A stretch of DNA of 64,000 bases, taken from NCBI RefSeq assembly GCF_002237645.1, contig NZ_MJUZ01000016.1, positions 15-64,014 of the forward strand, given 5' to 3'. Made by a program: the position numbers and the translations under genes. Shown in pieces: positions 1-64,000 of the stretch. The stretch comes from Desulfovibrio sp. MES5. Lineage in GTDB: Bacteria > Desulfobacterota > Desulfovibrionia > Desulfovibrionales > Desulfovibrionaceae. Below the pieces are notes generated by a model. It was not told the DNA's origin, did no database searches, and saw only the letters and a list, made by a program, of their open reading frames with translations. Position 1 is the stretch's first letter. Every line of letters starts with the position of its first letter.

Positions 1-77
1 AGTTGCCAGACCGCAAGTTGTTGTAACAAATCAAAAGGAGTTTTGCTGACGTGCTTAAAGCTTTAAGCTTTACGGAA

Positions 78-100
78 CCCCCCGCCTAGCGGGGGGTTTT
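78..100 (+). terminator. Intrinsic terminator-like hairpin with T-run
   Basis: Stem CCCCCCGC (78-85) / GCGGGGGG (89-96), 3-nt loop, TTTT 97-100. It would serve a plus-strand gene ending at or left of the window edge. Confidence 0.55.
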
Positions 101-108
101 CTACATAC

Positions 109-136
109 AAAAAAGCGCTCGCCCCAAGGGCTGCGC
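109..136 (-). terminator. Intrinsic terminator downstream of the GATase gene
   Basis: On the minus strand, GCGC-A-GCCC TTG GGGC-GA-GCGC is followed by TTTTTT (plus-strand A-run 109-114). It starts 3 nt after the stop at 139. Confidence 0.55.
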
Positions 137-138
137 CC

Positions 139-837
139 TCAGGCAACCTCTTCAGCCAGCCAGCGGCGCATGAAGTTCTGCCCCGCCGTGCGGGCGGCTT
201 CTCCCAGCCGTAGCGCGTCCGCCCGTATGGCGCGGGGATCGTTGCCGGTCTGGGCCAGCTCGCAGCAATGGCCGATAAGCCAGGTATCCATAAGTCTGGC
301 GTCCATTTCCGGGTGAAATTGCAGGGCAAGCTGGCCGCGACCGCAGGAAAAGGCCTGATGCGGCGTCAAAGGCGTTGCGGCCAGCAGTTCGCATCCTGCC
401 GGGACATCAAACGTGTCGCCATGCCAGTGGAGCACAGGGGCATCCACAAGCTCCGCCAGGGGACCGCGCAGCCCCGCTGCGGTCACGTCCACCGTGCCCC
501 AGCCTATTTCTTTTTTTGGCCCGGCATACACCCTTGCGCCAAGAGCTGCGGCCATGATCTGCGCCCCAAGGCAAATGCCCAGCAAGGGCTTGCCCGAGGC
601 CAGCCGCTCCGCCACCATGGCCCTTTCGTCAAGCAGGAAAGGATAGATATCTTCTTCGCCCACGCCGATGGGGCCGCCAAGAACCACTGCAAGGTCAGCA
701 TCCTTCCACAGATCGCTGGTTATGGGGCTCACCCCGGCCTGCACATAGGTCACGGCATAGCCGGCTTCTTTCAAAGGCTGCTCAAAAACGCCCAAATGCT
801 CAAAAGCCACATGCTGTACGGCAACGCAACGTTTCAT
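139..837 (-). CDS. Stand-alone class I glutamine amidotransferase (GATase1, GMP-synthase-N-terminal-like)
   Basis: 232-aa ORF with nucleophile-elbow motif PLLGICLGAQ and C-terminal LQFHPE His/Glu motif. No synthase domain is attached. Confidence 0.8.
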   Translation of the reverse strand: MKRCVAVQHVAFEHLGVFEQPLKEAGYAVTYVQAGVSPITSDLWKDADLAVVLGGPIGVGEEDIYPFLLDERAMVAERLASGKPLLGICLGAQIMAAALGARVYAGPKKEIGWGTVDVTAAGLRGPLAELVDAPVLHWHGDTFDVPAGCELLAATPLTPHQAFSCGRGQLALQFHPEMDARLMDTWLIGHCCELAQTGNDPRAIRADALRLGEAARTAGQNFMRRWLAEEVA

Positions 838-1285
838 ATTTCCCTCACAGGCAGTAAGTTACATCCCCGTTATCCGCAAGAACAGGCCCCGGCGTCAAAC
901 CATTTCTGCTCCGCAAGGTTCGCGCAGCCGCCCTTCCCCAGAAATGATTACCCCCGAGAATATATGTTTGCAAAATAAACCGGAACGGGGGTGGGCACTG
1001 AGGGCCGGTCTGGCGCGCCGTGGCTGGCGCAAAGGGCAGGGCTGCACTGGCGAAGCCCCGGCGCAGCCCGTGCATGACCGCGCGGAAAAGGCTGGCTGAA
1101 CCGCCAGCGCGAATCCGCCCGCCTTTTCGGCTTGGGCCAGGCCGTTCTCGCTCTGGTCGGGCTTCTCCGGCTATGGCGGGATGTCCCGGATGGGGGCGGG
1201 CCTTTTCGGCTTTGGGCGGTCTGTTGCCTATTCGCGCTGCCAGTACCGGTGTACGGTGCTGGCGCAGGCCGGAGCCGCCGGAAAA

Positions 1286-2179
1286 TCAGGACGCGCTCTT
1301 GCTTCCTGTTTTACCGCGAGGCCGCGCACTGCTGATGAGCACGCCAGCCACCACAAGCGCCCCGCCCACAAGGCTCAAGAAGGGCAGCCTCTCCCCGGCC
1401 ATGCGCCCGAAAATAGCCGCCCATACAGGTTCCCCGGCATAAATGAGGGTGGCGCGGGTGGGCGAAATACTTTTTTGCGCCCAGTTCATGACCAGTTGAA
1501 TGAGGGCTGTGGCAACTCCAAGCCCGCAGGCGCTGCACACGAGCACCCACGAAAACCCCGGAACAGGTTCGCCCACAATGGGCATAAGGCTGAAACTCAG
1601 AATTGAGGTGACGGTCACCTGCACAACAGTGACCCTGCGCACATTGACCGACCCCGCAAAGTAGCCGATGAACAGAATTTCAAGAGCGCAGGCCACGGCC
1701 CCCAGCAGCGTGACCATCTCGCCGACGCCAAAGCCCAGCGAAACGCCGTCGGGCCCGGCCAGCAAAATCAGCCCCACCAGGGCGCAGCCTATGCCCAGCC
1801 ACGCCATTGTGCTCGGGCGATGCCGCATGAATACCCATTGTAAAATAGGCACGGCAGGCACATAAAAAGCCGTTATAAACGCGGACTTGCTGGCAGAGAT
1901 GGTAATAAGCCCATACGACTGCAAGGCATAGCCGCCCAGCAGCGAAAGCCCGATGAGGGACCCGGCAAAAAGCTCGTGCACGGTGAGTCCACGCAGAATG
2001 GGCAAAGAAATGACAAGAAGCGCCAGAGCCGCCGACCCAAAACGCAGTCCCACAAAAAACAGGGGGCCGGTAACATCCAGAGCGTTGCGTATGATAAGAA
2101 ACGTCGTACCCCAGATCATGGTTACGCCAACCAGCGCCCATTCACCCTGGCTGAGCTGAAAAAAACTTTTATCCCGCAT
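1286..2179 (-). CDS. EamA/DMT-family transporter
   Basis: ORF 1286..2224. About 10 hydrophobic helices in two EamA-like halves. Start moved to ATG 2179 (MRDKSFFQL), which is uncertain because no clear SD precedes either ATG. Confidence 0.75.
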   Translation of the reverse strand: MRDKSFFQLSQGEWALVGVTMIWGTTFLIIRNALDVTGPLFFVGLRFGSAALALLVISLPILRGLTVHELFAGSLIGLSLLGGYALQSYGLITISASKSAFITAFYVPAVPILQWVFMRHRPSTMAWLGIGCALVGLILLAGPDGVSLGFGVGEMVTLLGAVACALEILFIGYFAGSVNVRRVTVVQVTVTSILSFSLMPIVGEPVPGFSWVLVCSACGLGVATALIQLVMNWAQKSISPTRATLIYAGEPVWAAIFGRMAGERLPFLSLVGGALVVAGVLISSARPRGKTGSKSAS

Positions 2180-2560
2180 GATGGCAAATACCTGATCCCT
2201 CGTAAGCAGACTGGGGCAAAACATTATTGCCGCAGCGGATGTAAAACAACGCGAATTGCAGTTCTCTGCCGGGTCTCGTGCCGGGCAGTCAGTCCAGAGC
2301 GGATTACCACTGAGACTCTACTGCCCAAGGTTTTGACACGAGCGCCTGGGCGCTTGCCAGTGCATATAATCTGCGCCTGTATGCCTTCACTGCGCCCTTC
2401 TGCCCCGCAGCCGCCGGAATTCTTCCAAAGCGAACTCGCTCTGACGGCCACTGAGCATACGCGCAATCCAATACAAAAAAAGTCTGGCTCATTGCGGAAC
2501 ACCTGGTTGTGACTGCACTGGGCGTCCCGCTTCCAGCAGGGCACTGTAGCTCGTGCCAGC

Positions 2561-2592
2561 GCAAAAGGGAACCGGCAAAACCGGTTCCCTTT
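2561..2592 (-). terminator. Intrinsic terminator downstream of the amino-acid permease
   Basis: 12-bp stem AAAGGGAACCGG / CCGGTTCCCTTT with a 5-nt loop. The minus-strand 3' arm runs into CCCTTTTGC. Lies 67 nt after the stop at 2659. Confidence 0.6.
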
Positions 2593-2658
2593 CTGCGGCC
2601 AGAGCATGGCCGAACTCGTATCTCCCGTGACGCGACTGGCCCCGCGGGAGCGGATATA

Positions 2659-4038
2659 TCACAAATTGTATTTTTTCTTCGCCTTGTACCCAAGCCACAC
2701 AAGAACCAGCCACACCGGCACCGCCTGCACAGAGCCTTCCATGCCGATCTGCGTCAGCACCACGAGCACCACTGCCATGAAAAGCAGGCAGAGGTAGTTG
2801 GACAGCGGATACCAGAAGGCTTTGAACACGATCTTTTCACCGGCTTTAACCTTGGCCGCCCGGAACTTGATGTGCGTAAGGCTGATCATCGCCCAGTTGA
2901 TGACAAGGGCCGCCACCACCAGAGCCATAAGCATGCCAAGAGCCTGGGCGGGCATAAAGTAGTTCAGCAGCACGCACAACAGCGTTGCGCCCGAGGATAT
3001 CATAAGGGCGGGAACCGGCACGCCTCTGGCGCTGACTTTGGCCAGAACCTTGGGCGCATTGCCCTGAAGCGCCAGCCCGTAAAGCATGCGGCTGTTGCAG
3101 TACACACAGCTGTTGTACACGGACAACGCCGCAGTCAGCACCACAAAGTTGAGCACATGCGCCGCCGAGGGCACGCCGATAAGATCAAAAATCTGCACAA
3201 AGGGGCTGGCCACCATGGCTTCTGCCCAGCGGCTCTTGTCCACTGAAGCGCCAAGCTTGTTCCAGGGGTGCAGGGTCAGCAGCACGGTAAGCGCGCCGAT
3301 GTAGAAAATGAGAATGCGGTAAATAAGCTGGTTGACGGCCTTGGGGATGGTTTTTTGCGGATTGGATGTCTCTGCGGCGGCAATGCCCACAAGCTCAAGC
3401 CCGCCAAAGGAGAAGCTCACCACGGCCAGAGAAGTGAAAACTCCGCCCCAGCCTCTGGCAAAAAAGCCGCCGTATTCCCACAGATTGCTGACGCTGGCAT
3501 CAGGGCCTGCATTGCCGGACACCAGCAAAAAGGTGCCAAGGCCAATCATGGCCACAATGGCGGCAACCTTGATGGAGGCGAACCAGAACTCCATTTCGCC
3601 AAAAACGCCCACTTGGGCCAGGTTGATGCCATTGATGAGAAGAAAGAAAAATGCCGTGGTCTGCCACGGCTCTATACCAGGGAACCAATACTGCACGTAC
3701 ACGGCCACGGCAGTGAGTTCCGACATGCCCACCAGTACGTATAGTATCCAGTAATTCCAGCCAGAGAGCAAACCGGGAAATTCGCCCCAGTATTTGTAAG
3801 CAAGATTGCTGAAAGATCCGGCCACAGGCTCCTGCGCCATCATTTCGCCAAGCTGGCGCATGATGAGAAAAGCGATAAACCCGCCGATGGCATAACTGAG
3901 AATAACGGCAGGACCGGCCATTTGAATTGTGCCCGCAGATCCGAGAAAAAGGCCTGTGCCAATGGCTCCGCCGAGGGCAATCAGTTGGATGTGCCTGTTT
4001 TTTAAGGCACGGTGTAGTTCTTGGGTGTCTTTTTTCAT
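2659..4038 (-). CDS. APC-superfamily amino-acid permease (AroP/CycA/AnsP-like)
   Basis: 459 aa, about 12 TM segments, N-terminal signature LKNRHIQLIALGGAIGTGLFLGS. AAGGG-type SD precedes the ATG. Confidence 0.9.
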   Translation of the reverse strand: MKKDTQELHRALKNRHIQLIALGGAIGTGLFLGSAGTIQMAGPAVILSYAIGGFIAFLIMRQLGEMMAQEPVAGSFSNLAYKYWGEFPGLLSGWNYWILYVLVGMSELTAVAVYVQYWFPGIEPWQTTAFFFLLINGINLAQVGVFGEMEFWFASIKVAAIVAMIGLGTFLLVSGNAGPDASVSNLWEYGGFFARGWGGVFTSLAVVSFSFGGLELVGIAAAETSNPQKTIPKAVNQLIYRILIFYIGALTVLLTLHPWNKLGASVDKSRWAEAMVASPFVQIFDLIGVPSAAHVLNFVVLTAALSVYNSCVYCNSRMLYGLALQGNAPKVLAKVSARGVPVPALMISSGATLLCVLLNYFMPAQALGMLMALVVAALVINWAMISLTHIKFRAAKVKAGEKIVFKAFWYPLSNYLCLLFMAVVLVVLTQIGMEGSVQAVPVWLVLVWLGYKAKKKYNL

Positions 4039-4334
4039 ACCTGGCCCTTAGGTTATAATGATTCGGGAAGCCATAGCAGCATTCCGAGCTTTTGAAAAGA
4101 CGGTTGGACCCGGTGCAACATCTCCAATGCCTTTGAAGCGGCTTTGGGCCTGCTGATTTTTTTTGGCGCATGTAAAAAGTCCGTCCTCCCACTGGACAGA
4201 TGCGCCTCAGTATCGTAAAATTTTTTTGAATAATAAATTTTTTAATACAAATTGCAGCCCTGCGGCCAACCTCGCAAAAAATGGGCGCATATTACGTCGA
4301 AACGAACATCTTTCGTCAACCACAGGAGATCGTC

Positions 4335-5447
4335 ATGAGTACAGTTTTGGGAACGCTTGACCATGTTCTGCTGATGGCCCCCGGCCCCAGCCCCGTTGCC
4401 TCCAACGTCCTTCAGGCCATGAGCCTGCCCACCCTTGGGCACCTTGACCCCGACTGCATCAAGGTTATGGACGCCATTCAGGATCAGCTGCGGGCCGTAT
4501 GCAAAACCGGCAACGACGTTACCTTTCCCATTTCTGGCACTGGCTCGGCCGGTATGGAAACATGCTTCGTCAACCTGATTGAGCCGGGCGACGCCGTGCT
4601 TGTGGTCAACAACGGCGTGTTCAGCTCCCGCATGGTGGAAGTGGCCTCACGGCTTGGAGCAGAAGTGGACGTGGTGGAAAGCCCCTGGGGCACGCCCGTC
4701 AAGGTGCAGGATGTCAAGGCGCAACTGGCGAAAAAACATTACAAGATTCTGGCCGTGGTGCATGCCGAAACCTCCACGGGCGTGAACAACCCTGTTGCCG
4801 AGTTGGGTGAGTTGGTCAAAGGCAGCGACACCCTGTATCTGGTGGACAGCGTGGCCGGACTCGGCGGCGTGGACGTGCAGGTGGACAACTGGGGCGTCGA
4901 TGCCTTTTACAGCGGCTCGCAAAAATGCCTTTCCGTCCCCCCCGGCCTTGCGCCCGCGTCTTTCTCCGAGGCCGCAATGGACGCCATGGCCAAACGCAAG
5001 ACCAAGGTGCCCAACTGGTATCTGGACGTGTCGCTTATCCGCAAGTACTGGGAAGGCTCCCCGCGCGTGTACCACCACACCGCGCCCATTAACATGTACT
5101 ACGGCCTGCACCAGGCCCTGGACAACCTGCTGACCGAAGGTCTGGACGCCGCCTTCGCGCGCCACAAGGCCATGCACCAGCGCCTGGTGGACGGTCTGGC
5201 CGATCTGGGCTTCAGCCTCTATGTCAAGGAAGGTGCGGCCCCGCAGGTGAACCTTTTTGTGCCGCCCGCTGGCGTGGACCCCAACGCGCTGAAGGGCTGC
5301 CTGCGCGAAAAGCATAAGATTGAAGTGGCTGGCGGCCTGGGCGCTCTGGCTGGCAAGGTGCTTCGTGTGGGCGTTATGGGCGAAGGCGCGCGGCCTGAAG
5401 CCATTGACAAGCTGCTCGCGGCCATTCGGGTCTGCATGGGCAAGTAA
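4335..5447 (+). CDS. PLP-dependent class V aminotransferase (serine-pyruvate / alanine-glyoxylate type)
   Basis: LLMAPGPSPV N-terminus and SGSQKCL PLP-lysine motif. GGAG SD at 4325-4328 precedes ATG 4335; the track ORF begins earlier at 4281. Confidence 0.85.
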   Translation: MSTVLGTLDHVLLMAPGPSPVASNVLQAMSLPTLGHLDPDCIKVMDAIQDQLRAVCKTGNDVTFPISGTGSAGMETCFVNLIEPGDAVLVVNNGVFSSRMVEVASRLGAEVDVVESPWGTPVKVQDVKAQLAKKHYKILAVVHAETSTGVNNPVAELGELVKGSDTLYLVDSVAGLGGVDVQVDNWGVDAFYSGSQKCLSVPPGLAPASFSEAAMDAMAKRKTKVPNWYLDVSLIRKYWEGSPRVYHHTAPINMYYGLHQALDNLLTEGLDAAFARHKAMHQRLVDGLADLGFSLYVKEGAAPQVNLFVPPAGVDPNALKGCLREKHKIEVAGGLGALAGKVLRVGVMGEGARPEAIDKLLAAIRVCMGK

Positions 5448-5464
5448 GTTCCTGAACCATCCCT

Positions 5465-5493
5465 GCGGGCGGCGGTCACAGGCTGCCGCCCGC
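5465..5493 (+). terminator. Hairpin downstream of the aminotransferase gene (no T-run)
   Basis: 9-bp GC stem GCGGGCGGC (5465-5473) / GCCGCCCGC (5485-5493), starting 18 nt after the stop. Confidence 0.4.
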
Positions 5494-5938
5494 ATCCAGA
5501 ATTCGTTCAACGAAAACTTGCCGATACTGCGAAGGCGGAGGATGCGCGCCGTAACAGCGTAAGCGCCTGTTCTTCGCTGGTACGCGCCAGTACGGCTCCT
5601 TCAAACGTCAAAAAAACGTTCGCCGAATTTGGTCCGCGCCCGCCAGGGGCATGGTCACGCCCACATGGCGCAGCACGACGCTGCCGCAGCATTGGTGCGT
5701 TTGGCCAATGGCGACAGCCATAGCGTGGAGCAGACCGTGCGGCACGCCTGCTGCCTTAGTTCGGGATTTATAGCGTGCACAGGCTGAAGCCTGTACAGCG
5801 CCGGTTTCCTGCTCCGCAAGACCATTCGGTCAACGGTTGATGCAAGCACTGCGGGCAAGAGTGAAGTGTGGTTGCGTTTTCAGGTGGACGTCAGCGCATG
5901 CGGGCGCATGAATTACCAATGCTACACTGCGCCAGCGC

Positions 5939-6256
5939 TCAGACCTTTTCTTCGTCGCTCTCGACCTTAGCAGCCATGGCCTTGCTAAGTGAGGCGGCAC
6001 GGCGCTCACTGTTCTTCTTTTTTTCGATCTCTTCCGAAACGCGCCTGAAAAAATCCTCCGGCTGAACTCGCAAGGCTTCACAAATGGAATAGATGGCATT
6101 GACGGTAGGCTTTTTCAGCTCCCGTTCAATGTCACGCAAATAGCGTCTCTCAAGGCAGGCAAAGTCAGCCAGAGACGACTTGGTCATGCCGCGCTCTGCC
6201 CGCAAAACCTCAATCACCCTGGCAATGGCGCTCGAAAGGTATGGATATACTTTCAT
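5939..6256 (-). CDS. XRE-family helix-turn-helix transcriptional regulator
   Basis: 105 aa. HTH_3-like core RGMTKSSLADFACLERRYLRDIERELKKPTVNAIYSICEAL followed by a charged C-terminal tail. Confidence 0.8.
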   Translation of the reverse strand: MKVYPYLSSAIARVIEVLRAERGMTKSSLADFACLERRYLRDIERELKKPTVNAIYSICEALRVQPEDFFRRVSEEIEKKKNSERRAASLSKAMAAKVESDEEKV

Positions 6257-6265
6257 GAGTATTGA

Positions 6266-6496
6266 TTACACCAAATTCTGCCGATGAACATGTGCTATAG
6301 TACTCATAAATTGAGAACTATAGTTCACTTTCTTTTTTTCCGATTTCTTTATCGAGCAACAATCTCCGCACAATTCTTTTTTACGCATATTCATACCCCC
6401 TATATTCCTGTCTTTCTGCTTCACAAAACATTTACACACCCTGCAAAGAATAGGTTTATAAATAAATAGATATCCACTGCGCATATCATACAACAC
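6266..6496 (-). CDS. Hypothetical small Cys-rich ORF in the AT-rich islet (possibly only the 40-aa version from ATG 6388)
   Basis: Contains CxxC..CxxCC. AGGGGG SD-like sequence lies 7 nt before ATG 6388. Sits immediately upstream of the XRE gene. No recognisable family. Confidence 0.2.
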   Translation of the reverse strand: MLYDMRSGYLFIYKPILCRVCKCFVKQKDRNIGGMNMRKKELCGDCCSIKKSEKKKVNYSSQFMSTIAHVHRQNLV

Positions 6497-6651
6497 AAAT
6501 ACATACCATATACTATCAATATTATTTCATACATATAGATAGCCAACAAAACAGTTATAAGTAACACAACATTATTAAACAATTTGTAGTTGTGTTTATT
6601 GAAAGTAAAAATGAAATATAAATCATCAGTATTAACTTTACTTCGCCACAT
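6421..6651 (-). CDS. Hypothetical small hydrophobic ORF in the AT-rich islet
   Basis: 76 aa with a long hydrophobic stretch (VVLLITVLLAIYMYEIILIVYGMYLCCMICAV). No SD. Overlaps 6266..6496 in another frame. Could be chance in AT-rich DNA. Confidence 0.15.
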   Translation of the reverse strand: MWRSKVNTDDLYFIFTFNKHNYKLFNNVVLLITVLLAIYMYEIILIVYGMYLCCMICAVDIYLFINLFFAGCVNVL

Positions 6652-7165
6652 TGATAGTCAAATTGGTAATTGCATATTGACATATAAAAATATTGTTAAA
6701 CATTCCTCTTTCTTTCAAGGTGCCTTCGACGTTTCAAATCAAGAACAAACACCATTATCGGTTATCAACTGACCAGTGCATTAGAAAACAAATTTATTTT
6801 TAAATTTTAATGTATTATAAGAAAATTTCTTGTCGCGGGGCACTGATCTGGCACAAATTGCCCGCAATGGTCAATTGATACTTGCTTCAGCAATCCAATA
6901 AATGTAGAGTAATCCATCATTTGTCACCAATCCATTACTGCGAGCCAAGTTTTCGTCCCTTTTGTCCTCACGCAGCGAATATTGGGCCAGGGTGACGTGA
7001 TTTACGTGATTGTTGCCCTGATCGCTGGCGCCTCCAGAAAACATAGACTATGCTATACGCAGGGCGGACCCCCCGACTTGCTCGAAATCCACTGTGCGGG
7101 TGGTGTGCTTCTGTAGCATCGGACAAACGCTTCCCTATGATCTGCGAAACCTGAGGAAAGCGCGC

Positions 7166-10051
7166 ATGAAGATGTTTCAGTTCAGGATCCTTTTGCTGGT
7201 TCTCTCAATTCTGCTTTGCCAGAGCTTCTGCCCGCGCGCCTACGCGCAGGAAGAAGCTGTGCGCGTCGGTTTTTTCGAATTCGGCGACTACATGTTTCGA
7301 GCCCGCAGCGGCCAGTACCAGGGGCTCATCTTTGAGTTTCTGCAAGAAATTTCCAGAACAACCGGCATGCGCTATAAAGTTGTGGACTGCGGCAACTGGA
7401 CCCGCAGCCTGGAAATGCTCGAGCACGACCAGATAGACCTTTTACCCTGCGCCTTTTTTACGCCCGAGCGCGCGGAAAAGATGCTCTTTCCCAACCTGCC
7501 TCTTGCCAATTCCTTCATGACCATCAGCGTCAGGGACGACGATAAACGCTACACCTTCGAAGACTATGCCGCATTGGACGGCATGCGCGTGGGCGTTGTG
7601 GCCAACACCAAGAACGTCCCCGCCCTTGAAGCCTTTATGCTTCAGCACAATGTGAGCTTGGCGCTGGTGCCCTACATCGACATGCAGAGCATGCTGCAAG
7701 CACTGCGCGACAAGGAACTGGACGGCGTGGGCATCACCAATCTTGGCAAAAACAATCCATTTCGTGTTATCGCGCAGTTTTCGCCAGAGCCTTTTTATAT
7801 TGCCGTCAACAAGCGCAAGCCCGAAATCCTCGCCCTGCTGAATGCGGGCCTGGACAAGATCATGCTGCGTAATCCTTCTTACGGACAAGATCTTTACGGC
7901 AAATACCTGTCAACCAATATAGCAAAGCTGCAAGTTTTTACATCTGAGGAGCAGGCTTTCCTTCATGAAGCCCGCGTAATCACTGTGGCCTACGACCCAA
8001 CGTGGGCTCCTCTTACATATAACCACCCAGAAACAAACGAATTTTCTGGAATCGTGGCGGATGTCTTTCAAAAAATCCAGCAAATGACTGGTCTTAAATT
8101 TAAATTCATCCCCATGCCCCAGGATCGTGCCCTGAGCATGCTTACCGTTGGCGAAGTCGATGCCATATGCGCTCTGACAGGTGGCTTTATCTGGGATAAA
8201 AAGCTGCAGATCCGCACCACGCGACCCTACCTTCGGACAGCTGCGGCGCAGATCCGCCGACGCGACGATGCGGAAGCGCCGAAGCACATAGCACTGCAGC
8301 GTGGCTATCTGCTTTCGGCCCACGTGGCCGAAAACAACCCGGACAAAAAAATCAGTTTTCACGGCACACTGGCTGAGTGCCTGGATGCCCTTATCAGCAA
8401 AAAAGCGGACGTGGCGTATTCCAATATTCACACGGCCAACTATCTTATCAAGAATTCCCGCTATACGGGCCTGGTCATAAGCCCAATAGACAGCTACGAA
8501 AATGACCTCAGGATCGGCATTTCGCGGCAGGCCGACGCCCGCCTGTTTGCCGTGATGGACAAGAGCCTGCAGTTTTTGCCCATTGAGCAGATTGACGACC
8601 TTGTGCTCAAGCACAGCGTGCCCAACCGCGAAACCACACTCAAAGAATTCATTGCCCAGTATCCTCTTGGGGCGTTCAGCGCCCTCATGGTGGTGTCACT
8701 CATCATCACCGTGCTTCTGGGCGTCAACCTGGCCATCAAATCAAGCAGCAACAGACGCATACAGATGCTGCTCCACCGCGACACGCTTACCGGACTTTCC
8801 AACCTCTATAAATTCAGGCAGGACTGCACCCAGTTTCTCAAAAGCGCCGATGCCGACGGGCATGTCCTGCTGTTCGGCGATATCTGCCAGTTCAAGACGA
8901 TCAACGACCAGTTCGGTTTTTCCACCGGCGACCAGCTGTTGTGCGCCTATGCTGAAATCCTGCGCGATAACGTGGCCGAAAATGAATTGTGCGCGCGTAT
9001 TTCAGCAGACATGTACGTTCTGCTCCTGCGCTATGACGGGTGGGAAAACCTGAAGGCCCGCCTGCACCATATGGATGAAAAACTGGATATCTGGCGTCAG
9101 CAGCAGGAAATGCCCTACAGGATCAACACGGTCTATGGCGCATACACCGTCAACCGCGCAGAAGGCCGCGACGTGCAGCTTATGCTGGACCTCGCCAACT
9201 ACGCGCGCCGTGAAGCCAAACGGAACAGCACCTTCAACGTGCTGCTGTATGACGAACACATGCGCCAGGAGGCCCTGCTGCATCAGGAACTCAACGGCAG
9301 GCTTGAGACGGCTCTCAAAGAAGGGGAGCTGGTGCCCTGGTTCCAGGCCAAGGTAGATATGCGCACGGGAGCCATTATCGGCAGCGAGGCGTTGGTGCGC
9401 TGGAACCATCCTGTCCATGGCCTGCTTATGCCGGGCAGCTTTATTCCTCTGTTCGAGCGCAATGGCCTTGTGGTGGACATTGACATGCACATTTTTGAGC
9501 AGGTCTGCATGATCATGCAGAGCTGGCGGCTGCGTAATCTGCCCCTGCGCACCGTTTCATGCAATTTTTCGCGCTTGCATTTCGACCGCCCCGAATTCCC
9601 GCGCCAGCTGGCTGAAATCGCCGAGCGTTACGCCATTCCGCACGACCTGGTGGAAGTGGAGATCACTGAAAGCGCGATCATGAAAAACCCGGAGGCCGCC
9701 TGGCTGCGCCTGATCCAGCTCAAGCAGTATGGCTTCAAAACGGCCATTGACGACTTCGGTTCGGGCTACTCCTCACTGGGGCTGGTGCAGATGCTCAATG
9801 CGGACGTCATCAAGATCGACCGCAGTTTCGTGCAGCGCGACCTCCCGGGGCAGAGGGCGCAGATAGTGCTCGGCAGCATCATCAGACTCGCCCTGGAGCT
9901 GGAAATGGCCGTCATTTGCGAAGGAGTGGAGACGGCTGAACAAGCGGCCATTCTCATGCGGCTCGGCTGCTTCAAGGCGCAGGGTTTCTACTACGCCACG
10001 CCTGAGCCCGAAAACGAATTTGAAGCCCGCCTGGCCATGCAGATCGCCTGA
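7166..10051 (+). CDS. Signal peptide + two periplasmic SBP (family-3-like) domains + TM + degenerate GGDEF + intact EAL phosphodiesterase
   Basis: GAGGA SD before ATG 7166 (MKMFQFRILLLVLSILL). The GGDEF position reads SADMY (9002-9016). EAL motifs are all present: EALVRW (9386-9394), EITE, DDFGSGYSS, KIDRSF, EGVET, QGFYY. Confidence 0.9.
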   Translation: MKMFQFRILLLVLSILLCQSFCPRAYAQEEAVRVGFFEFGDYMFRARSGQYQGLIFEFLQEISRTTGMRYKVVDCGNWTRSLEMLEHDQIDLLPCAFFTPERAEKMLFPNLPLANSFMTISVRDDDKRYTFEDYAALDGMRVGVVANTKNVPALEAFMLQHNVSLALVPYIDMQSMLQALRDKELDGVGITNLGKNNPFRVIAQFSPEPFYIAVNKRKPEILALLNAGLDKIMLRNPSYGQDLYGKYLSTNIAKLQVFTSEEQAFLHEARVITVAYDPTWAPLTYNHPETNEFSGIVADVFQKIQQMTGLKFKFIPMPQDRALSMLTVGEVDAICALTGGFIWDKKLQIRTTRPYLRTAAAQIRRRDDAEAPKHIALQRGYLLSAHVAENNPDKKISFHGTLAECLDALISKKADVAYSNIHTANYLIKNSRYTGLVISPIDSYENDLRIGISRQADARLFAVMDKSLQFLPIEQIDDLVLKHSVPNRETTLKEFIAQYPLGAFSALMVVSLIITVLLGVNLAIKSSSNRRIQMLLHRDTLTGLSNLYKFRQDCTQFLKSADADGHVLLFGDICQFKTINDQFGFSTGDQLLCAYAEILRDNVAENELCARISADMYVLLLRYDGWENLKARLHHMDEKLDIWRQQQEMPYRINTVYGAYTVNRAEGRDVQLMLDLANYARREAKRNSTFNVLLYDEHMRQEALLHQELNGRLETALKEGELVPWFQAKVDMRTGAIIGSEALVRWNHPVHGLLMPGSFIPLFERNGLVVDIDMHIFEQVCMIMQSWRLRNLPLRTVSCNFSRLHFDRPEFPRQLAEIAERYAIPHDLVEVEITESAIMKNPEAAWLRLIQLKQYGFKTAIDDFGSGYSSLGLVQMLNADVIKIDRSFVQRDLPGQRAQIVLGSIIRLALELEMAVICEGVETAEQAAILMRLGCFKAQGFYYATPEPENEFEARLAMQIA

Positions 10052-10068
10052 TGCATGCGCCATAAAAA

Positions 10069-10104
10069 AGCCTGCTGGCACTTTTGACTGCCAGCAGGCT
10101 TTTT
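10069..10104 (+). terminator. Intrinsic terminator of the GGDEF/EAL gene
   Basis: 12-bp stem AGCCTGCTGGCA / TGCCAGCAGGCT, 8-nt loop, TTTT. An A-run upstream could make it bidirectional. Confidence 0.8.
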
Positions 10105-10221
10105 AAAGCGGACATTTTCACGCACAGGCTCCTGCCTGTTTTAACGCAAAAATTCTATTATAACGGCTCCCCCCTCTCCCGCTTCAGGCCAGAAAATCAG
10201 ACCAGAAAGCACGTTATACTA

Positions 10222-10265
10222 TTTTAGAGAAGGTAAACTTTTACAAAAGTTTACCTGCTCTAAAA
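10222..10265. repeat. 44-bp near-perfect palindrome TTTTAGAG-AA-GGTAAACTTTT-AC-AAAAGTTTACC-TG-CTCTAAAA
   Basis: Read directly. The outer arms share the TTTAGAGCA...TGCTCTAAA hairpin base seen at 36848, 51381 and 55103-55138. Lies 8 nt from palindrome-family copy A1. Confidence 0.85.
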
Positions 10266-10273
10266 TATACCGA

Positions 10274-10344
10274 GAGTTTTAGGGGATGGGGGTGTGGAGG
10301 AGGGACCCTTTTGCAAAAGGGGTCCCTCCTCCACAAAGCATTTC
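10274..10344 (-). repeat. Dispersed GC-palindrome element, copy A1
   Basis: Core GTGGAGGAGGGACCCTTTTGCAAAAGGGGTCCCTCCTCCAC (10294-10334) with conserved flanks AAAGCATTTC and AGTTTTAGGGG. Intergenic. Confidence 0.9.
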
Positions 10345-10357
10345 ATTCGTTAACTGT

Positions 10358-11626
10358 CTAGTCGCCAGAGTCGCCCTTTTCATCGGGGTCGGGTCGCCTG
10401 TCTGTCTTTTCCTGATCCATGCTGTGCAAAATAAGGCTCATGAGCCGCCTGGTCTGCACTTCTCCGTCATATTCCCGCAAGATTGTCTGCTGGGCGCTGG
10501 AGCGCACCTGCTCAAGGGTGGGGGCTTTTTCCAGAGTATCCGAAATCTTTTCCGCCATGGCCTCGGTATCCCAAAAGTCGCATAAAAAGCCGTTGACCCC
10601 GTCACGGATGATTTCCCGCACAGGCGGAGTGTCGGAGCCAACAATCAGCGCGCCGCAGGCCATGCCTTCCAGCAGGCCCGTGGTCAATGCATGGGGAGCG
10701 GCCAGATAGACATGCACGGTGGAGGCCCGCAAAAGTTCACGGTATTCCTTCAGCGGCCGCGCCCCCAGCACATGCACGCGCACGCGCTGCTCCTCCGGCA
10801 GGTTCAGGTTGTCCACGCTGCGCGCGGCCTCTTCTTCCGACCTGCACGCCGGCTTGTCCTCCGCGCATTCCGGGCGCGCGCCCCCCTGTGCATTTTCCAG
10901 CCACGAGAGCAGCACAAGACAATTGGGCCTTTGCTCAAGCAACCGGGGCAAGCAGGCTATGAACTGCTGAAATCCGCGCGCGCTCTCGTGCGGGGGGCCA
11001 AAAAAACTGACAAGCTCGCCGCTGCGCTCTTCCTGGTTTTCGGACGGCGAGAAAAAGCGGGTATTGATGCCGCTGTGCACCACATGCAGCCTGCTGGCCA
11101 GAAAGTCGGGATACTGCGAGCGCTGCCACAGGGATGAGGTCACGGCCAGATCGCACTCGCCCAAGGCGTTGTATTCCCAAAGGTTGGCCACACGCGCCAG
11201 AGCAAAATCAGCAGCCGGGCGCGGTTTGCCACGGGTAAAAAAGCAGTGGCTCTCGCCCTGGGTGTAAAACCAGTCCGCCTGGCCCACATAAAAGGCTTTG
11301 GGGAAAATGTCGCGCACATAAAAGCTGCCGCCCATACTGGCCGACGCACAGATGATGTCGGGCAAAAACCCTTCCTTGCGCAACGCCAACAGGGCATTGC
11401 CAGCCCGCGCGCCGCGCCGCAGCCTCGTGACGATTTCTTTTTCCGCCGGATCATCACTGTCGCAGGAAGACGGGGGGGCCAGCCGCAGACGTCGCACCCC
11501 GGGAATGGAGGTTTTCTGACCGGATTCCGCCAGAAAAAGCACCGTGTTTTCCCGCTGGGTTCCAAATGACTGGGCCAGCGAACGAAACCGACCAGGGAAT
11601 ACAGAGTTCAAAAACAACAGCCGCAT
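10358..11626 (-). CDS. GT-B fold glycosyltransferase (GT4 / glycos_transf_1-like)
   Basis: 422 aa. C-terminal half reads LLEGMACGALIVGSDTPPVREII.DGVNGFL (E-x7-E-type region). Start lies 5 nt after the upstream stop, so probably co-transcribed. Confidence 0.75.
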   Translation of the reverse strand: MRLLFLNSVFPGRFRSLAQSFGTQRENTVLFLAESGQKTSIPGVRRLRLAPPSSCDSDDPAEKEIVTRLRRGARAGNALLALRKEGFLPDIICASASMGGSFYVRDIFPKAFYVGQADWFYTQGESHCFFTRGKPRPAADFALARVANLWEYNALGECDLAVTSSLWQRSQYPDFLASRLHVVHSGINTRFFSPSENQEERSGELVSFFGPPHESARGFQQFIACLPRLLEQRPNCLVLLSWLENAQGGARPECAEDKPACRSEEEAARSVDNLNLPEEQRVRVHVLGARPLKEYRELLRASTVHVYLAAPHALTTGLLEGMACGALIVGSDTPPVREIIRDGVNGFLCDFWDTEAMAEKISDTLEKAPTLEQVRSSAQQTILREYDGEVQTRRLMSLILHSMDQEKTDRRPDPDEKGDSGD

Positions 11627-11631
11627 AGGTA

Positions 11632-13845
11632 CTAACCACTCATCTCAGATTCGCTGTCGCGATCATTTTCCAACAAGTCGAGAAAAGCCTTGCCCTGTTC
11701 GGTTGGCAAAAACTGCCTGAGCGCCTCCACAACCTGCATGTCGTATTTGGGCGGCTGCTCGCCAAGAATTTCCAGGGCCTGCTCCACGCTGTGGGCCTGA
11801 CGGTAAGAACGCGAGCGCACCAGCGCGCAAAACGTATTGGCCACGGCCAGTATCCTGGCATTTTCACAAATGGCGTCGCCACTGAGCTTTTCGGGATACC
11901 CGGAGCCATCCATTCTTTCATACATCTGTGCAATGGCTTCCATAACGGGGAGGCCAAAATCAATGCCTTCAAGGGCATGCTTTGCGTACTCCACATGATT
12001 TTGCAAAAGCGCCCTTTCTTCGGGCGTGAGCATCCCCGATTTGGTGAACAGTTCCTTGGGCAGCTGTATCATGCCTATTTGCGAAAGGTTGGCCGCAGTG
12101 CGCAGGGTTGCCAGCGTCACAGGGTCCGTCTTGCCCAGCCAGTACGCCAGGGTGACCGCCAGTTGGGCAGTGAAGGCCGAATGGCCGCGCAAATAGCTGT
12201 CTACGGTTTCGATGGCGCGCACAAAGGCGTTGACGGTCTGGTTGACCATCCGCTGCGCTTTTTGCTGCGCCATGGCAAGGTCGGTCACGTCGCTGTACAC
12301 GGACACCACGCCTGTCATACGCCCTGCCTCGTCGCGGAAGGGCGTGCAGGAAGTGAAGAAGTAGCGTTGGCTGCCTTCGACTATCAGGGTTTCGGTAAAG
12401 CTGGAGAGACTCCCGGACTGGTGTACGGCCAGCGTATGGGTAACGAGGCTTCGGGCCAGGTCCGGCCCAAGTTCGGTGTGGGGGCGTCCACGCAGGGCAT
12501 TTATATCCTTGCCCGCCATGCGGGCAAAGCTCTGGTTGGCATAGAAAATGACGCCGTTAAGGTCATTGAGCACTATGCCCGACGACAGGGCTGAATTCAC
12601 CCCGTCCATAATCTGCTTCTGCTGGTTGACCACCGTGTACAGCCGCCGCAACTGGTCAGACACGGCGCGCTCCCTGCGACCCACAAGCCACCACCACGAA
12701 GCGGCCATCATGATGCCGACCAGCGCAATGATCAGGGCCGCGCCCATTATGACGTTTTGCCGCAGTGAGCGGTAATCCGCATCAATGCGGACAGCCTCGA
12801 CGCCCTGCTCTACCAGCCAGGGCAAGCGCGGCACGGGCAGCGCCAGGGTGTAGTTGATTTCATCTTCAGTGCCGCCGGGGCCGGGCTCGTTACGCATTTC
12901 CAGAGGCAGGCGGCCGCCTTCCAGCTTCCAGCCGGGCAGATCCACAAAGCCCTCGCGCACCGTGGGATCAATGCGCTGCACCTGCTCGTTAAAATTCTGC
13001 AAAATGGCGGCGCTGTATTCCTTGCCGCCGCTGTGCCGCGTTACCGCCTTGACCACAGGCAGCACGTTGTATGAGGCCAGCAGAACGGAAACGACCTTGT
13101 CGCCCTTTGAGTCCACATAGAGCGGCGCCTTGATGGGAAAGGCCATGTCCATAACGAGTTCGCCGTTTTGACGGCGCACCGGCATGAAGACAGGCTGCCC
13201 GGTCTTGAAGACTTTTCCCAGAAAAGCGCGCTGCGCCTCGTTCACTACGGGCGGCGTGCCCGGCGACATATAGATTTCCAGATCAGAATTGACCAGATAC
13301 GCGGCCCAGAATGAATTTTTATCAATAAAATCCTTAAGTTGCCGAACCATCATGGGCAGGCGCGGGGCAAGGCCGCTCAGGGGGTCGTTGGCAGACATAG
13401 CCACTGCGGCCTTTTCCGCAGGTTCTGCCCCTTCTGCTCCTTCAGCATTTTCCGCAGCTTGCGCGTCTTCCACAGCTTGCGCATCGGAAAAAAGGTCAGC
13501 CGTCGGCAGGCTCTTGCTCTCTTTCTTCGCCTCACGCAACAAGACCTCGGCAGGCAGGCGCGAGCTGTCGACCTCCGCAGCAAAAAGCCGCAGCAGGTCC
13601 AATTCCACAAAAACTTCCACCTGCTCGATGAGCGCCCCTGACCACACCGTCAGCAGGGCCACCTTGTTGTTGGTCTGCACGTGCAGATTCTGCCCCACCT
13701 CCCGCAGCATGCGGGCACGGGAATTTTGCAGGTACCAGTTGGCCCCCATCACGACAACTACCGCCATGACCGCGAAGAACGCCAGCATAATGACTGCCGC
13801 TGTGCGGTTGCGCGATTTTTTGTTCGAGGAATCCTGTTGTGCCAT
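11632..13845 (-). CDS. Membrane sensor: TM, large periplasmic (Cache-like) domain, TM, PAS, degenerate HD-GYP domain
   Basis: AGGA SD before ATG 13845 (MAQQDSS). PAS-like segment around FYANQSFARMAG. The C-terminus aligns to the HD-GYP pattern but reads NLSQIGM where LHDIGK is expected and MYE where HHE is expected, while DGSGYP is retained. Confidence 0.85.
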   Translation of the reverse strand: MAQQDSSNKKSRNRTAAVIMLAFFAVMAVVVVMGANWYLQNSRARMLREVGQNLHVQTNNKVALLTVWSGALIEQVEVFVELDLLRLFAAEVDSSRLPAEVLLREAKKESKSLPTADLFSDAQAVEDAQAAENAEGAEGAEPAEKAAVAMSANDPLSGLAPRLPMMVRQLKDFIDKNSFWAAYLVNSDLEIYMSPGTPPVVNEAQRAFLGKVFKTGQPVFMPVRRQNGELVMDMAFPIKAPLYVDSKGDKVVSVLLASYNVLPVVKAVTRHSGGKEYSAAILQNFNEQVQRIDPTVREGFVDLPGWKLEGGRLPLEMRNEPGPGGTEDEINYTLALPVPRLPWLVEQGVEAVRIDADYRSLRQNVIMGAALIIALVGIMMAASWWWLVGRRERAVSDQLRRLYTVVNQQKQIMDGVNSALSSGIVLNDLNGVIFYANQSFARMAGKDINALRGRPHTELGPDLARSLVTHTLAVHQSGSLSSFTETLIVEGSQRYFFTSCTPFRDEAGRMTGVVSVYSDVTDLAMAQQKAQRMVNQTVNAFVRAIETVDSYLRGHSAFTAQLAVTLAYWLGKTDPVTLATLRTAANLSQIGMIQLPKELFTKSGMLTPEERALLQNHVEYAKHALEGIDFGLPVMEAIAQMYERMDGSGYPEKLSGDAICENARILAVANTFCALVRSRSYRQAHSVEQALEILGEQPPKYDMQVVEALRQFLPTEQGKAFLDLLENDRDSESEMSG

Positions 13846-13867
13846 ATGTCGTTCCTTTCGCGGCGGA

Positions 13868-15877
13868 TCAGCGTTCACGCAGGGCGTTCTGCTTGGCCTT
13901 GAGAATGGGCTTGAGCAAATAATCCAGAACGGTTTTTTTGCCGATGAGGATGTCCGTCGTTACGATCATGCCGGGGATGATTGGCAGAAGTTCCTTGTGA
14001 TAGGTAATGGCATTCTTCTGGGTGCGAACCTTGACCAGATAGAAGTGCTCGCTCTTCTTGTCTTCAATGGTGTCGGCGCTTATGGATTCAAGCTTGCCCT
14101 CAAGGCCGCCGTAAATGGAAAAGTCATAGGCAGAAATCTTGACCATGACTTCCTGGCCGGGGCGCAGAAAGGCCACGTCCTGCGGCTTGACCTTGGCTTC
14201 CACCAGCAGGGTGTCGTCCAGGGGCACAATGTCCATGATGGGTTCGCCGGGCTTTACCACGCCGCCCACAGTGGAAATGTATATCTGCTTCACGGTGCCG
14301 CGAACGGGCGTGCGAAGCTCTGTCCGGGTGACGCGGTCGCGCCCGGCCGAAAGACTTTCGCGCAGGGAGTTCAGCTCCTGCCGTCTCTTGTTTATTTCGT
14401 CCGTAATGGCCGATGCCTGTTCCGCACGGCGTGAGGCTATGCGCTGCCGTGATTCTTCCGCCGCGGACTGCGCCTTGGGGATGGTCGCCGCCAGGGCGTC
14501 GATCTGGCCCTGAAGCTCCACAACCCTTTGCTGCATGCCAAGATATTCGAGCTTGGAAAAGTTGTTGCGCTGCACAAGGGCATAGGCCGTGTCGCGCTGC
14601 TCAATGGACAGGGCAAGGCTGCGGTCCAGCTGCACCTTGCGCGCGGTCTGTTCTTCCACGTCATGCATGCGCTGCGTGTACTGCGATTCCAGCACCTCGA
14701 TTTCGGCATTGAGCTGCACACGCCGCACCTGATAGGCGTTTTCCTGATCCTGAATGATCTGGCGGGCGCGGATCAGTGTATTTTCATCCACCTTGCGGCC
14801 AATAAGCTTGCTGGCCCAGGCTTCAAGATGTTCGGGAAACACTGGGGGCTCGCCCTTGATTTCGGCCTCAAGCCGTATGATGGCGAGGCTGTTTTCCATA
14901 GCCTTGGTCACGGCGTCCCGGTACGCGCTCTCGGCCATTTCATTGTCCAGCTGGGCAAGAATGGCGCCCTTGTCCACAATCTGCCCTTCATGAACCAGAA
15001 CCGCGCGCAGGATGCCGCCTTCAAGGTTCTGGATGGTCTGGGTGCGCTGCGAGCCCACAACCGTGCCTTCGGCATGGGTGACTTCATCCACGCTTGCAAA
15101 GGCCGCCCAGATAAGCAGACACAAAAACATGACGGCAACGCTTATGGAAAGCGCCCGTACCCCGAAGCGCGGACGCCGCGCCAAAGCCGCATCCACCTCG
15201 CTGGCAAACTGGATGTCATCGGGCGTCAGACCATTGAGCGGCGCGTCCATGGCCGCAAAAAGCCCCGGATTGGACTGGGGTTGACCGGGCTGTTTCGGTG
15301 CGCCGCCGCCGCGCAGCCTCTCCATAGTTTCCGCCATGGATTGACGCAGGCTTTTGTCAGGCTTCTGGGCATGTTCGCCGCCCAGCAGCAGCTCGCGCAA
15401 AAAGGCCTTGGGGCCGCTCTCATCCGCCGTTCCTTCCTGCTGCTCCTCGGGGCCAAGCGGCTGCATCCCGGTTTCAGCGAGGCCATCAGCGGACGCCATA
15501 GGGGCAAAGTCCCCCTTGGGTATCCCCTCTTCACCCCAGGAGGAGCCGAGGACCGCTGGCGCGAATCCGCCCATGGAGGCGTCGCCCTCAGACTCCACCC
15601 CTGGCATGGCCGGAATGGAGCCGTCTTCAGTGGACGCTCCCGGCGCGATAAAAGGAGCGCCCTGCCCGGGCAGGGGCGACAGAAATTCACAGCTTGTTTC
15701 TTGCCCGAAAAATGCGCTGAAGTCCGGCTGCAACGCGCCAGGGGCAGGGGCTGCTGCGGGAGAGGCCTGGGCCGGCGCTTTTGCCCGACCGTCGCCAGTT
15801 ACAGTGCCGCCCGCTTGCGGTTGTCCCGCAGGAGCGGACATGTTTTCCGCATTGGTGTTTTGTGGTGTCTGCTGCAT
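13868..15877 (-). CDS. HlyD-family type I secretion membrane-fusion (adaptor) protein with ~255-aa low-complexity N-terminal extension
   Basis: Single TM (ALSISVAVMFLCLLIWAAF), long coiled-coil region and C-terminal beta/lipoyl-like part typical of HlyD/LapC. ATG 15877 lies immediately after the ABC gene's stop codon (15879-15881); in-frame upstream ATGs at 15886 and 15922 would overlap it. Confidence 0.85.
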   Translation of the reverse strand: MQQTPQNTNAENMSAPAGQPQAGGTVTGDGRAKAPAQASPAAAPAPGALQPDFSAFFGQETSCEFLSPLPGQGAPFIAPGASTEDGSIPAMPGVESEGDASMGGFAPAVLGSSWGEEGIPKGDFAPMASADGLAETGMQPLGPEEQQEGTADESGPKAFLRELLLGGEHAQKPDKSLRQSMAETMERLRGGGAPKQPGQPQSNPGLFAAMDAPLNGLTPDDIQFASEVDAALARRPRFGVRALSISVAVMFLCLLIWAAFASVDEVTHAEGTVVGSQRTQTIQNLEGGILRAVLVHEGQIVDKGAILAQLDNEMAESAYRDAVTKAMENSLAIIRLEAEIKGEPPVFPEHLEAWASKLIGRKVDENTLIRARQIIQDQENAYQVRRVQLNAEIEVLESQYTQRMHDVEEQTARKVQLDRSLALSIEQRDTAYALVQRNNFSKLEYLGMQQRVVELQGQIDALAATIPKAQSAAEESRQRIASRRAEQASAITDEINKRRQELNSLRESLSAGRDRVTRTELRTPVRGTVKQIYISTVGGVVKPGEPIMDIVPLDDTLLVEAKVKPQDVAFLRPGQEVMVKISAYDFSIYGGLEGKLESISADTIEDKKSEHFYLVKVRTQKNAITYHKELLPIIPGMIVTTDILIGKKTVLDYLLKPILKAKQNALRER

Positions 15878-15878
15878 A

Positions 15879-18800
15879 TTACGCATTCCCCGCTGCCGCG
15901 CGCGCCCCAGCGCCGTGTTCATGTCTTGCCGCCGCAACGCTTTGCTTTGAACGGTCGCGCAGGCTCTGCAACACGGCATCACGCGGCCCATCCATCTTGA
16001 TCTGGCCGTTTTCCATAACTATCAGCCGTTCCACAATCCTGAGCATGGACAAGCGGTGCGTCACAAGCACCACCGTGCGGTCCTGCATGACCGAGAACAG
16101 ACGCTTTTGCAGCATGAGTTCAGAATCCGTATCCATATTACTGGTTGGTTCATCCAGAAGCAGCACTTCAGGGTCACGCACCAGGGCCCGGGCCAGAGCC
16201 ACGGCCTGACGCTGACCGCCGGAAAGCGCCTTGCCCTGCTCGCCCACCTGTGCGGCGAAGCCCGCGGGGTTGTTGCGCAGAAAGTCCGTCACGCCAGCCA
16301 GGGCCGCTGCCCGCAAAATCAGGTGGTCGTTAATGGTAGGATCGCCCAGAGCGATGTTGTCGCGAATACTGCCGTAAAACAGCACCACGTCCTGCGGCAG
16401 AACCCCTATGCGGCCTCGCAGGTCGGTGCTGGGGATCTGGCGAATGTCCACATCACCGAACTTCACGGCCCCTTCCTTGGGCTGGTAAAGGCCAATGAGC
16501 AGTTTTGACAATGTGCTTTTTCCCGACCCCATGGGGCCGATGATGCCAACGCGCTCGCCCGGCTCAATGCGCAGGGAAACGCGGTCAAGAGCCAGCCTTT
16601 CCTGATGCGGATAGGCGAAAGACACGTTTTCCATAGTGAAGGAAGGCCGCAACATGCCAAAATCCATGCAGGTCTTTTCAACCTGGTTTTCGGACGGCAG
16701 CAGCATGAGCATGTCCAGAGCCTTGAGCGTCACGTGCGAATTTTGCAGCCGCGTGAGCAACGAGGCCATCTGCAGCAGGGGGGCCATGGTGCGGCCCACC
16801 AGAATATTGCAGCCTATGAGCGCGCCCATGGTCATGAGCCCTTCAGAGATGCGGTAGACGCCCCACACGATCATGGCCACTGTCACCAGCTGGGTGATGA
16901 GCATGGATACCGTGACCGCCAGGTTGTTATACTTGCGCGCTTCACTGTTGGACTGGGCCGAAAGGCCCACCACGGATTCCCAGAGTTTCTGCATACGGCT
17001 TTCGGCCATGCAGGACTTGAGGGTTTCAAGCCCACCCACAATTTCCACCAGCAGGGCGTTTTTCTGCATGTTCTGCTTGTAGCTGGCCTCGGCGCTGCGC
17101 CGCGAACGCTGCTGCAGCAGCAGGCCCAGCCCCAGCATAAGCGGCATGGCCGCCAGGGGCAGAAAGACCACCGGGCCGCCAATAAAGCCGGTAAGCAGCA
17201 GAAAGATCACCAGGAAGGGCAGGTCAATGCAGGCCAGCAAACTCGACGAACTGAAAAATTCTCGCAACTGCTCAAATTCACGAAGGTTATTCACCAAAGC
17301 CCCAGTGGATTCCGGCTTGGCGTCCATACGCATTGAAAGCACTTTTTCCACCAGCGAACTGGAAAGCACGATATCCGCATTGCGCCCGGCCACATCCACA
17401 AAGTGCGTTCGTAATGAGGACAGCAGAAAATTGAACATGTAGATGATGATGATGCCGATGGCCAGAACCCACAGGGTTTCAATGGCGTTATTGGGCACCA
17501 CGCGGTCATACACGTTCATGACGAACAGCGGACTGCCCACGGCGATCAGGTTGATGACCACGCTGGCCAGGGCAACATGGCGGTAAATGGGGGCATAATA
17601 GCGCAGCACGTCCCAGAACCAGCGCTTGCCGTGCGCAATGCTCAGCCGTTCGGCCCGGTCGTCGGGCGCGGCCTCCACTGCGGCGAAAAGGGCATACCCC
17701 GAGTAATCCTGCTTGAGGTCTTCAAGCTGGACAGTCTGGGCGGCTTCGCTGGTTTCGGGAAAAACAACTTCTGCCTTGCCGTCACGAATGTAGGTTACAA
17801 CGCAAGAGCGGTCGTGCGTCAGAAGAAGGATGCAGGGCAAAACCAGGCTGGGAATTTCATCAAGTTCGGGGCGAAAAACAATGCGCCCTGAAAGCCCCGC
17901 CTTGCGCGCCGCCCGCAGGCAGGCCTGGGGCGTCACCTTGTTGCCGGTGAGGCCCGACATGAGAAACTGCGGGCTCACAACCTTGCCGCGCAAACGCAGC
18001 AGAACCGCAAGGCTGCGCAACAGACCCGGCATAAAATCCACGTCCGAAGGGCGCAGGGGCCCCATGGTACGTTCCTTGTCCCCCTGCCCGCCGCCCATGG
18101 CGGCTTCCTGGCGCGCGGCATGGGCTATGGCGTCCATAGCGGCCTTGCCGACCTGACTGGAGGCACCGGGCGCGCCTTCTTCTCTCTGTTGTCCACCAGT
18201 ATCTGTAGCTTCGCCAGCCTCGCCTGCGGCGGGATCGCCTTCTCTTGCGCCAGCCCCGGCCTCCGGCGTCGGAGCGTCAGCGCTGTCAGCGCCTGCTGCG
18301 GAAGGCTGCACGCCCTGGAGCGCCTGTGATGCCCGCGATTGCGGCATCTGCGATTGCGGCTGCTGCGATTGCGGCTGCTGCGGCATTGTGGCCGACTGCT
18401 CCGGCTGCTGCGATATATGGGACTGCTCTAACGGGTGTGATTGCTGCGGCATCTGCGGCATCTGCGGCATTTGCGGCATCTGCGGCATTTGCGGCTGCTC
18501 CGGCTGTGATTGCTCTGACGCCTGGGGCTGCTGCGTCTGTACTTGCTGCGACGCCTGCTGCTCCATATTGGCAGCCTCTTTGTGGTCTGCCCCGGGTGAT
18601 GCCTTGTGCCTGTCATTGCCGAGCACGATTCGGCCTCCGGGCTTCAACGACATGGCGCCGTGCAAGGCAGTGCTTTTTGCCGCGCCGCCTTCTTCGGGCG
18701 TATGCTGCTGGTTTGGCGGCGGCGCTCCAGGCTTCGTCGCGGCAGCATGCTCACGGGGGTGCAGCACAGCGGCCCGGCTGACGGCCTGATTGCCACGGGG

Positions 18801-18980
18801 CGCGGTTGCGCCCGCAGACACCGGGGATTCAGCATCAGGCCGCGCGGCCGGATTGCTCTGTAAATTTATAGAGGAAGCTTTTCCAGAGGGCGCCTCGTGA
18901 TTTGCGGCAGCGCCTTTGTCGACAGCTGTTGTCTCATCACGGGTATTTTCTGAACGATCTGTTATATTGGAATTTTCCAT
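15879..18980 (-). CDS. Type I secretion ABC exporter with N-terminal C39-like domain (LapB/LssB type), preceded by ~315 aa of low-complexity sequence
   Basis: Walker A GPMGSGKST, signature LSGGQRQ, Walker B LLLDEPTS, six-TM exporter domain, C39-like block LRSLAVLLRLRG..LPCILLL. The true start is uncertain; internal Met candidates include 18065. Confidence 0.85.
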   Translation of the reverse strand: MENSNITDRSENTRDETTAVDKGAAANHEAPSGKASSINLQSNPAARPDAESPVSAGATAPRGNQAVSRAAVLHPREHAAATKPGAPPPNQQHTPEEGGAAKSTALHGAMSLKPGGRIVLGNDRHKASPGADHKEAANMEQQASQQVQTQQPQASEQSQPEQPQMPQMPQMPQMPQMPQQSHPLEQSHISQQPEQSATMPQQPQSQQPQSQMPQSRASQALQGVQPSAAGADSADAPTPEAGAGAREGDPAAGEAGEATDTGGQQREEGAPGASSQVGKAAMDAIAHAARQEAAMGGGQGDKERTMGPLRPSDVDFMPGLLRSLAVLLRLRGKVVSPQFLMSGLTGNKVTPQACLRAARKAGLSGRIVFRPELDEIPSLVLPCILLLTHDRSCVVTYIRDGKAEVVFPETSEAAQTVQLEDLKQDYSGYALFAAVEAAPDDRAERLSIAHGKRWFWDVLRYYAPIYRHVALASVVINLIAVGSPLFVMNVYDRVVPNNAIETLWVLAIGIIIIYMFNFLLSSLRTHFVDVAGRNADIVLSSSLVEKVLSMRMDAKPESTGALVNNLREFEQLREFFSSSSLLACIDLPFLVIFLLLTGFIGGPVVFLPLAAMPLMLGLGLLLQQRSRRSAEASYKQNMQKNALLVEIVGGLETLKSCMAESRMQKLWESVVGLSAQSNSEARKYNNLAVTVSMLITQLVTVAMIVWGVYRISEGLMTMGALIGCNILVGRTMAPLLQMASLLTRLQNSHVTLKALDMLMLLPSENQVEKTCMDFGMLRPSFTMENVSFAYPHQERLALDRVSLRIEPGERVGIIGPMGSGKSTLSKLLIGLYQPKEGAVKFGDVDIRQIPSTDLRGRIGVLPQDVVLFYGSIRDNIALGDPTINDHLILRAAALAGVTDFLRNNPAGFAAQVGEQGKALSGGQRQAVALARALVRDPEVLLLDEPTSNMDTDSELMLQKRLFSVMQDRTVVLVTHRLSMLRIVERLIVMENGQIKMDGPRDAVLQSLRDRSKQSVAAARHEHGAGARAAAGNA
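18447..18494 (-). repeat. 9-bp in-frame tandem repeat (about 5.3 units) encoding (PQM)n
   Basis: Plus-strand CTGCGGCAT/CTGCGGCAT/TTGCGGCAT and so on. Translated as PQMPQMPQMPQMPQMPQ inside the ABC-exporter N-terminal extension. Confidence 0.9.
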
Positions 18981-19243
18981 GGCATTCCCATTGCTGTAGC
19001 GTCGGGGCAGAAACCCCTTGCAGATAGGCGGGAGCGTACGTCGGCAACAGGATCACTTGCGGGACTTGTGGCCGCATCGCATGATGTAAGGCGATCTTCC
19101 GCCATATGAAAAATACTATACTGATGCAGGATTGCCAAGCGTTTTGGCTACCCGAATCGGCGGAGGAGACGTGTGGGAAAACGCATGCGCTGAAAGATTG
19201 GTGTTATGCCCCGGCGCATCTCTGCGCCGGGGCATAACACCTC

Positions 19244-20644
19244 TTACTCGAACCAGCCGGGAGCGAATTCTTCGCGGGGATCCGCTGCATCCTTGGGCGG
19301 GGTCTGCCCAAGGGGTGCGGTATTGATGGACATCTGCGGCAGCAGATTGCCCGAAAGGGCACTCAAACGATACGCGCCCACCAGGATGTTGCCGCGAGCG
19401 GTTTCAGCTTGGGTCGAAGAGTTGAAAAGCTCATTCTCTGTATCAAGCACGTCCAGAATACTGCGCTTGCCGATCTGGAACTGCTCAATATAGGCTGAAC
19501 GTGTGTACTTGCTGTACTCCACGGCCTTGGTATAGTGCGAGAACTGCTCCTGCGCGGCCTGATAGTTGGTCCAGGTGCTCTCGATATCCAGCTTGAGCTC
19601 GTCGATGAAGTCGTACATCACCTGACGGCTCTGACGGATACGCGCCGAGGCGGCACGGCGTTCAGCCAGGTCGGCCCCGCTGTTGAAAATATTCCAACGC
19701 ACAACGCCCATCACGTCAAAGCTGTATATCCAGCGGTCACTTGCGCCGCCACGGTCCGTATAGTTGGGGCCGGCTTCAAGATTCAGCGTGGGGTAAAATG
19801 CCGAATCAGCCAGTTCACGCTCGCCGCGTGCTGCACGGATATCCTGCATGTAAGCGGCAATTTTGGGGTTACTCTGCTCGGCCTGCGCGAACACGGCGTC
19901 AGGCCCCTGATACAGTTCAGGAGGCATGGTCACGGGAGCCAGCTTGCCGGTCGCCGGCAGGCCGGTAAGGCGTGTGTAGCGCTCTTCGGCCACCAGCAGG
20001 GCGGCCTTGGCTTCAGAAAGGCTCGACAGCGCACGCTGGAGGCGTGAACGGGCTTGCGTCACGTCTGCGGCGGTATCAGCGCCAAGGTTGGCTCTTTCCT
20101 GCGCTTGGCTGACCAGGGCCTTGTGTTGCGTGACGTTCGATTCGGCCAGCGCCAGAATCTTTCTGCGCCGCAGCACATCAATATGCGAGATGATTCCCTC
20201 AAGCGACATGGAAGTGGCGGTGTCAAACACCCTGAACTTCACAGACTCAAGGGTCGATTTGGCTGTACGCACGCGCGACCTGGTGGCAAAGCCATCCCAT
20301 ATGGGCTGCACAAGCTGAGCGCTGACGCCAGCCAGGCCCCACATCTGGGTGTCCAGGTCTCTACCGCGGGTTGATGAGTCGCTCAGGACGCTGCCGCCAG
20401 CCCGGCCGGTAACGTCGACGCGTGGGCCAAAGCCGGCTTTGGCGCGGTCGGCCTCATGTTCAAGTACATTACGGTTTTCCTGCATGCCACGCAGGGCGCG
20501 GTTTGACCGCAATACTCCGTAAACAGAGTCTTCCACAGTAATGACCTGCCCCGCTGGCGGCGGCGGATAGGCGGATTCTGCAGCCGAGGCCACAGCGGGC
20601 AGCAGCAGGCCAAAAGACAAAAGGTATGCAACAAGTTGTTTCAC
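19244..20644 (-). CDS. TolC-family outer-membrane channel (T1SS OMP)
   Basis: 466 aa with signal peptide MKQLVAYLLSFGLLLPAVASA and two OEP-type repeats rich in coiled-coil Ala/Gln/Arg. First gene of the T1SS cluster. Confidence 0.9.
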   Translation of the reverse strand: MKQLVAYLLSFGLLLPAVASAAESAYPPPPAGQVITVEDSVYGVLRSNRALRGMQENRNVLEHEADRAKAGFGPRVDVTGRAGGSVLSDSSTRGRDLDTQMWGLAGVSAQLVQPIWDGFATRSRVRTAKSTLESVKFRVFDTATSMSLEGIISHIDVLRRRKILALAESNVTQHKALVSQAQERANLGADTAADVTQARSRLQRALSSLSEAKAALLVAEERYTRLTGLPATGKLAPVTMPPELYQGPDAVFAQAEQSNPKIAAYMQDIRAARGERELADSAFYPTLNLEAGPNYTDRGGASDRWIYSFDVMGVVRWNIFNSGADLAERRAASARIRQSRQVMYDFIDELKLDIESTWTNYQAAQEQFSHYTKAVEYSKYTRSAYIEQFQIGKRSILDVLDTENELFNSSTQAETARGNILVGAYRLSALSGNLLPQMSINTAPLGQTPPKDAADPREEFAPGWFE

Positions 20645-21752
20645 GATTCACTCCCTGAACTGGAAATCCGCACCGTCAAGCGTTTTTCCGCTCTGTCAGC
20701 ACGCCGGCCAGAATGGCCCACATTATGAAGATAAACAGCCAACACAGGCTTACTTTCACAACGGCATGCTTTGAGATGATTTTTTACTTACACAGGGCAA
20801 TTAAGCCCTGCAGACTCTTCAAGTTCTGCTTCGGAAGACCAGCCCGCGAGCTGCACATCTTCATCCCAGCAACGCAGCGGCCGATCACGACACGCTGATT
20901 GCTATGCAAGATTCGGCCCGAAGCATATGGCCTATACGCAGTAAGCAATAGCTGAAATATAAAAGCAATAGCTTCGAGGCCCTTAACTTGAAATAGGGTT
21001 TTTTAACACTCTATAATTATTAACAATATATTCTAATAAATTTTTTTAACACTCTTACAAATACTACATAAAAACAGGCTTGTTAGACACACTCCACAGC
21101 TCCGTACCGTTCCGGCTCTGCCGTGCAAAAAAAGATATTCGGTAAAAAAAATCCGCAAATAAAGACAAAAACTTTATAATTACAGCATACTGCATAAACA
21201 GTAACGCACGGTACTGCAAATTTCTGTTGATGGGGCTCGCCCCCCACCATCAGGATTCAGAGAGCCGATAGGCGGAACCCAGAGGGGAAGACAGTTGGCG
21301 GGGCAGAATATCAGCTATAAGCAGCTGGTATACTGCGTAAACCCCAACTTGCGCGGACAAGGTTCAAAAGCGGCTGACGAGCAGTTTCACATCGCATGCG
21401 CCCTGGCGGCCATAGGCCATTCGCCATTGCGGCATATGCGATCTACCGGCCTCTGCTCGCAAAACCCGCCTGGATCTCTCTTTGGGGGGATTTTTGCGGA
21501 GCAGACCGACACCTATGTCAAAAAGACGACACCACCGCTCGAACGTAAACGACGTACAGGAATATAAGTCAGAGAGCAGGCGTTCTCTGAGTCAAGGCAG
21601 CGCGGAGCAGTCACCGTTGCAAATATTTATTCGCAACGCATCAATATGCGGTTCGCCCTTTGTGGCGCGGGGCAGCGCGGATAAACCGCGCTTAGCCCCC
21701 GCGCCTGACGGCTGACCACGCAGCCGCAGGGCAACTTTACAATAAAATTGTC

Positions 21753-22328
21753 CTAGAAGGTGTAGTTCAGTTCTTCAAAGTAGGCCTTGGGGTGCGCACA
21801 TGCGGGGCACATTTCGGGCGCATGATCTCCGTCCACAAGACAGCCGCAGTTAAGGCAGCGCCAGACCGTGGGCTTGGAACGCATGAACATGCGGCCTTCC
21901 TTGATGTCGCTGGCCAGCTTCAGAAAGCGCTTTTCGTGGTAGGCTTCGGCCACGGCGATATGGCGCATGGCATAGGCCACTTCAGAAAAACCTTCTTTTT
22001 CGGCAATGGCGGCCATAGAAGGATACATCTCTGTATGCTCATAATTTTCGCCATGTGCAGCGGCCAGCAGGTTGGCTTCGCTGCCGGCGATGACGCCAGC
22101 GGGGTAGGCTGCCTGAATTTCTACTTCGCCGCCTTCAAGAAACTTGAACAGCCGTTTGGCGTGTTCCTTTTCCTGAGATGCGGTTTCAAGAAAAATTTCT
22201 TCCACAAGCACGAACCCGTCTTTTTTGGCTACGCCGGAAAAGAAGTCATAGCGATTGCGCGCCTGGGATTCACCGGCAAAAGCGGTAAGAATGTTCTTTT
22301 CAGTCTGGCTGCCCTTCAATGATTTCAT
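21753..22328 (-). CDS. rbr: Rubrerythrin
   Basis: Di-iron ExxH motifs (EKEHAKR, EAYHEKR) plus C-terminal rubredoxin-like CLNCG...CPAC. AAGGAGAGG SD before ATG 22328. Confidence 0.92.
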   Translation of the reverse strand: MKSLKGSQTEKNILTAFAGESQARNRYDFFSGVAKKDGFVLVEEIFLETASQEKEHAKRLFKFLEGGEVEIQAAYPAGVIAGSEANLLAAAHGENYEHTEMYPSMAAIAEKEGFSEVAYAMRHIAVAEAYHEKRFLKLASDIKEGRMFMRSKPTVWRCLNCGCLVDGDHAPEMCPACAHPKAYFEELNYTF

Positions 22329-22453
22329 AAACCTCTCCTTGAACATGCCAAGCATGTATTTAAGGTATGCGAGCTGAAGCGAAATAAAAGGGGACAGCCA
22401 TTGCCATCCCCCAAAAGCGACTATAAGAAATGAGATCAGTTACTGTCAAGCAT

Positions 22454-22969
22454 TTATGCAGCCTGTTGCGCTGCTGCAAGCTGGGCTTCCAGAGCCGCGA
22501 GTTGTGCCTGGAGGGCATTCATTTTGCTATTGATTCCGGCATCCATCACGCCGCCAGTCACATGACTGGCAAGACTGGTCAGCTGACTTTTCAGAGATTC
22601 GATCTGCTTTTTGATGCTCTCAACGGTATTTGTACCACTGGAACCGCCGCCAATTCCGGAGGAACCGTCAGCGCCGCCCGTACCCTGAGCAGACCCCTCC
22701 GCCTCGCTGCCGGACAATCCTGCAACGGACGCTCCGGACGAACTGGTCGTTTCTTCCTGCTTGTCGTCACTGGAGGCCGAGGAAGTATACCGGCCCAGTT
22801 TTTCGGCAAAAAGCGCCTTGGCTTGATCGGAGATGCTTACCGTATCGCCCGAACTGCTCCCAGATGTGGTACTGCTGGCGCTTTTGGAGCTGCCGCTGCT
22901 GATTCCCCATAATTCATCCACGCCAGAAAGACCACTGACGCCATATGTGCTTGTGCTGGACACGCTCAT
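22454..22969 (-). CDS. Ser/Gly-rich protein with C-terminal coiled coil (FlxA-like), function unknown
   Basis: AAGGAG SD before ATG 22969 (MSVSSTSTYGVS). C-terminus IKKQIESLKSQLTSL...LQAQLAALEAQLAAAQQ resembles FlxA-family heptads. A sigma54-type promoter lies upstream. Confidence 0.6.
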   Translation of the reverse strand: MSVSSTSTYGVSGLSGVDELWGISSGSSKSASSTTSGSSSGDTVSISDQAKALFAEKLGRYTSSASSDDKQEETTSSSGASVAGLSGSEAEGSAQGTGGADGSSGIGGGSSGTNTVESIKKQIESLKSQLTSLASHVTGGVMDAGINSKMNALQAQLAALEAQLAAAQQAA

Positions 22970-23032
22970 AATTACTCCTTCAGTGCTGTGCACCAGGAAA
23001 GTATTGCTCCTCGCCCCTTTCCTCCTTGAAGC

Positions 23033-23048
23033 AGCAAAAAATATGCCA
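23033..23048 (-). promoter_or_regulatory. Candidate sigma54 (-24/-12) promoter for the FlxA-like gene
   Basis: The minus strand reads TGGCAT-ATTTT-TTGCT (GG-N10-GC spacing as in the TGGCAC-N5-TTGCW consensus). The -12 element lies about 64 nt upstream of ATG 22969. Confidence 0.5.
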
Positions 23049-23085
23049 CCCGATATAGGGCAAAATTTGCCCAAAAGGCCTGACG

Positions 23086-24237
23086 ATGCCCATTCTTTAC
23101 AGGCGCGCCGACCTATGGCAGCCTTGTCTCATGGTTGAAAAAAAACCGGCTTCACGGCGCTTCCGGTCTCAAGGCGCGCCTCTGCCTGCCTGCGTCCACC
23201 TGCGTCTTGCCGATGGCACCAATCTTACAGCCAGGGTAAGGGTCTCTTCCCGTGCCAGGCGCACGCGCCTTTCCCTCAGCCCTTACGGGCATCTGACCAT
23301 CACCACGCCAGAAGGCATGCCTCCATCCCTGCTTGAACAAACCCTCCCCCAGTTTTTGCCATGGCTTGAACGTGCATGGAAAAAGCGCAGGGCCACGGCC
23401 CCACGGCAGCAACTGCCTCCAAGCATTGCACTGCCCCTGGCCGGGCTGACGTTTGCGGTGCGGACTGAGGGCGACATGGCGGCGGGCAAGCTGGCGGCGG
23501 CACGGCATCACGAAAACCATTTTTCTCTGCTGGCGCGGATAGGTTCGCAGCGGCTTCTGCTGGTGCAAAGCGTCGACTGCCTGCGCCTGTTCGGCGCTGT
23601 TGAAGACGCCAGCCTGTGCGTCAAGGCCCTGCGCCAGTGGTGCCGCCATATGGCCGAAATCCTGCTCCCGGCGTATCTGGACAATCTTGCCCGGCAGGCA
23701 GGCTTTGCGCTTGAAAAAATCAGCGTGCGGGATCAACGCTCGCGCTGGGGCAGTTGCGCGCGTACGCGCAGGGCCAACGGCAGGAGCCAGCCACAGGAAA
23801 AAGACAGGCAACGGGCCCAGGACGGCGCAATGCATGGCGCATCCCTCACCGCGCAAGGCAGAGCCGGAAGACTGGCCGCAAAGCTTTTCAGCCTGTTCAC
23901 CGCCAGACCCGAAAACAATGGCGGCAGGCAGGCAGGGCTTCTGACCACAAATCAGGAGTACAGCCCTGCGGGGCAGCAGGGGCAACCGGTCGGGCGCATC
24001 AGCCTCAACTGGCGGGCGGCGCTTCTTCCCCTGCCCCTTCTGGAGCACCTTTGCTGGCACGAGTTGTGCCACCTGCGCCATATGGATCATTCACCGGCCT
24101 ACAGGGCAGAGCTTGCCCGATACTCGCCCCACTGGCCCCAACAGGAAAAAGCCCTCAATGACGCATGGCGCGACCTGCCCTGGTGGGCGCTGCCTGGAGA
24201 AGGCGAGCCGAGTCCGGCCGAAGGCGAAGAAGACTGA
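23086..24237 (+). CDS. DUF45/YgjP-like (SprT/WLM-type) zinc metalloprotein with an internal ~80-aa insertion
   Basis: C-terminal HELCHLRHMDHS (HExxH), RWGSC block, N-terminal RARRTRLSLSPYGHLTITTPEG typical of the family. Start uncertain (23086 or 23131). Confidence 0.7.
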   Translation: MPILYRRADLWQPCLMVEKKPASRRFRSQGAPLPACVHLRLADGTNLTARVRVSSRARRTRLSLSPYGHLTITTPEGMPPSLLEQTLPQFLPWLERAWKKRRATAPRQQLPPSIALPLAGLTFAVRTEGDMAAGKLAAARHHENHFSLLARIGSQRLLLVQSVDCLRLFGAVEDASLCVKALRQWCRHMAEILLPAYLDNLARQAGFALEKISVRDQRSRWGSCARTRRANGRSQPQEKDRQRAQDGAMHGASLTAQGRAGRLAAKLFSLFTARPENNGGRQAGLLTTNQEYSPAGQQGQPVGRISLNWRAALLPLPLLEHLCWHELCHLRHMDHSPAYRAELARYSPHWPQQEKALNDAWRDLPWWALPGEGEPSPAEGEED

Positions 24238-24569
24238 TCCCCCACCCGTTTGCCGGGCCAGGATGCCGCAGAGACTCTATCTGTTGAGCATATATCGAGA
24301 TTGTAAATTCTGAACGGTTGACGGCGCGCGCTGCGGCACATGCACGCGCAGCAACCCCCACGGCACGCCTTCACGGCGAGCGCCCGCGCGGCCATCAGAG
24401 CAGTGCTGGCGCAACACCACGCCAGATCATGTTACCTTTGAAAAAAGATGGATGCGTTAGCGCTGCACGAAAGTGCAGCGCGCCGCAACGTGGCATGGAT
24501 GCTGCCAGAATTCGCATCTCTCGGCAGCATGCCGCATTGAAATGTGACGCATTACAAAGGCATTCTGCT

Positions 24570-25229
24570 CTAGGGCTTCAGGTCGCCCATAGAGTTGGCC
24601 CTTCCCGCCAGCACGATGGTGTCGCCCTTTTGCAGTACCGTCATGGCCGGGGGCACAAAATTAAAAGAGTGTTCCCCCACAGGGCGTATGCCCAGCACCA
24701 TGACATTAAAACGCTGCATCAGGTTGAGGTCAATCAAGGTCTTGCCGTGCCACTCGTCCACCTTCAATTCCTGAATGGCTATGCCGCCGTACTTGGGGAT
24801 AAGGTCCAGCATGCCGGGGTAGGTAAGCTGATGGGCGGCCATGACGGCAGCCTCCATTTCGGGCACAAGGGCGCGGTTAACGCGCAGGCGCTGCAATATT
24901 TTGCGGTGTTCCTCGTTGGAGGCCTTGACCCATATCTTGGGGCCGCCCAGTTCCTGCACGTTCAGGGTGATGCTCAGCGACTGCTCCACGCTCTGCCCCA
25001 CGCTGATCACCACCCAATCCAGATCCTGCACATGCAGCGAACGCAGCACGGCTATGTTTGTGGCGTCGGCCTTGTACACGGAATTCAACGCATCCTCGGC
25101 CCTCTGCACCTGAGAGTCGGACATGTCTATGCCTACCACCGTGTGCCCCAGAGAAACCAGGGTGGTGGCCATGCGCAGCCCGAACTTGCCCAGGCCGATA
25201 ACACCGATTTCAAGTTTCTTTTCCGCCAT
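24570..25229 (-). CDS. ktrA: K+ uptake system NAD-binding subunit (KtrA/TrkA-type, single RCK)
   Basis: 219 aa. Rossmann motif IGVIGLGKFG and a C-terminal TrkA_C-like half. Confidence 0.88.
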   Translation of the reverse strand: MAEKKLEIGVIGLGKFGLRMATTLVSLGHTVVGIDMSDSQVQRAEDALNSVYKADATNIAVLRSLHVQDLDWVVISVGQSVEQSLSITLNVQELGGPKIWVKASNEEHRKILQRLRVNRALVPEMEAAVMAAHQLTYPGMLDLIPKYGGIAIQELKVDEWHGKTLIDLNLMQRFNVMVLGIRPVGEHSFNFVPPAMTVLQKGDTIVLAGRANSMGDLKP

Positions 25230-25497
25230 ATATTTCTCGCAATAACGCTCCGCTGCTGGCGGAAACGCCTTTATGCCCGGCGCTGCTTCTTGTCCATGCC
25301 GGGACGTCTTTTACAGGAATGCCGTTCTCGAACGGCGCAAATATTTTCAGGGCCGCAAACCCCGGCACAAGGCCCGTCCAGGCCGCGCGACGCGGCAGTG
25401 CCATTGCCAGACAGCGCGCGTACCTTGCCGCGCAGGCAGGAACGACTCGTGCCATCCGCGAAACAATGTGCGAGGCCGCGCGAAGCCGCATCCCCGG

Positions 25498-26871
25498 CTA
25501 GCCGATGGGCAGCTGGGTTTCCGCCACTGTGTACGCCTTGCGCGGCTGAAGGCTCTGCACAGCCATAAGCAGGCTCAGCAGGCCCACGCGCCCGGCAAAC
25601 ATGTTGACGATAATAATGCCCTTGCCCTCGGCGCTCAGTTCTGGCGTGAGATTCAGGGAAAGCCCCACTGTGCCGAGGGCGGACACTTCCTCAAACAGAA
25701 TGCGCAAAAAGGACGGGCCTTCAGTGGTTGTTCCGTGCAGTATTCCGTATTCCGTGATGCTGAGAAGAAAGGTCGATATGCCAACCAGCATTGAGTAAAA
25801 AAAGAACAGCGTCAGCGCGCGGGTGACGTTTTCCTCCGGCACGCCCCTGCCTTCCAGCACTATCTGTCTGTCGCCGCGAAACTGCGTTGCAATATAGCCC
25901 ACCAGCACCCTGAACGTCACCACCTTGATGCCGCCGGAGCACGAACCTGGCCCGCCGCCCACAAACATGAGGGCCATGATCACCAACAGGCTGGCCTCGC
26001 TGAGGCTGGCCATGTTGACGGTGTTAAAACCAGCAGTGCGCGCCACCGCCGTCTGAAACAAGGCCGTCAGGGCCAGATCAAAACCATCGCCAAGGGCGTG
26101 CTCATTGCCCACTCGCCAGAATTCAATGGCAAAGCCCACGGCAGCGCCCACAACAATAAGAAAGAAGCTGGTTTTCAGCACAAGACGGCTGAACCGGCTG
26201 AACTGGCGCACCGGCAGGCCTATCCGCCCTCTGGAGATGATGCCGAGCGCCTCGCGCAGTACGCCAAAGCCAATGCTGCCCAAAAAAACGCTGGCCGTGA
26301 TAATGCTGTTCACCACCACATCGTCGCGAAAATTCATGAGGCTGTTGGCGCTGAGCGAAAACCCCGCATTGCAAAAGGCCGACACAGCGTGAAAAACCGC
26401 GCTGAACGGATAAAAAAACACAGGATCATGCCAGTACAGCAAAAGGGCCGTCACTGCCTCAATGCTGAAAACAAGAGCCAGCACCTGCAAAAGAAAGGAC
26501 CTGAGGTTAAAGTCATCCCCAAGCAATGCCTGACTCACGGCCTCACGGCTTGTGAAGGGCACATGATTACGCCAGAGCAGAAAAATAATGCTTGTATAGG
26601 TCATGATGCCAAGGCCGCCTAGTTGCACGAGCAAAAGCAGCACGGCCTCGCCAAAGGGGCTGAGCACGGCGCTGATGTCCACAGGCGTAAGCCCTGTAAC
26701 GCACACCGCAGATGTGGAGAGAAAGGCCGCGTCCATCAGGCTGAGGCTGTGTCCTTCTTGCCAGCTTGCGGGCATGTGCAACAATGCCGCCCCGACGGCA
26801 ATAACCGCCAGGAATGAAAAAACGGGCCAGGTGAGGGGACTGAAAAATCGGTTCCACTGCATTCTCACCAT
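25498..26871 (-). CDS. ktrB: TrkH/KtrB-family K+ transporter membrane subunit
   Basis: Multiple M-P-M repeats with Gly-containing selectivity segments (TGLTPV, NAGFS, RTAGFN, SGGIKV). Start moved to ATG 26871 (uncertain); the upstream part of the track ORF is Arg/Pro-rich and non-membrane. Confidence 0.85.
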   Translation of the reverse strand: MVRMQWNRFFSPLTWPVFSFLAVIAVGAALLHMPASWQEGHSLSLMDAAFLSTSAVCVTGLTPVDISAVLSPFGEAVLLLLVQLGGLGIMTYTSIIFLLWRNHVPFTSREAVSQALLGDDFNLRSFLLQVLALVFSIEAVTALLLYWHDPVFFYPFSAVFHAVSAFCNAGFSLSANSLMNFRDDVVVNSIITASVFLGSIGFGVLREALGIISRGRIGLPVRQFSRFSRLVLKTSFFLIVVGAAVGFAIEFWRVGNEHALGDGFDLALTALFQTAVARTAGFNTVNMASLSEASLLVIMALMFVGGGPGSCSGGIKVVTFRVLVGYIATQFRGDRQIVLEGRGVPEENVTRALTLFFFYSMLVGISTFLLSITEYGILHGTTTEGPSFLRILFEEVSALGTVGLSLNLTPELSAEGKGIIIVNMFAGRVGLLSLLMAVQSLQPRKAYTVAETQLPIG

Positions 26872-27174
26872 GTAAGCCAGGCGTGACAGGATTGCAAGGC
26901 AGATGACGCCGGGCGGCAATCCCCTGCCGCGCGGGTCATGGCCGCAGTGCTGGCAGAGCGCAAACCCTGCGCGACGGGGCCGTGCCGCTGGCAATGCCGT
27001 TGATCTTGCCGCCGCATTTTTCACCACCATTTTCCGTCCTGCACGCCGACAGCTCCCCCTATGTCGCATGGGCGCATGGGGCGCGCTGGGGCACATTGGA
27101 GAGCATTGGACACCCTGGTCTGAACGCAGGCGCTCTTTACAGACGGCTTCGGTGCGCGTATGCTTTAAAACGAG

Positions 27175-27304
27175 CTAGGGGAACCGTGCGGACGAGAGTT
27201 GCACGGCTGAGAGTGGGAAAACCCAGACCCTATGAACCTGACGCAGTTCGCACTGCCGGAGGGAAGCCGCAGCCACAAGCTCTACCGCTGCTTGTGGTTT
27301 TTTT
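27175..27304 (+). promoter_or_regulatory. TPP (THI-box) riboswitch with intrinsic-terminator expression platform
   Basis: Aptamer CTAGGGGA..CGGCTGAGAGTGGG..ACCCTATGAACCTGA..GGGAAG matches the conserved CUGAGA / ACCCUUUGAACCUGA cores. Followed by hairpin CCACAAGC / GCTTGTGG (27273-27297) plus TTTTTTT. Lies 30 nt upstream of thiC. Confidence 0.88.
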
Positions 27305-27334
27305 GCGCCCTGCGTCGCAACCCGCGAGGCACAC

Positions 27335-28615
27335 ATGTCTACCACACTTTGTTCCCAGAACGCCGCTCTGCGCGGTCTTCTGGACACGCACCTTGCCACC
27401 CTGGCCGCCGAAGAGGGGCTGACGCCCGAAGCAATCATCGCCGCCCTTGAAGCCGGAACCATGGTTCTGCTTGGCAATCCCGCCCATGTCGGACTCAAGC
27501 CCATTCTCGTGGGCCAGCCTGCCAGGGTCAAGGTCAACGCCAACATCGGCACGTCCCCCCTGAACAACTGCCCCAACACAGAAGAACGCAAAATTCACGC
27601 CGCGCTGGACGCGGGCGCGGACACGGTCATGGATCTTTCCATCGCCGGGGATCTGGACGCCCTGCGCCAGGGCATGCTGGCCGCCTGCCCCCGTCCTCTG
27701 GGCACAGTGCCGCTCTACGCCGTGGGCCAGCAGATACTCGACGCCGACCGCGAGATCACCAGCATGCGGCCCGACGACCTTTTTGATGAAATAGCCAAGC
27801 AGGCCGCGCAGGGCGTGGATTTTGTCACCGTGCACTGCGGCCTTTCCCGCCGTGGCGCCGAGATGGCCGTCAAGAACAACCGGGTTCTGGGCATAGTCTC
27901 GCGCGGCGGCTCCATGCTGGCGCGCTGGATGCTTGAAAACGGCCGCGAAAATCCCCTGCTGGAATACTTTGACCGCCTGCTGGACATCTGCCGCCCCTAC
28001 AATGTCACCCTGTCCCTGGGGGACGGCCTGCGCCCCGGCGCTGGCGTGGATGCCGGCGACGCCGCGCAGTGGGAAGAAGTCATCAATCTTGGCCGTCTTG
28101 CCAAGTACGCGCTTGAGCGCGGCGTACAGTGCATGATCGAAGGCCCCGGCCATGTGCCGCTCAATCAGGTGCGTACCCAGATCCAGGGCATCAAGCGCCT
28201 GACCAACAATGCGCCCCTCTACGTGCTTGGCCCCCTGTGCTGCGACAGCGCGCCCGGCTACGACCATATAGCCGGAGCCATCGGCGGCGCTCTTGGCGTG
28301 GAAGCCGGTGTGGATTTTCTCTGCTACCTCACCCCCGCCGAACACCTCACCCTGCCTGACGAAGCCGACGTGCGCGCGGGCGTCATGGCCTCGCGGGTGG
28401 CGGCCCAGGTGGGCGAAACGGCGCTGGGCCGTCCCCATGCCGTAGCGCGCGAGGCTGCCATGAACGCAGCCCGCAAGGCTCTTGACTGGGACGGCATGTC
28501 CAAGGCCGCGCTTGACCCCAAGATGCTCGAAAAACGCCGCGAGGCCCACAAGTCTGAAGAAGTGTGCGCCATGTGCGGCAAATTCTGCGCGGTCAAGATG
28601 CTGCGCGACCATTAA
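27335..28615 (+). CDS. thiC: Phosphomethylpyrimidine synthase ThiC (short anaerobe-type)
   Basis: 426 aa. Motifs NANIGTS, MIEGPGHVPL, CDSAPGYDHI, LCYLTPAEHL and C-terminal CAMCGKFCAVK (radical-SAM-type cluster motif). Confidence 0.95.
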   Translation: MSTTLCSQNAALRGLLDTHLATLAAEEGLTPEAIIAALEAGTMVLLGNPAHVGLKPILVGQPARVKVNANIGTSPLNNCPNTEERKIHAALDAGADTVMDLSIAGDLDALRQGMLAACPRPLGTVPLYAVGQQILDADREITSMRPDDLFDEIAKQAAQGVDFVTVHCGLSRRGAEMAVKNNRVLGIVSRGGSMLARWMLENGRENPLLEYFDRLLDICRPYNVTLSLGDGLRPGAGVDAGDAAQWEEVINLGRLAKYALERGVQCMIEGPGHVPLNQVRTQIQGIKRLTNNAPLYVLGPLCCDSAPGYDHIAGAIGGALGVEAGVDFLCYLTPAEHLTLPDEADVRAGVMASRVAAQVGETALGRPHAVAREAAMNAARKALDWDGMSKAALDPKMLEKRREAHKSEEVCAMCGKFCAVKMLRDH

Positions 28616-29225
28616 AAACAGCAGCTTGCCTTTGACCACAGGCAACTTCAAGGCCACACGCAAAGGCTGGCCGTGAAGACCAAGATCGAAGGCAGGGCGT
28701 GAAGAGCAAACACGAAAGCCAGATTCAAAAGCCAGGCTTGAAGGCGGACTTGAAGGCAAGGGAAGCCAGTTACAGCCTTTGATCATGCAAATTCCCGGCG
28801 ACGCCGTCTCCACCGCAGTTCTGGCGGTAACGGCTGAAACCGGGCTGGCGCTTTCACCACAGGCGGCTGCTCCGGCAGCCGCCTGAGCGTTGCAACGTGA
28901 CCACACGCCGGATGTGCTGCCCTATCCGGTATAAAAGCGCCGGAACGTCAGGCGGCACAGGTCTGCCCGGCCCGGCGCTGTTGCGGTTCTTGCGCCATAC
29001 GGCCCTGCAGCCCCATACAGCCGGGCAAGGACAGTGTAGATCAGGAACACTTCCGGGCCGGACACCGCAGCGCTGGCGTTCCACGCCGCCGCTCGGGGCA
29101 GGCAGGCTTCCCCCTGAGCGCTTCTTGACTCCGAAGGGTCCTGCATATATGCCTCATCCTTGCCCGCCCTTTGGCGCGGGTCCACCATTCCCTCTGCCCG
29201 GCGTAACCCGGTATGCGGAAGCAAT

Positions 29226-29573
29226 ATGAACGTACCCGTTCCTGTGGCCACCGTAGGCCTTCTGCTTTTTTCCAACATTTTCATGACCTTTGCCTGGTAC
29301 GGGCATCTACGCTACAAGGGCGCGGCCCTGCCCGTAGTAATCCTGATCAGCTGGGGTCTGGCTTTTTTTGAATACCTGCTGCAGGTTCCCGCCAACCGCA
29401 TCGGCTACGGGCACTTTTCGGCAGCTGAGCTGAAAACCATTCAAGAAGTCATTTCCCTGTCCGTTTTTATGGTTTTTTCCACCCTGTGGCTGCATGAACC
29501 CATCCGCTGGAACCATGCGGTGGGCTTTGGACTTATCGTGCTGGCCGCGTGGGTTATCTTCAAGGAGTGGTAG
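29226..29573 (+). CDS. DUF486-type DMT-superfamily small membrane protein
   Basis: 115 aa from ATG 29226 (MNVPVPVATVGLLLFSNIFMTFAWYGHLRY). Four hydrophobic helices. Confidence 0.7.
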   Translation: MNVPVPVATVGLLLFSNIFMTFAWYGHLRYKGAALPVVILISWGLAFFEYLLQVPANRIGYGHFSAAELKTIQEVISLSVFMVFSTLWLHEPIRWNHAVGFGLIVLAAWVIFKEW

Positions 29574-29575
29574 GC

Positions 29576-30361
29576 ATGGAATTTGGTCTTGTAGCCCTGC
29601 TGGCGGGTATTGCTGCCGCCTTTGCCGGAGGCTTTATCGACGCCATCGCCGGGGGGGGCGGGCTTGTAACCATGCCGGCGCTGCTGCTGACGGGGGTGCC
29701 GCCGCACATGGCCCTGGGAGCCAACAAGTTCAGCGCCTGTCTTGGCACCTGCGTGGCTTTGGGCAATTTTGCGCGCAGCAACCTTGTACTCTGGCGCGTG
29801 GCCCTGGCCGGGCTGGCCTTCTCTCTTATAGGCTCCTGGGCGGGCGCACGTCTGGCGCTGCATGTGGAACCGGCACTGCTGGGCAAAATTCTTGTGGGGC
29901 TGTTGCCCGTGGGCATGTGCGCCACCCTCATGCCGCGCAAGGAGCGGTCAGGCGGCCTGGGCGAAGTGACTCTGCACGGCCCGAGGCTGTGGCTGCTCAC
30001 CCCCCTGGTCTGCCTGCTTATCGGCGCATATGACGGATTTTTCGGCCCCGGCACGGGCAGCTTTTTGATACTGGCCTTTCACTGGATTCTGCGCATGGGT
30101 CTTATGGAAGCGTCGGCCACGTCCAAGGTGCTCAACCTCGCGTCCAATTTCGCCGGGCTGATGGTCTTCATGATCAACGGCGTGGTCGTCTGGAGCCTGG
30201 CCCTGCCAATGGCCGTAGCCTGCTGCCTGGGCAACTGGCTTGGCAGCCGCCTGGCCATCCGGGTGGGCCCTGCCGCCGTGCGCCGCTTTCTTATGGTTTC
30301 GCTGAGCCTGCTGCTGCTTACCCTTGTGTGGCAATATTTTCTGGCTCCATTCATGCGGTAG
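29576..30361 (+). CDS. TauE/SafE (TSUP) family anion exporter-like membrane protein
   Basis: ATG 29576 lies 2 nt after the upstream stop. Contains FIDAIAGGGGL..MPALLL and a second GPGTGSF repeat typical of TSUP proteins. Confidence 0.82.
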   Translation: MEFGLVALLAGIAAAFAGGFIDAIAGGGGLVTMPALLLTGVPPHMALGANKFSACLGTCVALGNFARSNLVLWRVALAGLAFSLIGSWAGARLALHVEPALLGKILVGLLPVGMCATLMPRKERSGGLGEVTLHGPRLWLLTPLVCLLIGAYDGFFGPGTGSFLILAFHWILRMGLMEASATSKVLNLASNFAGLMVFMINGVVVWSLALPMAVACCLGNWLGSRLAIRVGPAAVRRFLMVSLSLLLLTLVWQYFLAPFMR

Positions 30362-30374
30362 GCCTTTGCCTCCT

Positions 30375-30433
30375 GGAATATTTTGTGGGGAGGGGCCCTT
30401 TTGCAAAAGGGGCCCCTCCCCACCTAAAACTCT
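30375..30433 (+). repeat. Dispersed GC-palindrome element, copy A2
   Basis: Core GTGGGGAGGGGCCCTTTTGCAAAAGGGGCCCCTCCCCAC (30385-30423) with tail CTAAAACTCT. Intergenic between convergent genes. Confidence 0.9.
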
Positions 30434-30575
30434 TGTGTAGTTTAGTCTGGTACAGCGAGTCTTCTTACTTGAGCGGGGTGGACAAGGAACCGCGCCTTAC
30501 AGGCATCACACCATCTTATAATTAGTCTGCTCCAGGCTTGGCCTGCTCGGCCAGCGCCCCACCACTAGGGCAAAC

Positions 30576-30620
30576 GCTGCGCTGATAAATGCTGCACTGA
30601 TAAATGCCGCACTGCCATGC
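30576..30620. repeat. 15-bp tandem direct repeat (about 2.7 units) GCTGCRCTGATAAAT
   Basis: Read directly: GCTGCGCTGATAAAT / GCTGCACTGATAAAT / GCCGCACTGCCATGC. Confidence 0.8.
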
Positions 30621-30697
30621 CAAAAACGGCGCCAAACACCACCCCGCAGCAGCGCGGGATGGCCACAGGGGCGAACTCCGCTCAACCAGCTGATTTT

Positions 30698-30734
30698 ATA
30701 AAAGCAAAGGCCCGTGCACTGTGCACGGGCCTTT
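30698..30734 (-). terminator. Intrinsic terminator of the DUF1090 gene
   Basis: 11-bp stem AAAGGCCCGTG / CACGGGCCTTT followed on the minus strand by TTTT. Lies 20 nt after the stop at 30754. Confidence 0.8.
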
Positions 30735-30753
30735 GCGGTATGGGGGTAAAAAC

Positions 30754-31170
30754 TTATTTTTTTGCGTCCTGCTGCATCGTGTCACGAACCTTTTCGGCTT
30801 CTTTCAGTTCATCCTGCGCTTCACGCAATTTCTGCTGCCGTTTTTCGATCTTTTTGCGCGCATCGCCCTTGGCAACGGACTTGTCCAGATCTGCCTGACG
30901 TTCCGCTACTTTTTCCTGTTTCTCAAGCACCTTGATTTTGGCTTCGGCCAGTTCGCCGTCATCGGTGCACCATGTGCGCACGTTTCCCAGGGCACGCTCA
31001 AGCCCGGCTACCCGGCCCGTGTTCTTGTGCTGCTTGGCTATACTCAACTGGCGCTCAAGCTCGGCTATTTTTTTAGTGCAAATACCTTCAGCGCGCGCCG
31101 ACACGGCAAAGGCGACAACCATAACTGCGCAAGCGCACATAGACGCTATCTTCATCATATTTTTAATCAT
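30754..31170 (-). CDS. DUF1090 (YqjC-like) periplasmic coiled-coil protein
   Basis: Signal peptide ending AVSARA. Conserved pair of Cys (EGICTKK...RTWCTDD) and a KIEKRQQKLREAQDELKEA coiled coil. Confidence 0.7.
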   Translation of the reverse strand: MIKNMMKIASMCACAVMVVAFAVSARAEGICTKKIAELERQLSIAKQHKNTGRVAGLERALGNVRTWCTDDGELAEAKIKVLEKQEKVAERQADLDKSVAKGDARKKIEKRQQKLREAQDELKEAEKVRDTMQQDAKK

Positions 31171-31363
31171 ATTTTCTCCCTTTTTGGCCCGGCCAGTGCA
31201 TGAGGCACATCCGGGGCGGGCACATCATGCCCATAGTTATTCGTATGACAAGGTGCATACAAAACCCAACAGGTGCTGCCCTTGTCCGTTTATTACCGAC
31301 ACGGTACACTTATTACAAACTGGCCGCCATTGCGGCCGCAACTCCTACCATCAAGGAGCGCAC

Positions 31364-31873
31364 ATGCGTACGTTTATTTTCACTCTTGTTTTTATGCTTA
31401 CTCTGGGGCTGAGCGCTGTTCAGGCCGCGCCTGTCAAAACCCATCTGCCCGGCGATCTTACCCTGGAAGAGGCGCAGGACATTCTTAAGGCGGCGCTGTC
31501 CAAGGCAAAAGAGGTTGGCGTTCTAATGAATATTGCCGTGGTGGACGCGGGGGGAAACCTTAAAATTTTCGCCCGCCAAGACGGAGCCTATCTTGGCAGC
31601 ATAGACATCGCCCAAAAGAAGGCCAAGACAGCCCGCTATTTCAATATGTCCACAGCCGAACTGGGCGCTGCCGCGCAGCCCGGCAAAGAACTTTTCGGCA
31701 TCGAGGTAACCAATAACGGCCTCGCCATCTTCGGCGGCGGGGAACTGCTGGTGCGCGGCGGCGTCGTCGTTGGGGCCATAGGCGTCAGCGGCGGCAGCGT
31801 TGTGGACGACAGCACAGTGGCCAAGGCAGGAGCGGCGGCCCTGCAGCAATCATCCAAAAAATCTTCTTTTTAG
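31364..31873 (+). CDS. GlcG/HbpS-like (DUF336) haem-binding-type protein with signal peptide
   Basis: AAGGAG SD at 31353-31358. MRTFIFTLVFMLTLGLSAVQA signal. Core AVVDAGGNL...GSIDIAQKKAKTA...GAIGVSGG. The longer track ORF from 30932 is an upstream read-through. Confidence 0.8.
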   Translation: MRTFIFTLVFMLTLGLSAVQAAPVKTHLPGDLTLEEAQDILKAALSKAKEVGVLMNIAVVDAGGNLKIFARQDGAYLGSIDIAQKKAKTARYFNMSTAELGAAAQPGKELFGIEVTNNGLAIFGGGELLVRGGVVVGAIGVSGGSVVDDSTVAKAGAAALQQSSKKSSF

Positions 31874-31979
31874 AGTATGTTACCTTGAAAAAGGCTCCAT
31901 GCCTCACCGCTGCGCGCGAGCGCAGCGCGGTGCAACACTATGCGGATACAGCTGAAAATAGCATTTTCGACTGTATGAT

Positions 31980-32008
31980 AAGGCTGAAATGTGCAACATT
32001 TCAGCCTT
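31980..32008. terminator. Shared hairpin between convergent glcG-like and lipoprotein genes
   Basis: 12-bp stem AAGGCTGAAATG / CATTTCAGCCTT with a 5-nt loop. Lies 10 nt from the lipoprotein stop. No strong T-run. Confidence 0.5.
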
Positions 32009-32017
32009 AATCCGCAT

Positions 32018-32344
32018 CTAGTTGACCATTTCAATATAATGGCGACTGTCCGCCTTGGCCGGCAGCTCGAATTCAACGGTATACCGTAGCCGTGGATCGC
32101 CGTTGGCGCTTTTGTCAACCATACCGGTGGTCGCCAGGCATCTGCAGGAATCCTTGTTGGCGCTCAGAGTCTTGAAGCCTTCGATATCAATGCCCGCATC
32201 CTTCACGCCCACTTCATGAGCGTAGGCCTGCATGGCTTTTTTGACGTAGTCCTTGCCTGCGCTGGAATCGCACTCAGGCGAAGACGTGCAGCCCGCTGCG
32301 AACACGACCATAAGCGCCGCCGCCAGGATTGTTGTTTTCAGCAT
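32018..32344 (-). CDS. Small lipoprotein, unknown function
   Basis: AAGGAG SD before ATG 32344. Signal plus lipobox MLKTTILAAALMVVFAAGC. Confidence 0.65.
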   Translation of the reverse strand: MLKTTILAAALMVVFAAGCTSSPECDSSAGKDYVKKAMQAYAHEVGVKDAGIDIEGFKTLSANKDSCRCLATTGMVDKSANGDPRLRYTVEFELPAKADSRHYIEMVN

Positions 32345-32660
32345 GAAAAACTCCTTTAGTACTGCTTTGCCCGGCATAAACCATTAAGCATAAGTGGTTG
32401 CCGGTTCCTGAAATACCTTTTTTGCAAAAAGCGCTTCGCGAAATTTGCAGATGCCAGTTTGGGCTTGCAGCCGTGCAGGCTGCCCCGCGTACGTTGCCCA
32501 GCGGGCCTGCGGCGCACATCCCGGACGTTTACTCATAAAAACATTCTAACAGTAAATCTATGACAAATATCTGATAATTGGTCAAACCCCATGCCGCCAA
32601 ATTTTCCGTCAAAAATGGGGTTGGAGAAGTTTTCAGGGCAGATTAAAGCAATGTAATGTT

Positions 32661-32726
32661 GAAATACTTTGTGGGAGAGGAGCCTTTTGCAAAAGGAGCC
32701 TCGCCCACGACCCCACCCCAAAACAC
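32661..32726 (+). repeat. Dispersed GC-palindrome element, copy A3 (most diverged)
   Basis: Head GAAATACTTT, core GTGGGAGAGGAGCCTTTTGCAAAAGGAGCCTCGCCCAC (32671-32708), tail GACCCCACCCCAAAACAC. Confidence 0.85.
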
Positions 32727-32852
32727 TTGGTGCCGTTGCGTCTGTAATAACGAATGTCTTGATTTGCGGGGATTCGGAGGCAGCGTCTTTCAGGCAGCAC
32801 CCATCTCAACGGTACAATGCTCCAATTGGGCGAGGCAGTGTTTTTGCCGCGC

Positions 32853-32885
32853 AAAAAAAGAACATCCCGCGCAAGCGGGATGTTC
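32853..32885 (-). terminator. Intrinsic terminator of the UPF0210 gene
   Basis: 11-bp stem GAACATCCCGC / GCGGGATGTTC, GCAA loop, followed on the minus strand by TTTTTTT. Lies 48 nt after the stop. Confidence 0.85.
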
Positions 32886-32932
32886 TGCGATCATCGACCA
32901 TTTGGCAGCCGTGACATGCACGGCTGAAAAAA

Positions 32933-34318
32933 TCAGTTTTTCAGGCTGTGGATGGGGGCAGGAATACGGCCTCCCAGAGAGATGAAATCTTCGGCATTGC
33001 CGCCGGGCACGGGCATGATGGCGGCCTTGCCAAGCAACCCGCCAAAAGAGACCTCATCGCCAACGCCCTTGCCGGGCACGGGGATAAGGCGCACAGCCGT
33101 GGTCTTGTGGTTGATCATGCCGATGGCCATTTCATCGGCAATGATGCCGGAAATGGTGGCCGCCGGGGTGTCGCCGGGGATGGCGATCATGTCCAGCCCC
33201 ACGGAGCACACGCTGGTCATGGCCTCAAGCTTTTCAAGGCTGAGTATGCCCGCGGTGGCGGCGGCCTCAATGCTTGAGTCTTCAGACACGGGAATGAACG
33301 CGCCGGAAAGCCCGCCCACCGAGGATGAGGCAAAAGCCCCGCCCTTTTTCACCGCATCATTGAGCATGGCGAGCACGGCGGTGGTGCCGGGCGCGCCTAT
33401 GCTGGAAAGCCCGAGGCTCTGAAAAATCTCGCCCACAGAGTCGCCCACAGCCGGTGTGGGCGCAAGGGAAAGGTCGGCCACGCCAAAAGGGATGCCCAGA
33501 CGGGTGGCCACTTCGGTTCCGATCATTTCGCCCACGCGCGTCACCTTATAGGCAGTGCGCTTGATGACTTCGGCCATGTCCAGCAGGGTGAGGGGGCCGC
33601 CCTTTCCGTTATGGCCCGCCTCGCGGGCGCGGTCCAGAGCCTTTTTCACCACGCCGGGGCCAGAAACGCCCACATTGATGACCACATCGGGCTCCCCAAC
33701 GCCAAGATACGCGCCAGCCATAAAGGGCACGTCCTGCGGAATGTTGGCAAACACCACAAGCTTGGCGCAGCCAATGCCGCCGCGATCCGCCGTGGCTTCG
33801 GCCACCTTGAGGATCTGCCGGCCCATAAGAGCCACGGCGTCCATGTTGATGCCGCTGCGCGAGGAAGCCACGTTGATGGACGAGCAGATGCGGTCCGTCT
33901 GAGAAAGGGCTTCGGGCAGGGCTTCAATGAGGGCGCGGTCGCCTTTGGCAAAGCCTTTTTCCACCAGGGCGGTGAATCCGCCCAGAAAATCCACGCCCGC
34001 TTCCTTGGCGGCTTCGTCCAGAGCCTTGCACACGCGCACCATGCCGTCAGGGCCAAAGGGCGCGGCCACTACGGCTATGGGGCTGACGCTGATGCGCTTG
34101 TTGACCACGGGGATGCCGTATTTGTCGCCCACCTCGTCGCAGATGGCCACAAGCTGTGAGGCGTAGCGGCGCAGTTTGGCCCGCACGTTGGCGGTGAAAA
34201 GATCGAGATCATGGCTCACGCAATCAAACAGGCTCACGCCCAGGGTGACGGTGCGCACGTCAAGATGCTCGTTGCGGAGCATGTTCAGAGTGCTTATGAC
34301 TTCGCGTTCGGAAAGCAT
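32933..34318 (-). CDS. UPF0210 / DUF711 family protein
   Basis: 461 aa. N-terminus [30 protein letters not shown] and overall pattern typical of the PFL-like UPF0210 family. Confidence 0.82.
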
Positions 34319-34493
34319 GGCTATAATCCTGTATGGTTGCAGACGCTGTCTGGCAATAATTCTTGAACAACGGTTCCTGTGCGGACGCGCAACGGCCTTC
34401 GCCCAGGGGCATACCCTGATGCAGGGCCTGACTCCGGGTCATGCCCCGGGGCTGGACTCTGGAGCCCGACCTCCCGCGCCTGTTCAGCCTTCG

Positions 34494-35057
34494 CTAGAAG
34501 GAGCTGACGCGGTGAACGGCCTCGAAAATATCCCGGTGCTGCACGCTCACGCGCAAATCGCGGCTCTGCCCTTCACAGGAGAGTTCACGGCGCAGACGGC
34601 CAAGATCCACGGAGTCGGGAACCATGACCTCAAAAACAAAAAGGGCGTGGTTGGTTCCACCTTCGCCCAGAATGGCCTTGAGGCTTTCAATGTTCACGTC
34701 ATGACGGGCGAATACGCGGCTCATGGCCGCGATGAGGCCGGGTTTGTCCGGTCCGTCGGCAGTGACCACAAAGGGTTCGCAGTGCAGGTCCTGCCCCCAT
34801 TGCCCCTTGATGGCGGGACGCACCAGCACAGACAGGTCAACCTTGGCTTCGGCCAGGCTGGCGCTGAGATTCTGGCGCAGATTCTCGGCATCTGTCCCGT
34901 CAGGAGCCGCCACCACAAATATGGCGGCAAACTCTCCGGAAAGTATGGTCTGGGTCACTTCTTCGATATTGCAGCCGTTTTCTTCAAGAATACGACTGAC
35001 AGCGGCTACAACGCCGGGGCAGTCGCGCCCCAAAAATGAGGCAGTATACTTGTGCAT
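34494..35057 (-). CDS. Tandem ACT-domain protein (GcvR/UPF0237-like)
   Basis: AAGGA SD before ATG 35057. Two ACT-like units (GRDCPGVVAAVSRILEENGCNI and GPDKPGLIAAMSRVFARHDVNI). Confidence 0.78.
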   Translation of the reverse strand: MHKYTASFLGRDCPGVVAAVSRILEENGCNIEEVTQTILSGEFAAIFVVAAPDGTDAENLRQNLSASLAEAKVDLSVLVRPAIKGQWGQDLHCEPFVVTADGPDKPGLIAAMSRVFARHDVNIESLKAILGEGGTNHALFVFEVMVPDSVDLGRLRRELSCEGQSRDLRVSVQHRDIFEAVHRVSSF

Positions 35058-35264
35058 GAGGTAATCCTTGCGGAAATATACCGCGGGCAGAGCCGTGCGG
35101 ATGTTGTCACGGAAAGCACTGCTATATACGCAACCACCGCGAACTTCAAGGGGCAACAGGCTCCACGGGCGGCTGAAAAGCATTGGGCACGCCGTCCTTG
35201 ACGCCTTTCAGTGAATGGCATACCCTTACAATCCTTTAAGACTAGGCATCTCAGGAGTTTCTCA

Positions 35265-36851
35265 GTGGAAAATCGGGAAAAGAAGATTAAAAAGCCTACT
35301 ATCAAACTAGGCACCAAGTCGCAGCACGCGGGCTATTTCATGCCCATGTTGGAAAGCTTTGCCAGCCGCGAAGGACTTAATGAAGTCGTAAAAAACCGCG
35401 TGGTCAAATCCTGCGATCTGCTGGATGCGGGCGTGCCCCTCTTTCCCAATGATTTTCGAAAAGAGCACTCCATCTCCTGGGTACTGGACAAATTTGGCGA
35501 CCTGGAGGGCGAAGCCCTTGAGAGCCAGGAAGACGTCGTTGCCATTGCCGGGCGCATTGTTTCGTTGCGCTCCTTCGGCAAGGTGGCCTTCTTCCATATA
35601 ATGGACCAGACGGGCCGCGTGCAGTGCTACGCCGCGCGCGAACACCTGGACGAAGCGACGCACAATCTGGTGAAAAAACTGGATATTGGCGATATCGTCG
35701 GTGTTTCCGGGCATCTGTTCCGCACCAAGACGGGCGAACTGACCATTGCCTGCCGCAACATCAAGCTCATCACGCGTTCCCTGCGCCCCCTGCCCGAAAA
35801 ATACCACGGGCTCAAGGATATGGAAACGCGCTACCGCCAGCGCTATGTGGACCTTATCGTCACGCCGCGCGCCCGCGAGATATTCTTCAAGCGCAGCCTT
35901 ATCGTGCGCGAGTTCCGCCGCTTTATGGAAGACCGGGGCTTTATGGAAGTGGAAACGCCCATGATGCAGCCCCTGGCAGGCGGCGCAGCCGCCCGCCCCT
36001 TCAAGACGCATCACAACGCGCTGGATATCGGCCTCTACATGCGCATCGCGCCGGAGCTGTATCTCAAGCGTTTGCTGGTGGGCGGCTTTGAAAAGGTTTT
36101 TGAGCTCAACCGCAACTTCCGCAATGAGGGCATCGACACGCGGCACAATCCAGAATTCACCATGTGCGAATTCTACTGGGCCTACGCCACGTTTGAAGAC
36201 CTCATGGATTTGACCGAACAGCTTTTTGCCCATCTTGCCCAATGCGCGTGCGGCTCCACCGTGGTGCCCTATCAGGGGGATATGATCGACCTTACGCCCG
36301 GCAAGTGGACGCGCATGAGCTTCTACGATTCGCTCACCGTCATTGGCGGGCATCAGCCTGAGTTCTACAACGATTACAGTCGTGTGCAGAACTATATCCG
36401 GCAGAAGGGCGAAAAGGCCGCAGACAGCGAAAGCCTGCAGAAACTGCACGCCAAGCTTTTTGACCTTGACGTTGAAGGCAAGCTTATCCAGCCGCACTTC
36501 ATCTACCATTACCCCACGGAAATCTCGCCGCTGTCGCGCCGTAGCGACAAAAACCCCGGCCTCACCGACCGTTTTGAGCTTTTCATCACTGGCCGCGAGC
36601 TTTCCAACGCTTTTTCCGAACTCAACGATCCCGTTGACCAGCGCCTGCGCTTCGAAGAGCAGGTGCGCGAAAAAGAAGCCGGTGACGATGAAGCCCACAA
36701 CATGGACGAAGATTACCTGCGCGCCCTTGAATACGGCATGCCCCCGGCTGCCGGTCAGGGCGTGGGCATTGACCGGCTGGTCATGCTGCTGACGGATTCG
36801 GCCTCCATCCGCGAGGTTATCCTCTTCCCCCTGCTGCGGCCCGAGATTTAG
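35265..36851 (+). CDS. lysS: Lysyl-tRNA synthetase, class II
   Basis: Class II motifs (FRNEGIDTRHNPEFTMCEFY; GQGVGIDRLVMLL) and an OB-fold anticodon-binding N-domain. Start set at GTG 35265, 7 nt after AGGAG; the alternative ATG 35340 is also possible. Confidence 0.92.
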   Translation: MENREKKIKKPTIKLGTKSQHAGYFMPMLESFASREGLNEVVKNRVVKSCDLLDAGVPLFPNDFRKEHSISWVLDKFGDLEGEALESQEDVVAIAGRIVSLRSFGKVAFFHIMDQTGRVQCYAAREHLDEATHNLVKKLDIGDIVGVSGHLFRTKTGELTIACRNIKLITRSLRPLPEKYHGLKDMETRYRQRYVDLIVTPRAREIFFKRSLIVREFRRFMEDRGFMEVETPMMQPLAGGAAARPFKTHHNALDIGLYMRIAPELYLKRLLVGGFEKVFELNRNFRNEGIDTRHNPEFTMCEFYWAYATFEDLMDLTEQLFAHLAQCACGSTVVPYQGDMIDLTPGKWTRMSFYDSLTVIGGHQPEFYNDYSRVQNYIRQKGEKAADSESLQKLHAKLFDLDVEGKLIQPHFIYHYPTEISPLSRRSDKNPGLTDRFELFITGRELSNAFSELNDPVDQRLRFEEQVREKEAGDDEAHNMDEDYLRALEYGMPPAAGQGVGIDRLVMLLTDSASIREVILFPLLRPEI

Positions 36852-36878
36852 AGCAATATAACTTTTACATTGCTCTAA
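36848..36878. repeat. TTAGAGCAAT...ATTGCTCTAA hairpin overlapping the lysS stop codon
   Basis: 10-bp stem with 11-nt loop. Shares the TTTAGAGCA/TGCTCTAA arms with elements at 10222, 51381 and 55138. Confidence 0.7.
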
Positions 36879-37043
36879 TCGCGCTCTGGCCGCTGCGTGA
36901 GCAGGCGTTCGCCACGGAGGCGTAAGCGCAGTTTATCTGCGCGGTTAAACGCCGTAGTGGGCGTGCATTAAACTTTGAGAATATATATTCTCAAAGGTAA
37001 TCTGCGCGAGGCCCGAGCCCACCATCACGATTTTGCCTAATTC

Positions 37044-37075
37044 AAGAGGGCCGTTCCTTTGGGAACGGCCCTCTT
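37044..37075. terminator. Strong hairpin between convergent lysS and napH (possible bidirectional terminator)
   Basis: 14-bp perfect stem AAGAGGGCCGTTCC / GGAACGGCCCTCTT with TTTG loop. No T-run. Enclosed by a second inverted repeat GCCCACCA(TC)ACG / CACGTGGTGGGC. Confidence 0.5.
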
Positions 37076-37283
37076 CACGTGGTGGGCACGCCTTTACGGC
37101 TCGTGCGTTTTTAGATCCGAATAATGTTGAAATAGTACATTTCAATTTTCAATTGAACGGGTAGCTGCTGACGCGTGAAGCCCGCGCTTGCATCTGCACG
37201 CCTAATGTCCGCTCACACAGCGCCGGGGCGCTTCGCCGCAAAAAGCCTCACAAACGAGCGGGCAAACAGCCAGAGAAACACGC

Positions 37284-38153
37284 TCAGTCTTCGGGCCGTC
37301 CGTGCTGCCTGTGAAAAACCTTCCATCCCAGCGCCCCGCCCCGGCTTTCACAGGCTCGCAGGCATTCGCCGCAAACCGTGCAGTCCCGGCGTTCCGGCCC
37401 GTCCGGCCGTCTGGGGTTGAGTTGCAGCGGGCAGGCGACCCTGCACGGCGCTTCTCCCCGGCAACTGCAGTGCGCGGCAGTCCAGCCAATGCGCAGACCC
37501 GGCGCTTTTGCGGGCAGACAGCGGGCCGCCGTCCCCAACAGCACGGATTGCGGGCAGACATACCGGCACCACAGCCGCCTGCCGCTTATCACTTCCAGCG
37601 CCAGCGCCGCTGCGGGCAGAGCCAGCGCCGACAGCAGAAACAACACTCCCGCGCCCTGCCAAACCAGCACGGGAACCAGAGAAAGTTCACCGGGCATGCC
37701 CAGCACATTGAGAACCGGATATTCCAGCAAAATGACCAGAGACAGTCCCGCCACGAGTATAAAACCCTTGGCGGCAAAGGCCAGGGCATGCTTCGCGGAG
37801 GCTGTTTCACGCTTTGGCGCGGCCTTGGACCGGGGCCACCGGGCGGCCACCCCATACAGCAGTTCGGACAAAAAGCCGTACGGGCACACCCAGGAGCAGA
37901 ATACCCGTCCCAAAAACAGGGCCAGAATCAGGGAGCAGACCGCGCCCCACAGCAGGGCCCCGGCGGTCATCATTCCCTCTGCCGCCACCTGCAGGGCGGC
38001 CACAGGATCGGCAAAGGGAAGTCCGAAAAAATGCAGGGAAAAAAGACTGCCCCTGATCTGCCCAAAGCCCGCCGCAGTGATCCAGGGCAGCATGCAGAAC
38101 AGCACAAGAACAGACAGCTGTGCGCACCGACGCGCCAGAGTGTACCATTTCAT
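37284..38153 (-). CDS. napH: NapH-type membrane-bound iron-sulfur quinol dehydrogenase subunit
   Basis: Four TM helices, two CxxCP motifs (CSWVCPYG, CRYVCPQS) and two C-terminal 4Fe-4S motifs. ATG 38153 overlaps the napG stop (ATGA). Confidence 0.85.
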   Translation of the reverse strand: MKWYTLARRCAQLSVLVLFCMLPWITAAGFGQIRGSLFSLHFFGLPFADPVAALQVAAEGMMTAGALLWGAVCSLILALFLGRVFCSWVCPYGFLSELLYGVAARWPRSKAAPKRETASAKHALAFAAKGFILVAGLSLVILLEYPVLNVLGMPGELSLVPVLVWQGAGVLFLLSALALPAAALALEVISGRRLWCRYVCPQSVLLGTAARCLPAKAPGLRIGWTAAHCSCRGEAPCRVACPLQLNPRRPDGPERRDCTVCGECLRACESRGGALGWKVFHRQHGRPED

Positions 38154-38674
38154 ACGCCGCTCCCTGGTGCATCCAGCGTCGGCACGGCGGAAAGAGGCCT
38201 GCGGTGAGAAGAGGCGGGCCATACCTCCACCGCCTGCACGGGGCACACGTATTCGCAGATGCCGCAGCCGACGCAGGCCTTGGTTATGGCCGGCACCACC
38301 CCGCCTGAAAGAACCACGGCCGAACCGCGCAGGGGGCAACGGTCATAGCAGGTCATGCACATGACGCCGTTGGTATAGTTATGACATCGGTCTTTCAGTA
38401 TGTAGGCCCGCCCCATTCCGGCGTGCGCCATGTCCGTGACGGCGGGGTTCAGCGCGCCGGACGGGCAGACAGGCGGGCACTTCATGCAAAGATAACAGGG
38501 CGTTTCGCGTGGCACGACACGCGGCGTCCGGCGCGAGCGCCCGAAGCCGTCCATAAGTTCCAGACTCTTGTGCGGGCATACGGTCACACATTGCCCGCAG
38601 CGCACGCACTGGCGCAAAAAATCTTCTTCCGCCGCCGCGCCGGGCGGTCGCAGCGGCGGAAGAAGCAGGCTCAT
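38150..38674 (-). CDS. napG: NapG-type four-cluster ferredoxin (no recognisable Tat signal)
   Basis: Four Cys clusters: CVRCGQCVTVCP, CYLCMKCPPVCP, C..CMTCYDRCP, CVGCGICEYVCP. Start overlaps the napD stop. Confidence 0.85.
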   Translation of the reverse strand: MSLLLPPLRPPGAAAEEDFLRQCVRCGQCVTVCPHKSLELMDGFGRSRRTPRVVPRETPCYLCMKCPPVCPSGALNPAVTDMAHAGMGRAYILKDRCHNYTNGVMCMTCYDRCPLRGSAVVLSGGVVPAITKACVGCGICEYVCPVQAVEVWPASSHRRPLSAVPTLDAPGSGV

Positions 38675-39000
38675 TGGAGCCCTCCCTCACCCACGCCTTC
38701 CACCACCAACGACGGCCCATGTCCTTTGGGCCGATGCGGCGGGCAAGGCATGTGCCCGGTGCTGTCCATATCATCCTCATAGTTGATAAAGGCCACGTCG
38801 AGAGCCAGCACGTAGGGAAGCCCGCTCACGTATTCCAGATATCCCTGCAGGGTCTGAGACGGGCTTTCCAGCACAACGGCCAGTTTGTCCGCTTCCGGCA
38901 CTTCCTGCACGTCCAGCACGCCCCTGGTCGCCCGCAGCTCGCTGCACAAGGGCAACAGGTGTTCACGCAGAGAACTGACCACGATTCCCGCTATAGCCAT
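38671..39000 (-). CDS. napD: NapD-like NapA maturation chaperone with C-terminal extension
   Basis: MAIAGIVVSSL...KLAVVLESPS...GVL-type ferredoxin-like fold pattern. Positioned directly after napA (8-nt gap). Confidence 0.7.
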   Translation of the reverse strand: MAIAGIVVSSLREHLLPLCSELRATRGVLDVQEVPEADKLAVVLESPSQTLQGYLEYVSGLPYVLALDVAFINYEDDMDSTGHMPCPPHRPKGHGPSLVVEGVGEGGLQ

Positions 39001-39008
39001 ATGCCCCC

Positions 39009-41276
39009 CTATGCCTTGCGAATGCGCGCGGCGCATATTTTGTATTCAGGCTCACGCGATACCGGATCGGTGGCATCCAGAAAAAGCTTGTTCACCAGTT
39101 TTTTGGGATCAAAAAACGGAACAGCCACAAGGCCAGGCCGACAGACGTCGCTTACCCGCGCTGGCAGCTCCATGGCGTCACGCCGCGTCTCCACAATGAC
39201 ATTATCGCCGTGCTTGATGCCAGACATTGCCGCGTCTTCTTCATTTATTTCCACAAAAGCGGCCGGATTGGCCTTTTGCAGTTCGGGCACCTTTCCCGTC
39301 ATGGTGGCCGTATGCCAATGGTCAATGACGCGCATGGACGTAAGATACAGAGGGTAGTCGGCATCCGGCTCCTCGGCCGCGCCCTTGGCCGGGCGCATCC
39401 AGATCACGGCCTTGCCGTCGGGCTTGCCGTAAAAGAAAAACCGGTCCGGGTGGTCTGCCGGGACGCACGGATCCTGCCCGCGCACATAGCGCAGGGACGT
39501 TCCGGGGTGGTCCTCGCTGGGGCAGGGCCAGATCAGACCGGATTCCTTGCGCAGGCGATCCCGTGTCATGCCGGAGAAATCATAGGTGGTTCCCTTGGAG
39601 ACCATGCGCCATTCGTTCCAGACGTCCTCGGCGTTGTTGAAGTTCACAAGCTTGGGGTCCACGCCCGCGCGCTTGGCGAACTCCACCAGGGTATTGACCG
39701 TAGCGCGGCACTGGGCCGGAGGCTCCACGGCCTTTTCGATGAGCGAATAGCGACGCTCGCCGCAGCCGTACACGCCGTCGCGCTCGCACCAGAAAGCCGG
39801 GGCAAGCACAAGGTCGGCATACTGCAGCGTGACCGCATCGGGAAAGGCCTCAATGCTGACAAGGAAGGATTCGGGGTTGGACATGGCCTTGTGCACCTTG
39901 TTCAGATTGGGCAAGGTGTGGGCCGGGTTTGTCTCGCATATGATCATGCACTTCACGTCGCCCCTGCCAAGAGCCTCGAACAGGGCCACCGTGTGGTACC
40001 CCGGTTCGGGCGCGATGCGTCCTTCGGGCAGGCCCCACAGCTTTTCCATTTCAGCCCGGTTTTTGGGATTGGGGATGGCCCGCCCGGCGGGCAGCAGATG
40101 CGAAAGCGCCCCGCTGTCGCGGACGCCGCCGCAGGCGTTGGGCTGCCCGGTAAGCGAAAACGACGTGGCCCCGGGGCGGCATATCTGCCCGGTGAGCAGG
40201 TGCAGGTTATGGATGAGATTGTTGGCAAAAACGCCCTGCACACGCTGATTGATGCCCATGCACCAAAGGCTCATGGTGGCGGAGGATTCGGCAAAGGCGC
40301 GGGCGGCCCCGTAAATCTGCTCAACCGGCACGCGGCATATTTCCGCAACCTTCTCAGGCCGGTAGTTTTCAAGAAAAGCCTTGTAGCCTTCAAAATCCGA
40401 AGGCTTGCCTTCGGCATCCATAAAGGAGACGTACCGCTGCCAGAAGCGCGGGCTGTCCAGCTCTTCATTGATGATGACCCAGGCCATGCTGTGCATGAAG
40501 GCCAGATCCGTGCCCGGACGAAAAGCGATGTGCATGTCCGCTATGCGTGAGGTATTGGTGCGGCGCGGGTCGGCCACAATGATCTTCACGCCCGGCTCCA
40601 CCTGCTTGCGGCGGGCTATGCGGCGAAAAAGCACCGGATGGGCCTCGGACGTGTTGGACCCGATGATGAAGAAACAGGTGGCCTGGTCCATGTCGGCATA
40701 GGTGCCCATGGGCTCATCCTTGCCGAAGGTGGTCACATAGCCGCCAACGGCTGATGCCATGCACAGGCGGGGGTTGCCGTCCACATTGTTGGTGCCGAAC
40801 CCGCCCTTGAAAATCTTGTTGGCCAGATAGCTTTCTTCCGTGAGGCACTGCCCGGAGCCATACCACGCCACGGAGTTGGGCCCGTAGGTGTCTATGCTGT
40901 GACGGAACTTTGCGGCCATGAGGTTGAGGGCCTCGTCCCAGCTCACGGGTTCGAGCTTGCCGCCCTTCTGGCGGCGCAGCATGGGCTGCGTCACTCTTTC
41001 TTTGGAATTGAGCACGGGGATGAGCAGCGACCCCTTGAGGCACAGAAGGCCCGCGTTATGGTTGTTGGGGTCGCCCTGAATGGCGACGGCCTTGCCGTCC
41101 TTGACGCCCACAAGAACCCCGCAGCCCGTGCCGCAATACCGGCAGACGCCCTTTACCCATTTTTCGGGCTTGTTGTCGGCCGCATGGGCCAATGTGCTCA
41201 GTCCCGTGCCGGAAGCCGCGGCCATGGCGGCCGACATGGCAAAATATTTCAGAAAATCACGACGTGAAGTACTCAT
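39009..41276 (-). CDS. napA: Periplasmic nitrate reductase catalytic subunit NapA (Mo-bisMGD, 4Fe-4S)
   Basis: Tat signal MSTSRRDFLKYF...AHA, N-terminal CRYCGTGCG cluster motif, about 755 aa of molybdopterin oxidoreductase pattern. GAGG SD before ATG 41276. Confidence 0.95.
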   Translation of the reverse strand: MSTSRRDFLKYFAMSAAMAAASGTGLSTLAHAADNKPEKWVKGVCRYCGTGCGVLVGVKDGKAVAIQGDPNNHNAGLLCLKGSLLIPVLNSKERVTQPMLRRQKGGKLEPVSWDEALNLMAAKFRHSIDTYGPNSVAWYGSGQCLTEESYLANKIFKGGFGTNNVDGNPRLCMASAVGGYVTTFGKDEPMGTYADMDQATCFFIIGSNTSEAHPVLFRRIARRKQVEPGVKIIVADPRRTNTSRIADMHIAFRPGTDLAFMHSMAWVIINEELDSPRFWQRYVSFMDAEGKPSDFEGYKAFLENYRPEKVAEICRVPVEQIYGAARAFAESSATMSLWCMGINQRVQGVFANNLIHNLHLLTGQICRPGATSFSLTGQPNACGGVRDSGALSHLLPAGRAIPNPKNRAEMEKLWGLPEGRIAPEPGYHTVALFEALGRGDVKCMIICETNPAHTLPNLNKVHKAMSNPESFLVSIEAFPDAVTLQYADLVLAPAFWCERDGVYGCGERRYSLIEKAVEPPAQCRATVNTLVEFAKRAGVDPKLVNFNNAEDVWNEWRMVSKGTTYDFSGMTRDRLRKESGLIWPCPSEDHPGTSLRYVRGQDPCVPADHPDRFFFYGKPDGKAVIWMRPAKGAAEEPDADYPLYLTSMRVIDHWHTATMTGKVPELQKANPAAFVEINEEDAAMSGIKHGDNVIVETRRDAMELPARVSDVCRPGLVAVPFFDPKKLVNKLFLDATDPVSREPEYKICAARIRKA

Positions 41277-41431
41277 GTGTTCAACCTCGCTATTAAGCTG
41301 GCGTAAGGGTCCGTTGCGTCCCAAAGCGCCCTGCCCTCTTCACGAAGACCGGGCCATGGCTGCCGTTAAGGCTGGCGCTGAAAACCGGGGCAATCCCCTG
41401 TGTCTGCCGCAGTCAGCCTTGCCGGTTTGCA

Positions 41432-41878
41432 TCACAGGTCCGTCTTGTTGGAAGGCATGCGATATTCATAAGCCCGGCCATGCAGGGGGCTCTGATGATA
41501 GGGATGGCAGCTCACGCAGTCGTCACGCTTGCCGAACTTGGCTTCCATGCGCTGGATGGAAAGCGAGTGGCAGCGCGCGCACACCTCGACGCCGGGCTTG
41601 CGCGCAAAGGGGATGGCCCCCTTGCCGTCAGGCATGCCGTGGCAGGTCTGGCAGCGCACCAGGGTGACGCCGTGCTTGCTCTCATACCACTCCTGGGCCA
41701 GGCGCGGCGTGCTCTTGGCATGGCAACTGTAGCAGTCCCCTTCCATCTTGGGCGCGGCAAGGTGTTTGGCCGCCTCGCAGCGCTCGCCCGGGAAGGCCCA
41801 GGCCATATAGCCGAAATAGCCGCCCGCAAGCACCAGCAGGGCCAGCAGGGAACCGATCAGGATCTTACAGGACTTCAT
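41432..41878 (-). CDS. napM: Membrane-anchored tetrahaem c-type cytochrome (NapM-like)
   Basis: Four CxxCH motifs (CYSCH, CQTCH, CARCH, CVSCH) and an N-terminal TM/signal anchor. Sits between napC and napA. Confidence 0.8.
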   Translation of the reverse strand: MKSCKILIGSLLALLVLAGGYFGYMAWAFPGERCEAAKHLAAPKMEGDCYSCHAKSTPRLAQEWYESKHGVTLVRCQTCHGMPDGKGAIPFARKPGVEVCARCHSLSIQRMEAKFGKRDDCVSCHPYHQSPLHGRAYEYRMPSNKTDL

Positions 41879-42447
41879 GGCCGGATCTCCTTGATTTTCT
41901 GAGCGAACGTGTGGTTGGCGGGTATGCGTTCGTCAAACACGGGCAGGTGGGCAAGATTGCGGTGACACCCCACGCAACCGCTGCGGGACTGACCGTTCTT
42001 GCCCTCATAGTTTTCGTGCGCCAGTCTGCCCTCTTCAGAGACAGGCCCGTCGTTTTTGGCGTTTTTTGTCAGGTTTTGATGACAGGCCCTGCAATTGGCG
42101 TCATCGGTGAAGCGGCGGGCCACAGGCTGCATGGCCGCCCTGTTAAGGTCAGTGCCGCCATCAACGGAGTGCACCCACACATCCTTGATGCCCAGCCACG
42201 CCTTGGCGCCGAGCATGCGGGCGATATTGCCCGAAGGGATGTGACACTGCCTGCAGCCAATGGCCTGGCCCTGCGCGTCCTTGGCATGTGATGAAAAACG
42301 CATCTCTTCCTGATAAACGCGCATTTCATGACAGGAAAGGCAAAAGTCCGTACTGGAGGTGTACGCCACTCCGCCGCCAGCCAGAGCCACACATGCCACA
42401 AAAATTACGCAGCCTATGATCCAGACGCGCTTTCGTGGATAGGGCAT
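41875..42447 (-). CDS. napC: NapC/NirT-family tetrahaem quinol dehydrogenase
   Basis: N-terminal TM helix and four CxxCH motifs (CLSCH, CRQCH, CRACH, CVGCH). Its stop overlaps the napM start (ATGA). Confidence 0.9.
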   Translation of the reverse strand: MPYPRKRVWIIGCVIFVACVALAGGGVAYTSSTDFCLSCHEMRVYQEEMRFSSHAKDAQGQAIGCRQCHIPSGNIARMLGAKAWLGIKDVWVHSVDGGTDLNRAAMQPVARRFTDDANCRACHQNLTKNAKNDGPVSEEGRLAHENYEGKNGQSRSGCVGCHRNLAHLPVFDERIPANHTFAQKIKEIRP

Positions 42448-43032
42448 GGGTTTGAACCTCCATCAAAAGAAAAGAAGAAGAGTTGTAATAAACACCTTAT
42501 CAAATCATGAAGTGCAGCACTGCAATAATGCCAGATACCAATAGAATCTTCGTATTGCAGCCGCCAAAGCAATTCCTGTGCCAGTTCACTGTTTTCATTT
42601 TAACTGTGATTACAGGCATATTTTGAGAAAAACATCACATACCAAAGACAGGCATTCATAGTAAAATGACAATCGTCATAAAAAAATGACAACCCTTCCC
42701 ATACCGGCTTGCTCGCGCGCACGACAAAAGCCCATGCCCAAACCCTGCGGCCAGTCCGCCTTCCGCCCCAAAAAACAAGGCCGCCAGTGTCGCTGTGGAC
42801 ATTGACAAGCCGCGGTTTTACGGGCAAAGCCCCATGAGAAAAAAACAATTGTCACCAGCCGCCCCACCCCGCGTTCGCGCCATGTCTGACAGCGCCCTGG
42901 CCATGCCAGAGCCACGCCGGAACGAAAAACGCCTGCAGGATGCTGTCGGCTGACCCTGCTGAAACTGGCGACGGCCCCTTTCCTCTAAAAAATCTCTTGA
43001 ATATCCCGCCAAGCTGGGCCACTATGCCGCAA

Positions 43033-44259
43033 ATGTCATTTGAACTCTTCGTAGCCTTGCGCTACCTCTTTTCAAGGCGCAAACAGACCTTCATTTATAT
43101 AATCTCACTCATGTCCATTATGGGCGTTGCGCTCGGCGTGGGCGCGCTGGTGGTCGTGCTGGGCGTTTACAACGGCCTGACCACCGACATGCGCGACAAG
43201 ATCCTTGGCGCCAACGCGCACGCCATTGTCATGTCCTACCTGCCCTCGGCCTTTGAAAACGACGACGGCCTGCTGGATCGCATCCGCTCGGTCAAGGGCG
43301 TCACCGGGGCGACCCCCTTTATTTACACTGAAGTCATGCTCTCCGCCGGAAACGGCGTAAAAGGCGTGGTATTGCGCGGCATTGACCCGGAATCGGGCCC
43401 CCACGTGCTTTCCATGCTGCGCCAGATGCGCACAGGCTCGGCCGCCGCCCTGCAAAAGGAAGGCACGCCAGGCCTCATCATTGGTGAAGAACTGGCCAAA
43501 AGGCTTGGCCTTGTGGAAGGCAGCCGCGTGAACCTGCTTTCGCCCTCCGGGCAAAAAACGGCTTCCGGCTACGCGCCGCGCATCCGCCCCTTTGAAGTGG
43601 TGGGCATATTCAAGACAGGCATGTTTGAATACGACTCGTCACTGGCCTTTGTGAGTCTAGCCGCCGCGCGCGACGTGCTTGGCCTGCCGGATAAATACCT
43701 TTCCGGCGTGGAGCTCACCGTTGACGACCTTTTCAAGGCGGACCAGACCTCGGCGCGCGTGGCCACCGAGCTTGGCTCACCTTTTTATGTGCGCTCCTGG
43801 ATGGAGATGAACGCCAACCTCTTTGCGGCCCTCAAGCTGGAAAAGATCGGCATGTTCATTCTGCTGACCATGGTCGTGCTTATCGGCTCCTTCTCCATCG
43901 TGACGACGCTTGTCATGCTGGTTATGGAAAAAACGCGCGACATCGCCATCATGATGTCTATGGGAGCGACGCGCGGCATGATACGGCGCATATTCATGCT
44001 CCAGGGCAGCATCATTGGCGTCATCGGCACGCTGCTGGGCTACGCGCTGGGCCTCTCGCTGGGGTGGCTGCTCAAGCGCTACCAGTTCATCAAACTGCCT
44101 GAAAACGTCTACACGCTTGACCATCTGCCCATCAGCATCACCACCACCGACGTGATCATCGTCGGGGTCAGCGCCATGCTGTTGTGTTTTCTGGCCACCC
44201 TTTACCCGGCACGCCAGGCCGCCCGCCTTGAACCGGCGGAAGCACTGCGCTACGAATAG
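43033..44259 (+). CDS. Lipoprotein-releasing system permease LolC/LolE (FtsX/MacB-type)
   Basis: MSFELFVALRYLFSRRKQTF N-terminus, periplasmic MacB_PCD-like domain, C-terminal FtsX helices. ATG 43024 is also possible. Confidence 0.88.
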   Translation: MSFELFVALRYLFSRRKQTFIYIISLMSIMGVALGVGALVVVLGVYNGLTTDMRDKILGANAHAIVMSYLPSAFENDDGLLDRIRSVKGVTGATPFIYTEVMLSAGNGVKGVVLRGIDPESGPHVLSMLRQMRTGSAAALQKEGTPGLIIGEELAKRLGLVEGSRVNLLSPSGQKTASGYAPRIRPFEVVGIFKTGMFEYDSSLAFVSLAAARDVLGLPDKYLSGVELTVDDLFKADQTSARVATELGSPFYVRSWMEMNANLFAALKLEKIGMFILLTMVVLIGSFSIVTTLVMLVMEKTRDIAIMMSMGATRGMIRRIFMLQGSIIGVIGTLLGYALGLSLGWLLKRYQFIKLPENVYTLDHLPISITTTDVIIVGVSAMLLCFLATLYPARQAARLEPAEALRYE

Positions 44260-44261
44260 CC

Positions 44262-44948
44262 ATGTCCGCACTCTATAAATTTTCTAACGTGGGCAAAATC
44301 TTTTCCGCACCCGGTGAAAACCTTGAAATTCTCAAGAATATCAATCTGGTCGTGGAAGAAGGCGAGGCCCTGGCCATTGTGGGAACTTCCGGCTCTGGCA
44401 AAAGCACCCTCTTGCATCTTATGGGTGCTCTTGATACTCCAAGTACGGGCGCTGTCTTTTTTGATGGTCAGGACATGGCGCGCATGACGCCTGACCAGAA
44501 GGCGGCCTTCCGCAACAGAACGCTGGGCTTCGTTTTTCAGTTTCATCATCTCTTGCCGGAATTTTCGGCAGTGGAGAACGTGGCCATGCCGGCCATCATC
44601 GGCGGCGAACGCCAGACCGCCATCATGCCCAAGGCCCGCGAAATGCTCGAACGCGTGGGTCTTTCGGCTCGTATGGAAAGCAAGATTTCTACGCTTTCAG
44701 GCGGCGAAAGGCAGAGGGTGGCCATTGCCCGCGCGGTGCTGATGCGCCCGCGAGTTCTGCTGGCCGACGAGCCCACCGGAAATCTGGACGAAGGTACCGG
44801 AGCACAGGTGGGCACACTCATGAACGAACTTAACCGCGAACTGGGCATGACCCTCGTGGTCGTGACGCACAATCGGGAGCTGGCCGCAGGCATGGGCCGC
44901 ACTCTGGAACTGAAAGCGGGGACACTGTATGAAAAAAACGTTGCGTAA
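44262..44948 (+). CDS. lolD: Lipoprotein-releasing system ATP-binding protein LolD
   Basis: Walker A GTSGSGKST, LSGGERQR, LLADEPTGNLD. Starts 2 nt after the permease stop. Confidence 0.92.
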   Translation: MSALYKFSNVGKIFSAPGENLEILKNINLVVEEGEALAIVGTSGSGKSTLLHLMGALDTPSTGAVFFDGQDMARMTPDQKAAFRNRTLGFVFQFHHLLPEFSAVENVAMPAIIGGERQTAIMPKAREMLERVGLSARMESKISTLSGGERQRVAIARAVLMRPRVLLADEPTGNLDEGTGAQVGTLMNELNRELGMTLVVVTHNRELAAGMGRTLELKAGTLYEKNVA

Positions 44949-47688
44949 TCTTCTCTCTAACATCCTCTGCATTACAGCTCTGGTTTGCGCTGTACAGCTT
45001 GCACCCGGTGAAGCAGGAGCCGCTCAGGGGCCACTGGTTCTTGTGTTGCCCTTTCAGGTCAATGCCGGACCGGAAATGCCCAATGCCGCCCGTGATGTAC
45101 CCCAGATCATTGCCGATCAGCTCAAGCAGAACGGCATGAACGTCGTGCCGATGAATGCGGCGCGTCAGTTGCAGCAACGCCACGGCGAGAACATTGACCT
45201 CGCCACAGCGCGCGTCCTGGGCCGTCAGGCTGGCGCGCAGCTTGTCATATACGGCAGTTTCAATCAGCTTGGCGACGGTTTCAGCATGGATACCCGCCTT
45301 GTTCCCGTGCAGCAGGGCGAAGCCGTGCCCGCAGGTTTTGAGCGCAATTCTCTGGTCGCCCTCAGCGACTGTGCCAGCACCCTGGCGAGCCGCGCGGCCG
45401 AAATGACCAAGGTCAACGCCGCCCCCGCGCCGCAACTGGCCGACAACGGCCCGGGATTCGTGCCCATGGGCGCGCCCGCCGCCGCCAAGGGCGGCCTTGC
45501 CGACGTGCAGGTGCGCGGCATGAATGTTATGGACCCGGACACAGTGCTCATGCGTCTGACCATCCGTAAAGGCGACACCCCCGATGCCCACGCCATCAAC
45601 GAAGAAGTGAAGCGCATCTGGGAAATGGGATATTTCAGCGACGTGCAGGCCACCCTTGAGGGTAATGTGCTCGTCTTTACCGTGGTGGAAAAACCCCGCA
45701 TCGACAGCATCGTGGTGGAAGGCTCCAAGGGCATCAGCAAGGATGACGTCCTTGCAGCCATGGGCACCAGAACCGGCAACGTGCTCAACGAGCAGGTGCT
45801 TTCCGACGACCTGCAGAAAATTACAGAGCTGTACCGCAAGGAAGGCTACTATCTCGCCAAGGCCAACTACCGCCTTGAAGACCGCCAAGGCGGTCGCGGG
45901 GCGGTGCTCGTCATCAATGTGGACGAAGGCAACAAGCTCTACGTCAAAGAAGTTAATATCGAAGGCCTTAAAACCCTGAGCAAGGGCGACATTGAAAAGT
46001 ACATGGCCCTCAAGCCGCGCGGCATCTTCTCGTGGCTCACAGGCACCGGCGTGCTCAAGGAAGAATACCTTGAGCGCGACACCAACGCCATCGCCGCGTA
46101 CGGCCTCAACGAAGGCTATATTGACATTCAGGTCAGCGCCCCCCAGGTCGACTACAAGGATGACGGCATCTACGTGACCTTTGTGGTCAACGAAGGCCCC
46201 CGCTATACTGTCCGCAACGTGGTTTTCGCGGGCGACGTCATCGACAGCGAAGAAAAGATGCTTGAAGTCGTGCAGATGGACGACTGGCAGAAGTCCAACA
46301 AGTACTTCTCCCTTTCGGTCATGCAGGAAGACTCCAAGCGCCTGACCGACTACTACTCCGACTACGGCTACGCCTTTGCCGAGGTGGACACCAAGCTGAT
46401 GAAGGCCGACGACGGCAGCGATCAGGTGGACGTGGGCTACCTTGTCAACAAAAAGCAGAAAGTTTTCATCCGCCGTCTGGTGGTCGAAGGCAACACCAAG
46501 ACGCGCGACAACGTCATCCTGCGTGAAATGCGCCTGGGCGACGGCGATATGTATGAAGGCGCCAAGCTGCGCCGCTCCAACGAACGCCTGAACCGCCTGC
46601 GCTACTTCGGCGCTGTGGATATGGAACTTATCCCCACGGGACAGGAAGACGAGGTCGACCTCAAGGTCAAGGTCAAGGAATCCAACACCGGCGCCATCAT
46701 GGGCGGTATCGGCTACTCCAGCTACTATGACGTGGGCGTGAGCGCCTCCATCATGGAACGCAACCTCTTTGGTCGCGGCTACTGGCTGCAGTTGCAGGGC
46801 TTCTTCTCCTGGCGGCGCACGTCGGGCACCCTGTCATTCACCAACCCGCGCGTGTATGACACCGACCTCTCCTTTGGCAACGACATTTACTACACCCACG
46901 ATTACTGGGACAACTTCACCAAGGACACCGTAGGCGACACCGTGCGCTTCGGGTACCCCATTGGCGAATACACCTCCGTGGGCGTCGGTTACCGTCTGGA
47001 ACGCTACTACCTCTACGACGTGTCCGATAACAGTTCCCCCTACATCCGGGACTACAAGGGCGTTAACTGGACCAGCGCCGTTTCGGGCCGCATCCTGCGC
47101 GACACCACCGACAGCAAGGAACGCCCCACCAAGGGCACCATCGCCCGCCTGTGGGCTGAATACGGCGGCGGCGGCATCGGCGGTACGGACAACTTCGTCA
47201 AATCCGTTGCCGACTGGCAGGGTTTCTGGTCCTTTAACCCGCAAAACACTGTCCACCTGCGCGGTCGCGTCGGCGGCGTGTTCCAGAACACCGACGACAA
47301 GGTGCCCGTATTCGAGCGCTTCTGGGTCGGCGGCATGGATACCATCCGTGGTTACTCCTATTCCGACCTCTCGCCGCGCGACTACAAGCACGGCGGCGAA
47401 CAGATCGGCGGCGACCGCATGGGCGTGGCCAACCTTGAATACATCTGGACCTTCCAGAAAGAGCTGGGCCTCGCGCTGGTGCCCTTTGTGGACTCCGGCT
47501 TCAACATCGACGCCAAGACCATGGCTCATGACTGGGACAAGTACATTGTCGCCTCCTCGGGTCTGGAACTTCGCTGGCGTTCGCCCATGGGCGACCTGCG
47601 GATAGCCTACGGCATCCCGCTTATACAGGATTACGACAAAGAAATGCCCTCCGGCAGAATTGAGTTCAGCATGGGGCAGTTCTTCTAG
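44929..47688 (+). CDS. bamA: Outer-membrane protein assembly factor BamA with extra N-terminal domain
   Basis: Signal peptide, POTRA repeats, C-terminal 16-strand barrel ending ...GRIEFSMGQFF. About 150-190 aa precede the first recognisable POTRA. Confidence 0.92.
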   Translation: MKKTLRNLLSNILCITALVCAVQLAPGEAGAAQGPLVLVLPFQVNAGPEMPNAARDVPQIIADQLKQNGMNVVPMNAARQLQQRHGENIDLATARVLGRQAGAQLVIYGSFNQLGDGFSMDTRLVPVQQGEAVPAGFERNSLVALSDCASTLASRAAEMTKVNAAPAPQLADNGPGFVPMGAPAAAKGGLADVQVRGMNVMDPDTVLMRLTIRKGDTPDAHAINEEVKRIWEMGYFSDVQATLEGNVLVFTVVEKPRIDSIVVEGSKGISKDDVLAAMGTRTGNVLNEQVLSDDLQKITELYRKEGYYLAKANYRLEDRQGGRGAVLVINVDEGNKLYVKEVNIEGLKTLSKGDIEKYMALKPRGIFSWLTGTGVLKEEYLERDTNAIAAYGLNEGYIDIQVSAPQVDYKDDGIYVTFVVNEGPRYTVRNVVFAGDVIDSEEKMLEVVQMDDWQKSNKYFSLSVMQEDSKRLTDYYSDYGYAFAEVDTKLMKADDGSDQVDVGYLVNKKQKVFIRRLVVEGNTKTRDNVILREMRLGDGDMYEGAKLRRSNERLNRLRYFGAVDMELIPTGQEDEVDLKVKVKESNTGAIMGGIGYSSYYDVGVSASIMERNLFGRGYWLQLQGFFSWRRTSGTLSFTNPRVYDTDLSFGNDIYYTHDYWDNFTKDTVGDTVRFGYPIGEYTSVGVGYRLERYYLYDVSDNSSPYIRDYKGVNWTSAVSGRILRDTTDSKERPTKGTIARLWAEYGGGGIGGTDNFVKSVADWQGFWSFNPQNTVHLRGRVGGVFQNTDDKVPVFERFWVGGMDTIRGYSYSDLSPRDYKHGGEQIGGDRMGVANLEYIWTFQKELGLALVPFVDSGFNIDAKTMAHDWDKYIVASSGLELRWRSPMGDLRIAYGIPLIQDYDKEMPSGRIEFSMGQFF

Positions 47689-47760
47689 AAAAAATTGCCT
47701 TTGAGCGCATCTGCTCTCAAAGGCTGGAGCCACAAAGCTGGCTGACCATACATAACTGCA

Positions 47761-47797
47761 AGCGTGGCGCGAGGTTATCCCCGCGCCACGCTTTTTT
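47761..47797 (+). terminator. Intrinsic terminator downstream of bamA
   Basis: 11-bp stem AGCGTGGCGCG / CGCGCCACGCT, 10-nt loop, TTTTTT. Confidence 0.85.
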
Positions 47798-47975
47798 GCA
47801 TGTCAATCTTTTTTGGCATATATTGTGCAAAATATGCGTGCAATGGGCGTACGCGGCGAAAAAACGTACGGCTGCAAGCCCGCATATCATCAGGCGACCC
47901 GGCGCAAGCACAAGAAAAACAGCAGCGAACTGTCACTAAAATGACAGCCGCGCACCAGCAGAGTAAGGAACACCC

Positions 47976-50513
47976 GTGGCCCGCAAAGAAAACCCATCCC
48001 CTACTCAGGGCCCTCCAAAGGCCCGGACGCAGTCCCGGAGCCCGTCGCCGCGGCCTCCGCAGGATACGCCTGAGGGCAGGTCGCAAGGGCAAGGCGCGGC
48101 CTCCGGCCAAACCAGGCACGGCATCAGACGTCTTGCCCCGCCAGTGTTTTTCTTGCTGGCCCTCTGCCTGCTGGTGGTTTTCTTTTATGACACCGGCTAC
48201 ACGTCGTTGCCGCCCACGGGCAAACGCTACGATACCGCCAAGGCCGGCATTGAAACGCTGCGCCTGGACGCCAAAAAGGCCAATCTGCGTGAACCCTGGG
48301 AAAAACTGGCTGCAGAGTTTCGCGCCATCTATGATGCCGATCCCGGCTGGCCCAACCGTCCTGCCGCCCTTTTTCGCGCCGCTGAAAGTCTTGAAGAACT
48401 TGCCCGGCGTTCCTTTGCCAAGGCTGATGCCCGCAAGGCCATAGAGTGCTACGAGGCGGTAGCCATGCGCCACGCCGACAGCCGCCTGGCTGACGACGCC
48501 CTTTTTCACGCCGCCAGACTGCGCGCAGCCTGGCTCAAGGATGACAAGGGCGCGCTGGAACTTCTCAACCGCATCAAGACCCAGTATCCCAAGGGCGACA
48601 TGCTGCCCGAAGCCCTGGCCCTGGAAAAAACCCTTCTGGCCTCGGCGCAGGGGCGCACAGCCCCCGAAGCCCGGCAGGTCGCCGCTTCTGAAGGCAGGCC
48701 CTCCATCGAAGACCAGGCCGCAAGCCCCCCAGCCCAGGACAAGGATAAAAAGCGCGCTGATGCAGGCGCCTCTGCCTCGTCAGCCCAATCTGCGCCAGCG
48801 GTCACTGGTTCGGCGGCCGCCCCCGCCGCCCTCTTGCCCCAGGATCAGATTTTGCCGCGCTACCGCAAGGCCAAGGCCGACATGGAAAGCCTGAGCGCCG
48901 ACAAGGTGCGCTCGTGCTGGCGTCAACCCTGGGAAGAACTGGCGGCGGAATTTCTGCTTATTTATCAAAGCCGTAAAAATTGGGCCATATCCCCCGGTGC
49001 GCTCTTTCGGGCGGCCTCAAGTCAGGAATCCCTGGCCAACTGCTCCCACCTCGCTGCGGAATACCGTCAGGCTCGCGACCTTTACCTGAATCTCGCACAG
49101 GAATTTCCCAAAAGCGCTCTGGCGGACGACGCCCTCCTTCGGGCTGCGGCCATTGAGGCGGACCGGCTGAACCAGCCGCAGGAAGCCCTTGAGCTGCTTG
49201 ACGCCATCGCCACCCTGTACCCGCAGGGCGACATGCTCCCGCAAGCCAAAATCCTGCGGCAGCGCCTTTCCGGCGGCTCTGATGTCGCTGCCGCACCCGG
49301 CGCCAAAGCCAGCCCGGCTTCCGCTCAGCCAGTGGCGGCCCCTGAAGTCCACACGCTTTCCTGGAACTCACTGAGCAAAAACTCTGTTGAAATCGTGCTG
49401 GACCTCTCCGCTCCGGCCCGTTATCGCGCCCGGCTGGAAGAAGGCAAAAAAGGCGCGGGCTCCAGCCTGTATCTGGAGTTTGACGACGCTTCCGTTGTCA
49501 AGGATGTGCGCCAGGGCGTCACGGTCAAGGGCAGTCTTTTGCAATCCGTTCGCGTGCGCGACCGTAAGGGCGGCGGCGCGGTGATGCAGTTCAGCTTCAG
49601 GGACGTGCGGCGCTTCGACACGCAGGCAGAAAGCAACCCCTGCCGCATTGTCTTGCGCGTGGCGGCGGGCAATACCGCCCTGCCTCCACGTCAGGGCGCG
49701 AATGGGGGCTTTGCCGGGCAGGACAAGCCGCGTGAGCAGGCTCCCTCGCCCGACGAACCACGGCATGTCAATGACATGGCCCGCCAACTGGGCCTTACTG
49801 TGCATACAGTCTTCATTGACGCAGGACATGGCGGCCGCGACCCTGGCACCCACCACAACGGCATTCTTGAACGGGTCATTACCCTGGACGTGGCCACGAC
49901 CCTTGGGCGCTTGCTGCAAGCCAACGGGGTTGATGTGGTCTACAGCCGCACCAATGACACAGGGCTCTCCCTGCGCGAGCGCACAACCCGCGCCAATGAG
50001 GTAGGGGCAGACCTTTTTGTCTCCATCCACGTCAACGCCAACGACGACAAATCGGTCAACGGCTTTGAAACCTACTATCTTGATCTGGCCCAAAACGCCG
50101 AAGCCGCGCGAGTTGCGGCACTGGAAAACGCTGGCAGTGATCATCGCCTTGGCGATATGCAAAAGATGCTGGCTGATGTGATGCTTACTGCAAGAGTTGA
50201 TGAATCAAAAAAACTTGCTCAGGATATCCAGCGCGTTACTCTTTTCAGACTGAAAAAACGCGAGTATACTGTACGCAATAACGGCGTCAAATCCGCGCCC
50301 TTCCATGTACTGCTTGGCGCGCAGATGCCTGCGGTACTGGTTGAGCTTGGCTACTGCACCCACGCCGAAGAAGCCCGTAACCTCGCCAACGCCAAATACC
50401 GGCTGACATTGGCCGAAGGACTGGCCGAGGGCATACTTGCATACAAGGACCGACTGTTAAAAAAGCGGACTGCCCAGAATTCCTTGACGCCCGAAAGCGC
50501 TGGTGCTATGTGA
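47976..50513 (+). CDS. N-acetylmuramoyl-L-alanine amidase (AmiC-like): basic tail, TM, duplicated TPR/YbgF-like module, AMIN domain, Amidase_3
   Basis: GTG start 6 nt after AAGGAA. Two about 120-aa internal repeats (PWEKLAAEF...YPKGDMLPEA / PWEELAAEF...YPQGDMLPQA). Catalytic part VFIDAGHGGRDPG...DLFVSIHVNA...GFETYY. Confidence 0.85.
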   Translation: MARKENPSPTQGPPKARTQSRSPSPRPPQDTPEGRSQGQGAASGQTRHGIRRLAPPVFFLLALCLLVVFFYDTGYTSLPPTGKRYDTAKAGIETLRLDAKKANLREPWEKLAAEFRAIYDADPGWPNRPAALFRAAESLEELARRSFAKADARKAIECYEAVAMRHADSRLADDALFHAARLRAAWLKDDKGALELLNRIKTQYPKGDMLPEALALEKTLLASAQGRTAPEARQVAASEGRPSIEDQAASPPAQDKDKKRADAGASASSAQSAPAVTGSAAAPAALLPQDQILPRYRKAKADMESLSADKVRSCWRQPWEELAAEFLLIYQSRKNWAISPGALFRAASSQESLANCSHLAAEYRQARDLYLNLAQEFPKSALADDALLRAAAIEADRLNQPQEALELLDAIATLYPQGDMLPQAKILRQRLSGGSDVAAAPGAKASPASAQPVAAPEVHTLSWNSLSKNSVEIVLDLSAPARYRARLEEGKKGAGSSLYLEFDDASVVKDVRQGVTVKGSLLQSVRVRDRKGGGAVMQFSFRDVRRFDTQAESNPCRIVLRVAAGNTALPPRQGANGGFAGQDKPREQAPSPDEPRHVNDMARQLGLTVHTVFIDAGHGGRDPGTHHNGILERVITLDVATTLGRLLQANGVDVVYSRTNDTGLSLRERTTRANEVGADLFVSIHVNANDDKSVNGFETYYLDLAQNAEAARVAALENAGSDHRLGDMQKMLADVMLTARVDESKKLAQDIQRVTLFRLKKREYTVRNNGVKSAPFHVLLGAQMPAVLVELGYCTHAEEARNLANAKYRLTLAEGLAEGILAYKDRLLKKRTAQNSLTPESAGAM

Positions 50514-50719
50514 TGCAGGGATTTCAAATACGCGCCGCGCTGAAGTATTAGCAACACTAAAGCCCAATTGTACCGGCGCGGCAACCATGCCTCCCTGCTT
50601 GTGCAACGTGAGTGGGGGCTGCATTAACCTACCATTATACAAGTTTCTTACGGCGCGAGGGTCATCCCAATTCCGCAAGGACGAGATAAAAAACAGCAAT
50701 CGGGGAAGGAGTACTTTAC

Positions 50720-51265
50720 ATGCGCAAGGTTTTGATGATGACCTTAGTGGTCTGCATGCTCATGGCTGGAACGGCGCTTGCGGCTGACAGCAATGCCGTG
50801 CCTGCTGCCAAAATTGGCGTTGTGGACATGCAAACGGTGGCCACTCAGAGCGAACCCGCCGAAGCTGCCAAAAAGCAGATGGAAGACAAGTTCGGCAAAG
50901 AACGCTCTGCTCTTGAAAAGCAGGGCGAAGCTCTGAAAAATAAAGCCGAAGCCCTCAAGAATCCCAAGGTCAGTGAAGAAAAGAAACTTGAGTTCATTCG
51001 CGCCAAACAGGATCTGGACCAGAAGACCCGTAACTTCCTGCGCAAAGTTGAGCAGGAAGAAGTCAAACTGCGTCAAGACATGGTTACCCTGGTTTTCAGC
51101 GCCACCTATGAAGTGGCCCGCTCCAAGGGTTTCAACTTCGTGGTGGACGTGACCGCCGGCGGCGTTCTGTATGCCGACCAGTCAATGGATCTGACCCAGG
51201 ACGTGCTCACCGAAGTGAACAAGCTTTACAAAGAAAAGAAGAACGACAAGGGCGGCAAAAAATAG
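50720..51265 (+). CDS. skp: Periplasmic chaperone Skp (OmpH family)
   Basis: Signal peptide, then IGVVDMQTV and a long coiled-coil arm. GGAAGGAG SD. Confidence 0.85.
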   Translation: MRKVLMMTLVVCMLMAGTALAADSNAVPAAKIGVVDMQTVATQSEPAEAAKKQMEDKFGKERSALEKQGEALKNKAEALKNPKVSEEKKLEFIRAKQDLDQKTRNFLRKVEQEEVKLRQDMVTLVFSATYEVARSKGFNFVVDVTAGGVLYADQSMDLTQDVLTEVNKLYKEKKNDKGGKK

Positions 51266-51290
51266 TTCCGTCTCCTTACGTCTGCAATAC

Positions 51291-51327
51291 AGCCTCTCGA
51301 CCCTGACGGGGCGAGAGGCTTTTTTTA
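51291..51327 (+). terminator. Intrinsic terminator of skp
   Basis: Stem AGCCTCTCG / CGAGAGGCT with inner CCC/GGG pairs, followed by TTTTTTT. Confidence 0.85.
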
Positions 51328-51376
51328 TTGACGGCTGCCATCGGGTCGGCAAGACCGTTGCGCTTCGGCGTGCCAG

Positions 51377-51505
51377 TGTTTAGAGCAGTTTACGAATAAA
51401 ATGAGTTAACTGCTCTGCAAGGATTCTCCAGAAAATTCTTGCCACGAAATGCGCGCAGGCAGGCTTTTGCCCTCCATAAGCGCGTATTTCAAGTGTTACA
51501 TGCTC
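51377..51505 (+). repeat. About 130-bp structured dispersed element, copy C1 (upstream of fabZ)
   Basis: About 80% identical by eye to the reverse complement of 55010-55139. Begins GTGTTTAGAGCAGTTTACG and contains three hairpin modules. Ends 71 nt before the fabZ ATG. Confidence 0.8.
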
Positions 51506-51575
51506 AAAAGTTTCAACATTCCAGCGGGCAATCATGGGCCGCCCCGCGCCCTGCCCGAAATACCCAGGAGGCCAC

Positions 51576-52043
51576 ATGCAGGAATCAGCCCCTCAGCCCC
51601 AAAGCATGGACATACAGCGTATTATGCGCCTGCTCCCCCACCGCTACCCTTTCCTGCTGGTGGACAGGGTGGTGGAATGCGTGCCTGATTCGCACATAAA
51701 GGCCTATAAAAACGTGACGTTTAACGAACCGTTTTTTCAGGGGCATTTTCCCGATGCGCCCATTATGCCCGGCGTGCTCATTCTTGAAGCTCTGGCCCAG
51801 ACGGGCGGCCTGCTGGCCACTGCGGACATGGGCGACCTGGACGACAAACTCTTTCTCTTCACCGGCCTCGACGGCGTGAAATTTCGCCGCCAGGTGGTGC
51901 CGGGCGACCGCCTCGACCTGGAATGCTCCAATTTGCGCATGAAGCTCAAACTTTGCAAAATGGAAGCCCGCGCCTTTGTGGATGGCAAACTGGCGGCAGA
52001 AGCGCAAATTACCGCAGCTATCGGCGACAGGCCCAAAAGCTAA
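51576..52043 (+). CDS. fabZ: 3-hydroxyacyl-ACP dehydratase FabZ
   Basis: AGGAGG SD before ATG 51576. LPHRYPFLLVDRV and FFQGHFPDAPIMPGVL motifs. Confidence 0.93.
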   Translation: MQESAPQPQSMDIQRIMRLLPHRYPFLLVDRVVECVPDSHIKAYKNVTFNEPFFQGHFPDAPIMPGVLILEALAQTGGLLATADMGDLDDKLFLFTGLDGVKFRRQVVPGDRLDLECSNLRMKLKLCKMEARAFVDGKLAAEAQITAAIGDRPKS

Positions 52044-52194
52044 GGAAACGCTGATTTATTCCGTTTGGCGGCGTTGCTTCACTTTTTTTGAAACAGTCGA
52101 GGACGGAAGAGTCCACTCCTGCTTCAAAAAAAGATCGCGCCTTGCCAAACGAAATAACTGCGCGTTTCCAGGAGGCTCTTTAATCAGCGTTTCC
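52044..52194. mobile_element. 151-bp foldback (MITE-like) element E with perfect 13-bp terminal inverted repeats
   Basis: GGAAACGCTGATT (52044-52056) / AATCAGCGTTTCC (52182-52194). The inner arms are also complementary (TTCCGTTTGGC/GCCAAACGAA; CTTTTTTTGAA/TTCAAAAAAAG). Internal segments resemble elements B1 and B2. Starts 1 nt after the fabZ stop. Confidence 0.55.
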
Positions 52195-52218
52195 CTAACA
52201 CGCTGCCACATTGGAATT

Positions 52219-52281
52219 GAAATGCTTTGTGGGGGAGGGACCCTTCTGCAAAAGGGTCCCTCCCCCACACCCCCTTCCCCT
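52219..52281 (+). repeat. Dispersed GC-palindrome element, copy A4 (tail interrupted by B1)
   Basis: Head GAAATGCTTT, core GTGGGGGAGGGACCCTTCTGCAAAAGGGTCCCTCCCCCAC (52229-52268), tail ACCCCCTTCCCCTG. The expected CCTAAAAC tail end reappears at 52425-52432, straddling the right end of B1. Confidence 0.9.
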
Positions 52282-52426
52282 GGACAGTGTCGTCACAAGC
52301 CCCTTTCCAGTTATTTCTGGTCGAGCTTCGCCTTTTATTCCGGTCGAGCACCATCCGAGTACACTCCCTGCTTAAAAGGCCGTTCTCCTTGATATGACTG
52401 GAAATTCATCTTGTGACGACACTGCC
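52282..52426 (+). mobile_element. 145-bp foldback MITE-like element B1 with 17-bp terminal inverted repeats
   Basis: GGACAGTGTCGTCACAAG ... CTTGTGACGACACTGCC. No ORF. About 85% identical by eye to the reverse complement of 55911-56056. Confidence 0.6.
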
Positions 52427-52664
52427 TAAAACCTTTACTGTATTTTACAATGCTGCAAAGTTTTTGTGATTTAGAGCAGGGGTTCAAGAAACAGCGTCTT
52501 CCGCATCATGCCATCGCACCAGTTATTTGCCGTTACGGACGTTTTATTATCATAACGCACATGCCCTTTGAGAATACATGTTCTCAAAGGGCATGGCACG
52601 CCGCTGCAGCCGAGCAGCCGCCCGGCATCACGCCATAAATCACGCCAAAGGCCGCCAGCACAGA

Positions 52665-53447
52665 TCAGGCGGCCTTCATGCGTTTTTGCACGAGGGTGAC
52701 GGCAGCGCTGGCGCCAAGGGCCGCTGCTGTGGCCAGCACATAGCACAGCCATAGCGGCAGACGCTCCACAAGAGCCATGACAATGGCCGCAAAGGCTATG
52801 CAGCCAAACCATCCGGCCATGAGCCCCCTGTATATGCGCACCACTGCCCCTGCCCCCTGCGTTGCGTGTATAAAGGGCACCATGGCGCAGATCATCACAG
52901 GAAAGAACATCAGCACGCCGCTCCAGCCCGCCCCAAGCCAGTGGGCCACCTCGGTGACGACATAGACCAGCAGCGAACCAAAGCCCATCTGGGCGGCAAT
53001 AAGCCACCAGCGCGAGTGCTGGGGCTGCGCGGCCTCCGGGGAGTCTTGCCGGGGCAGGCAGACCAGCACCAGCAGGGGCGACAGCAGGGAAAGCGCAAAG
53101 GCGGCCAGGGGCCAATAGGGCAAGAACTGCACAAGCCAGCCGCCCAGAAAATAAATGCCTAGCGAAAGACCGATGGCCAGATACCAGGGGATGCCCAGCA
53201 CAGCCAGCCAGGGATAGGCCACAGCGGCCAGCCCGTTGGCGTCGATGCCGAGCAGTGTGTTGTACGAGGCCTGCGCCGAAAAGGCCGTCCCCTGCTCAAG
53301 AGTCAGAAAAAAGGACAAGGGGCCGGAAACCACGGGCAAACCAGCCGCCACGCCCCCGACAAAAGCTCCCCACCGGCGGGTGATGAGCATACAGATCAAC
53401 ACCAGCAGGGGCGTTATGATCAGCTTGAATGCAAGAATCCCGTTCAC
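52665..53447 (-). CDS. Polytopic inner-membrane protein, family not recognised
   Basis: About 8 hydrophobic helices. Start set to GTG 53447, 6 nt after GGAG; the track ORF begins at TTG 53531. Confidence 0.5.
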   Translation of the reverse strand: MNGILAFKLIITPLLVLICMLITRRWGAFVGGVAAGLPVVSGPLSFFLTLEQGTAFSAQASYNTLLGIDANGLAAVAYPWLAVLGIPWYLAIGLSLGIYFLGGWLVQFLPYWPLAAFALSLLSPLLVLVCLPRQDSPEAAQPQHSRWWLIAAQMGFGSLLVYVVTEVAHWLGAGWSGVLMFFPVMICAMVPFIHATQGAGAVVRIYRGLMAGWFGCIAFAAIVMALVERLPLWLCYVLATAAALGASAAVTLVQKRMKAA

Positions 53448-53563
53448 AGCACGCTCCGTCGCAGGAATACCCCGTCCAATAAAGACGGCGTCATGGCACA
53501 AGCAGAAGCCATAACGCCGCCCCCAATGCAAGGCAAGAGGAATGACAGAGCGAAGTCATAAAC

Positions 53564-54670
53564 TCAGGGCCGGGCATACCCGCCCGCGACGCCTCCCGGA
53601 CTCAATACAAGCTGCCACAGTTGCAGGTCACGCGCGCGAAAAGCTCCAGCGCAACTCAACAGGTAGTACAAGAACATGCGGCTTTGTCGTTCACTGCACT
53701 GAAACCTGCCTTCTTTTCTTCCCCTGATGAAGTTGTCGGCCCAGCATACGAGCGTCCTGTCATAATCCGCGCCAAAGTTGTGCCAGTCTTCCATTACAAA
53801 GCGGCCTTCAGAGCATTTTCCCAAAAGGGAAATGCTGGGCAGGATGCCGTTTTTGAAAATATACTTTTCTATCCAGGGGTCCACACTGTGATGGGGCTCG
53901 TTGGTCCCGATGGTGTGCAGCAAGAAAAGACCGTCCTCTGCCAGCAGACTGCGCACCTTGTCCATAAAGACGGCGTAATTCTTGTGCCCCACATGCTCGA
54001 ACATCCCGACGGAAACAATACGGTCATAGGTACCTGTAAGGGCGCGGTAATCCTGCAACAGCCAGCGCACGTCCAGACCCTGGCTGCGTTCACGCGCATA
54101 CTGGGCCTGAGCCCTTGAAACCGTCACTCCGGTAACGCTTACGTCATACTCGCGTGCCATATACCTTCCGAGCCCGCCCCAGCCGCAGCCGATGTCAAGA
54201 ACGCGCATGCCTGGCCGTAACATGAGCTTGCGACAAATCATGTCCATCTTCTGCCGCTGCGCCGCTTCAAGCGTGTCTACCCCCTGCCAGAAGGCGCAAC
54301 TGTACTGCATTGAGGTGTCGAGCATGGCTTCAAACACGTCATTGCCGAAATCATAGTGATGTACCGCCACCATGTGCGCGCGGTCGGGGCTTTGAAGATT
54401 GCGGAACAGGTAGGAGACAAGCTCAAGCAGGACAGGCAGTGTAAAACGGAAGCGCCTTTCAAGCCCCCCGCGTAAAACCTTGCAGAAGAACTGATCCAGG
54501 GCCTTGCAGTCCCACCAGCCTTCCATATAGGCCTCGCCCAGCCCAAGGTTGGCAAAGCGCAGAACGCGGCCATACAATTTGTTGTTGTGAACCTGAATAT
54601 CCCAGGGACGGGGGCCGTCTATGGAGACATCAACCGAAGCAAGCATTTTCTTAATGTCTGATTCGCACAT
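53564..54670 (-). CDS. cfa: Cyclopropane-fatty-acyl-phospholipid synthase
   Basis: GEAYMEGWWDC, HYDFGNDVFEAMLD, SAM motif VLDIGCGWGG, MFEHVGHKNY. Start moved to ATG 54670. Confidence 0.9.
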   Translation of the reverse strand: MCESDIKKMLASVDVSIDGPRPWDIQVHNNKLYGRVLRFANLGLGEAYMEGWWDCKALDQFFCKVLRGGLERRFRFTLPVLLELVSYLFRNLQSPDRAHMVAVHHYDFGNDVFEAMLDTSMQYSCAFWQGVDTLEAAQRQKMDMICRKLMLRPGMRVLDIGCGWGGLGRYMAREYDVSVTGVTVSRAQAQYARERSQGLDVRWLLQDYRALTGTYDRIVSVGMFEHVGHKNYAVFMDKVRSLLAEDGLFLLHTIGTNEPHHSVDPWIEKYIFKNGILPSISLLGKCSEGRFVMEDWHNFGADYDRTLVCWADNFIRGRKEGRFQCSERQSRMFLYYLLSCAGAFRARDLQLWQLVLSPGGVAGGYARP

Positions 54671-55009
54671 AACTGACACTCCATATTGACTTTGATGGCA
54701 GCAGGCGTGCAAAACCTGCGCATAAAGAAAATATTTTCGCGAGTTACGCAACTTGAATTCAGCGCACGATGTGAGCTCAGATAAAGACTACTGCCATTTT
54801 TTTTCAAAGACAATAGTGCGTATATTTCATTTATGTTAACTATATCGGCACTATCCCATGCACGCCCCTCCTTCAAGAGTTTACAATAACCTCACGTAAC
54901 ATTTAGCAATCGCAGGCATGAGCACAAAAAATTTACGATGATGTGGTGCCCGGCAGACTCTGCCTTTGACATTTCAGCTTCAAACCAGAACACACCTTGT
55001 AACATGCCG

Positions 55010-55139
55010 GAGCATTTAACACTTGAAATGCTCGCTTACGGCAGGCCAAAGCCTGCCAGTTCGCATTTCGTGGCAGGGATTTTCTGAAAAAATCCTTGCA
55101 GAGTGGTCAACTCATTTCATCCGTAAACTGCTCTAAAAC
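55010..55139 (-). repeat. About 130-bp structured dispersed element, copy C2 (upstream of cfa, same orientation as cfa)
   Basis: Its reverse complement aligns to 51377-51505, sharing GTGTTTTAGAGCAGTTTACGG...GCCACGAAATGCG...ATTTCAAGTGTTAAATGCTC. Directly abuts palindrome copy A5. Confidence 0.8.
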
Positions 55140-55144
55140 ACGTT

Positions 55145-55217
55145 AAAAGTTTTAGGGGGTCGGGGCGTGGGGGAGGCGACCCTTTTGCAAAAGGGTCCCT
55201 CCCCCACAAAGCATTCC
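55145..55217 (-). repeat. Dispersed GC-palindrome element, copy A5
   Basis: Tail AAAAGTTTTAGGGGGTCGGGGC, core GTGGGGGAGGCGACCCTTTTGCAAAAGGGTCCCTCCCCCAC (55167-55207), head AAAGCATTCC. Confidence 0.9.
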
Positions 55218-55344
55218 AGAACTAAAATACTCTCCCCTGCTGCCCGGCAATAATGCCAAAAAAACGCCAGCGCGGGGACGGTGCGGCAAGGCCGCTTGCG
55301 TCCGCCGCGCCGGAAACCGACAGGCAGAAAAAGGCTGTGACAGC

Positions 55345-55851
55345 CTACAATATTTTCGTGTGCGCCAGATGCCGCGTCACCTTTAAGAGGTCAGCGCCGT
55401 AGAACCACCACACAAGCCCCACAACACAAAGCAAAAAGCAGTATTCCCCCAGGCTGCCTGTAGAGCACAGCTTGAGCGAAAACTTGTTGCTGCGTGAAAA
55501 GGGCGTAAGGGGCACGCCCGATGGCGTCAGCATGTCCAGAACCACGTGACTGAGGCCGCCGAAGCCCAGCCCCATCAGTACGTCACGCCCCATGGGGCCG
55601 AGTTGCAGGCCGGGCACCGCAAAAGCAACCGCACACACGGCCAGCCACCAGCCAAACCAGTGGGTGGTTCCCCTGTGTACGGCATTGAATATTTTTTGCC
55701 TCCCGCGTCTGGTGGGGGCAAGGCCCGCCATGCGCTGGTCCAGCACGTCGGGCATGACAGCCCCGACGCAGGCCGCCGCCACTCCGGCAACGGGCAGATG
55801 CAGGGCCAGGGCCGCAGCTACGGCCGTGGCCTGATGGGTTATCCACTTCAT
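55345..55851 (-). CDS. YdjM-like (DUF457) membrane-bound metal-dependent hydrolase family protein
   Basis: 168 aa. MKWITHQATA..., HRGTTHW, LSHVVLDMLTPSGVPL motifs typical of DUF457. Confidence 0.7.
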   Translation of the reverse strand: MKWITHQATAVAAALALHLPVAGVAAACVGAVMPDVLDQRMAGLAPTRRGRQKIFNAVHRGTTHWFGWWLAVCAVAFAVPGLQLGPMGRDVLMGLGFGGLSHVVLDMLTPSGVPLTPFSRSNKFSLKLCSTGSLGEYCFLLCVVGLVWWFYGADLLKVTRHLAHTKIL

Positions 55852-55910
55852 GAATAATCCTGAGAGAGAATGTTACCTTTGAGATATGTCCTCAAAAAGA
55901 ACCCGCCCCA

Positions 55911-56056
55911 GACAGTGTTGTCACGAGATGAATTTCCAGTCATATCAGGGAGAACGAACCTTTTATGCAGGAAGTGCACTCTGATGGCGCCCGAGCGGAA
56001 TAAAAGGCGAAGTTCGACGCAGAAATAACTGGAAAGGCGCTCGTGACGACTCTGTC
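55911..56056 (-). mobile_element. Foldback MITE-like element B2 (inverted copy of B1)
   Basis: GACAGTGTTGTCACGAG ... CTCGTGACGACTCTGTC. Its right end abuts or overlaps the nrdJ stop codon at 56056-56058. Confidence 0.6.
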
Positions 56057-58368
56057 TACCCGCAGCGGGAAAAGCCGCATGCAGGGCAGATCAGGCAACC
56101 TTCCTGAAAAACAAGTTTTTCGCCGCAGTCGGGGCAGCAGTTGGCGGCCAGATCACTGACAGTATCCACAACCTCATCTTTCAGGTAGCGCTGCTCCAGC
56201 ACCCAGGCAATGGCGTCAGGAATGGAAAGCAGCAGGCCCTTGCCGCGAAATACGGGATGTTCGCCGCCGATGCCCTTGATCTGCGCCACAACGTCGCGCA
56301 CATGCACGCCGGAGCGCAGCGCCAGAGAAACAAGGCGGCCTATGGCCTCGGCCTTTGCGGTAATGGAGCGGCCGGATTTGCCAATGGTGGCAAAGACCTC
56401 AAAGGGTCTGCCATCCACCTCATTGACTGTAAGATACATGGCCCCAAGGCCCGTTTGCACCTTGCGGGTGAAGCCCTGCACCTCGTCGGGACGCTTGCGC
56501 ACCATAGAAGAAGGAGCCGCGATAGGTGAAGCGGCGGCAGGCGCGCTGCCCTGCTGCCCGGACGTGCCCGCTTCGGGCGCGGATTCGCCGTCCATTTTCT
56601 TCTGTCCCTCGCCAGTGGCGAGCACCTGAATGCTCTTGCAGCCGTCGCGGTATACGGTGACGCCCTTGCAGCCTTCCTGATACGCCAGCCAGTATATTTC
56701 GCGGATGTCCTGCTCTGTGGCGCTGTTGGAAAGATTGACGGTTTTGGACACGGCATTGTCCGTGTGGCGCTGAAAGGCCGCCTGCATGCGCAGATGCCAC
56801 ACCGGCGTTATATCCATAGCGGTCACAAAGACCTTGCGCAGGGGGGCGGGCAGATAGTCCATGCCCTGGATGGAGCCCCTGGCCACCACCGCGTCCATCA
56901 GCTCATGGCTGAACAGGCCCCCGTTCTCAAGCGCTTCCGCAAAATGCGGATTCACTTCCACAAGGCGTTCGCCGTCCAGAATATTGCGTGTAAAGCACAG
57001 GGCAAAAAGCGGTTCCACGCCGGACGAGCAGCCAGCGATGATGGAGAGCGTGCCCGTAGGCGCAATGGTGGTTACCGTGGCGTTACGGTACGGCCCAAGC
57101 TTGCGGCGTCCATACACAGAGGTTTCGTAGGCCGGGAAGGGCCCGCGCTCCTGGGCCAGCAGGGCCGACGCCTTGTGCCCTTCATCCTGCACAAAGGCCA
57201 TGAGCCGCTCGCCAAGGTCAATGCCCTGTTGCGAATCATAGGCCACGCCAAGCTGAAAGAGCAGGTCGGCAAAACCCATAACGCCCAGGCCGATCTTGCG
57301 GTTTTTGCGCACGGTTTCGCTGATGCGGTCAAGGGGAAAGCGCGAGGCGTCAATGACATTGTCGAGAAAGCGCACCGCCAGATGTACGGCATGGCGCAGT
57401 TCGTCCCAGTCTATGCCCTTGGCGACAGGATCCGCATCGTTTTCGTGCCCGGGAACATAAAAACAGGAAAGATTGATGGAACCCAGGTTGCAGGCCTCAA
57501 AGGGCAGCAGAGGCTGCTCGCCGCAGGGGTTGGTTGATTCTATGTCGCCCTGGTCAGGCGTTGGGTTGTCGCGGTTGATGCGGTCCAGAAAGACAATGCC
57601 GGGGTCGCCCGACAGCCAGGCCTTGCGCACCAGCAGGTCAAAAACCTCGCGCGCGGGCAGGCGCTTCATGACCTCGCCGTTGTTGGGGGACACAAGATCA
57701 TACTGCTCGTCCCGCTCCACAGCCTGCATGAAGGCTTCAGTCAGCCCCACGGAAAGATTGAAGTTATTGAATTCGCCTTCTTTTTCCTTGGCGCCGATGA
57801 ATTCAAGAATATCCGGATGGTCCACCCGCAGGATGCCCATGTTGGCTCCGCGCCGGGTGCCCCCCTGCTTTATCTGCTCCGTGGCGGTATTGAAGATGCG
57901 CAAAAAGGACACTGGGCCGGAAGCCACGCCGCCGGTGGAGCCTACCCGGCTGTCTTTGGGGCGCAGCCGAGAAAAGGAAAAACCGGTGCCGCCGCCGGAC
58001 TTGTGGATCATGGCCGCGTACTTGACGGCGTCAAAAATTTCTTCAATGGAGTCGCCCACCGGCAGCACAAAGCAGGCGGAGAGCTGCCCAAGGTCTGTGC
58101 CCGCGTTCATGAGCGTCGGCGAGTTGGGCAGAAACTTCCAGCTGGTCATGAGATCATAAAAATCGCGGGCCAACTGCCCACTCTTCTTGCTGGAGCCCTC
58201 GTACTTTTCTTCTTCAACGGCAATGGCGGCTGCCACGCGCCAAAAAAGATCGCGTGGAGTTTCGACGATCTGTCCGTCCGGTTTTTTGCGCAGATAACGC
58301 TTTTGCAAAACGACTTCGGTATTGGGCTTCAACTGTGGCTCAGGGAGATCTTTGGGCTGTGCGAGCAT
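56056..58368 (-). CDS. nrdJ: Class II (adenosylcobalamin-dependent) ribonucleotide reductase
   Basis: About 770 aa. Active-site region STNPCGEQPLLPFEACNLGSINL and a C-terminal Cys4 zinc ribbon (CPDCG...CPACG). Start uncertain (ATG 58368 or 58425, TTG 58452). Confidence 0.9.
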   Translation of the reverse strand: MLAQPKDLPEPQLKPNTEVVLQKRYLRKKPDGQIVETPRDLFWRVAAAIAVEEEKYEGSSKKSGQLARDFYDLMTSWKFLPNSPTLMNAGTDLGQLSACFVLPVGDSIEEIFDAVKYAAMIHKSGGGTGFSFSRLRPKDSRVGSTGGVASGPVSFLRIFNTATEQIKQGGTRRGANMGILRVDHPDILEFIGAKEKEGEFNNFNLSVGLTEAFMQAVERDEQYDLVSPNNGEVMKRLPAREVFDLLVRKAWLSGDPGIVFLDRINRDNPTPDQGDIESTNPCGEQPLLPFEACNLGSINLSCFYVPGHENDADPVAKGIDWDELRHAVHLAVRFLDNVIDASRFPLDRISETVRKNRKIGLGVMGFADLLFQLGVAYDSQQGIDLGERLMAFVQDEGHKASALLAQERGPFPAYETSVYGRRKLGPYRNATVTTIAPTGTLSIIAGCSSGVEPLFALCFTRNILDGERLVEVNPHFAEALENGGLFSHELMDAVVARGSIQGMDYLPAPLRKVFVTAMDITPVWHLRMQAAFQRHTDNAVSKTVNLSNSATEQDIREIYWLAYQEGCKGVTVYRDGCKSIQVLATGEGQKKMDGESAPEAGTSGQQGSAPAAASPIAAPSSMVRKRPDEVQGFTRKVQTGLGAMYLTVNEVDGRPFEVFATIGKSGRSITAKAEAIGRLVSLALRSGVHVRDVVAQIKGIGGEHPVFRGKGLLLSIPDAIAWVLEQRYLKDEVVDTVSDLAANCCPDCGEKLVFQEGCLICPACGFSRCG

Positions 58369-58548
58369 GGGAATGATAACCTTGTCTTGAAGTTGTGCAG
58401 GGCAAAAACGGTCCTGCGGGACCATGGCCGAGTATACACGCTTGGAGGGCAAATAAAACCCCCCGTGCCCTAACGCTCAGAAATAACAGTCTGAATTAAA
58501 TGACTATACATACTGATAGATATTTTTATTAAGAGCGATTCTCCATAC

Positions 58549-58591
58549 AAAAAACCCCCACAAAGCGCACGGGGGGCACGTCTTGTGGGGG
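58549..58591 (-). terminator. Intrinsic terminator of the Rsm22-like gene
   Basis: On the minus strand, CCCCCACAA ... TTGTGGGGG (9-bp stem) is followed by TTTTTT. Lies 24 nt after the stop at 58615. Confidence 0.8.
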
Positions 58592-58614
58592 TTGGTCCTG
58601 CGTAAAAAATAGAT

Positions 58615-61179
58615 TTACGCTTTTTTTCTACCCTTTCCGCCACGCCCTTGCGGCCTGCCGGAGTTACGCGGGGAAAATGGCCGATGCGGAGCCGGAGCAG
58701 CCGGACGGCCCGGATGAGTCGGGCGGGCCGGATGGGCCGAACGCGCCGAGGGGGCCGAAGGAGCAGAACCAGGCCCGGCATGTGACGCCGCCCCAGAACC
58801 AGGCCGCCGCACAATGCGCGCGCCGCTCTTGGCGTCGCGTCGTGCATCCGGGGACACCTGCACCTCAAGCAGACTACCGGACGGCAGCCCTTCGGCATCT
58901 TCCAGCAATAACAGGCCACAGGCGGCACAGGCATAGCGCCCACGGCCCGCAAGACCGGGAACGTCAAAAGCCGCTGTGAGCACACGGGCCTTCATGCTTC
59001 CTGAAGTTTTGCGTCCCTGCTCCTGGCCGGCCGCAACTTCTGGAGCCGCTACGGGCGAAAGCAGGAGCGGCGCAAGGCTCAGACCGCTTTTGCCAAGTCC
59101 GGCATCAGCGGAAAGGTCCTCAAGCCATCTGGGCGCGTCTTCACTGCCAAAGGTAAAGTGACACCAGGTGCGCCCCCCCTGACCGCTCAGCAGCGGACAG
59201 GCCGCCTGATGCGGGCACGGGGCCAGGGCCGTAAGGCCGCCCTCCACTGCCAGATGGCGCAGGTCCATAATGGTGGAACCGCCCAAACGCGTGCCGGGTT
59301 CCACAAAAAGCAGGTTCGGGCCTGCAGGCGGCCCCTCCGCGCCGTCCGTGGCGGGACGGCCATGGCTGCGGAACAGCGGTGCAAGCGCGTCCAGAAAACG
59401 CGCGAGCCGCTCCTGACGGCAATCATCGGGCCGCTCGTCCGGGTCTGCAGACTGGCCTGAATCGGCGCGCCCATCCACATCGGGATCATCCATCCCTCCC
59501 ATCAGGAGGGCATCGTCATCGTCGTAGGAATCAAGAGCGCTGGCGCGCCCGCTTTTTTTGCCGAAACGCAATTCATTGAGCACATTGGCGGCGCTGACCA
59601 GCCAGGGTCGTGCCTGCCCTCCGGCCAGCAACGGCGCGGCCTGACGCGCTGCCTGTTCCAGCGGCGCCCGCACGGTCTGCACCTGCCAGGGCTGATGGAA
59701 TGTCAGGGCTGCCACTTCATGCAACAGGCTGCGTCCCAGTTCCAGCGGCTGCGAGGAACTGTCCAGAGCCAGCACCTGAATGGGAGCCTGCCGCCATTCG
59801 GGGCGGGCCAACCACAGGGCCAAAGGCAGGGTCAGCGGCCCGGAGCCCACATCGAGCAGCAGAGCCTTGCCGCCCTGAGACGCGACGGTCTGCGGGTCAG
59901 GCAGGGGCATTGCCGCCAGCAGGCGGGTGAGCCGCACCAGATTCCAGGGCAGAAAATAGTACAGATACGCGCTGACAAAGGCCGGGGTACTCCAGTAGGG
60001 GCGGTCAAGGGCCGCCCGCTCGGTCGTGAGCAGGCGCGACAGCCGGGCTATGTCGTCAGGCAGAGAACGGCGATGGGCCGCGCTCAGGGGCCACACTCGG
60101 GCCAGCACTTTTGGCAGCTGGTCAAGAATGGCGCGCGCCTCTTCCGTCAAAGGCGGAAACAGCGGCATTGCTCCCTTCCAGGCATTGCCGGAGGTGATTG
60201 CCGGACGCGGAGCACGGGCCGATGCGAATTCCCGCCCATCCCTGTTGGAGCCATCCCTGTTGCGTCCGTCCCTATTAAACCCATCCCTGTTGCGTTCGTC
60301 CCTGTTGAAGCCATCTCTGTTTCTATTCTGACCATCAGCGCGCTCAAAAGCATTCCTTGCGCCGGGTCTTCCTTCGGCAGGCGCGCCCCTTCTGCCGGAG
60401 CGCGGCGCGTCAGAGCGTGGCCTGTCAGAATGCGGCGGACGCGGCCCGTTGTCCTTGCCCCTTCCCCTGCCTGTATTCTGACCCCAGTTCTGGTCTCTGT
60501 CCTGATCTTTATTCCGTCCCCTGTTCTGGTCTCTGTTCTGATCTCTGTCCTGGCCCCTATGCTGACTCCGATTCGAGTCACGCCCCTCGTTGGACCAGTT
60601 TTTGTCAGACCCGTTTTTGCCGGGTCTGCCCTTGTCCTGCTCATATTTTTTGGGCTCATATTTTTTGGCCCCGGATTTTTCGGGCCAAGCCTTTTCGGGT
60701 CTGCCTGTGTCCGCGTGGGATTTGTCCGGACGGCTTCTGTCGGGCCGGGAATGGCCATCGCCACTCTTGTCCTGGTTGGGCCTACCGCTGCGCGAGCCGC
60801 CGGGCTTGCCCGCTCCTGCCCTGTCGGGCCGGGAATGACCTTCGCCGCCCTTGTCCTGATTTGGCCTGCCGCTGCGCGAGCCGCCGGGTTTACCCGCTCC
60901 TGCCCTGTCGGGCCGGGAATGACCTTCACCGCCCCTATCATTGCCGGGTCTGCCACTGCGCGAGTCGCCGGGTTTGCCGCCGGGCTTGCCGCCGGAACGG
61001 GGTGCGCCTGGACGCCCAGGCCTGTCTGCTGGCCTGTCCGCGGATTTGTCCGTTGACCTGTCTGCTGACCTGTCCCTGTCGGCGGGCCTTTTCGCAGGTC
61101 TGTCTGCGGGCTTTTCACGGGAGGCTTCGCCGTTGCGGGAACGGTCCGGACGCGGTTTTTTTCTTTGCTGATCTGACAT
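58615..61179 (-). CDS. Rsm22/METTL17-like class I SAM methyltransferase with ~330-aa repetitive disordered N-terminus and basic C-terminal tail
   Basis: SAM motif LLLDVGSGPLT, family-typical Cys block CPHQAACP...WCHFTF. N-terminus is R/D/G/N/P/K-rich with tandem repeats. The ATG directly follows the upstream TAA. Confidence 0.75.
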   Translation of the reverse strand: MSDQQRKKPRPDRSRNGEASREKPADRPAKRPADRDRSADRSTDKSADRPADRPGRPGAPRSGGKPGGKPGDSRSGRPGNDRGGEGHSRPDRAGAGKPGGSRSGRPNQDKGGEGHSRPDRAGAGKPGGSRSGRPNQDKSGDGHSRPDRSRPDKSHADTGRPEKAWPEKSGAKKYEPKKYEQDKGRPGKNGSDKNWSNEGRDSNRSQHRGQDRDQNRDQNRGRNKDQDRDQNWGQNTGRGRGKDNGPRPPHSDRPRSDAPRSGRRGAPAEGRPGARNAFERADGQNRNRDGFNRDERNRDGFNRDGRNRDGSNRDGREFASARAPRPAITSGNAWKGAMPLFPPLTEEARAILDQLPKVLARVWPLSAAHRRSLPDDIARLSRLLTTERAALDRPYWSTPAFVSAYLYYFLPWNLVRLTRLLAAMPLPDPQTVASQGGKALLLDVGSGPLTLPLALWLARPEWRQAPIQVLALDSSSQPLELGRSLLHEVAALTFHQPWQVQTVRAPLEQAARQAAPLLAGGQARPWLVSAANVLNELRFGKKSGRASALDSYDDDDALLMGGMDDPDVDGRADSGQSADPDERPDDCRQERLARFLDALAPLFRSHGRPATDGAEGPPAGPNLLFVEPGTRLGGSTIMDLRHLAVEGGLTALAPCPHQAACPLLSGQGGRTWCHFTFGSEDAPRWLEDLSADAGLGKSGLSLAPLLLSPVAAPEVAAGQEQGRKTSGSMKARVLTAAFDVPGLAGRGRYACAACGLLLLEDAEGLPSGSLLEVQVSPDARRDAKSGARIVRRPGSGAASHAGPGSAPSAPSARSAHPARPTHPGRPAAPAPHRPFSPRNSGRPQGRGGKGRKKA
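60236..60325 (-). repeat. About 30-bp in-frame tandem repeats encoding (NRDGF/NRDER)-type units
   Basis: Plus strand CCATCCCTGTTGCGTYCGTCCCTRTTRAAS occurs twice with partial units either side. Translated as NRDGFNRDERNRDGFNRDGRNRDGSNRDG. Confidence 0.8.
60737..60985 (-). repeat. 84-bp in-frame tandem repeat, about 3 units (28-aa unit GEGHSRPDRAGAGKPGGSRSGRPNQDKG)
   Basis: Units start at 60737, 60821 and 60905 (exact 84-bp phase). Units 1 and 2 are nearly identical. Confidence 0.9.
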
Positions 61180-63033
61180 TTATGCTCCAAAGCGCATGTG
61201 GCGCAAATAGTTCTGATGAAAATTCTTTTCTTCCACAAGGGGTAGTAGTCGAGCTGTGGCGCACAGTGCGGCCAGGTTTTCGCGCATATGCGCGTTGCGG
61301 GCCAGCAGGGCCGCGCCTTCCAGAGAGGCATTGCCAACAGCCCGCAGGCGCGGGGCCAGAGCCGAAGGCAAAAAGCCCAGCGTTTCAAGGTCGTGCGCCC
61401 GCACGTGTTCGCCCAGAGCGCCCGCCAGACACAGGGCGGCCACATCGCCGGGGGCAAGCCCCGCCGCCGCCAGCAGGCTTTCCAGCGCCAGGGCAAAGGC
61501 TGCCTTGACCTTGAGCAGTTCCTCCACGTCAGCTGCGCACAGCCACATGCCGTGGGGCAGACGCAAACGCATGCCCCCGCTGTCCTTGCCCGGCTCAAGG
61601 CACGCGGCCAGCCTGCGGGCCAGGGGCATGGCCGGAGCGGATTCAAAGCCTCCGTCCTCGCGCACAAGTTTAGTCCGCAGCAGCACGGCCAGCAATGACA
61701 CATAGCCGGTGGCGCTGATGCCCCGCGCCCTGCCGCCTTCCGCCGCCGGGCCCAGAAGCCCGCTGGCGGACGCTTGACGGCTGACAGCCTGACAGGAAGG
61801 ACACGGGCAGTGGCCGCCGTGTTCCCGCAGGTCATCTTCAGGCCGCCGGGCGAAAAAATGCGCCTCAAGGCCTGTGGGTGCAAGGCTGAAATCCGTGATC
61901 ACCCCCGGCCCGGCCAGTTGCCCGCACTGCGGGCCAATGCCCTCAAGGGCCGGGCCCAGCGGCACACTGGCCAGCAAAAGCCTGCCCGCCGCGTCCACAA
62001 GCGCCAGTTCCCCATTGGTGCCAAGATCCGCCAGCACAAAGGGACGCGGCATGTCCCCGGCCAGCAGCGCGGCCAGCCCCGCGCTCACGTCGCCGCCCAC
62101 AAAGGGAGCGGGCAAGGGCGGGATATACACTGGCGGCAGGTAGGGAACATGTACAGTTTCATGCCCGTCATGCGCAAGCCTGTAGGGAGCCGCGCACAGG
62201 CCGTCCACAGGCAGGTCCAGAAAAATGTCCGTCATGGCCGTATTGGCGGCAACGCACAGGCCCTCCACCCGCGCCGCGCCCTTTTGCTCAAGAAAATCCA
62301 CCACGTTTCGCAGGCTGCGCCGCACCAGATGGGACAGCACGCTGCGGCCTTGCGGCTGCCGCGCCACGGCCAGCCGCGACATGATATCCGCCCCGGCCCC
62401 GGCCTGCGGGTTCAGAAAACTGCCCTGCCCCACAGCCTCCGCCGTATTCTCGTTTTCTCCGTCGCTGGAAAGAGCAACGGCGCGCCAGTAAACAGACGTT
62501 GTGCCCAGATCCACAGCCAGGGCCAGCGGAAGGGGCTTTTCCGCCAGGATATCAACTGGGCCGTTTGCCGGTCCGCCTGCCAGAGCGCCCACCGGGCGAC
62601 CAGCCCCTGCCGGGGTTTCAGCCGGGTCGCTGCTGTCCGTCGTGTGCCGCATGTGGCGCTCTGCACGCATGGCGGCAACATCTTCCGGGCCAGACGGCGA
62701 GGCCATGCTTTCCTGTGGCAACTCCAGCGCGAGCTTTTCCCCGTCAGGCACTTGACGGCGGCACGCCAGACGCCAGCCCCCGGCCAGATCACTGGCGGAA
62801 AAAACCTCCGCTTCGGCGGGCAGGGGCGCTGGGGAGTTCGCCACAAAACGCACCCGGCAGCGGCCGCAGCGGCCAAGCCCGCCGCACAGGGGCTGGGGAG
62901 GCGTTTGCCCGGAAAGCCAGATGGCCTGCGAAAGGCTTTGGCCCGGCGCAGCCTCTATTTCAAGGGGCTTTGCGTCCGCGTTTTCCCCAGGAGATGCGGC
63001 AGTTCCGGCAGCGGAAAAAATTTGTAACAGCAT
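61180..63033 (-). CDS. RACo-like protein: N-terminal plant-type 2Fe-2S ferredoxin domain + ASKHA ATPase (DUF4445)
   Basis: CGGLGRCGRCRV cluster motif; ASKHA phosphate motifs LAVDLGTTSV and LADLGTNGELAL. GGAG SD 8 nt before ATG 63033; the track ORF starts at TTG 63063. Confidence 0.8.
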   Translation of the reverse strand: MLLQIFSAAGTAASPGENADAKPLEIEAAPGQSLSQAIWLSGQTPPQPLCGGLGRCGRCRVRFVANSPAPLPAEAEVFSASDLAGGWRLACRRQVPDGEKLALELPQESMASPSGPEDVAAMRAERHMRHTTDSSDPAETPAGAGRPVGALAGGPANGPVDILAEKPLPLALAVDLGTTSVYWRAVALSSDGENENTAEAVGQGSFLNPQAGAGADIMSRLAVARQPQGRSVLSHLVRRSLRNVVDFLEQKGAARVEGLCVAANTAMTDIFLDLPVDGLCAAPYRLAHDGHETVHVPYLPPVYIPPLPAPFVGGDVSAGLAALLAGDMPRPFVLADLGTNGELALVDAAGRLLLASVPLGPALEGIGPQCGQLAGPGVITDFSLAPTGLEAHFFARRPEDDLREHGGHCPCPSCQAVSRQASASGLLGPAAEGGRARGISATGYVSLLAVLLRTKLVREDGGFESAPAMPLARRLAACLEPGKDSGGMRLRLPHGMWLCAADVEELLKVKAAFALALESLLAAAGLAPGDVAALCLAGALGEHVRAHDLETLGFLPSALAPRLRAVGNASLEGAALLARNAHMRENLAALCATARLLPLVEEKNFHQNYLRHMRFGA

Positions 63034-63135
63034 GGGTATCGCTCCGGATGTAGCCTGCCTCAAGGGGCCATGGTTGGCAAGAAAAAGGCGTGCGCAACGC
63101 CGCCGCGCTGCCCCCCTTGCCCGCGCTTGTCAAAA

Positions 63136-63151
63136 TGGCCTTTTTCTTGCA
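63136..63151 (+). promoter_or_regulatory. Candidate sigma54 (-24/-12) promoter upstream of fliM
   Basis: TGGCCT-TTTTC-TTGCA with canonical GG-N10-GC spacing, 66 nt upstream of ATG 63217. Confidence 0.5.
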
Positions 63152-63216
63152 ATATTTTTGAGCAATAGTTGACGCAGGAAAAAGCAAACCCTCACCAGGC
63201 ATTTTTTGGGGCTGGC

Positions 63217-64000
63217 ATGAACAAAGTTTTGGCGCAAGATGAAGTGGATGCCCTGCTTCGCGGGCTTTCCGGCGGCGAAATTGAGAGCGAAGTTGAGGTT
63301 CCGGAAGACGATTCCGGCATTGTGGCCTTTGACCTTGCCAATCAGGACCGCATCATACGCGGGCGCATGCCCGTGCTTGAAATCGTCAATGACCGTTTCG
63401 CCCGGCTTTGCACCAACGCCCTTTCCAACTCCGTGCGCAAGCGCGTTGAACTGAATCCCATATCCATTGATATGACCAAGTTCGGCGAGTTCATGCGCTC
63501 TTTGCCCGTGCCCACGTCCATCAACATCTTCAAGATGGATCCCCTGCGCGGCAATGCCATCATGGTGGTGGACTCCCGTCTGGTCTTTGCCCTGGTGGAA
63601 AGCGTCTTTGGCGGCGCTGGCTCCCAACCCAAGGTGGAGGGTCGCGAATTCACCCGTATCGAGCAGGCCGTGGTGGACAAGATCGTCAAGATCGCCCTGG
63701 AAAATATGGAAGAATCCTGGCGGCCCGTACACGACGTGAAGCTGGAACTGGTGCGCAGTGAAATCAATCCGCAGTTCGCCGCCATTGTTCCGCCCAGCGA
63801 CGTTGTTGTCGTCATCACCTTTGAGGTCGAGCTTGATACGGCCCTGGGCTCCATGATCATTTGCCTGCCCTATGCCACCATCGAGCCTATCCGCTCCAAG
63901 CTGCACGCCAGCTTTCAGACGGAACGCCTTGAAGTGGACCACGCCTGGGTGGCGCGCCTCAAGGAGCGCCTGCTGGAAACCCCCATTGAACTCAAGGTGC
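63217..64000 (+). CDS. fliM: Flagellar motor switch protein FliM (5' part; runs off the window)
   Basis: Not in the ORF track because no stop falls in the window. My translation from ATG 63217 reads MNKVLAQDEVDALLRGLSGG...AFDLANQDRIIRGRMPVLEIVNDRFAR...LVFALVESVFGGAG, a classic FliM N-terminus (CheY-P binding LSQDEIDALL-like motif). Confidence 0.85.
   Translation, partial: MNKVLAQDEVDALLRGLSGGEIESEVEVPEDDSGIVAFDLANQDRIIRGRMPVLEIVNDRFARLCTNALSNSVRKRVELNPISIDMTKFGEFMRSLPVPTSINIFKMDPLRGNAIMVVDSRLVFALVESVFGGAGSQPKVEGREFTRIEQAVVDKIVKIALENMEESWRPVHDVKLELVRSEINPQFAAIVPPSDVVVVITFEVELDTALGSMIICLPYATIEPIRSKLHASFQTERLEVDHAWVARLKERLLETPIELKV

Follow-up and report, generated by a model that had tools for sequence, protein, structure and literature searches.

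A gut-type Desulfovibrio variant of the Dvh (Lap-like) adhesin secretion system with a paralogous DvhD-family receptor

The stretch of DNA analysed here, referred to below as the window, comprises 64,000 nucleotides from Desulfovibrio sp. MES5 (contig NZ_MJUZ01000016.1). Five co-directional genes had been proposed on its minus strand from the nucleotide sequence alone; all five open reading frames are present at the coordinates of that original prediction, and profile searches against Pfam and NCBIfam agree with its family assignments (Table 1). In the order of transcription, these genes encode the TolC-family, ABC and HlyD-family components of a type I secretion system (T1SS), a membrane sensor, and a glycosyltransferase (GT). 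The junctions are tight, at 1, 22, and 5 nt: the HlyD ATG (15877) lies 1 nt past the TAA stop codon of the ABC gene (15881-15879), the gap of 22 nt between the HlyD stop and the sensor gene carries the Shine-Dalgarno sequence AAAGGAA, and the GT gene starts 5 nt past the sensor stop. The repeat cluster and terminator expected at the end of the unit were found as three inverted repeats (10065-10335), and the sequence of the second palindrome, GTGGAGGAGGGACCC, occurs again at 52229-52268 and 55189-55207. Counts in a promoter and terminator scan were no higher than in shuffled controls, so the scan is uninformative on operon structure. An Rfam scan revealed no c-di-GMP riboswitch near the operon.

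Table 1. Genes and repeat elements of the MES5 locus (positions within the window).
Feature	Position	Strand	Evidence or description
GGDEF-EAL protein, convergent	7094/7166-10051	plus	two SBP_bac_3, GGDEF, EAL
Unit end: bidirectional terminator-like hairpin	10065-10104		16-bp stem, T-runs on both sides
Unit end: long palindrome 1	10220-10267		inverted repeat, 23-nt arms
Unit end: long palindrome 2, dispersed REP-like element	10293-10335		inverted repeat, 20-nt arms
Soluble GT4 (GT-B) glycosyltransferase, PF12000 type	10358-11626	minus	PF12000 Glyco_trans_4_3 E=9.5e-40; PF00534 Glycos_transf_1
DvhD-family sensor, clade DvhD_a	11632-13845	minus	PAS_4; HD_5 E=1.8e-47
HlyD-family periplasmic adaptor, DvhC/LapC equivalent	13868-15877	minus	TIGR01843 375 bits
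LssB/LapB-type T1SS ABC permease/ATPase, DvhB equivalent, 1033 aa	15879-18980	minus	ABC_membrane; ABC_tran
TolC-family outer-membrane component, DvhE/LapE equivalent	19244-20644	minus	PF02321 OEP E=8e-49; signal peptide

The TolC-family protein exceeds the cut-off of TIGR01844 (239 against 225 bits), and its gene adjoins the ABC gene also in the homologous loci L001, L081-84, L086, and L088. The ABC exporter matches TIGR03375 (type_I_sec_LssB) with 892 bits, above the curated cut-off of 693, and thus belongs to the same subfamily as the exporter of the Legionella LssB/LssD system, from which the model takes its name. Residues 320-1009 cover model positions 3-694, so the match includes the N-terminal C39-like domain; Pfam made no Peptidase_C39 call in this protein, and the domain lacks the catalytic cysteine as judged by eye. 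About 310 residues of predicted Q/P-rich low-complexity sequence, not mentioned in the original prediction, precede the C39-like domain and make the true start codon of the ABC gene uncertain. Its relatives can be aligned only from about residues 216-306 onwards. The gene also contains 9-nt tandem repeats at 18443-18504. The HlyD-family adaptor has a single transmembrane segment (residues ~237-267), preceded by a predicted cytoplasmic low-complexity N-terminus of ~236 residues.

The GT has no transmembrane segment, and its NCBIfam and PDB matches are to generic GT4 enzymes only. The convergent neighbour of the unit had been described as a protein with a degenerate GGDEF and an intact EAL domain, and its motifs bear this out (SADMY in the former; EAL, DDFGSGYSSL, and EGVET in the latter). 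From these motifs it is a probable c-di-GMP phosphodiesterase with periplasmic SBP_bac_3 domains, which may act as a local c-di-GMP sink. A role as a LapD substitute was rejected, given the intact EAL, the SBP_bac_3 domains, and a score of 94 bits against the cut-off of 1020 of the LapD model NF045673. Synteny of this gene is confined to the closest relatives (L081-84 and L094-96).

The sensor is composed of a first transmembrane segment (residues ~13-40), a periplasmic dCache domain, a second transmembrane segment (~360-390), a PAS domain, a stalk helix (521-548), and a degenerate HD-GYP domain; in an AF2 model (pLDDT 80.7) the dCache domain carries a disordered acidic loop at residues 111-152. 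A sequence search of the PDB matched it to three crystal structures of DvhD, the receptor of the Dvh system (9rc0, E=2.7e-69; 9rbz, E=1.5e-54; 9rc2, E=1.9e-16). DvhD structures also occupied the top six places of a Foldseek search with the model (TM 0.80-0.85), with values of 0.83 for 9rc2, the periplasmic domain of DvhD, and 0.80 for 9rc0. Full-length identity to DvhD (DVU1020) of D. vulgaris Hildenborough is 33%. The sensor is thus almost certainly a member of the DvhD family, homologous over dCache, PAS, and HD-GYP.

This arrangement, with an HD-GYP protein in place of LapD, had already been pointed out for D. vulgaris in 2017 (PMC5646257). DvhD was subsequently reported to bind c-di-GMP without hydrolysis and to restrain the LapG-like protease DvhG (PNAS 2024; Nat Commun 2026, PMC13090378), and its structures were solved in 2026 (PMC13090378). 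These properties, including a sub-micromolar Kd, have been demonstrated for DVU1020 only. The original prediction was aware of no described T1SS controlled in this way; the implied novelty proved wrong, since the Dvh system was already known and the sensor matches all three DvhD structures. Its proposal that an HD-GYP-derived receptor may gate the T1SS or its cargo was correct in placing a dead HD-GYP receptor in the LapD position; gating is not the established mechanism, because Dvh operates by inside-out control of an adhesin-releasing periplasmic protease. The most likely role of the sensor is that of a receptor for cyclic dinucleotides, and the region is a gut-type Desulfovibrio variant of the known Dvh (Lap-like) adhesin secretion system.

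In D. (Nitratidesulfovibrio) vulgaris Hildenborough, the Dvh system (DVU1012-DVU1020) consists of the adhesin DvhA, the T1SS DvhE/B/C, the protease DvhG, and the receptor DvhD. TolC, a LapB-type ABC exporter, and HlyD are common to both loci, as is a receptor gene downstream of HlyD whose product has two transmembrane segments, dCache, PAS, and a dead HD-GYP domain. The receptors also share the SQ-for-HD replacement, most canonical c-di-GMP contacts, and the motif of the periplasmic alpha1' helix. The MES5 locus differs in that its receptor belongs to a separate paralogue clade and has the additional acidic dCache loop, no dvhG lies between HlyD and receptor, no adhesin gene lies nearby, and a GT4 gene follows the receptor.

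Phylogenetic analysis placed the sensor in a monophyletic clade, DvhD_a, separate from all DvhDs encoded next to DvhG. Members of the sequence clusters to which the receptors of the various clades belong come from D. desulfuricans, D. fairfieldensis, Desulfovibrio sp., and Alphaproteobacteria, and their accessions do not overlap with those of the 2026 supplement. In a scan of genome contigs with the sensor alignment, L001-L003 alone were useful among the matches listed, the others being unrelated loci; the conserved peptide ER[LMI]DG[SK]GYP is common to generic HD-GYP proteins. The question had been raised whether sensor and GT always follow the T1SS genes in relatives. DvhD_a stands directly after HlyD in all nine distinct loci examined, with no protease gene between them, and a PF06035 neighbour is absent from the MES5 sensor and from the eight other loci alike. 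The PF12000-type GT4 gene follows DvhD_a in six of the nine (orthologues directly after it in L081-84, L088, and L091-93) and is missing from L085 and L001; in L087 and L090, both alphaproteobacterial, a homologue with 27% identity is encoded two genes downstream. The GT4 is a frequent, non-universal accessory of Dvh-type loci, with the adhesin or a matrix glycan as candidate acceptors.

DvhG is encoded directly upstream of DvhD in L087, L089, L090, and L003, as in D. vulgaris Hildenborough. The metagenomic contig L091 contains DvhD_a, GT, DvhG, and a second receptor, DvhD_b, in tandem, and in L097/L099 a DvhG-DvhD_b pair is detached from any T1SS. D. legallii and D. fairfieldensis are listed with two DvhD homologues and one DvhG each (supplement, PMC13090378), and accession adjacency in that supplement ties DvhG to one of two DvhD clades only.

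The window itself holds none of the expected partners. It had been described as lacking a cargo gene, LapG, and LapD, and the searches concur: there is no giant adhesin ORF (the largest ORF, in the 64 kb, encodes 1033 aa), no BTLCP/Peptidase_C93 domain (PF06035) in a six-frame profile search of the window (best E=2.2), and no LapD_MoxY_N domain in ~30 further ORFs, a set that leaves out some small ORFs between 38 and 56 kb and one open-ended ORF (63169-64000). Likewise, the N-terminal retention modules of DvhA and DVU1545 had no match in the window, adhesin-like domains were absent from the window ORFs scanned, and no second DvhD occurs in the 64 kb. Two further searches, with the alignment of locus-encoded C93 proteins and with the D. 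vulgaris DvhG core from the 2026 supplement as queries, contained no gut Desulfovibrio DvhG among their best 120 matches, both lists consisting of alphaproteobacterial or Pseudodesulfovibrio proteins; for MES5 itself, DvhG is therefore something that we infer. It is probably encoded elsewhere in the genome and acts in trans, as suggested by L091, L097/L099, and the supplement of PMC13090378.

Taken as a whole, the region is best explained as a Dvh-type, Lap-like locus through which a Desulfovibrio of the gut or rumen type secretes and retains an adhesin, a reading that we consider reasonably probable. By analogy with published DvhD, the sensor would bind c-di-GMP without hydrolyzing it, binding would splay the stalk helices that join PAS to HD-GYP, and the splayed stalk would carry the signal across the membrane to dCache, thus constituting inside-out signalling. 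The least certain step is the output of dCache, which would be the restraint of the BTLCP protease DvhG, encoded elsewhere and probably beside DvhD_b; control of a trans-encoded DvhG by this sensor is given slightly less than an even chance. The cargo of the T1SS would be an RTX-type adhesin, likewise encoded elsewhere, which would remain anchored in the TolC channel as long as c-di-GMP is high and be cleaved off when c-di-GMP is low.

The coupling of DvhD_a to HlyD, and not to the protease, at every locus examined suits a protease-independent role equally. DvhD_a could have been sub-functionalised away from DvhG, coupling c-di-GMP directly to its neighbours either by touching the ABC/HlyD inner-membrane complex and so gating secretion or by controlling the GT, much as in the gated secretion module initially envisaged, although we regard this as unlikely. 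Besides its constant position after HlyD, with the GT next in six loci, such a role is favored by the separation of the DvhD_a clade from the DvhG-adjacent receptors and by L091, where a second DvhD beside DvhG implies that the protease is already served by a receptor of its own; the unusually long predicted cytoplasmic N-termini of ABC and HlyD could also serve as interaction platforms. Against it, the alpha1' helix (residues 83-95; motif (D/E)xxRLFAAE), which provides four of the ten invariant periplasmic positions, is near-invariant in the clade while the remaining periplasmic domain diverges, and it is kept in DvhG-linked and DvhG-less clades alike. Moreover, dCache lies in the periplasm, across the membrane from the cytoplasmic GT and nucleotide-binding domains, two of the loci lack the GT, and we know of no T1SS gated by such a receptor. 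An AF3 model implicates the alpha1' helix in DvhG docking (PMC13090378). A division of labor between the two paralogues in gut and rumen Desulfovibrio, with DvhD_b remaining with DvhG and DvhD_a, tied to the T1SS genes and the PF12000 GT, providing a second c-di-GMP output, is a similarly tentative proposal. DvhD_a could then be a second receptor that brings a different signal, periplasmic or PAS-derived, to bear on the same protease or, more radically, could place adhesin secretion or glycosylation under direct c-di-GMP control. Such a second output is outside what published work has addressed.

Signalling by c-di-GMP, as the preferred Dvh-type reading supposes, depends on the HD-GYP domain, for which a loss of metal ligands had been correctly recognized. 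HD is replaced by SQ (AANLSQIGM), HHE by MYE, and AVAD by AVAN, with GYP intact, and these degenerate residues are constant across 20 homologues with identities down to 30%. DvhD has the same SQ and N, with MN in place of the MY found in the sensor. With residue roles taken from PMC13090378 and in DvhD numbering, five canonical-site residues are identical in the sensor (Y523, L577, Y621, R650, and Y652) and two are conservatively changed (K582 to R, M646 to L); the guanine-specifying E668 is replaced non-conservatively by Q, in a region where the alignment is uncertain. At the bridging site, where the polar contacts of DvhD were described as minimal (PMC13090378), P567 is kept and the polar residues K520 and R569 are changed to V and E, respectively. 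Stoichiometry, affinity, or ligand preference may consequently differ from those of DvhD. The sensor is very probably a non-catalytic c-di-GMP receptor.

It is improbable, by comparison, that the sensor works mainly outside-in, with a small ligand bound by dCache, PAS, or both and the dead HD-GYP domain serving as a dimerisation or protein-interaction scaffold without a nucleotide role. The substitutions at E668 and the bridging site would fit this arrangement, sensing of ligands outside the cytoplasm is typical of dCache domains, and no ligand has been excluded for DvhD (PMC13090378). Nevertheless, most canonical contacts are preserved, GYP, R650, and Y652 do not vary within the DvhD family, and the homologue DvhD binds c-di-GMP. 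An active HD-GYP phosphodiesterase lowering c-di-GMP or cGAMP near the secretion system, as the strong HD_5 match and intact GYP might suggest, was rejected as highly improbable, given SQ, MY, and N at the metal-ligand positions throughout the family and the lack of hydrolysis by DvhD (SQ, N, MN) with any metal assayed (PMC13090378).

Similar logic operates in the LapD/LapG/LapEBC/LapA systems of Pseudomonas fluorescens, Bordetella, Vibrio, Legionella, and Shewanella, which share with the MES5 locus an LssB/LapB-type T1SS, an inner-membrane receptor, a retained adhesin, and the use of a dead c-di-GMP-metabolizing domain for inside-out signalling; in Legionella, the RtxA adhesin is controlled by a canonical LapD/LapG pair. 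The sensor, however, is not homologous to LapD: LapD_MoxY_N, HAMP, GGDEF, and EAL domains are all absent from it, as is the tryptophan-hook mechanism of LapD, and no LapG is encoded in cis. HD-GYP folds without catalytic residues, presumably regulatory, are also found in P. aeruginosa PA2572 (YN-GYP) and Bdellovibrio Bd1817, and Bd1817 (PDB entry 3tm8) was among both the PDB sequence and the Foldseek matches of the sensor. Both proteins differ from it in being soluble, without dCache/PAS membrane architecture or T1SS linkage; PA2572 is of the response-regulator type, and Bd1817 lacks the GYP tyrosine that is invariant in the sensor family.

The main result is corrective, a supposedly undescribed HD-GYP-controlled T1SS being the Dvh system, already characterized by genetics, binding data, and crystal structures, and the locus can confidently be labelled dvhE-dvhB-dvhC-dvhD(-like)-GT. 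Its recurrent PF12000 GT would be a hint that T1SS adhesins may be glycosylated, a hardly studied matter. The one unusual point is that the sensor copy beside the secretion genes belongs to a paralogous branch and has no partner protease there. In Desulfovibrio from human and animal guts the receptor appears to have been duplicated, one copy accompanying the secretion genes and the GT, the other the protease. If the two copies differ in cue or output, this would represent an elaborated c-di-GMP control of adhesins in inflammation-linked gut sulfate reducers.

The sensor of the five-gene unit (see table) is a homologue of DvhD (DVU1020), the c-di-GMP receptor of Desulfovibrio vulgaris Hildenborough (DvH), and shares 33% identity with it over the full length. 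The best three matches in a sequence search of the PDB, all named 'HD domain/sensory box protein', were 9rc0 (sensor residues 404-726, E=2.7e-69), 9rbz (E=1.5e-54) and 9rc2 (residues 153-347, E=1.9e-16). The same structures took the top six places in a Foldseek search (target TM-scores 0.80-0.85) with an AF2 model of the sensor, built from a 20-sequence alignment (mean pLDDT 80.7).

DVU1020 was found to lie in synteny with lapD, yet to encode a PAS/HD protein (De Leon et al., 2017; PMC5646257). With a delta-lapG delta-lapD strain of P. fluorescens as chassis, DvhD was later demonstrated to restrain the LapG-like protease DvhG in a c-di-GMP-dependent manner, and its cytoplasmic fragment bound c-di-GMP with a Kd of 322 nM (Karbelkar et al., 2024; PMC10990149). 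DvhD structures revealed SQ and MN where HD and HH would be expected, a canonical c-di-GMP site (Y523, L577, K582, Y621, M646, R650, Y652 and E668), a 'bridging' site (K520, P567 and R569) and stalk helices that splay on c-di-GMP; the protein showed no hydrolysis with any metal tried (Font et al., 2026; PMC13090378). These authors proposed inside-out control of DvhG, with the protease docked against the dCache helix alpha1' in an AF3 model (PMC13090378). The nucleotide receptor built on a dead HD-GYP domain, as put forward in the original prediction, was thus correct but not new, having been published for DvhD in work of 2017-2026; the gated secretion proposed with it does not agree with the published mechanism, which is protease-controlled adhesin release.

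The source of the DvH DvhD and DvhG sequences was the machine-read text of a supplementary PDF, in which DvhD is one residue shorter than the published numbering; with a uniform offset, 11 of 11 check residues matched. The degeneracy claimed for the window HD-GYP domain was borne out (HD to SQ, HHE to MYE, AVAD to AVAN, with GYP intact), so that the metal positions read SQ and MY, whereas those of DvhD read SQ and MN. This degeneracy is conserved in all homologues compared, down to 30% identity, which indicates that the loss of catalysis is ancient. In the alignment, the canonical site corresponds to Y, L, R, Y (of GYP), L, R, Y and Q in the sensor, and the bridging site to V, P and E. The Q at E668 and the changed bridging site would predict an altered specificity or stoichiometry of binding. 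The motif (D/E)xxRLFAAE, which holds 4 of the family's 10 invariant periplasmic positions, forms helix 83-95 in the sensor model; since this helix directly follows a break in the long alpha1 helix, it corresponds to alpha1'. Just past it, a dCache loop carries an acidic, alanine-rich insertion (…DAQAVEDAQAAENAEGAEGAEPAEKAAVAM…; pLDDT <50), variable in length within the clade and 12 residues longer in the window copy than in a 91%-identical relative. This loop adjoins the helix proposed for DvhG docking.

About 106 full-length homologues of the sensor were found; those that carry a taxon name and reach at least 39% identity all belong to Desulfovibrio. D. desulfuricans IC1 has an orthologue (WP_136399063) at 58% identity. 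The window clade, DvhD_a, is monophyletic in a neighbour-joining tree and comprises, at 39-100% identity, the window and its identical copies (L094-96), loci L081/82, L083/84 (a D. desulfuricans cluster), L085, L086, L088, L001 and L093, and the first copy in L091/92. The original prediction had asked whether the sensor and the glycosyltransferase always follow the type I secretion (T1SS) genes; the sensor does stand directly behind HlyD in every window-clade locus whose contig extends far enough, but the glycosyltransferase is missing from L001 and from L085, the latter having a CheV-like gene at that position. Its orthologues (48-78% identity) directly follow DvhD_a in L081-84, L088 and L091-93. 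No protease gene lies between HlyD and the receptor in any window-clade locus with upstream sequence; the L091/92 contig begins 148 nt before the receptor gene, leaving the upstream gene outside it. Among distant loci (23-33% identity), L087 and L090 (Kiloniellaceae/Pelagibius-like), L089 (Alphaproteobacteria) and L003 carry a Peptidase_C93 gene with LapG catalytic motifs immediately upstream of DvhD, as does DvH.

The decisive neighbourhood is the L091 contig (Logan ERR14657311_28851), where DvhD_a, a PF12000 glycosyltransferase, DvhG and a second paralogue, DvhD_b, occur in tandem. This DvhG and the core of DvH DvhG are 54% identical; DvhD_b shares 32% identity with the window sensor and 35% with the DvhD_a of L091. 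L097 and L099 hold a lone DvhG-DvhD_b pair with no T1SS nearby, flanked by flagellar (FlgK/FlgJ-like) and Liv transporter genes; the C93 domain there forms the C-terminal end of a longer ORF (321 aa in L097), and the 734-aa frame of L099 looks like a frameshift artefact. The supplement of Font et al. lists two DvhD homologues each in D. legallii, D. fairfieldensis and D. intestinalis, and one DvhG per species (PMC13090378). By accession adjacency, this DvhG is tied to only one of the two DvhD clades; no mention of the paralogues was found in the main text (PMC13090378). Database homologue searches reached no DvhG of gut Desulfovibrio among the matches listed. The sequence comparisons suggest that the genome of strain MES5 encodes a DvhG outside the window, probably together with DvhD_b.

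Features of the window and of compared loci (window positions unless a locus is named)
Feature	Position	Strand	Remarks
TolC	19244-20644	-	
ABC exporter	15879-18980	-	
ABC N-terminal extension, aa 1-~310	18051-18980	-	predicted cytoplasmic; rich in Q, P, A, G
9-nt tandem repeats	18443-18504	-	encode PQM repeats
HlyD adaptor	13868-15877	-	
HlyD N-terminal extension, aa 1-~236	15068-15877	-	predicted cytoplasmic; rich in Q, P, A, G
Sensor (DvhD_a)	11632-13845	-	
Acidic insertion, aa 111-152	13390-13515	-	dCache loop
Glycosyltransferase	10358-11626	-	
Three inverted repeats	10065-10335		
AT-rich palindrome	10220-10267		23-nt arms
GC-rich palindrome	10293-10335, 52229-52268, 55189-55207		intergenic
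GGDEF-EAL gene	7094/7166-10051	+	
STnc490 (RF01405)	1-98	-	cut by window edge
ORF, 558 aa	27230-28906	-	
ORF, 236 aa	268-978	+	
DvhD_a-GT-DvhG-DvhD_b	L091:149-6476		
DvhG-DvhD_b pair	L097:1639-4705, L099:4987-9292		
Trypsin-like protease gene	L087:12222-13133, L090:6760-7773		directly after DvhD

Each of the five minus-strand ORFs matches the first description exactly, and profile searches with the five proteins returned the T1SS, sensor and glycosyltransferase families claimed for them. TolC exceeds the curated cut-off of TIGR01844, the HlyD adaptor matches TIGR01843 (375 bits), and the ABC protein scores 892 bits against a cut-off of 693 on TIGR03375 (type_I_sec_LssB). The latter match starts at model position 3 and thus covers the N-terminal C39-like domain, on which Peptidase_C39 was not called in the Pfam profile search. 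The sensor contains PAS_4 and HD_5 (E=1.8e-47 for HD_5) and about 320 periplasmic residues between two hydrophobic segments; its dCache domain spans aa ~45-355 and its cytoplasmic part aa ~395-737. The ABC stop codon and the HlyD ATG (15877) are 1 nt apart, the HlyD-sensor junction measures 22 nt and includes a Shine-Dalgarno sequence, and the sensor-glycosyltransferase junction measures 5 nt; TolC and ABC are separated by 263 nt if the long ABC ORF is assumed. Both inner-membrane T1SS proteins have very long predicted N-terminal extensions, and ABC relatives, annotated at 707-1007 aa, can be aligned only from residue ~216-306 onwards.

The last gene encodes a GT4 enzyme (PF12000 and PF00534), a soluble GT-B protein with no hydrophobic segment and only generic GT4 similarity; the acceptor of this putative glycosyltransferase is possibly the cargo or a matrix polymer. 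The alphaproteobacterial loci contain homologues (27% identity) two genes downstream of DvhD, inside larger glycosyltransferase/sulfotransferase clusters. In L087 and L090 a trypsin-like serine protease gene is followed by a small ORF, the PF12000 glycosyltransferase and further glycosyltransferase and sulfotransferase genes, which suggests that these adhesin systems have another protease and a gene cluster for glycan modification attached to them.

The unit ends, as predicted, at a repeat cluster. Its GC-rich palindrome (GTGGRGGAGGGACCC…GGGTCCCTCCYCCAC) occurs at no fewer than three intergenic sites in the window, against ~0.01 expected by chance, and looks like a REP-like dispersed element; the AT-rich palindrome is distinct and occurs once in the window. 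The convergent neighbour has two SBP_bac_3 domains and, as proposed, a degenerate GGDEF (SADMY) and an intact EAL. Elsewhere in the window, Rfam gave a match to STnc490 (88 bits, gathering score 56), and two ORFs (558 and 236 aa) matched no Pfam family at E<=0.001.

ORF and domain searches agreed with the reported lack of a cargo gene, LapG and LapD in the window. The 64 kb contain no ORF longer than 1033 aa, no BTLCP domain in any reading frame and no sequence similar to the DvhA or DVU1545 retention modules, and neither LapD_MoxY_N nor an adhesin domain was detected among the ~36 ORFs scanned.

The locus is best explained as one of the Dvh type, with DvhD_a as a probable non-catalytic c-di-GMP receptor that would signal inside-out to its own dCache domain. 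Most likely, DvhD_a would restrain a DvhG encoded in trans and thereby set whether an adhesin that the window T1SS exports is retained. A local c-di-GMP sink might be provided by the adjacent EAL protein, whose gene keeps its synteny only in close relatives. In the chief competing reading, DvhD_a has diverged and acts on the T1SS or the glycosyltransferase without a protease; this is favoured by the strict HlyD-DvhD_a linkage and by the presence of DvhD_b already beside DvhG, but opposed by the conserved alpha1' helix and by the lack of a known precedent. Neither a purely outside-in sensor nor an active phosphodiesterase is a likely role for DvhD_a.

The type of system is known and has been characterized by experiment and structure, and the novelty originally claimed falls with the earlier descriptions of the Dvh system (PMC5646257, PMC10990149, PMC13090378). 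Variants of the DvhD_a type are present in published data sets without being discussed there, and the window locus is such a variant, with neither protease nor cargo in cis, a linked glycosyltransferase and a receptor from a paralogous clade.

Follow-up and report, generated by a model that had tools for sequence, protein, structure and literature searches.

We begin by considering the proteins to which the first gene of our pair is related. RACo/AcsV of Carboxydothermus hydrogenoformans (PDB accession codes: 3ZYY; 4C1N with CoFeSP) has a three-part architecture, and the RamA-like proteins in other organisms act on corrinoid clients (PMC12478193). Several RamA-like DUF4445 proteins have been linked to the reactivation of MetH cobalamin (Dde_2711, DvMF_1398, PGA1_c15200/SPO2041), the first two by transposon genetics. 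In D. alaskensis G20, Dde_2711 is a methionine auxotrophy gene whose mutants are rescued by methionine, and the MetH of this organism has no activation domain (PMC4045070). DvMF_1398 of D. vulgaris Miyazaki is cofit with MetH (r = 0.92; PMC5764234), and the MetH of Desulfovibrio is the short form without the SAM-using activation domain (PMC4045070, PMC5764234). Neither of these two papers reports the neighbour of Dde_2711 or DvMF_1398 as a methionine gene, and the papers on all of these RamA-like proteins do not mention an Rsm22-like neighbour; the second factor that co-occurs with the RamA-like protein in Roseobacter-group bacteria is DUF1638, not Rsm22 (PMC5764234). The E. coli MetH activation domain (PF02965), working with flavodoxin, carries out the task that we presume for the product of our first gene, the return of Co(II) to the cycle; its fold, however, is unrelated, and it is driven by methylation with SAM and not by ATP hydrolysis.

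The second gene is a bacterial relative of the mitochondrial METTL17 and Rsm22 proteins. The role of the cluster in these mitochondrial proteins is still debated, and to our knowledge no substrate, function, ribosome binding or cluster has been demonstrated for a bacterial member of the Rsm22 family. The mitochondrial structures (PDB accession codes: 8CSP-8CSU, 8OM2) combine PF09243 with a class I SAM fold carrying motif I, and a set of four Cys (C-x5-C-x(n)-C...C) binds a [4Fe-4S] cluster in both METTL17 and Rsm22. The ligands in METTL17 are C333, C339, C347 and C404, and the family is described as being without the radical SAM motif CX3CX2C (PMC11046306). A further point of comparison is given by the ATP-dependent activators that serve benzoyl-CoA reductase and 2-hydroxyacyl-CoA dehydratase. 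These proteins are also of the ASKHA type, bridge their subunits with a [4Fe-4S] cluster, and set a precedent for passing an ATP-energised electron to an Fe-S client (PMC7317905).

The locus lies in a window of 64 kb (the whole stretch of DNA that was analysed). On the minus strand, to which the features given with coordinates below belong, the ORF map contains a RACo/RamA-type reductive activase gene (61180-63033, 617 aa) followed by an Rsm22/METTL17-family gene (58615-61179, 854 aa). The domain calls that the first-pass annotation had made from the letters, a RACo-type 2Fe-2S/ASKHA protein and an Rsm22 protein, are borne out by Pfam, the PDB and Foldseek. The RACo-like gene starts with ATG, preceded by a GGAG at a distance of 11 nt, although its ORF as called mechanically reaches back to a TTG at 63063. 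The product has the same sequence as OXS29247.1 from Desulfovibrio sp. MES5. The best match among solved structures is RACo (3ZYY, E 4e-30), with which the protein shares the three-part architecture. The N-terminal plant-type [2Fe-2S] ferredoxin domain (62758-62976) is only a weak match to Pfam Fer2 (E 6.7e-4), its 20 bits falling just short of the cut-off of 21. It aligns with RACo residues 14-94, and its Cys50, Cys56, Cys59 and Cys91 do not vary in 25 homologues. The RACo middle domain (PF17651, Raco_middle, 79 bits; 62068-62523) opens with the ASKHA phosphate-1 motif AVDLGTT, and the ASKHA ATPase domain (PF14574, RACo_C_ter, 127 bits; 61189-62037) contains LADLGTNGE and GPALEG; both scores are far over the cut-offs, and DLGTT, DLGTNGE and GPALEG are conserved among homologues. 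The cluster Cys and the phosphate-binding motifs are shared with RACo/AcsV.

This protein differs from RACo/AcsV, however, in a long linker of low conservation (residues ~110-165) and in a lineage-specific CPCPSC insertion. It scores far below the cut-off of the NCBIfam AcsV/RACo equivalog NF040756 (117 bits against 800) and below that of the RamA equivalog TIGR04270 (70 bits against 500), and forms a separate subfamily. The gene is also not found beside corrinoid/Fe-S protein genes: around it lie the Rsm22-like gene, nrdJ and fliM, no gene for a corrinoid-binding methyltransferase or corrinoid protein adjoins it, and no candidate for metH was noticed in the ORF map of the window, part of which was covered by the Pfam scan. 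Going by the genetics of its relatives, the protein would use ATP to bring the cobalt of a corrinoid protein from Co(II) to Co(I).

The Rsm22-like gene encodes a protein with an exact match in OXS29246.1. The PF09243 match (56 bits, where 23 is the cut-off) covers profile positions 136-186 only, while that of homologues spans 6-230. The conserved core (residues 334-790; 58810-60180) is laid out as a helical N-domain, a class I SAM-methyltransferase fold and a C-terminal beta domain, and has been modeled with AF2 at a pLDDT of 82. The top Foldseek matches of this model are chains of human METTL17 (E 2e-11 to 5e-10), and a profile of the first of our three alignments (A1) finds METTL17 (2e-7) and Rsm22 (4e-6) in the PDB; identity to the mitochondrial proteins in the structural alignment is ~16%, with a TM-score of 0.4-0.57. 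The SAM motif and the Cys block reported earlier are both present. SAM motif I (LLLDVGSGPLT, 59830-59862) has D443 and G447 invariant and G445 nearly so (D110, G114 and G112 in core numbers). Little or no variation is seen in LDVGSGPL, ALDSS and NVLNE across the alignment, with the SAM fold and the acidic ribose-binding residue in place; the protein probably binds SAM, which the E. coli MetH activation domain uses.

The Cys block (CPHQAACP-x11-WCH, CPHQAACPLLSGQGGRTWCH; 59158-59217) contributes Cys655, Cys661, Cys673 and His674, of which the first two Cys align with PCPHELPCP of human METTL17. Together with Cys751 (RYAC; 58927-58929) in the C-terminal domain, a probable fourth cluster ligand within an invariant Y-x-C, the three Cys are invariant in all three alignments (A1, A2, A3), as is the block. 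At the level of sequence, the C-x5-C...C...C set of METTL17 has its counterparts in C655, C661, C673 and C751, which would be the ligands of a putative [4Fe-4S] cluster, although the spacing after the second Cys is x11 here and x7 in METTL17. The C-x5-C-x11-C spacing is not the CX3CX2C of radical SAM enzymes, and the protein has no match to PF04055.

Around the core, the sequence is of a different character. The N-terminal extension (residues 1-333; 60181-61179) is disordered and rich in Arg, Gly and Asp (pI 11.2, net charge +33), and is built of in-frame tandem repeats with periods of 12, 15, 18, 30, 36 and 84, every one a multiple of 3. In relatives the ORF is likewise open right from the RACo stop, with extensions of 9-376 aa. 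An acidic Asp-rich insertion in the methyltransferase domain (residues 542-582; 59434-59556; pI 4.05, pLDDT <50) is missing from most homologues, and a basic Pro/Ala/Arg-rich tail of 64 aa (58618-58809; pI 12) ends the protein; basic repeat-built tails (pI 11-12) occur in homologues too. Such Arg-rich disordered tails, variable in length and position, set these bacterial proteins apart from METTL17 and Rsm22, and suggest RNA binding. The basis of this reading is the composition of the tails together with the analogy to the mitochondrial homologues.

We turn our attention to the junction. The stop codon of the RACo-like gene (TAA, 61182-61180) and the start codon of the Rsm22-like gene (ATG, 61179-61177) had been described as abutting, and re-reading of the sequence gives the same gap of 0 nt: the minus strand reads ...CGC TTT GGA GCA TAA ATG TCA.... 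A Shine-Dalgarno-like GGAG (61188-61185) lies within the final codons of the RACo-like gene, so that the coupling junction GGAGCA-TAA-ATG occupies 61177-61188; the same junction is found in many species. The C-terminus of the upstream protein (..MRFGA) is conserved, and its family form ..MRFG(A/V)* codes for the GGAG. The terminator noted after the pair corresponds to a hairpin of the intrinsic-terminator type with 8 pairs (5 G-C), CCCCCGTGCGCTTTGTGGGGG, followed by the T-run TTTTTTGTAT (58575-58545), 40 nt past the Rsm22-like stop. Since terminator-like matches in the whole region (8 observed) are no more frequent than in shuffled sequence (6.3 expected), the case for this hairpin is one of position and strength only.

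The pairing extends beyond this strain: the first-pass annotation had named uniqueness to the strain among its refuting conditions, and the coupling proves to be conserved across a bacterial family. Of 75 informative species loci in Desulfovibrionaceae, 72 have the RACo-like gene ahead of the Rsm22-like gene in the same orientation, directly adjoining in 71 and with one gene inserted in the other, an arrangement that exceeds chance. The distance between stop and start is 0 nt in 29/76 loci, at most 4 nt in 50/76 and at most 30 nt in 66/76, and the junction of 0-4 nt persists down to ~35% protein identity. The flanks differ by clade (nrdJ or lipB-lipA downstream; fliM, cbiK or NlpC/P60 upstream) while the pair stays, and the B12 genes cobO, cobS and cbiK occur near it in three genera. 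We read the RACo-like/Rsm22-like pair as a two-gene operon that is maintained as a unit in Desulfovibrionaceae. The downstream nrdJ, suspected earlier of being a coincidence, indeed follows the pair in only 29 of 80 species-level loci scanned; lipB-lipA takes its place at loci from other genera and metagenomes, and in the present locus the terminator lies between. As to the co-occurrence that the annotation had proposed to examine, pgk sits between the two genes in a Bilophila-like group, and divergent Rsm22-like genes without an adjoining RACo-like gene are located after dnaJ, pgk and others, some of them in the housekeeping context rpoZ-dnaJ. The gene fusion proposed along with it does not appear: no protein with both PF09243 and PF14574 is among the ~360 homologues listed, ten long Rsm22-like homologues have extensions of low complexity only, and a stop codon separates the genes in 76/76 loci. 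A mirror-tree comparison gives r(RACo, Rsm22) of 0.85-0.90, but the signal is not specific, the partial correlations with NrdJ as control being 0.61 for RACo-Rsm22 and 0.57 for Rsm22-NrdJ (FliM is a poor control).

Gene anatomy, family membership, conserved motifs and the conservation of pair and junction are demonstrated here, and we now explore the potential explanations for the pair. We hold with middling confidence that it joins a MetH cobalamin reactivase to a co-expressed, probably RNA-directed Fe-S/SAM protein. The first gene would encode an ATP-dependent activase of the RamA/RACo type, composed of [2Fe-2S] ferredoxin, RACo middle and ASKHA ATPase domains. As its client we consider most likely a MetH that is encoded in another part of the genome and has no activation domain itself; the activase would spend ATP to return the cobalamin of this MetH from inactive Co(II) to Co(I). 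The proteins of the published genetics belong to the same Pfam family, the hosts of Dde_2711 and DvMF_1398 come from the same taxonomic family as the window, and the RACo-like gene is presumably orthologous to both. The phenotypes of these two genes imply a corrinoid client encoded elsewhere in those genomes, and the first-pass premise of an Rsm22-like enzyme taking the place of a corrinoid protein as partner is therefore not supported. Nitratidesulfovibrio, a genus name implied for D. vulgaris strains by the naming in PMC13043603, carries the same pair; the Miyazaki protein is not among the members of the 90% cluster of its RACo-like protein. The second gene product is a bacterial Rsm22/METTL17 member with a class I SAM fold, four invariant Cys for a predicted [4Fe-4S] cluster and long Arg-rich tails. 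Its likeliest binding partner is RNA or the 30S subunit, and it would act in ribosome assembly or as an rRNA methyltransferase; indirect hints at the small subunit are the tails and the rpoZ-dnaJ context of divergent members. Ribosomes that end the first gene would restart on the second by way of the GGAG and the TAA-ATG, and both proteins would therefore be produced together. The link would be physiological and not a client swap, tying the supply of methionine and SAM to a SAM-binding, growth-related protein; that the same operon runs on into lipB-lipA in other genera is counted toward it. The RamA-like/MetH link comes from the literature; that RNA or the ribosome is targeted, and why the genes are coupled, is our inference.

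Alternatively, as the first-pass annotation proposed, the ATPase may serve its neighbour, either exclusively or besides another client, by reductively activating or repairing the metal centre of that protein. ATP hydrolysis would drive a low-potential electron from the [2Fe-2S] cluster into the [4Fe-4S] cluster of the Rsm22-like protein; we regard this as unlikely. Family-wide adjacency and stop/start coupling suggest the stoichiometric co-production of complex subunits, the four Cys are invariant, the activase gene has no corrinoid protein gene beside it, and ATP-driven metallo-ATPases with Fe-S clients are known as a class (PMC7317905). These ASKHA activators are the working analogue, but the RACo-like protein belongs to another ASKHA subfamily with another cluster type and has no homology to them at the level of RACo_C_ter. 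Moreover, the RamA-like gene is MetH-like and methionine-rescued in two Desulfovibrionaceae species where the neighbour goes unreported, the characterised RACo/RamA relatives in the literature found all act on corrinoids, and the METTL17/Rsm22 cluster is published as needed for protein stability and mitoribosome assembly, with redox turnover unreported. The pgk between the genes in Bilophila-like loci, the related Rsm22-like genes that stand without an activase gene, the lack of fusions and the non-specific mirror-tree signal also count against it. The bolder form, in which the ATPase has a second, non-corrinoid client, docking on the co-made METTL17-like protein and delivering an ATP-driven electron to its [4Fe-4S] cluster for re-reduction or repair, or to power reductive SAM chemistry of a non-canonical kind on RNA, seems rather unlikely. 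Coupling as tightly conserved as this is, however, more typical of complex subunits than of loose co-regulation, and a direct interaction of the two proteins is therefore quite possible.

Could the Rsm22-like protein instead be an accessory of MetH reactivation, or pass electrons on to the activase by way of its [4Fe-4S] cluster? The operon coupling to a presumed MetH reactivase, the invariant SAM motif, the short Desulfovibrio MetH without a SAM-using activation domain, and a one-carbon/B12 context (lipB-lipA, cbiK, cobS, cobO, and hom beside a divergent member) are in keeping with such a role. Co(I), however, can be methylated by methyl-THF, so ATP-driven activases should need no SAM. Both genetic screens named the RamA-like gene only, and neither protein of the pair has a match to the MetH activation domain PF02965. 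The nearest fold is that of a ribosome-binding protein, the Arg-rich tails indicate RNA, and unpaired family members are located after rpoZ-dnaJ, so that we consider the accessory role improbable. A further view is that a functional link is absent, adjacency being synteny inherited in one family and the tight junction being compact packing. Every paired locus with a taxon name is in Desulfovibrionaceae, and the paired loci are therefore not independent cases; divergent relatives are unpaired, and the mirror-tree test is not specific. This view is nonetheless rather improbable, because the pair outlasts several rearrangements on both flanks and the short junction is kept in most loci, to ~35% identity, despite an extension of 9-376 aa.

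A search of the literature finds no description of a RACo-like/Rsm22-like pairing, in agreement with the first-pass annotation, which knew of none. If the ATPase does have this second client, RACo-type activases would gain their first Fe-S client, and the conserved METTL17/Rsm22 cluster a redox function in place of a purely structural one. The family-wide operon is a genetically tractable place to ask whether the cluster is redox-active and whether there is cross-talk of methionine/SAM regeneration with ribosome maturation; RB-TnSeq libraries exist for Desulfovibrio. If the genes are only co-regulated, the gain is mainly in annotation: OXS29247.1 ("FeS-binding protein") would become a probable MetH cobalamin reactivase and OXS29246.1 ("hypothetical protein") a putative METTL17-like Fe-S/SAM protein.

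Some minor observations concern the surroundings of the family. The gene hom adjoins one divergent Rsm22-family member, and one of the clusters of unpaired divergent relatives holds a Mailhella member. Control of the RACo-like gene by a riboswitch or other leader RNA that responds to methionine, SAM or B12 was considered and rejected: the window has no Rfam match at the gathering threshold, and the leader searched at E up to 10 gives chance-level matches only. The conserved intergenic block upstream of the gene fits a sigma-54 promoter of the divergent fliM.

The two genes of the pair lie on the minus strand and are read one directly after the other. The RACo-like gene (617 aa) runs from an ATG at 63033 to a TAA at 61182-61180, and the Rsm22-like gene (854 aa) follows from 61179 to 58615. 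The junction reads GGAGCA-TAA-ATG, where the stop and the start abut and a Shine-Dalgarno-like GGAG falls within the final codons of the RACo-like gene. A hairpin with a T-run is located 40 nt 3' of the second stop. The observation in the first-pass annotation, of a RACo-like gene whose TAA abuts the ATG of a methyltransferase gene and of a strong terminator after the pair, is right in every particular. The start of the RACo-like gene has a GGAG 11 nt 5' of the ATG, while the mechanical ORF extends to a TTG at 63063. Downstream of the pair is nrdJ (56056-58452, minus strand), a B12-dependent class II ribonucleotide reductase with a TSCPD domain, preceded by the terminator and by a promoter-like site (58503-58532, minus strand).

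The RACo-like protein is identical to OXS29247.1, annotated as an "FeS-binding protein" in the metagenome-assembled genome of Desulfovibrio sp. MES5. It matches the Pfam families Raco_middle (79 bits) and RACo_C_ter (127 bits), and weakly Fer2 (20 bits against a cut-off of 21). Among solved structures it matches RACo, the CoFeSP activator, best (3ZYY, E 4e-30), in an alignment that spans all three regions. The ferredoxin cysteines C50, C56, C59 and C91 do not vary among 25 homologues, which also conserve the ASKHA motifs AVDLGTT, LADLGTNGE and GPALEG. Since it scores far under the cut-offs of both NCBIfam equivalog models, AcsV and RamA, the protein is assigned to a distinct branch of the RACo/RamA superfamily. 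Within the ASKHA domain, residues 409-414 (61792-61809, minus strand) form a CPCPSC insertion (C-x-C-x2-C), which is found in about half of the 25 homologues, the others being gapped there, and might provide an additional metal site specific to the lineage.

The Rsm22-like protein (OXS29246.1, annotated as a "hypothetical protein") matches the Pfam Rsm22 family with 56 bits against a cut-off of 23. Its core (residues 334-790) was aligned with 35 diverse homologues, and the SAM motif I LDVGSGPL, ALDSS (with the acidic residue after strand 2), NVLNE, EPGTR and the set C655-x5-C661-x11-C673-H674 plus C751 are invariant or nearly so; these residues are invariant also in two alignments of remoter members. 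The AlphaFold model of the core (pLDDT 82, pTM 0.82) finds the human METTL17 chains as its best matches in the PDB (E 2e-11 to 5e-10), the next methyltransferases standing at about 1e-4, and the family profile retrieves METTL17 and yeast Rsm22 by sequence. At the level of sequence and predicted fold, membership of the Rsm22/METTL17 family is well supported. In METTL17, C333, C339, C347 and C404 hold a [4Fe-4S] cluster (PMC11046306), and yeast Rsm22 binds a [4Fe-4S] cluster in vivo (PMC12375894); in the Rsm22-like protein a cluster on the conserved cysteines is putative.

On either side of this core, residues 1-333 and 791-854 are rich in Arg, Gly, Asp and Pro and strongly basic (pI 11.2 and 12.0). 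These tails are built from DNA repeats whose every period is a multiple of three, and in the relatives the frame is open from the RACo stop at any extension length (9-376 aa), from which it follows that the tails are translated. The homologues carry similar tails of up to 615 aa, N-terminal, C-terminal or both. Inside the methyltransferase domain there is also an Asp-rich acidic insertion of 41 aa (59434-59556, minus strand; pI 4.05), disordered in the model and missing from most homologues.

The pairing is not peculiar to this strain; uniqueness to the strain, with no conservation, is what the first-pass annotation had named as telling against its proposal. Using one genome per GTDB species scanned with the family alignment, we obtain 461 relatives, the best 80 of which come from Desulfovibrionaceae, save two contigs labelled as other taxa that we take to be mis-binned. 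Of the loci whose upstream DNA is long enough to judge, 75 in number, 72 have a RACo-like gene upstream on the same strand, at identities down to about 35%, and directly upstream in 71 of them; at one locus (L058) an AAA-ATPase gene is inserted. The junction distance, counted in 76 loci between the RACo stop codon and the earliest ATG of the Rsm22-like ORF, comes to 0 nt in 29, does not exceed 4 nt in 50 and stays within 30 nt in 66, and several seeming outliers are gaps of 1-2 nt when inspected. The C-terminus of the RACo-like protein that encodes the GGAG, ..MRFG(A/V)*, is conserved too. Three further genera have the pair too: Nitratidesulfovibrio, and Maridesulfovibrio and Fundidesulfovibrio, where the genes overlap by 11 nt.

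What surrounds the pair is more changeable. Upstream, the flank varies by clade (fliM, cbiK or an NlpC/P60 gene). Downstream, nrdJ follows in 29 of the 80 species loci, and lipB-lipA in the same three genera and in 17 metagenome loci. In these loci, which lie outside the gut Desulfovibrio clade, lipB and lipA stand directly 3' of the pair (relatives' loci L083, 13004-14498; L084, 11429-12890; L085, 11170-12709, besides the 17 from metagenomes), and L085 has the whole set of four overlapping or abutting. A four-gene operon of RACo-like gene, Rsm22-like gene, lipB and lipA may have been the ancestral arrangement. Cobalamin genes (a cobO-type adenosyltransferase, cobS and cbiK) are found near the pair in three genera (L001, 726-1229; L083, 2264-3019; L084, 7535-8332), cbiK being directly upstream in Maridesulfovibrio, and slightly favor a corrinoid role of the activase.

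The pairing has its limits. Scanning metagenomes with the most divergent Rsm22-like members as seeds gives 35 loci with a RACo-like gene directly upstream, and 20 near-identical human-gut loci, taken to be Bilophila-like, in which pgk (phosphoglycerate kinase) stands between the two genes (within L092-L118). In L132 pgk precedes the Rsm22-like gene and a RACo-like gene is absent within 4.4 kb upstream. In 8 metagenome loci, each with 2 kb or more of DNA upstream, no RACo-like gene was found there; their neighbors, where identified, are dnaJ, pgk, an SLT transglycosylase, an aldose epimerase and an HD-domain gene. Among divergent representatives we see rpoZ-dnaJ before the Rsm22-like gene twice (L087, 2210-5455; L169, 5585-8377; gaps of 5-7 nt by gene calls), homoserine dehydrogenase (hom) and a Usp gene before it once (L170, 2053-5572, with nifU-nifS nearby), and one more locus that lacks a RACo-like gene; in L089 dnaJ is just upstream. 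The four cysteines are retained in members without an adjacent RACo-like gene. A fusion of the two families, put forward in the first-pass annotation as a check, was seen neither among the homologues listed nor in the 76 loci.

We turn to what is known of the relatives. In D. alaskensis G20, whose MetH has no activation domain, methionine rescues transposon mutants of Dde_2711, which encodes a ferredoxin-domain protein (PMC4045070). Price et al. call Dde_2711 RamA-like, give its cofitness with MetH as r = 0.90, report that DvMF_1398 of D. vulgaris Miyazaki (DUF4445) is cofit with an activation-domain-less MetH (r = 0.92), and infer B12 reactivation by DUF4445 proteins in diverse bacteria (PMC5764234). 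GapMind has this reactivation as a pathway step, and in marine Alphaproteobacteria DUF4445-type proteins are likewise associated with corrinoid methyltransferases (PMC12478193). The gene adjoining Dde_2711 or DvMF_1398 is not among the methionine genes reported (PMC4045070, PMC5764234). These genetics indicate that the activase of these organisms has a corrinoid client, encoded elsewhere. We infer that the RACo-like gene is orthologous to Dde_2711 and DvMF_1398, since all three belong to one family and one taxon and since Nitratidesulfovibrio carries this pair as well. By gene order, DVU0908 is presumably the orthologue.

By analogy with these relatives, the RACo-like protein would be an ATP-dependent reductive activase that brings MetH-bound cob(II)alamin back to the cob(I)alamin state. 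The Rsm22-like protein would be a METTL17-like Fe-S/SAM protein, whose basic tails hint at RNA or 30S binding, and termination-reinitiation at GGAG-TAA-ATG would co-produce the two. The reading that we favor, with about an even chance of being right, is a MetH-reactivase gene co-expressed with that of a METTL17-like protein through a link in the methyl cycle, where MetH feeds SAM synthesis and the Rsm22-like protein downstream probably binds SAM. The lipB-lipA extension would support glycine cleavage, a source of one-carbon units in Desulfovibrio metabolism.

The first-pass annotation had proposed that the Rsm22-like enzyme takes the place of the corrinoid protein and that a metallocentre on it is redox-activated or repaired by the RACo-like protein. 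That the activase has exchanged its client is not supported, and the MetH client known in the relatives had been missed; redox activation of the cluster as such is unlikely. Even more doubtful is an accessory role of the Rsm22-like protein in MetH reactivation. Both models call for direct interaction, and the tight coupling keeps both alive. That the pair is pure synteny with no functional link seems improbable too, less so than the accessory role; the pair has outlasted several flank rearrangements, which argues for selection on co-expression.

Both products fall into families already known, and what the RACo-like one probably does has been published. The pairing, conserved and translationally coupled, appears not to have been described before: the first-pass annotation knew of no description, and our literature search found no paper linking Rsm22 with RACo, DUF4445 or ASKHA proteins. 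As a lead for experimental work the pairing is a reasonable one.

Two minor observations concern the rest of the window. Upstream of the fliM ATG (63217), TGGCCTTTTTCTTGCA (63136-63151, plus strand) fits the sigma-54 -24/-12 spacing (TGGC-N8-TTGC); the block around it is invariant in ten species and the rest of the intergenic region variable, and the site probably serves as promoter for fliM, which is divergent, rather than as part of a leader for the RACo-like gene. At the window edge, which cuts it, there is a match to Rfam STnc490, an Hfq-binding sRNA (1-98, minus strand; 88 bits, E 6.5e-16). This family is associated with IS200-type elements, and the match is unexpected in a Desulfovibrio contig.
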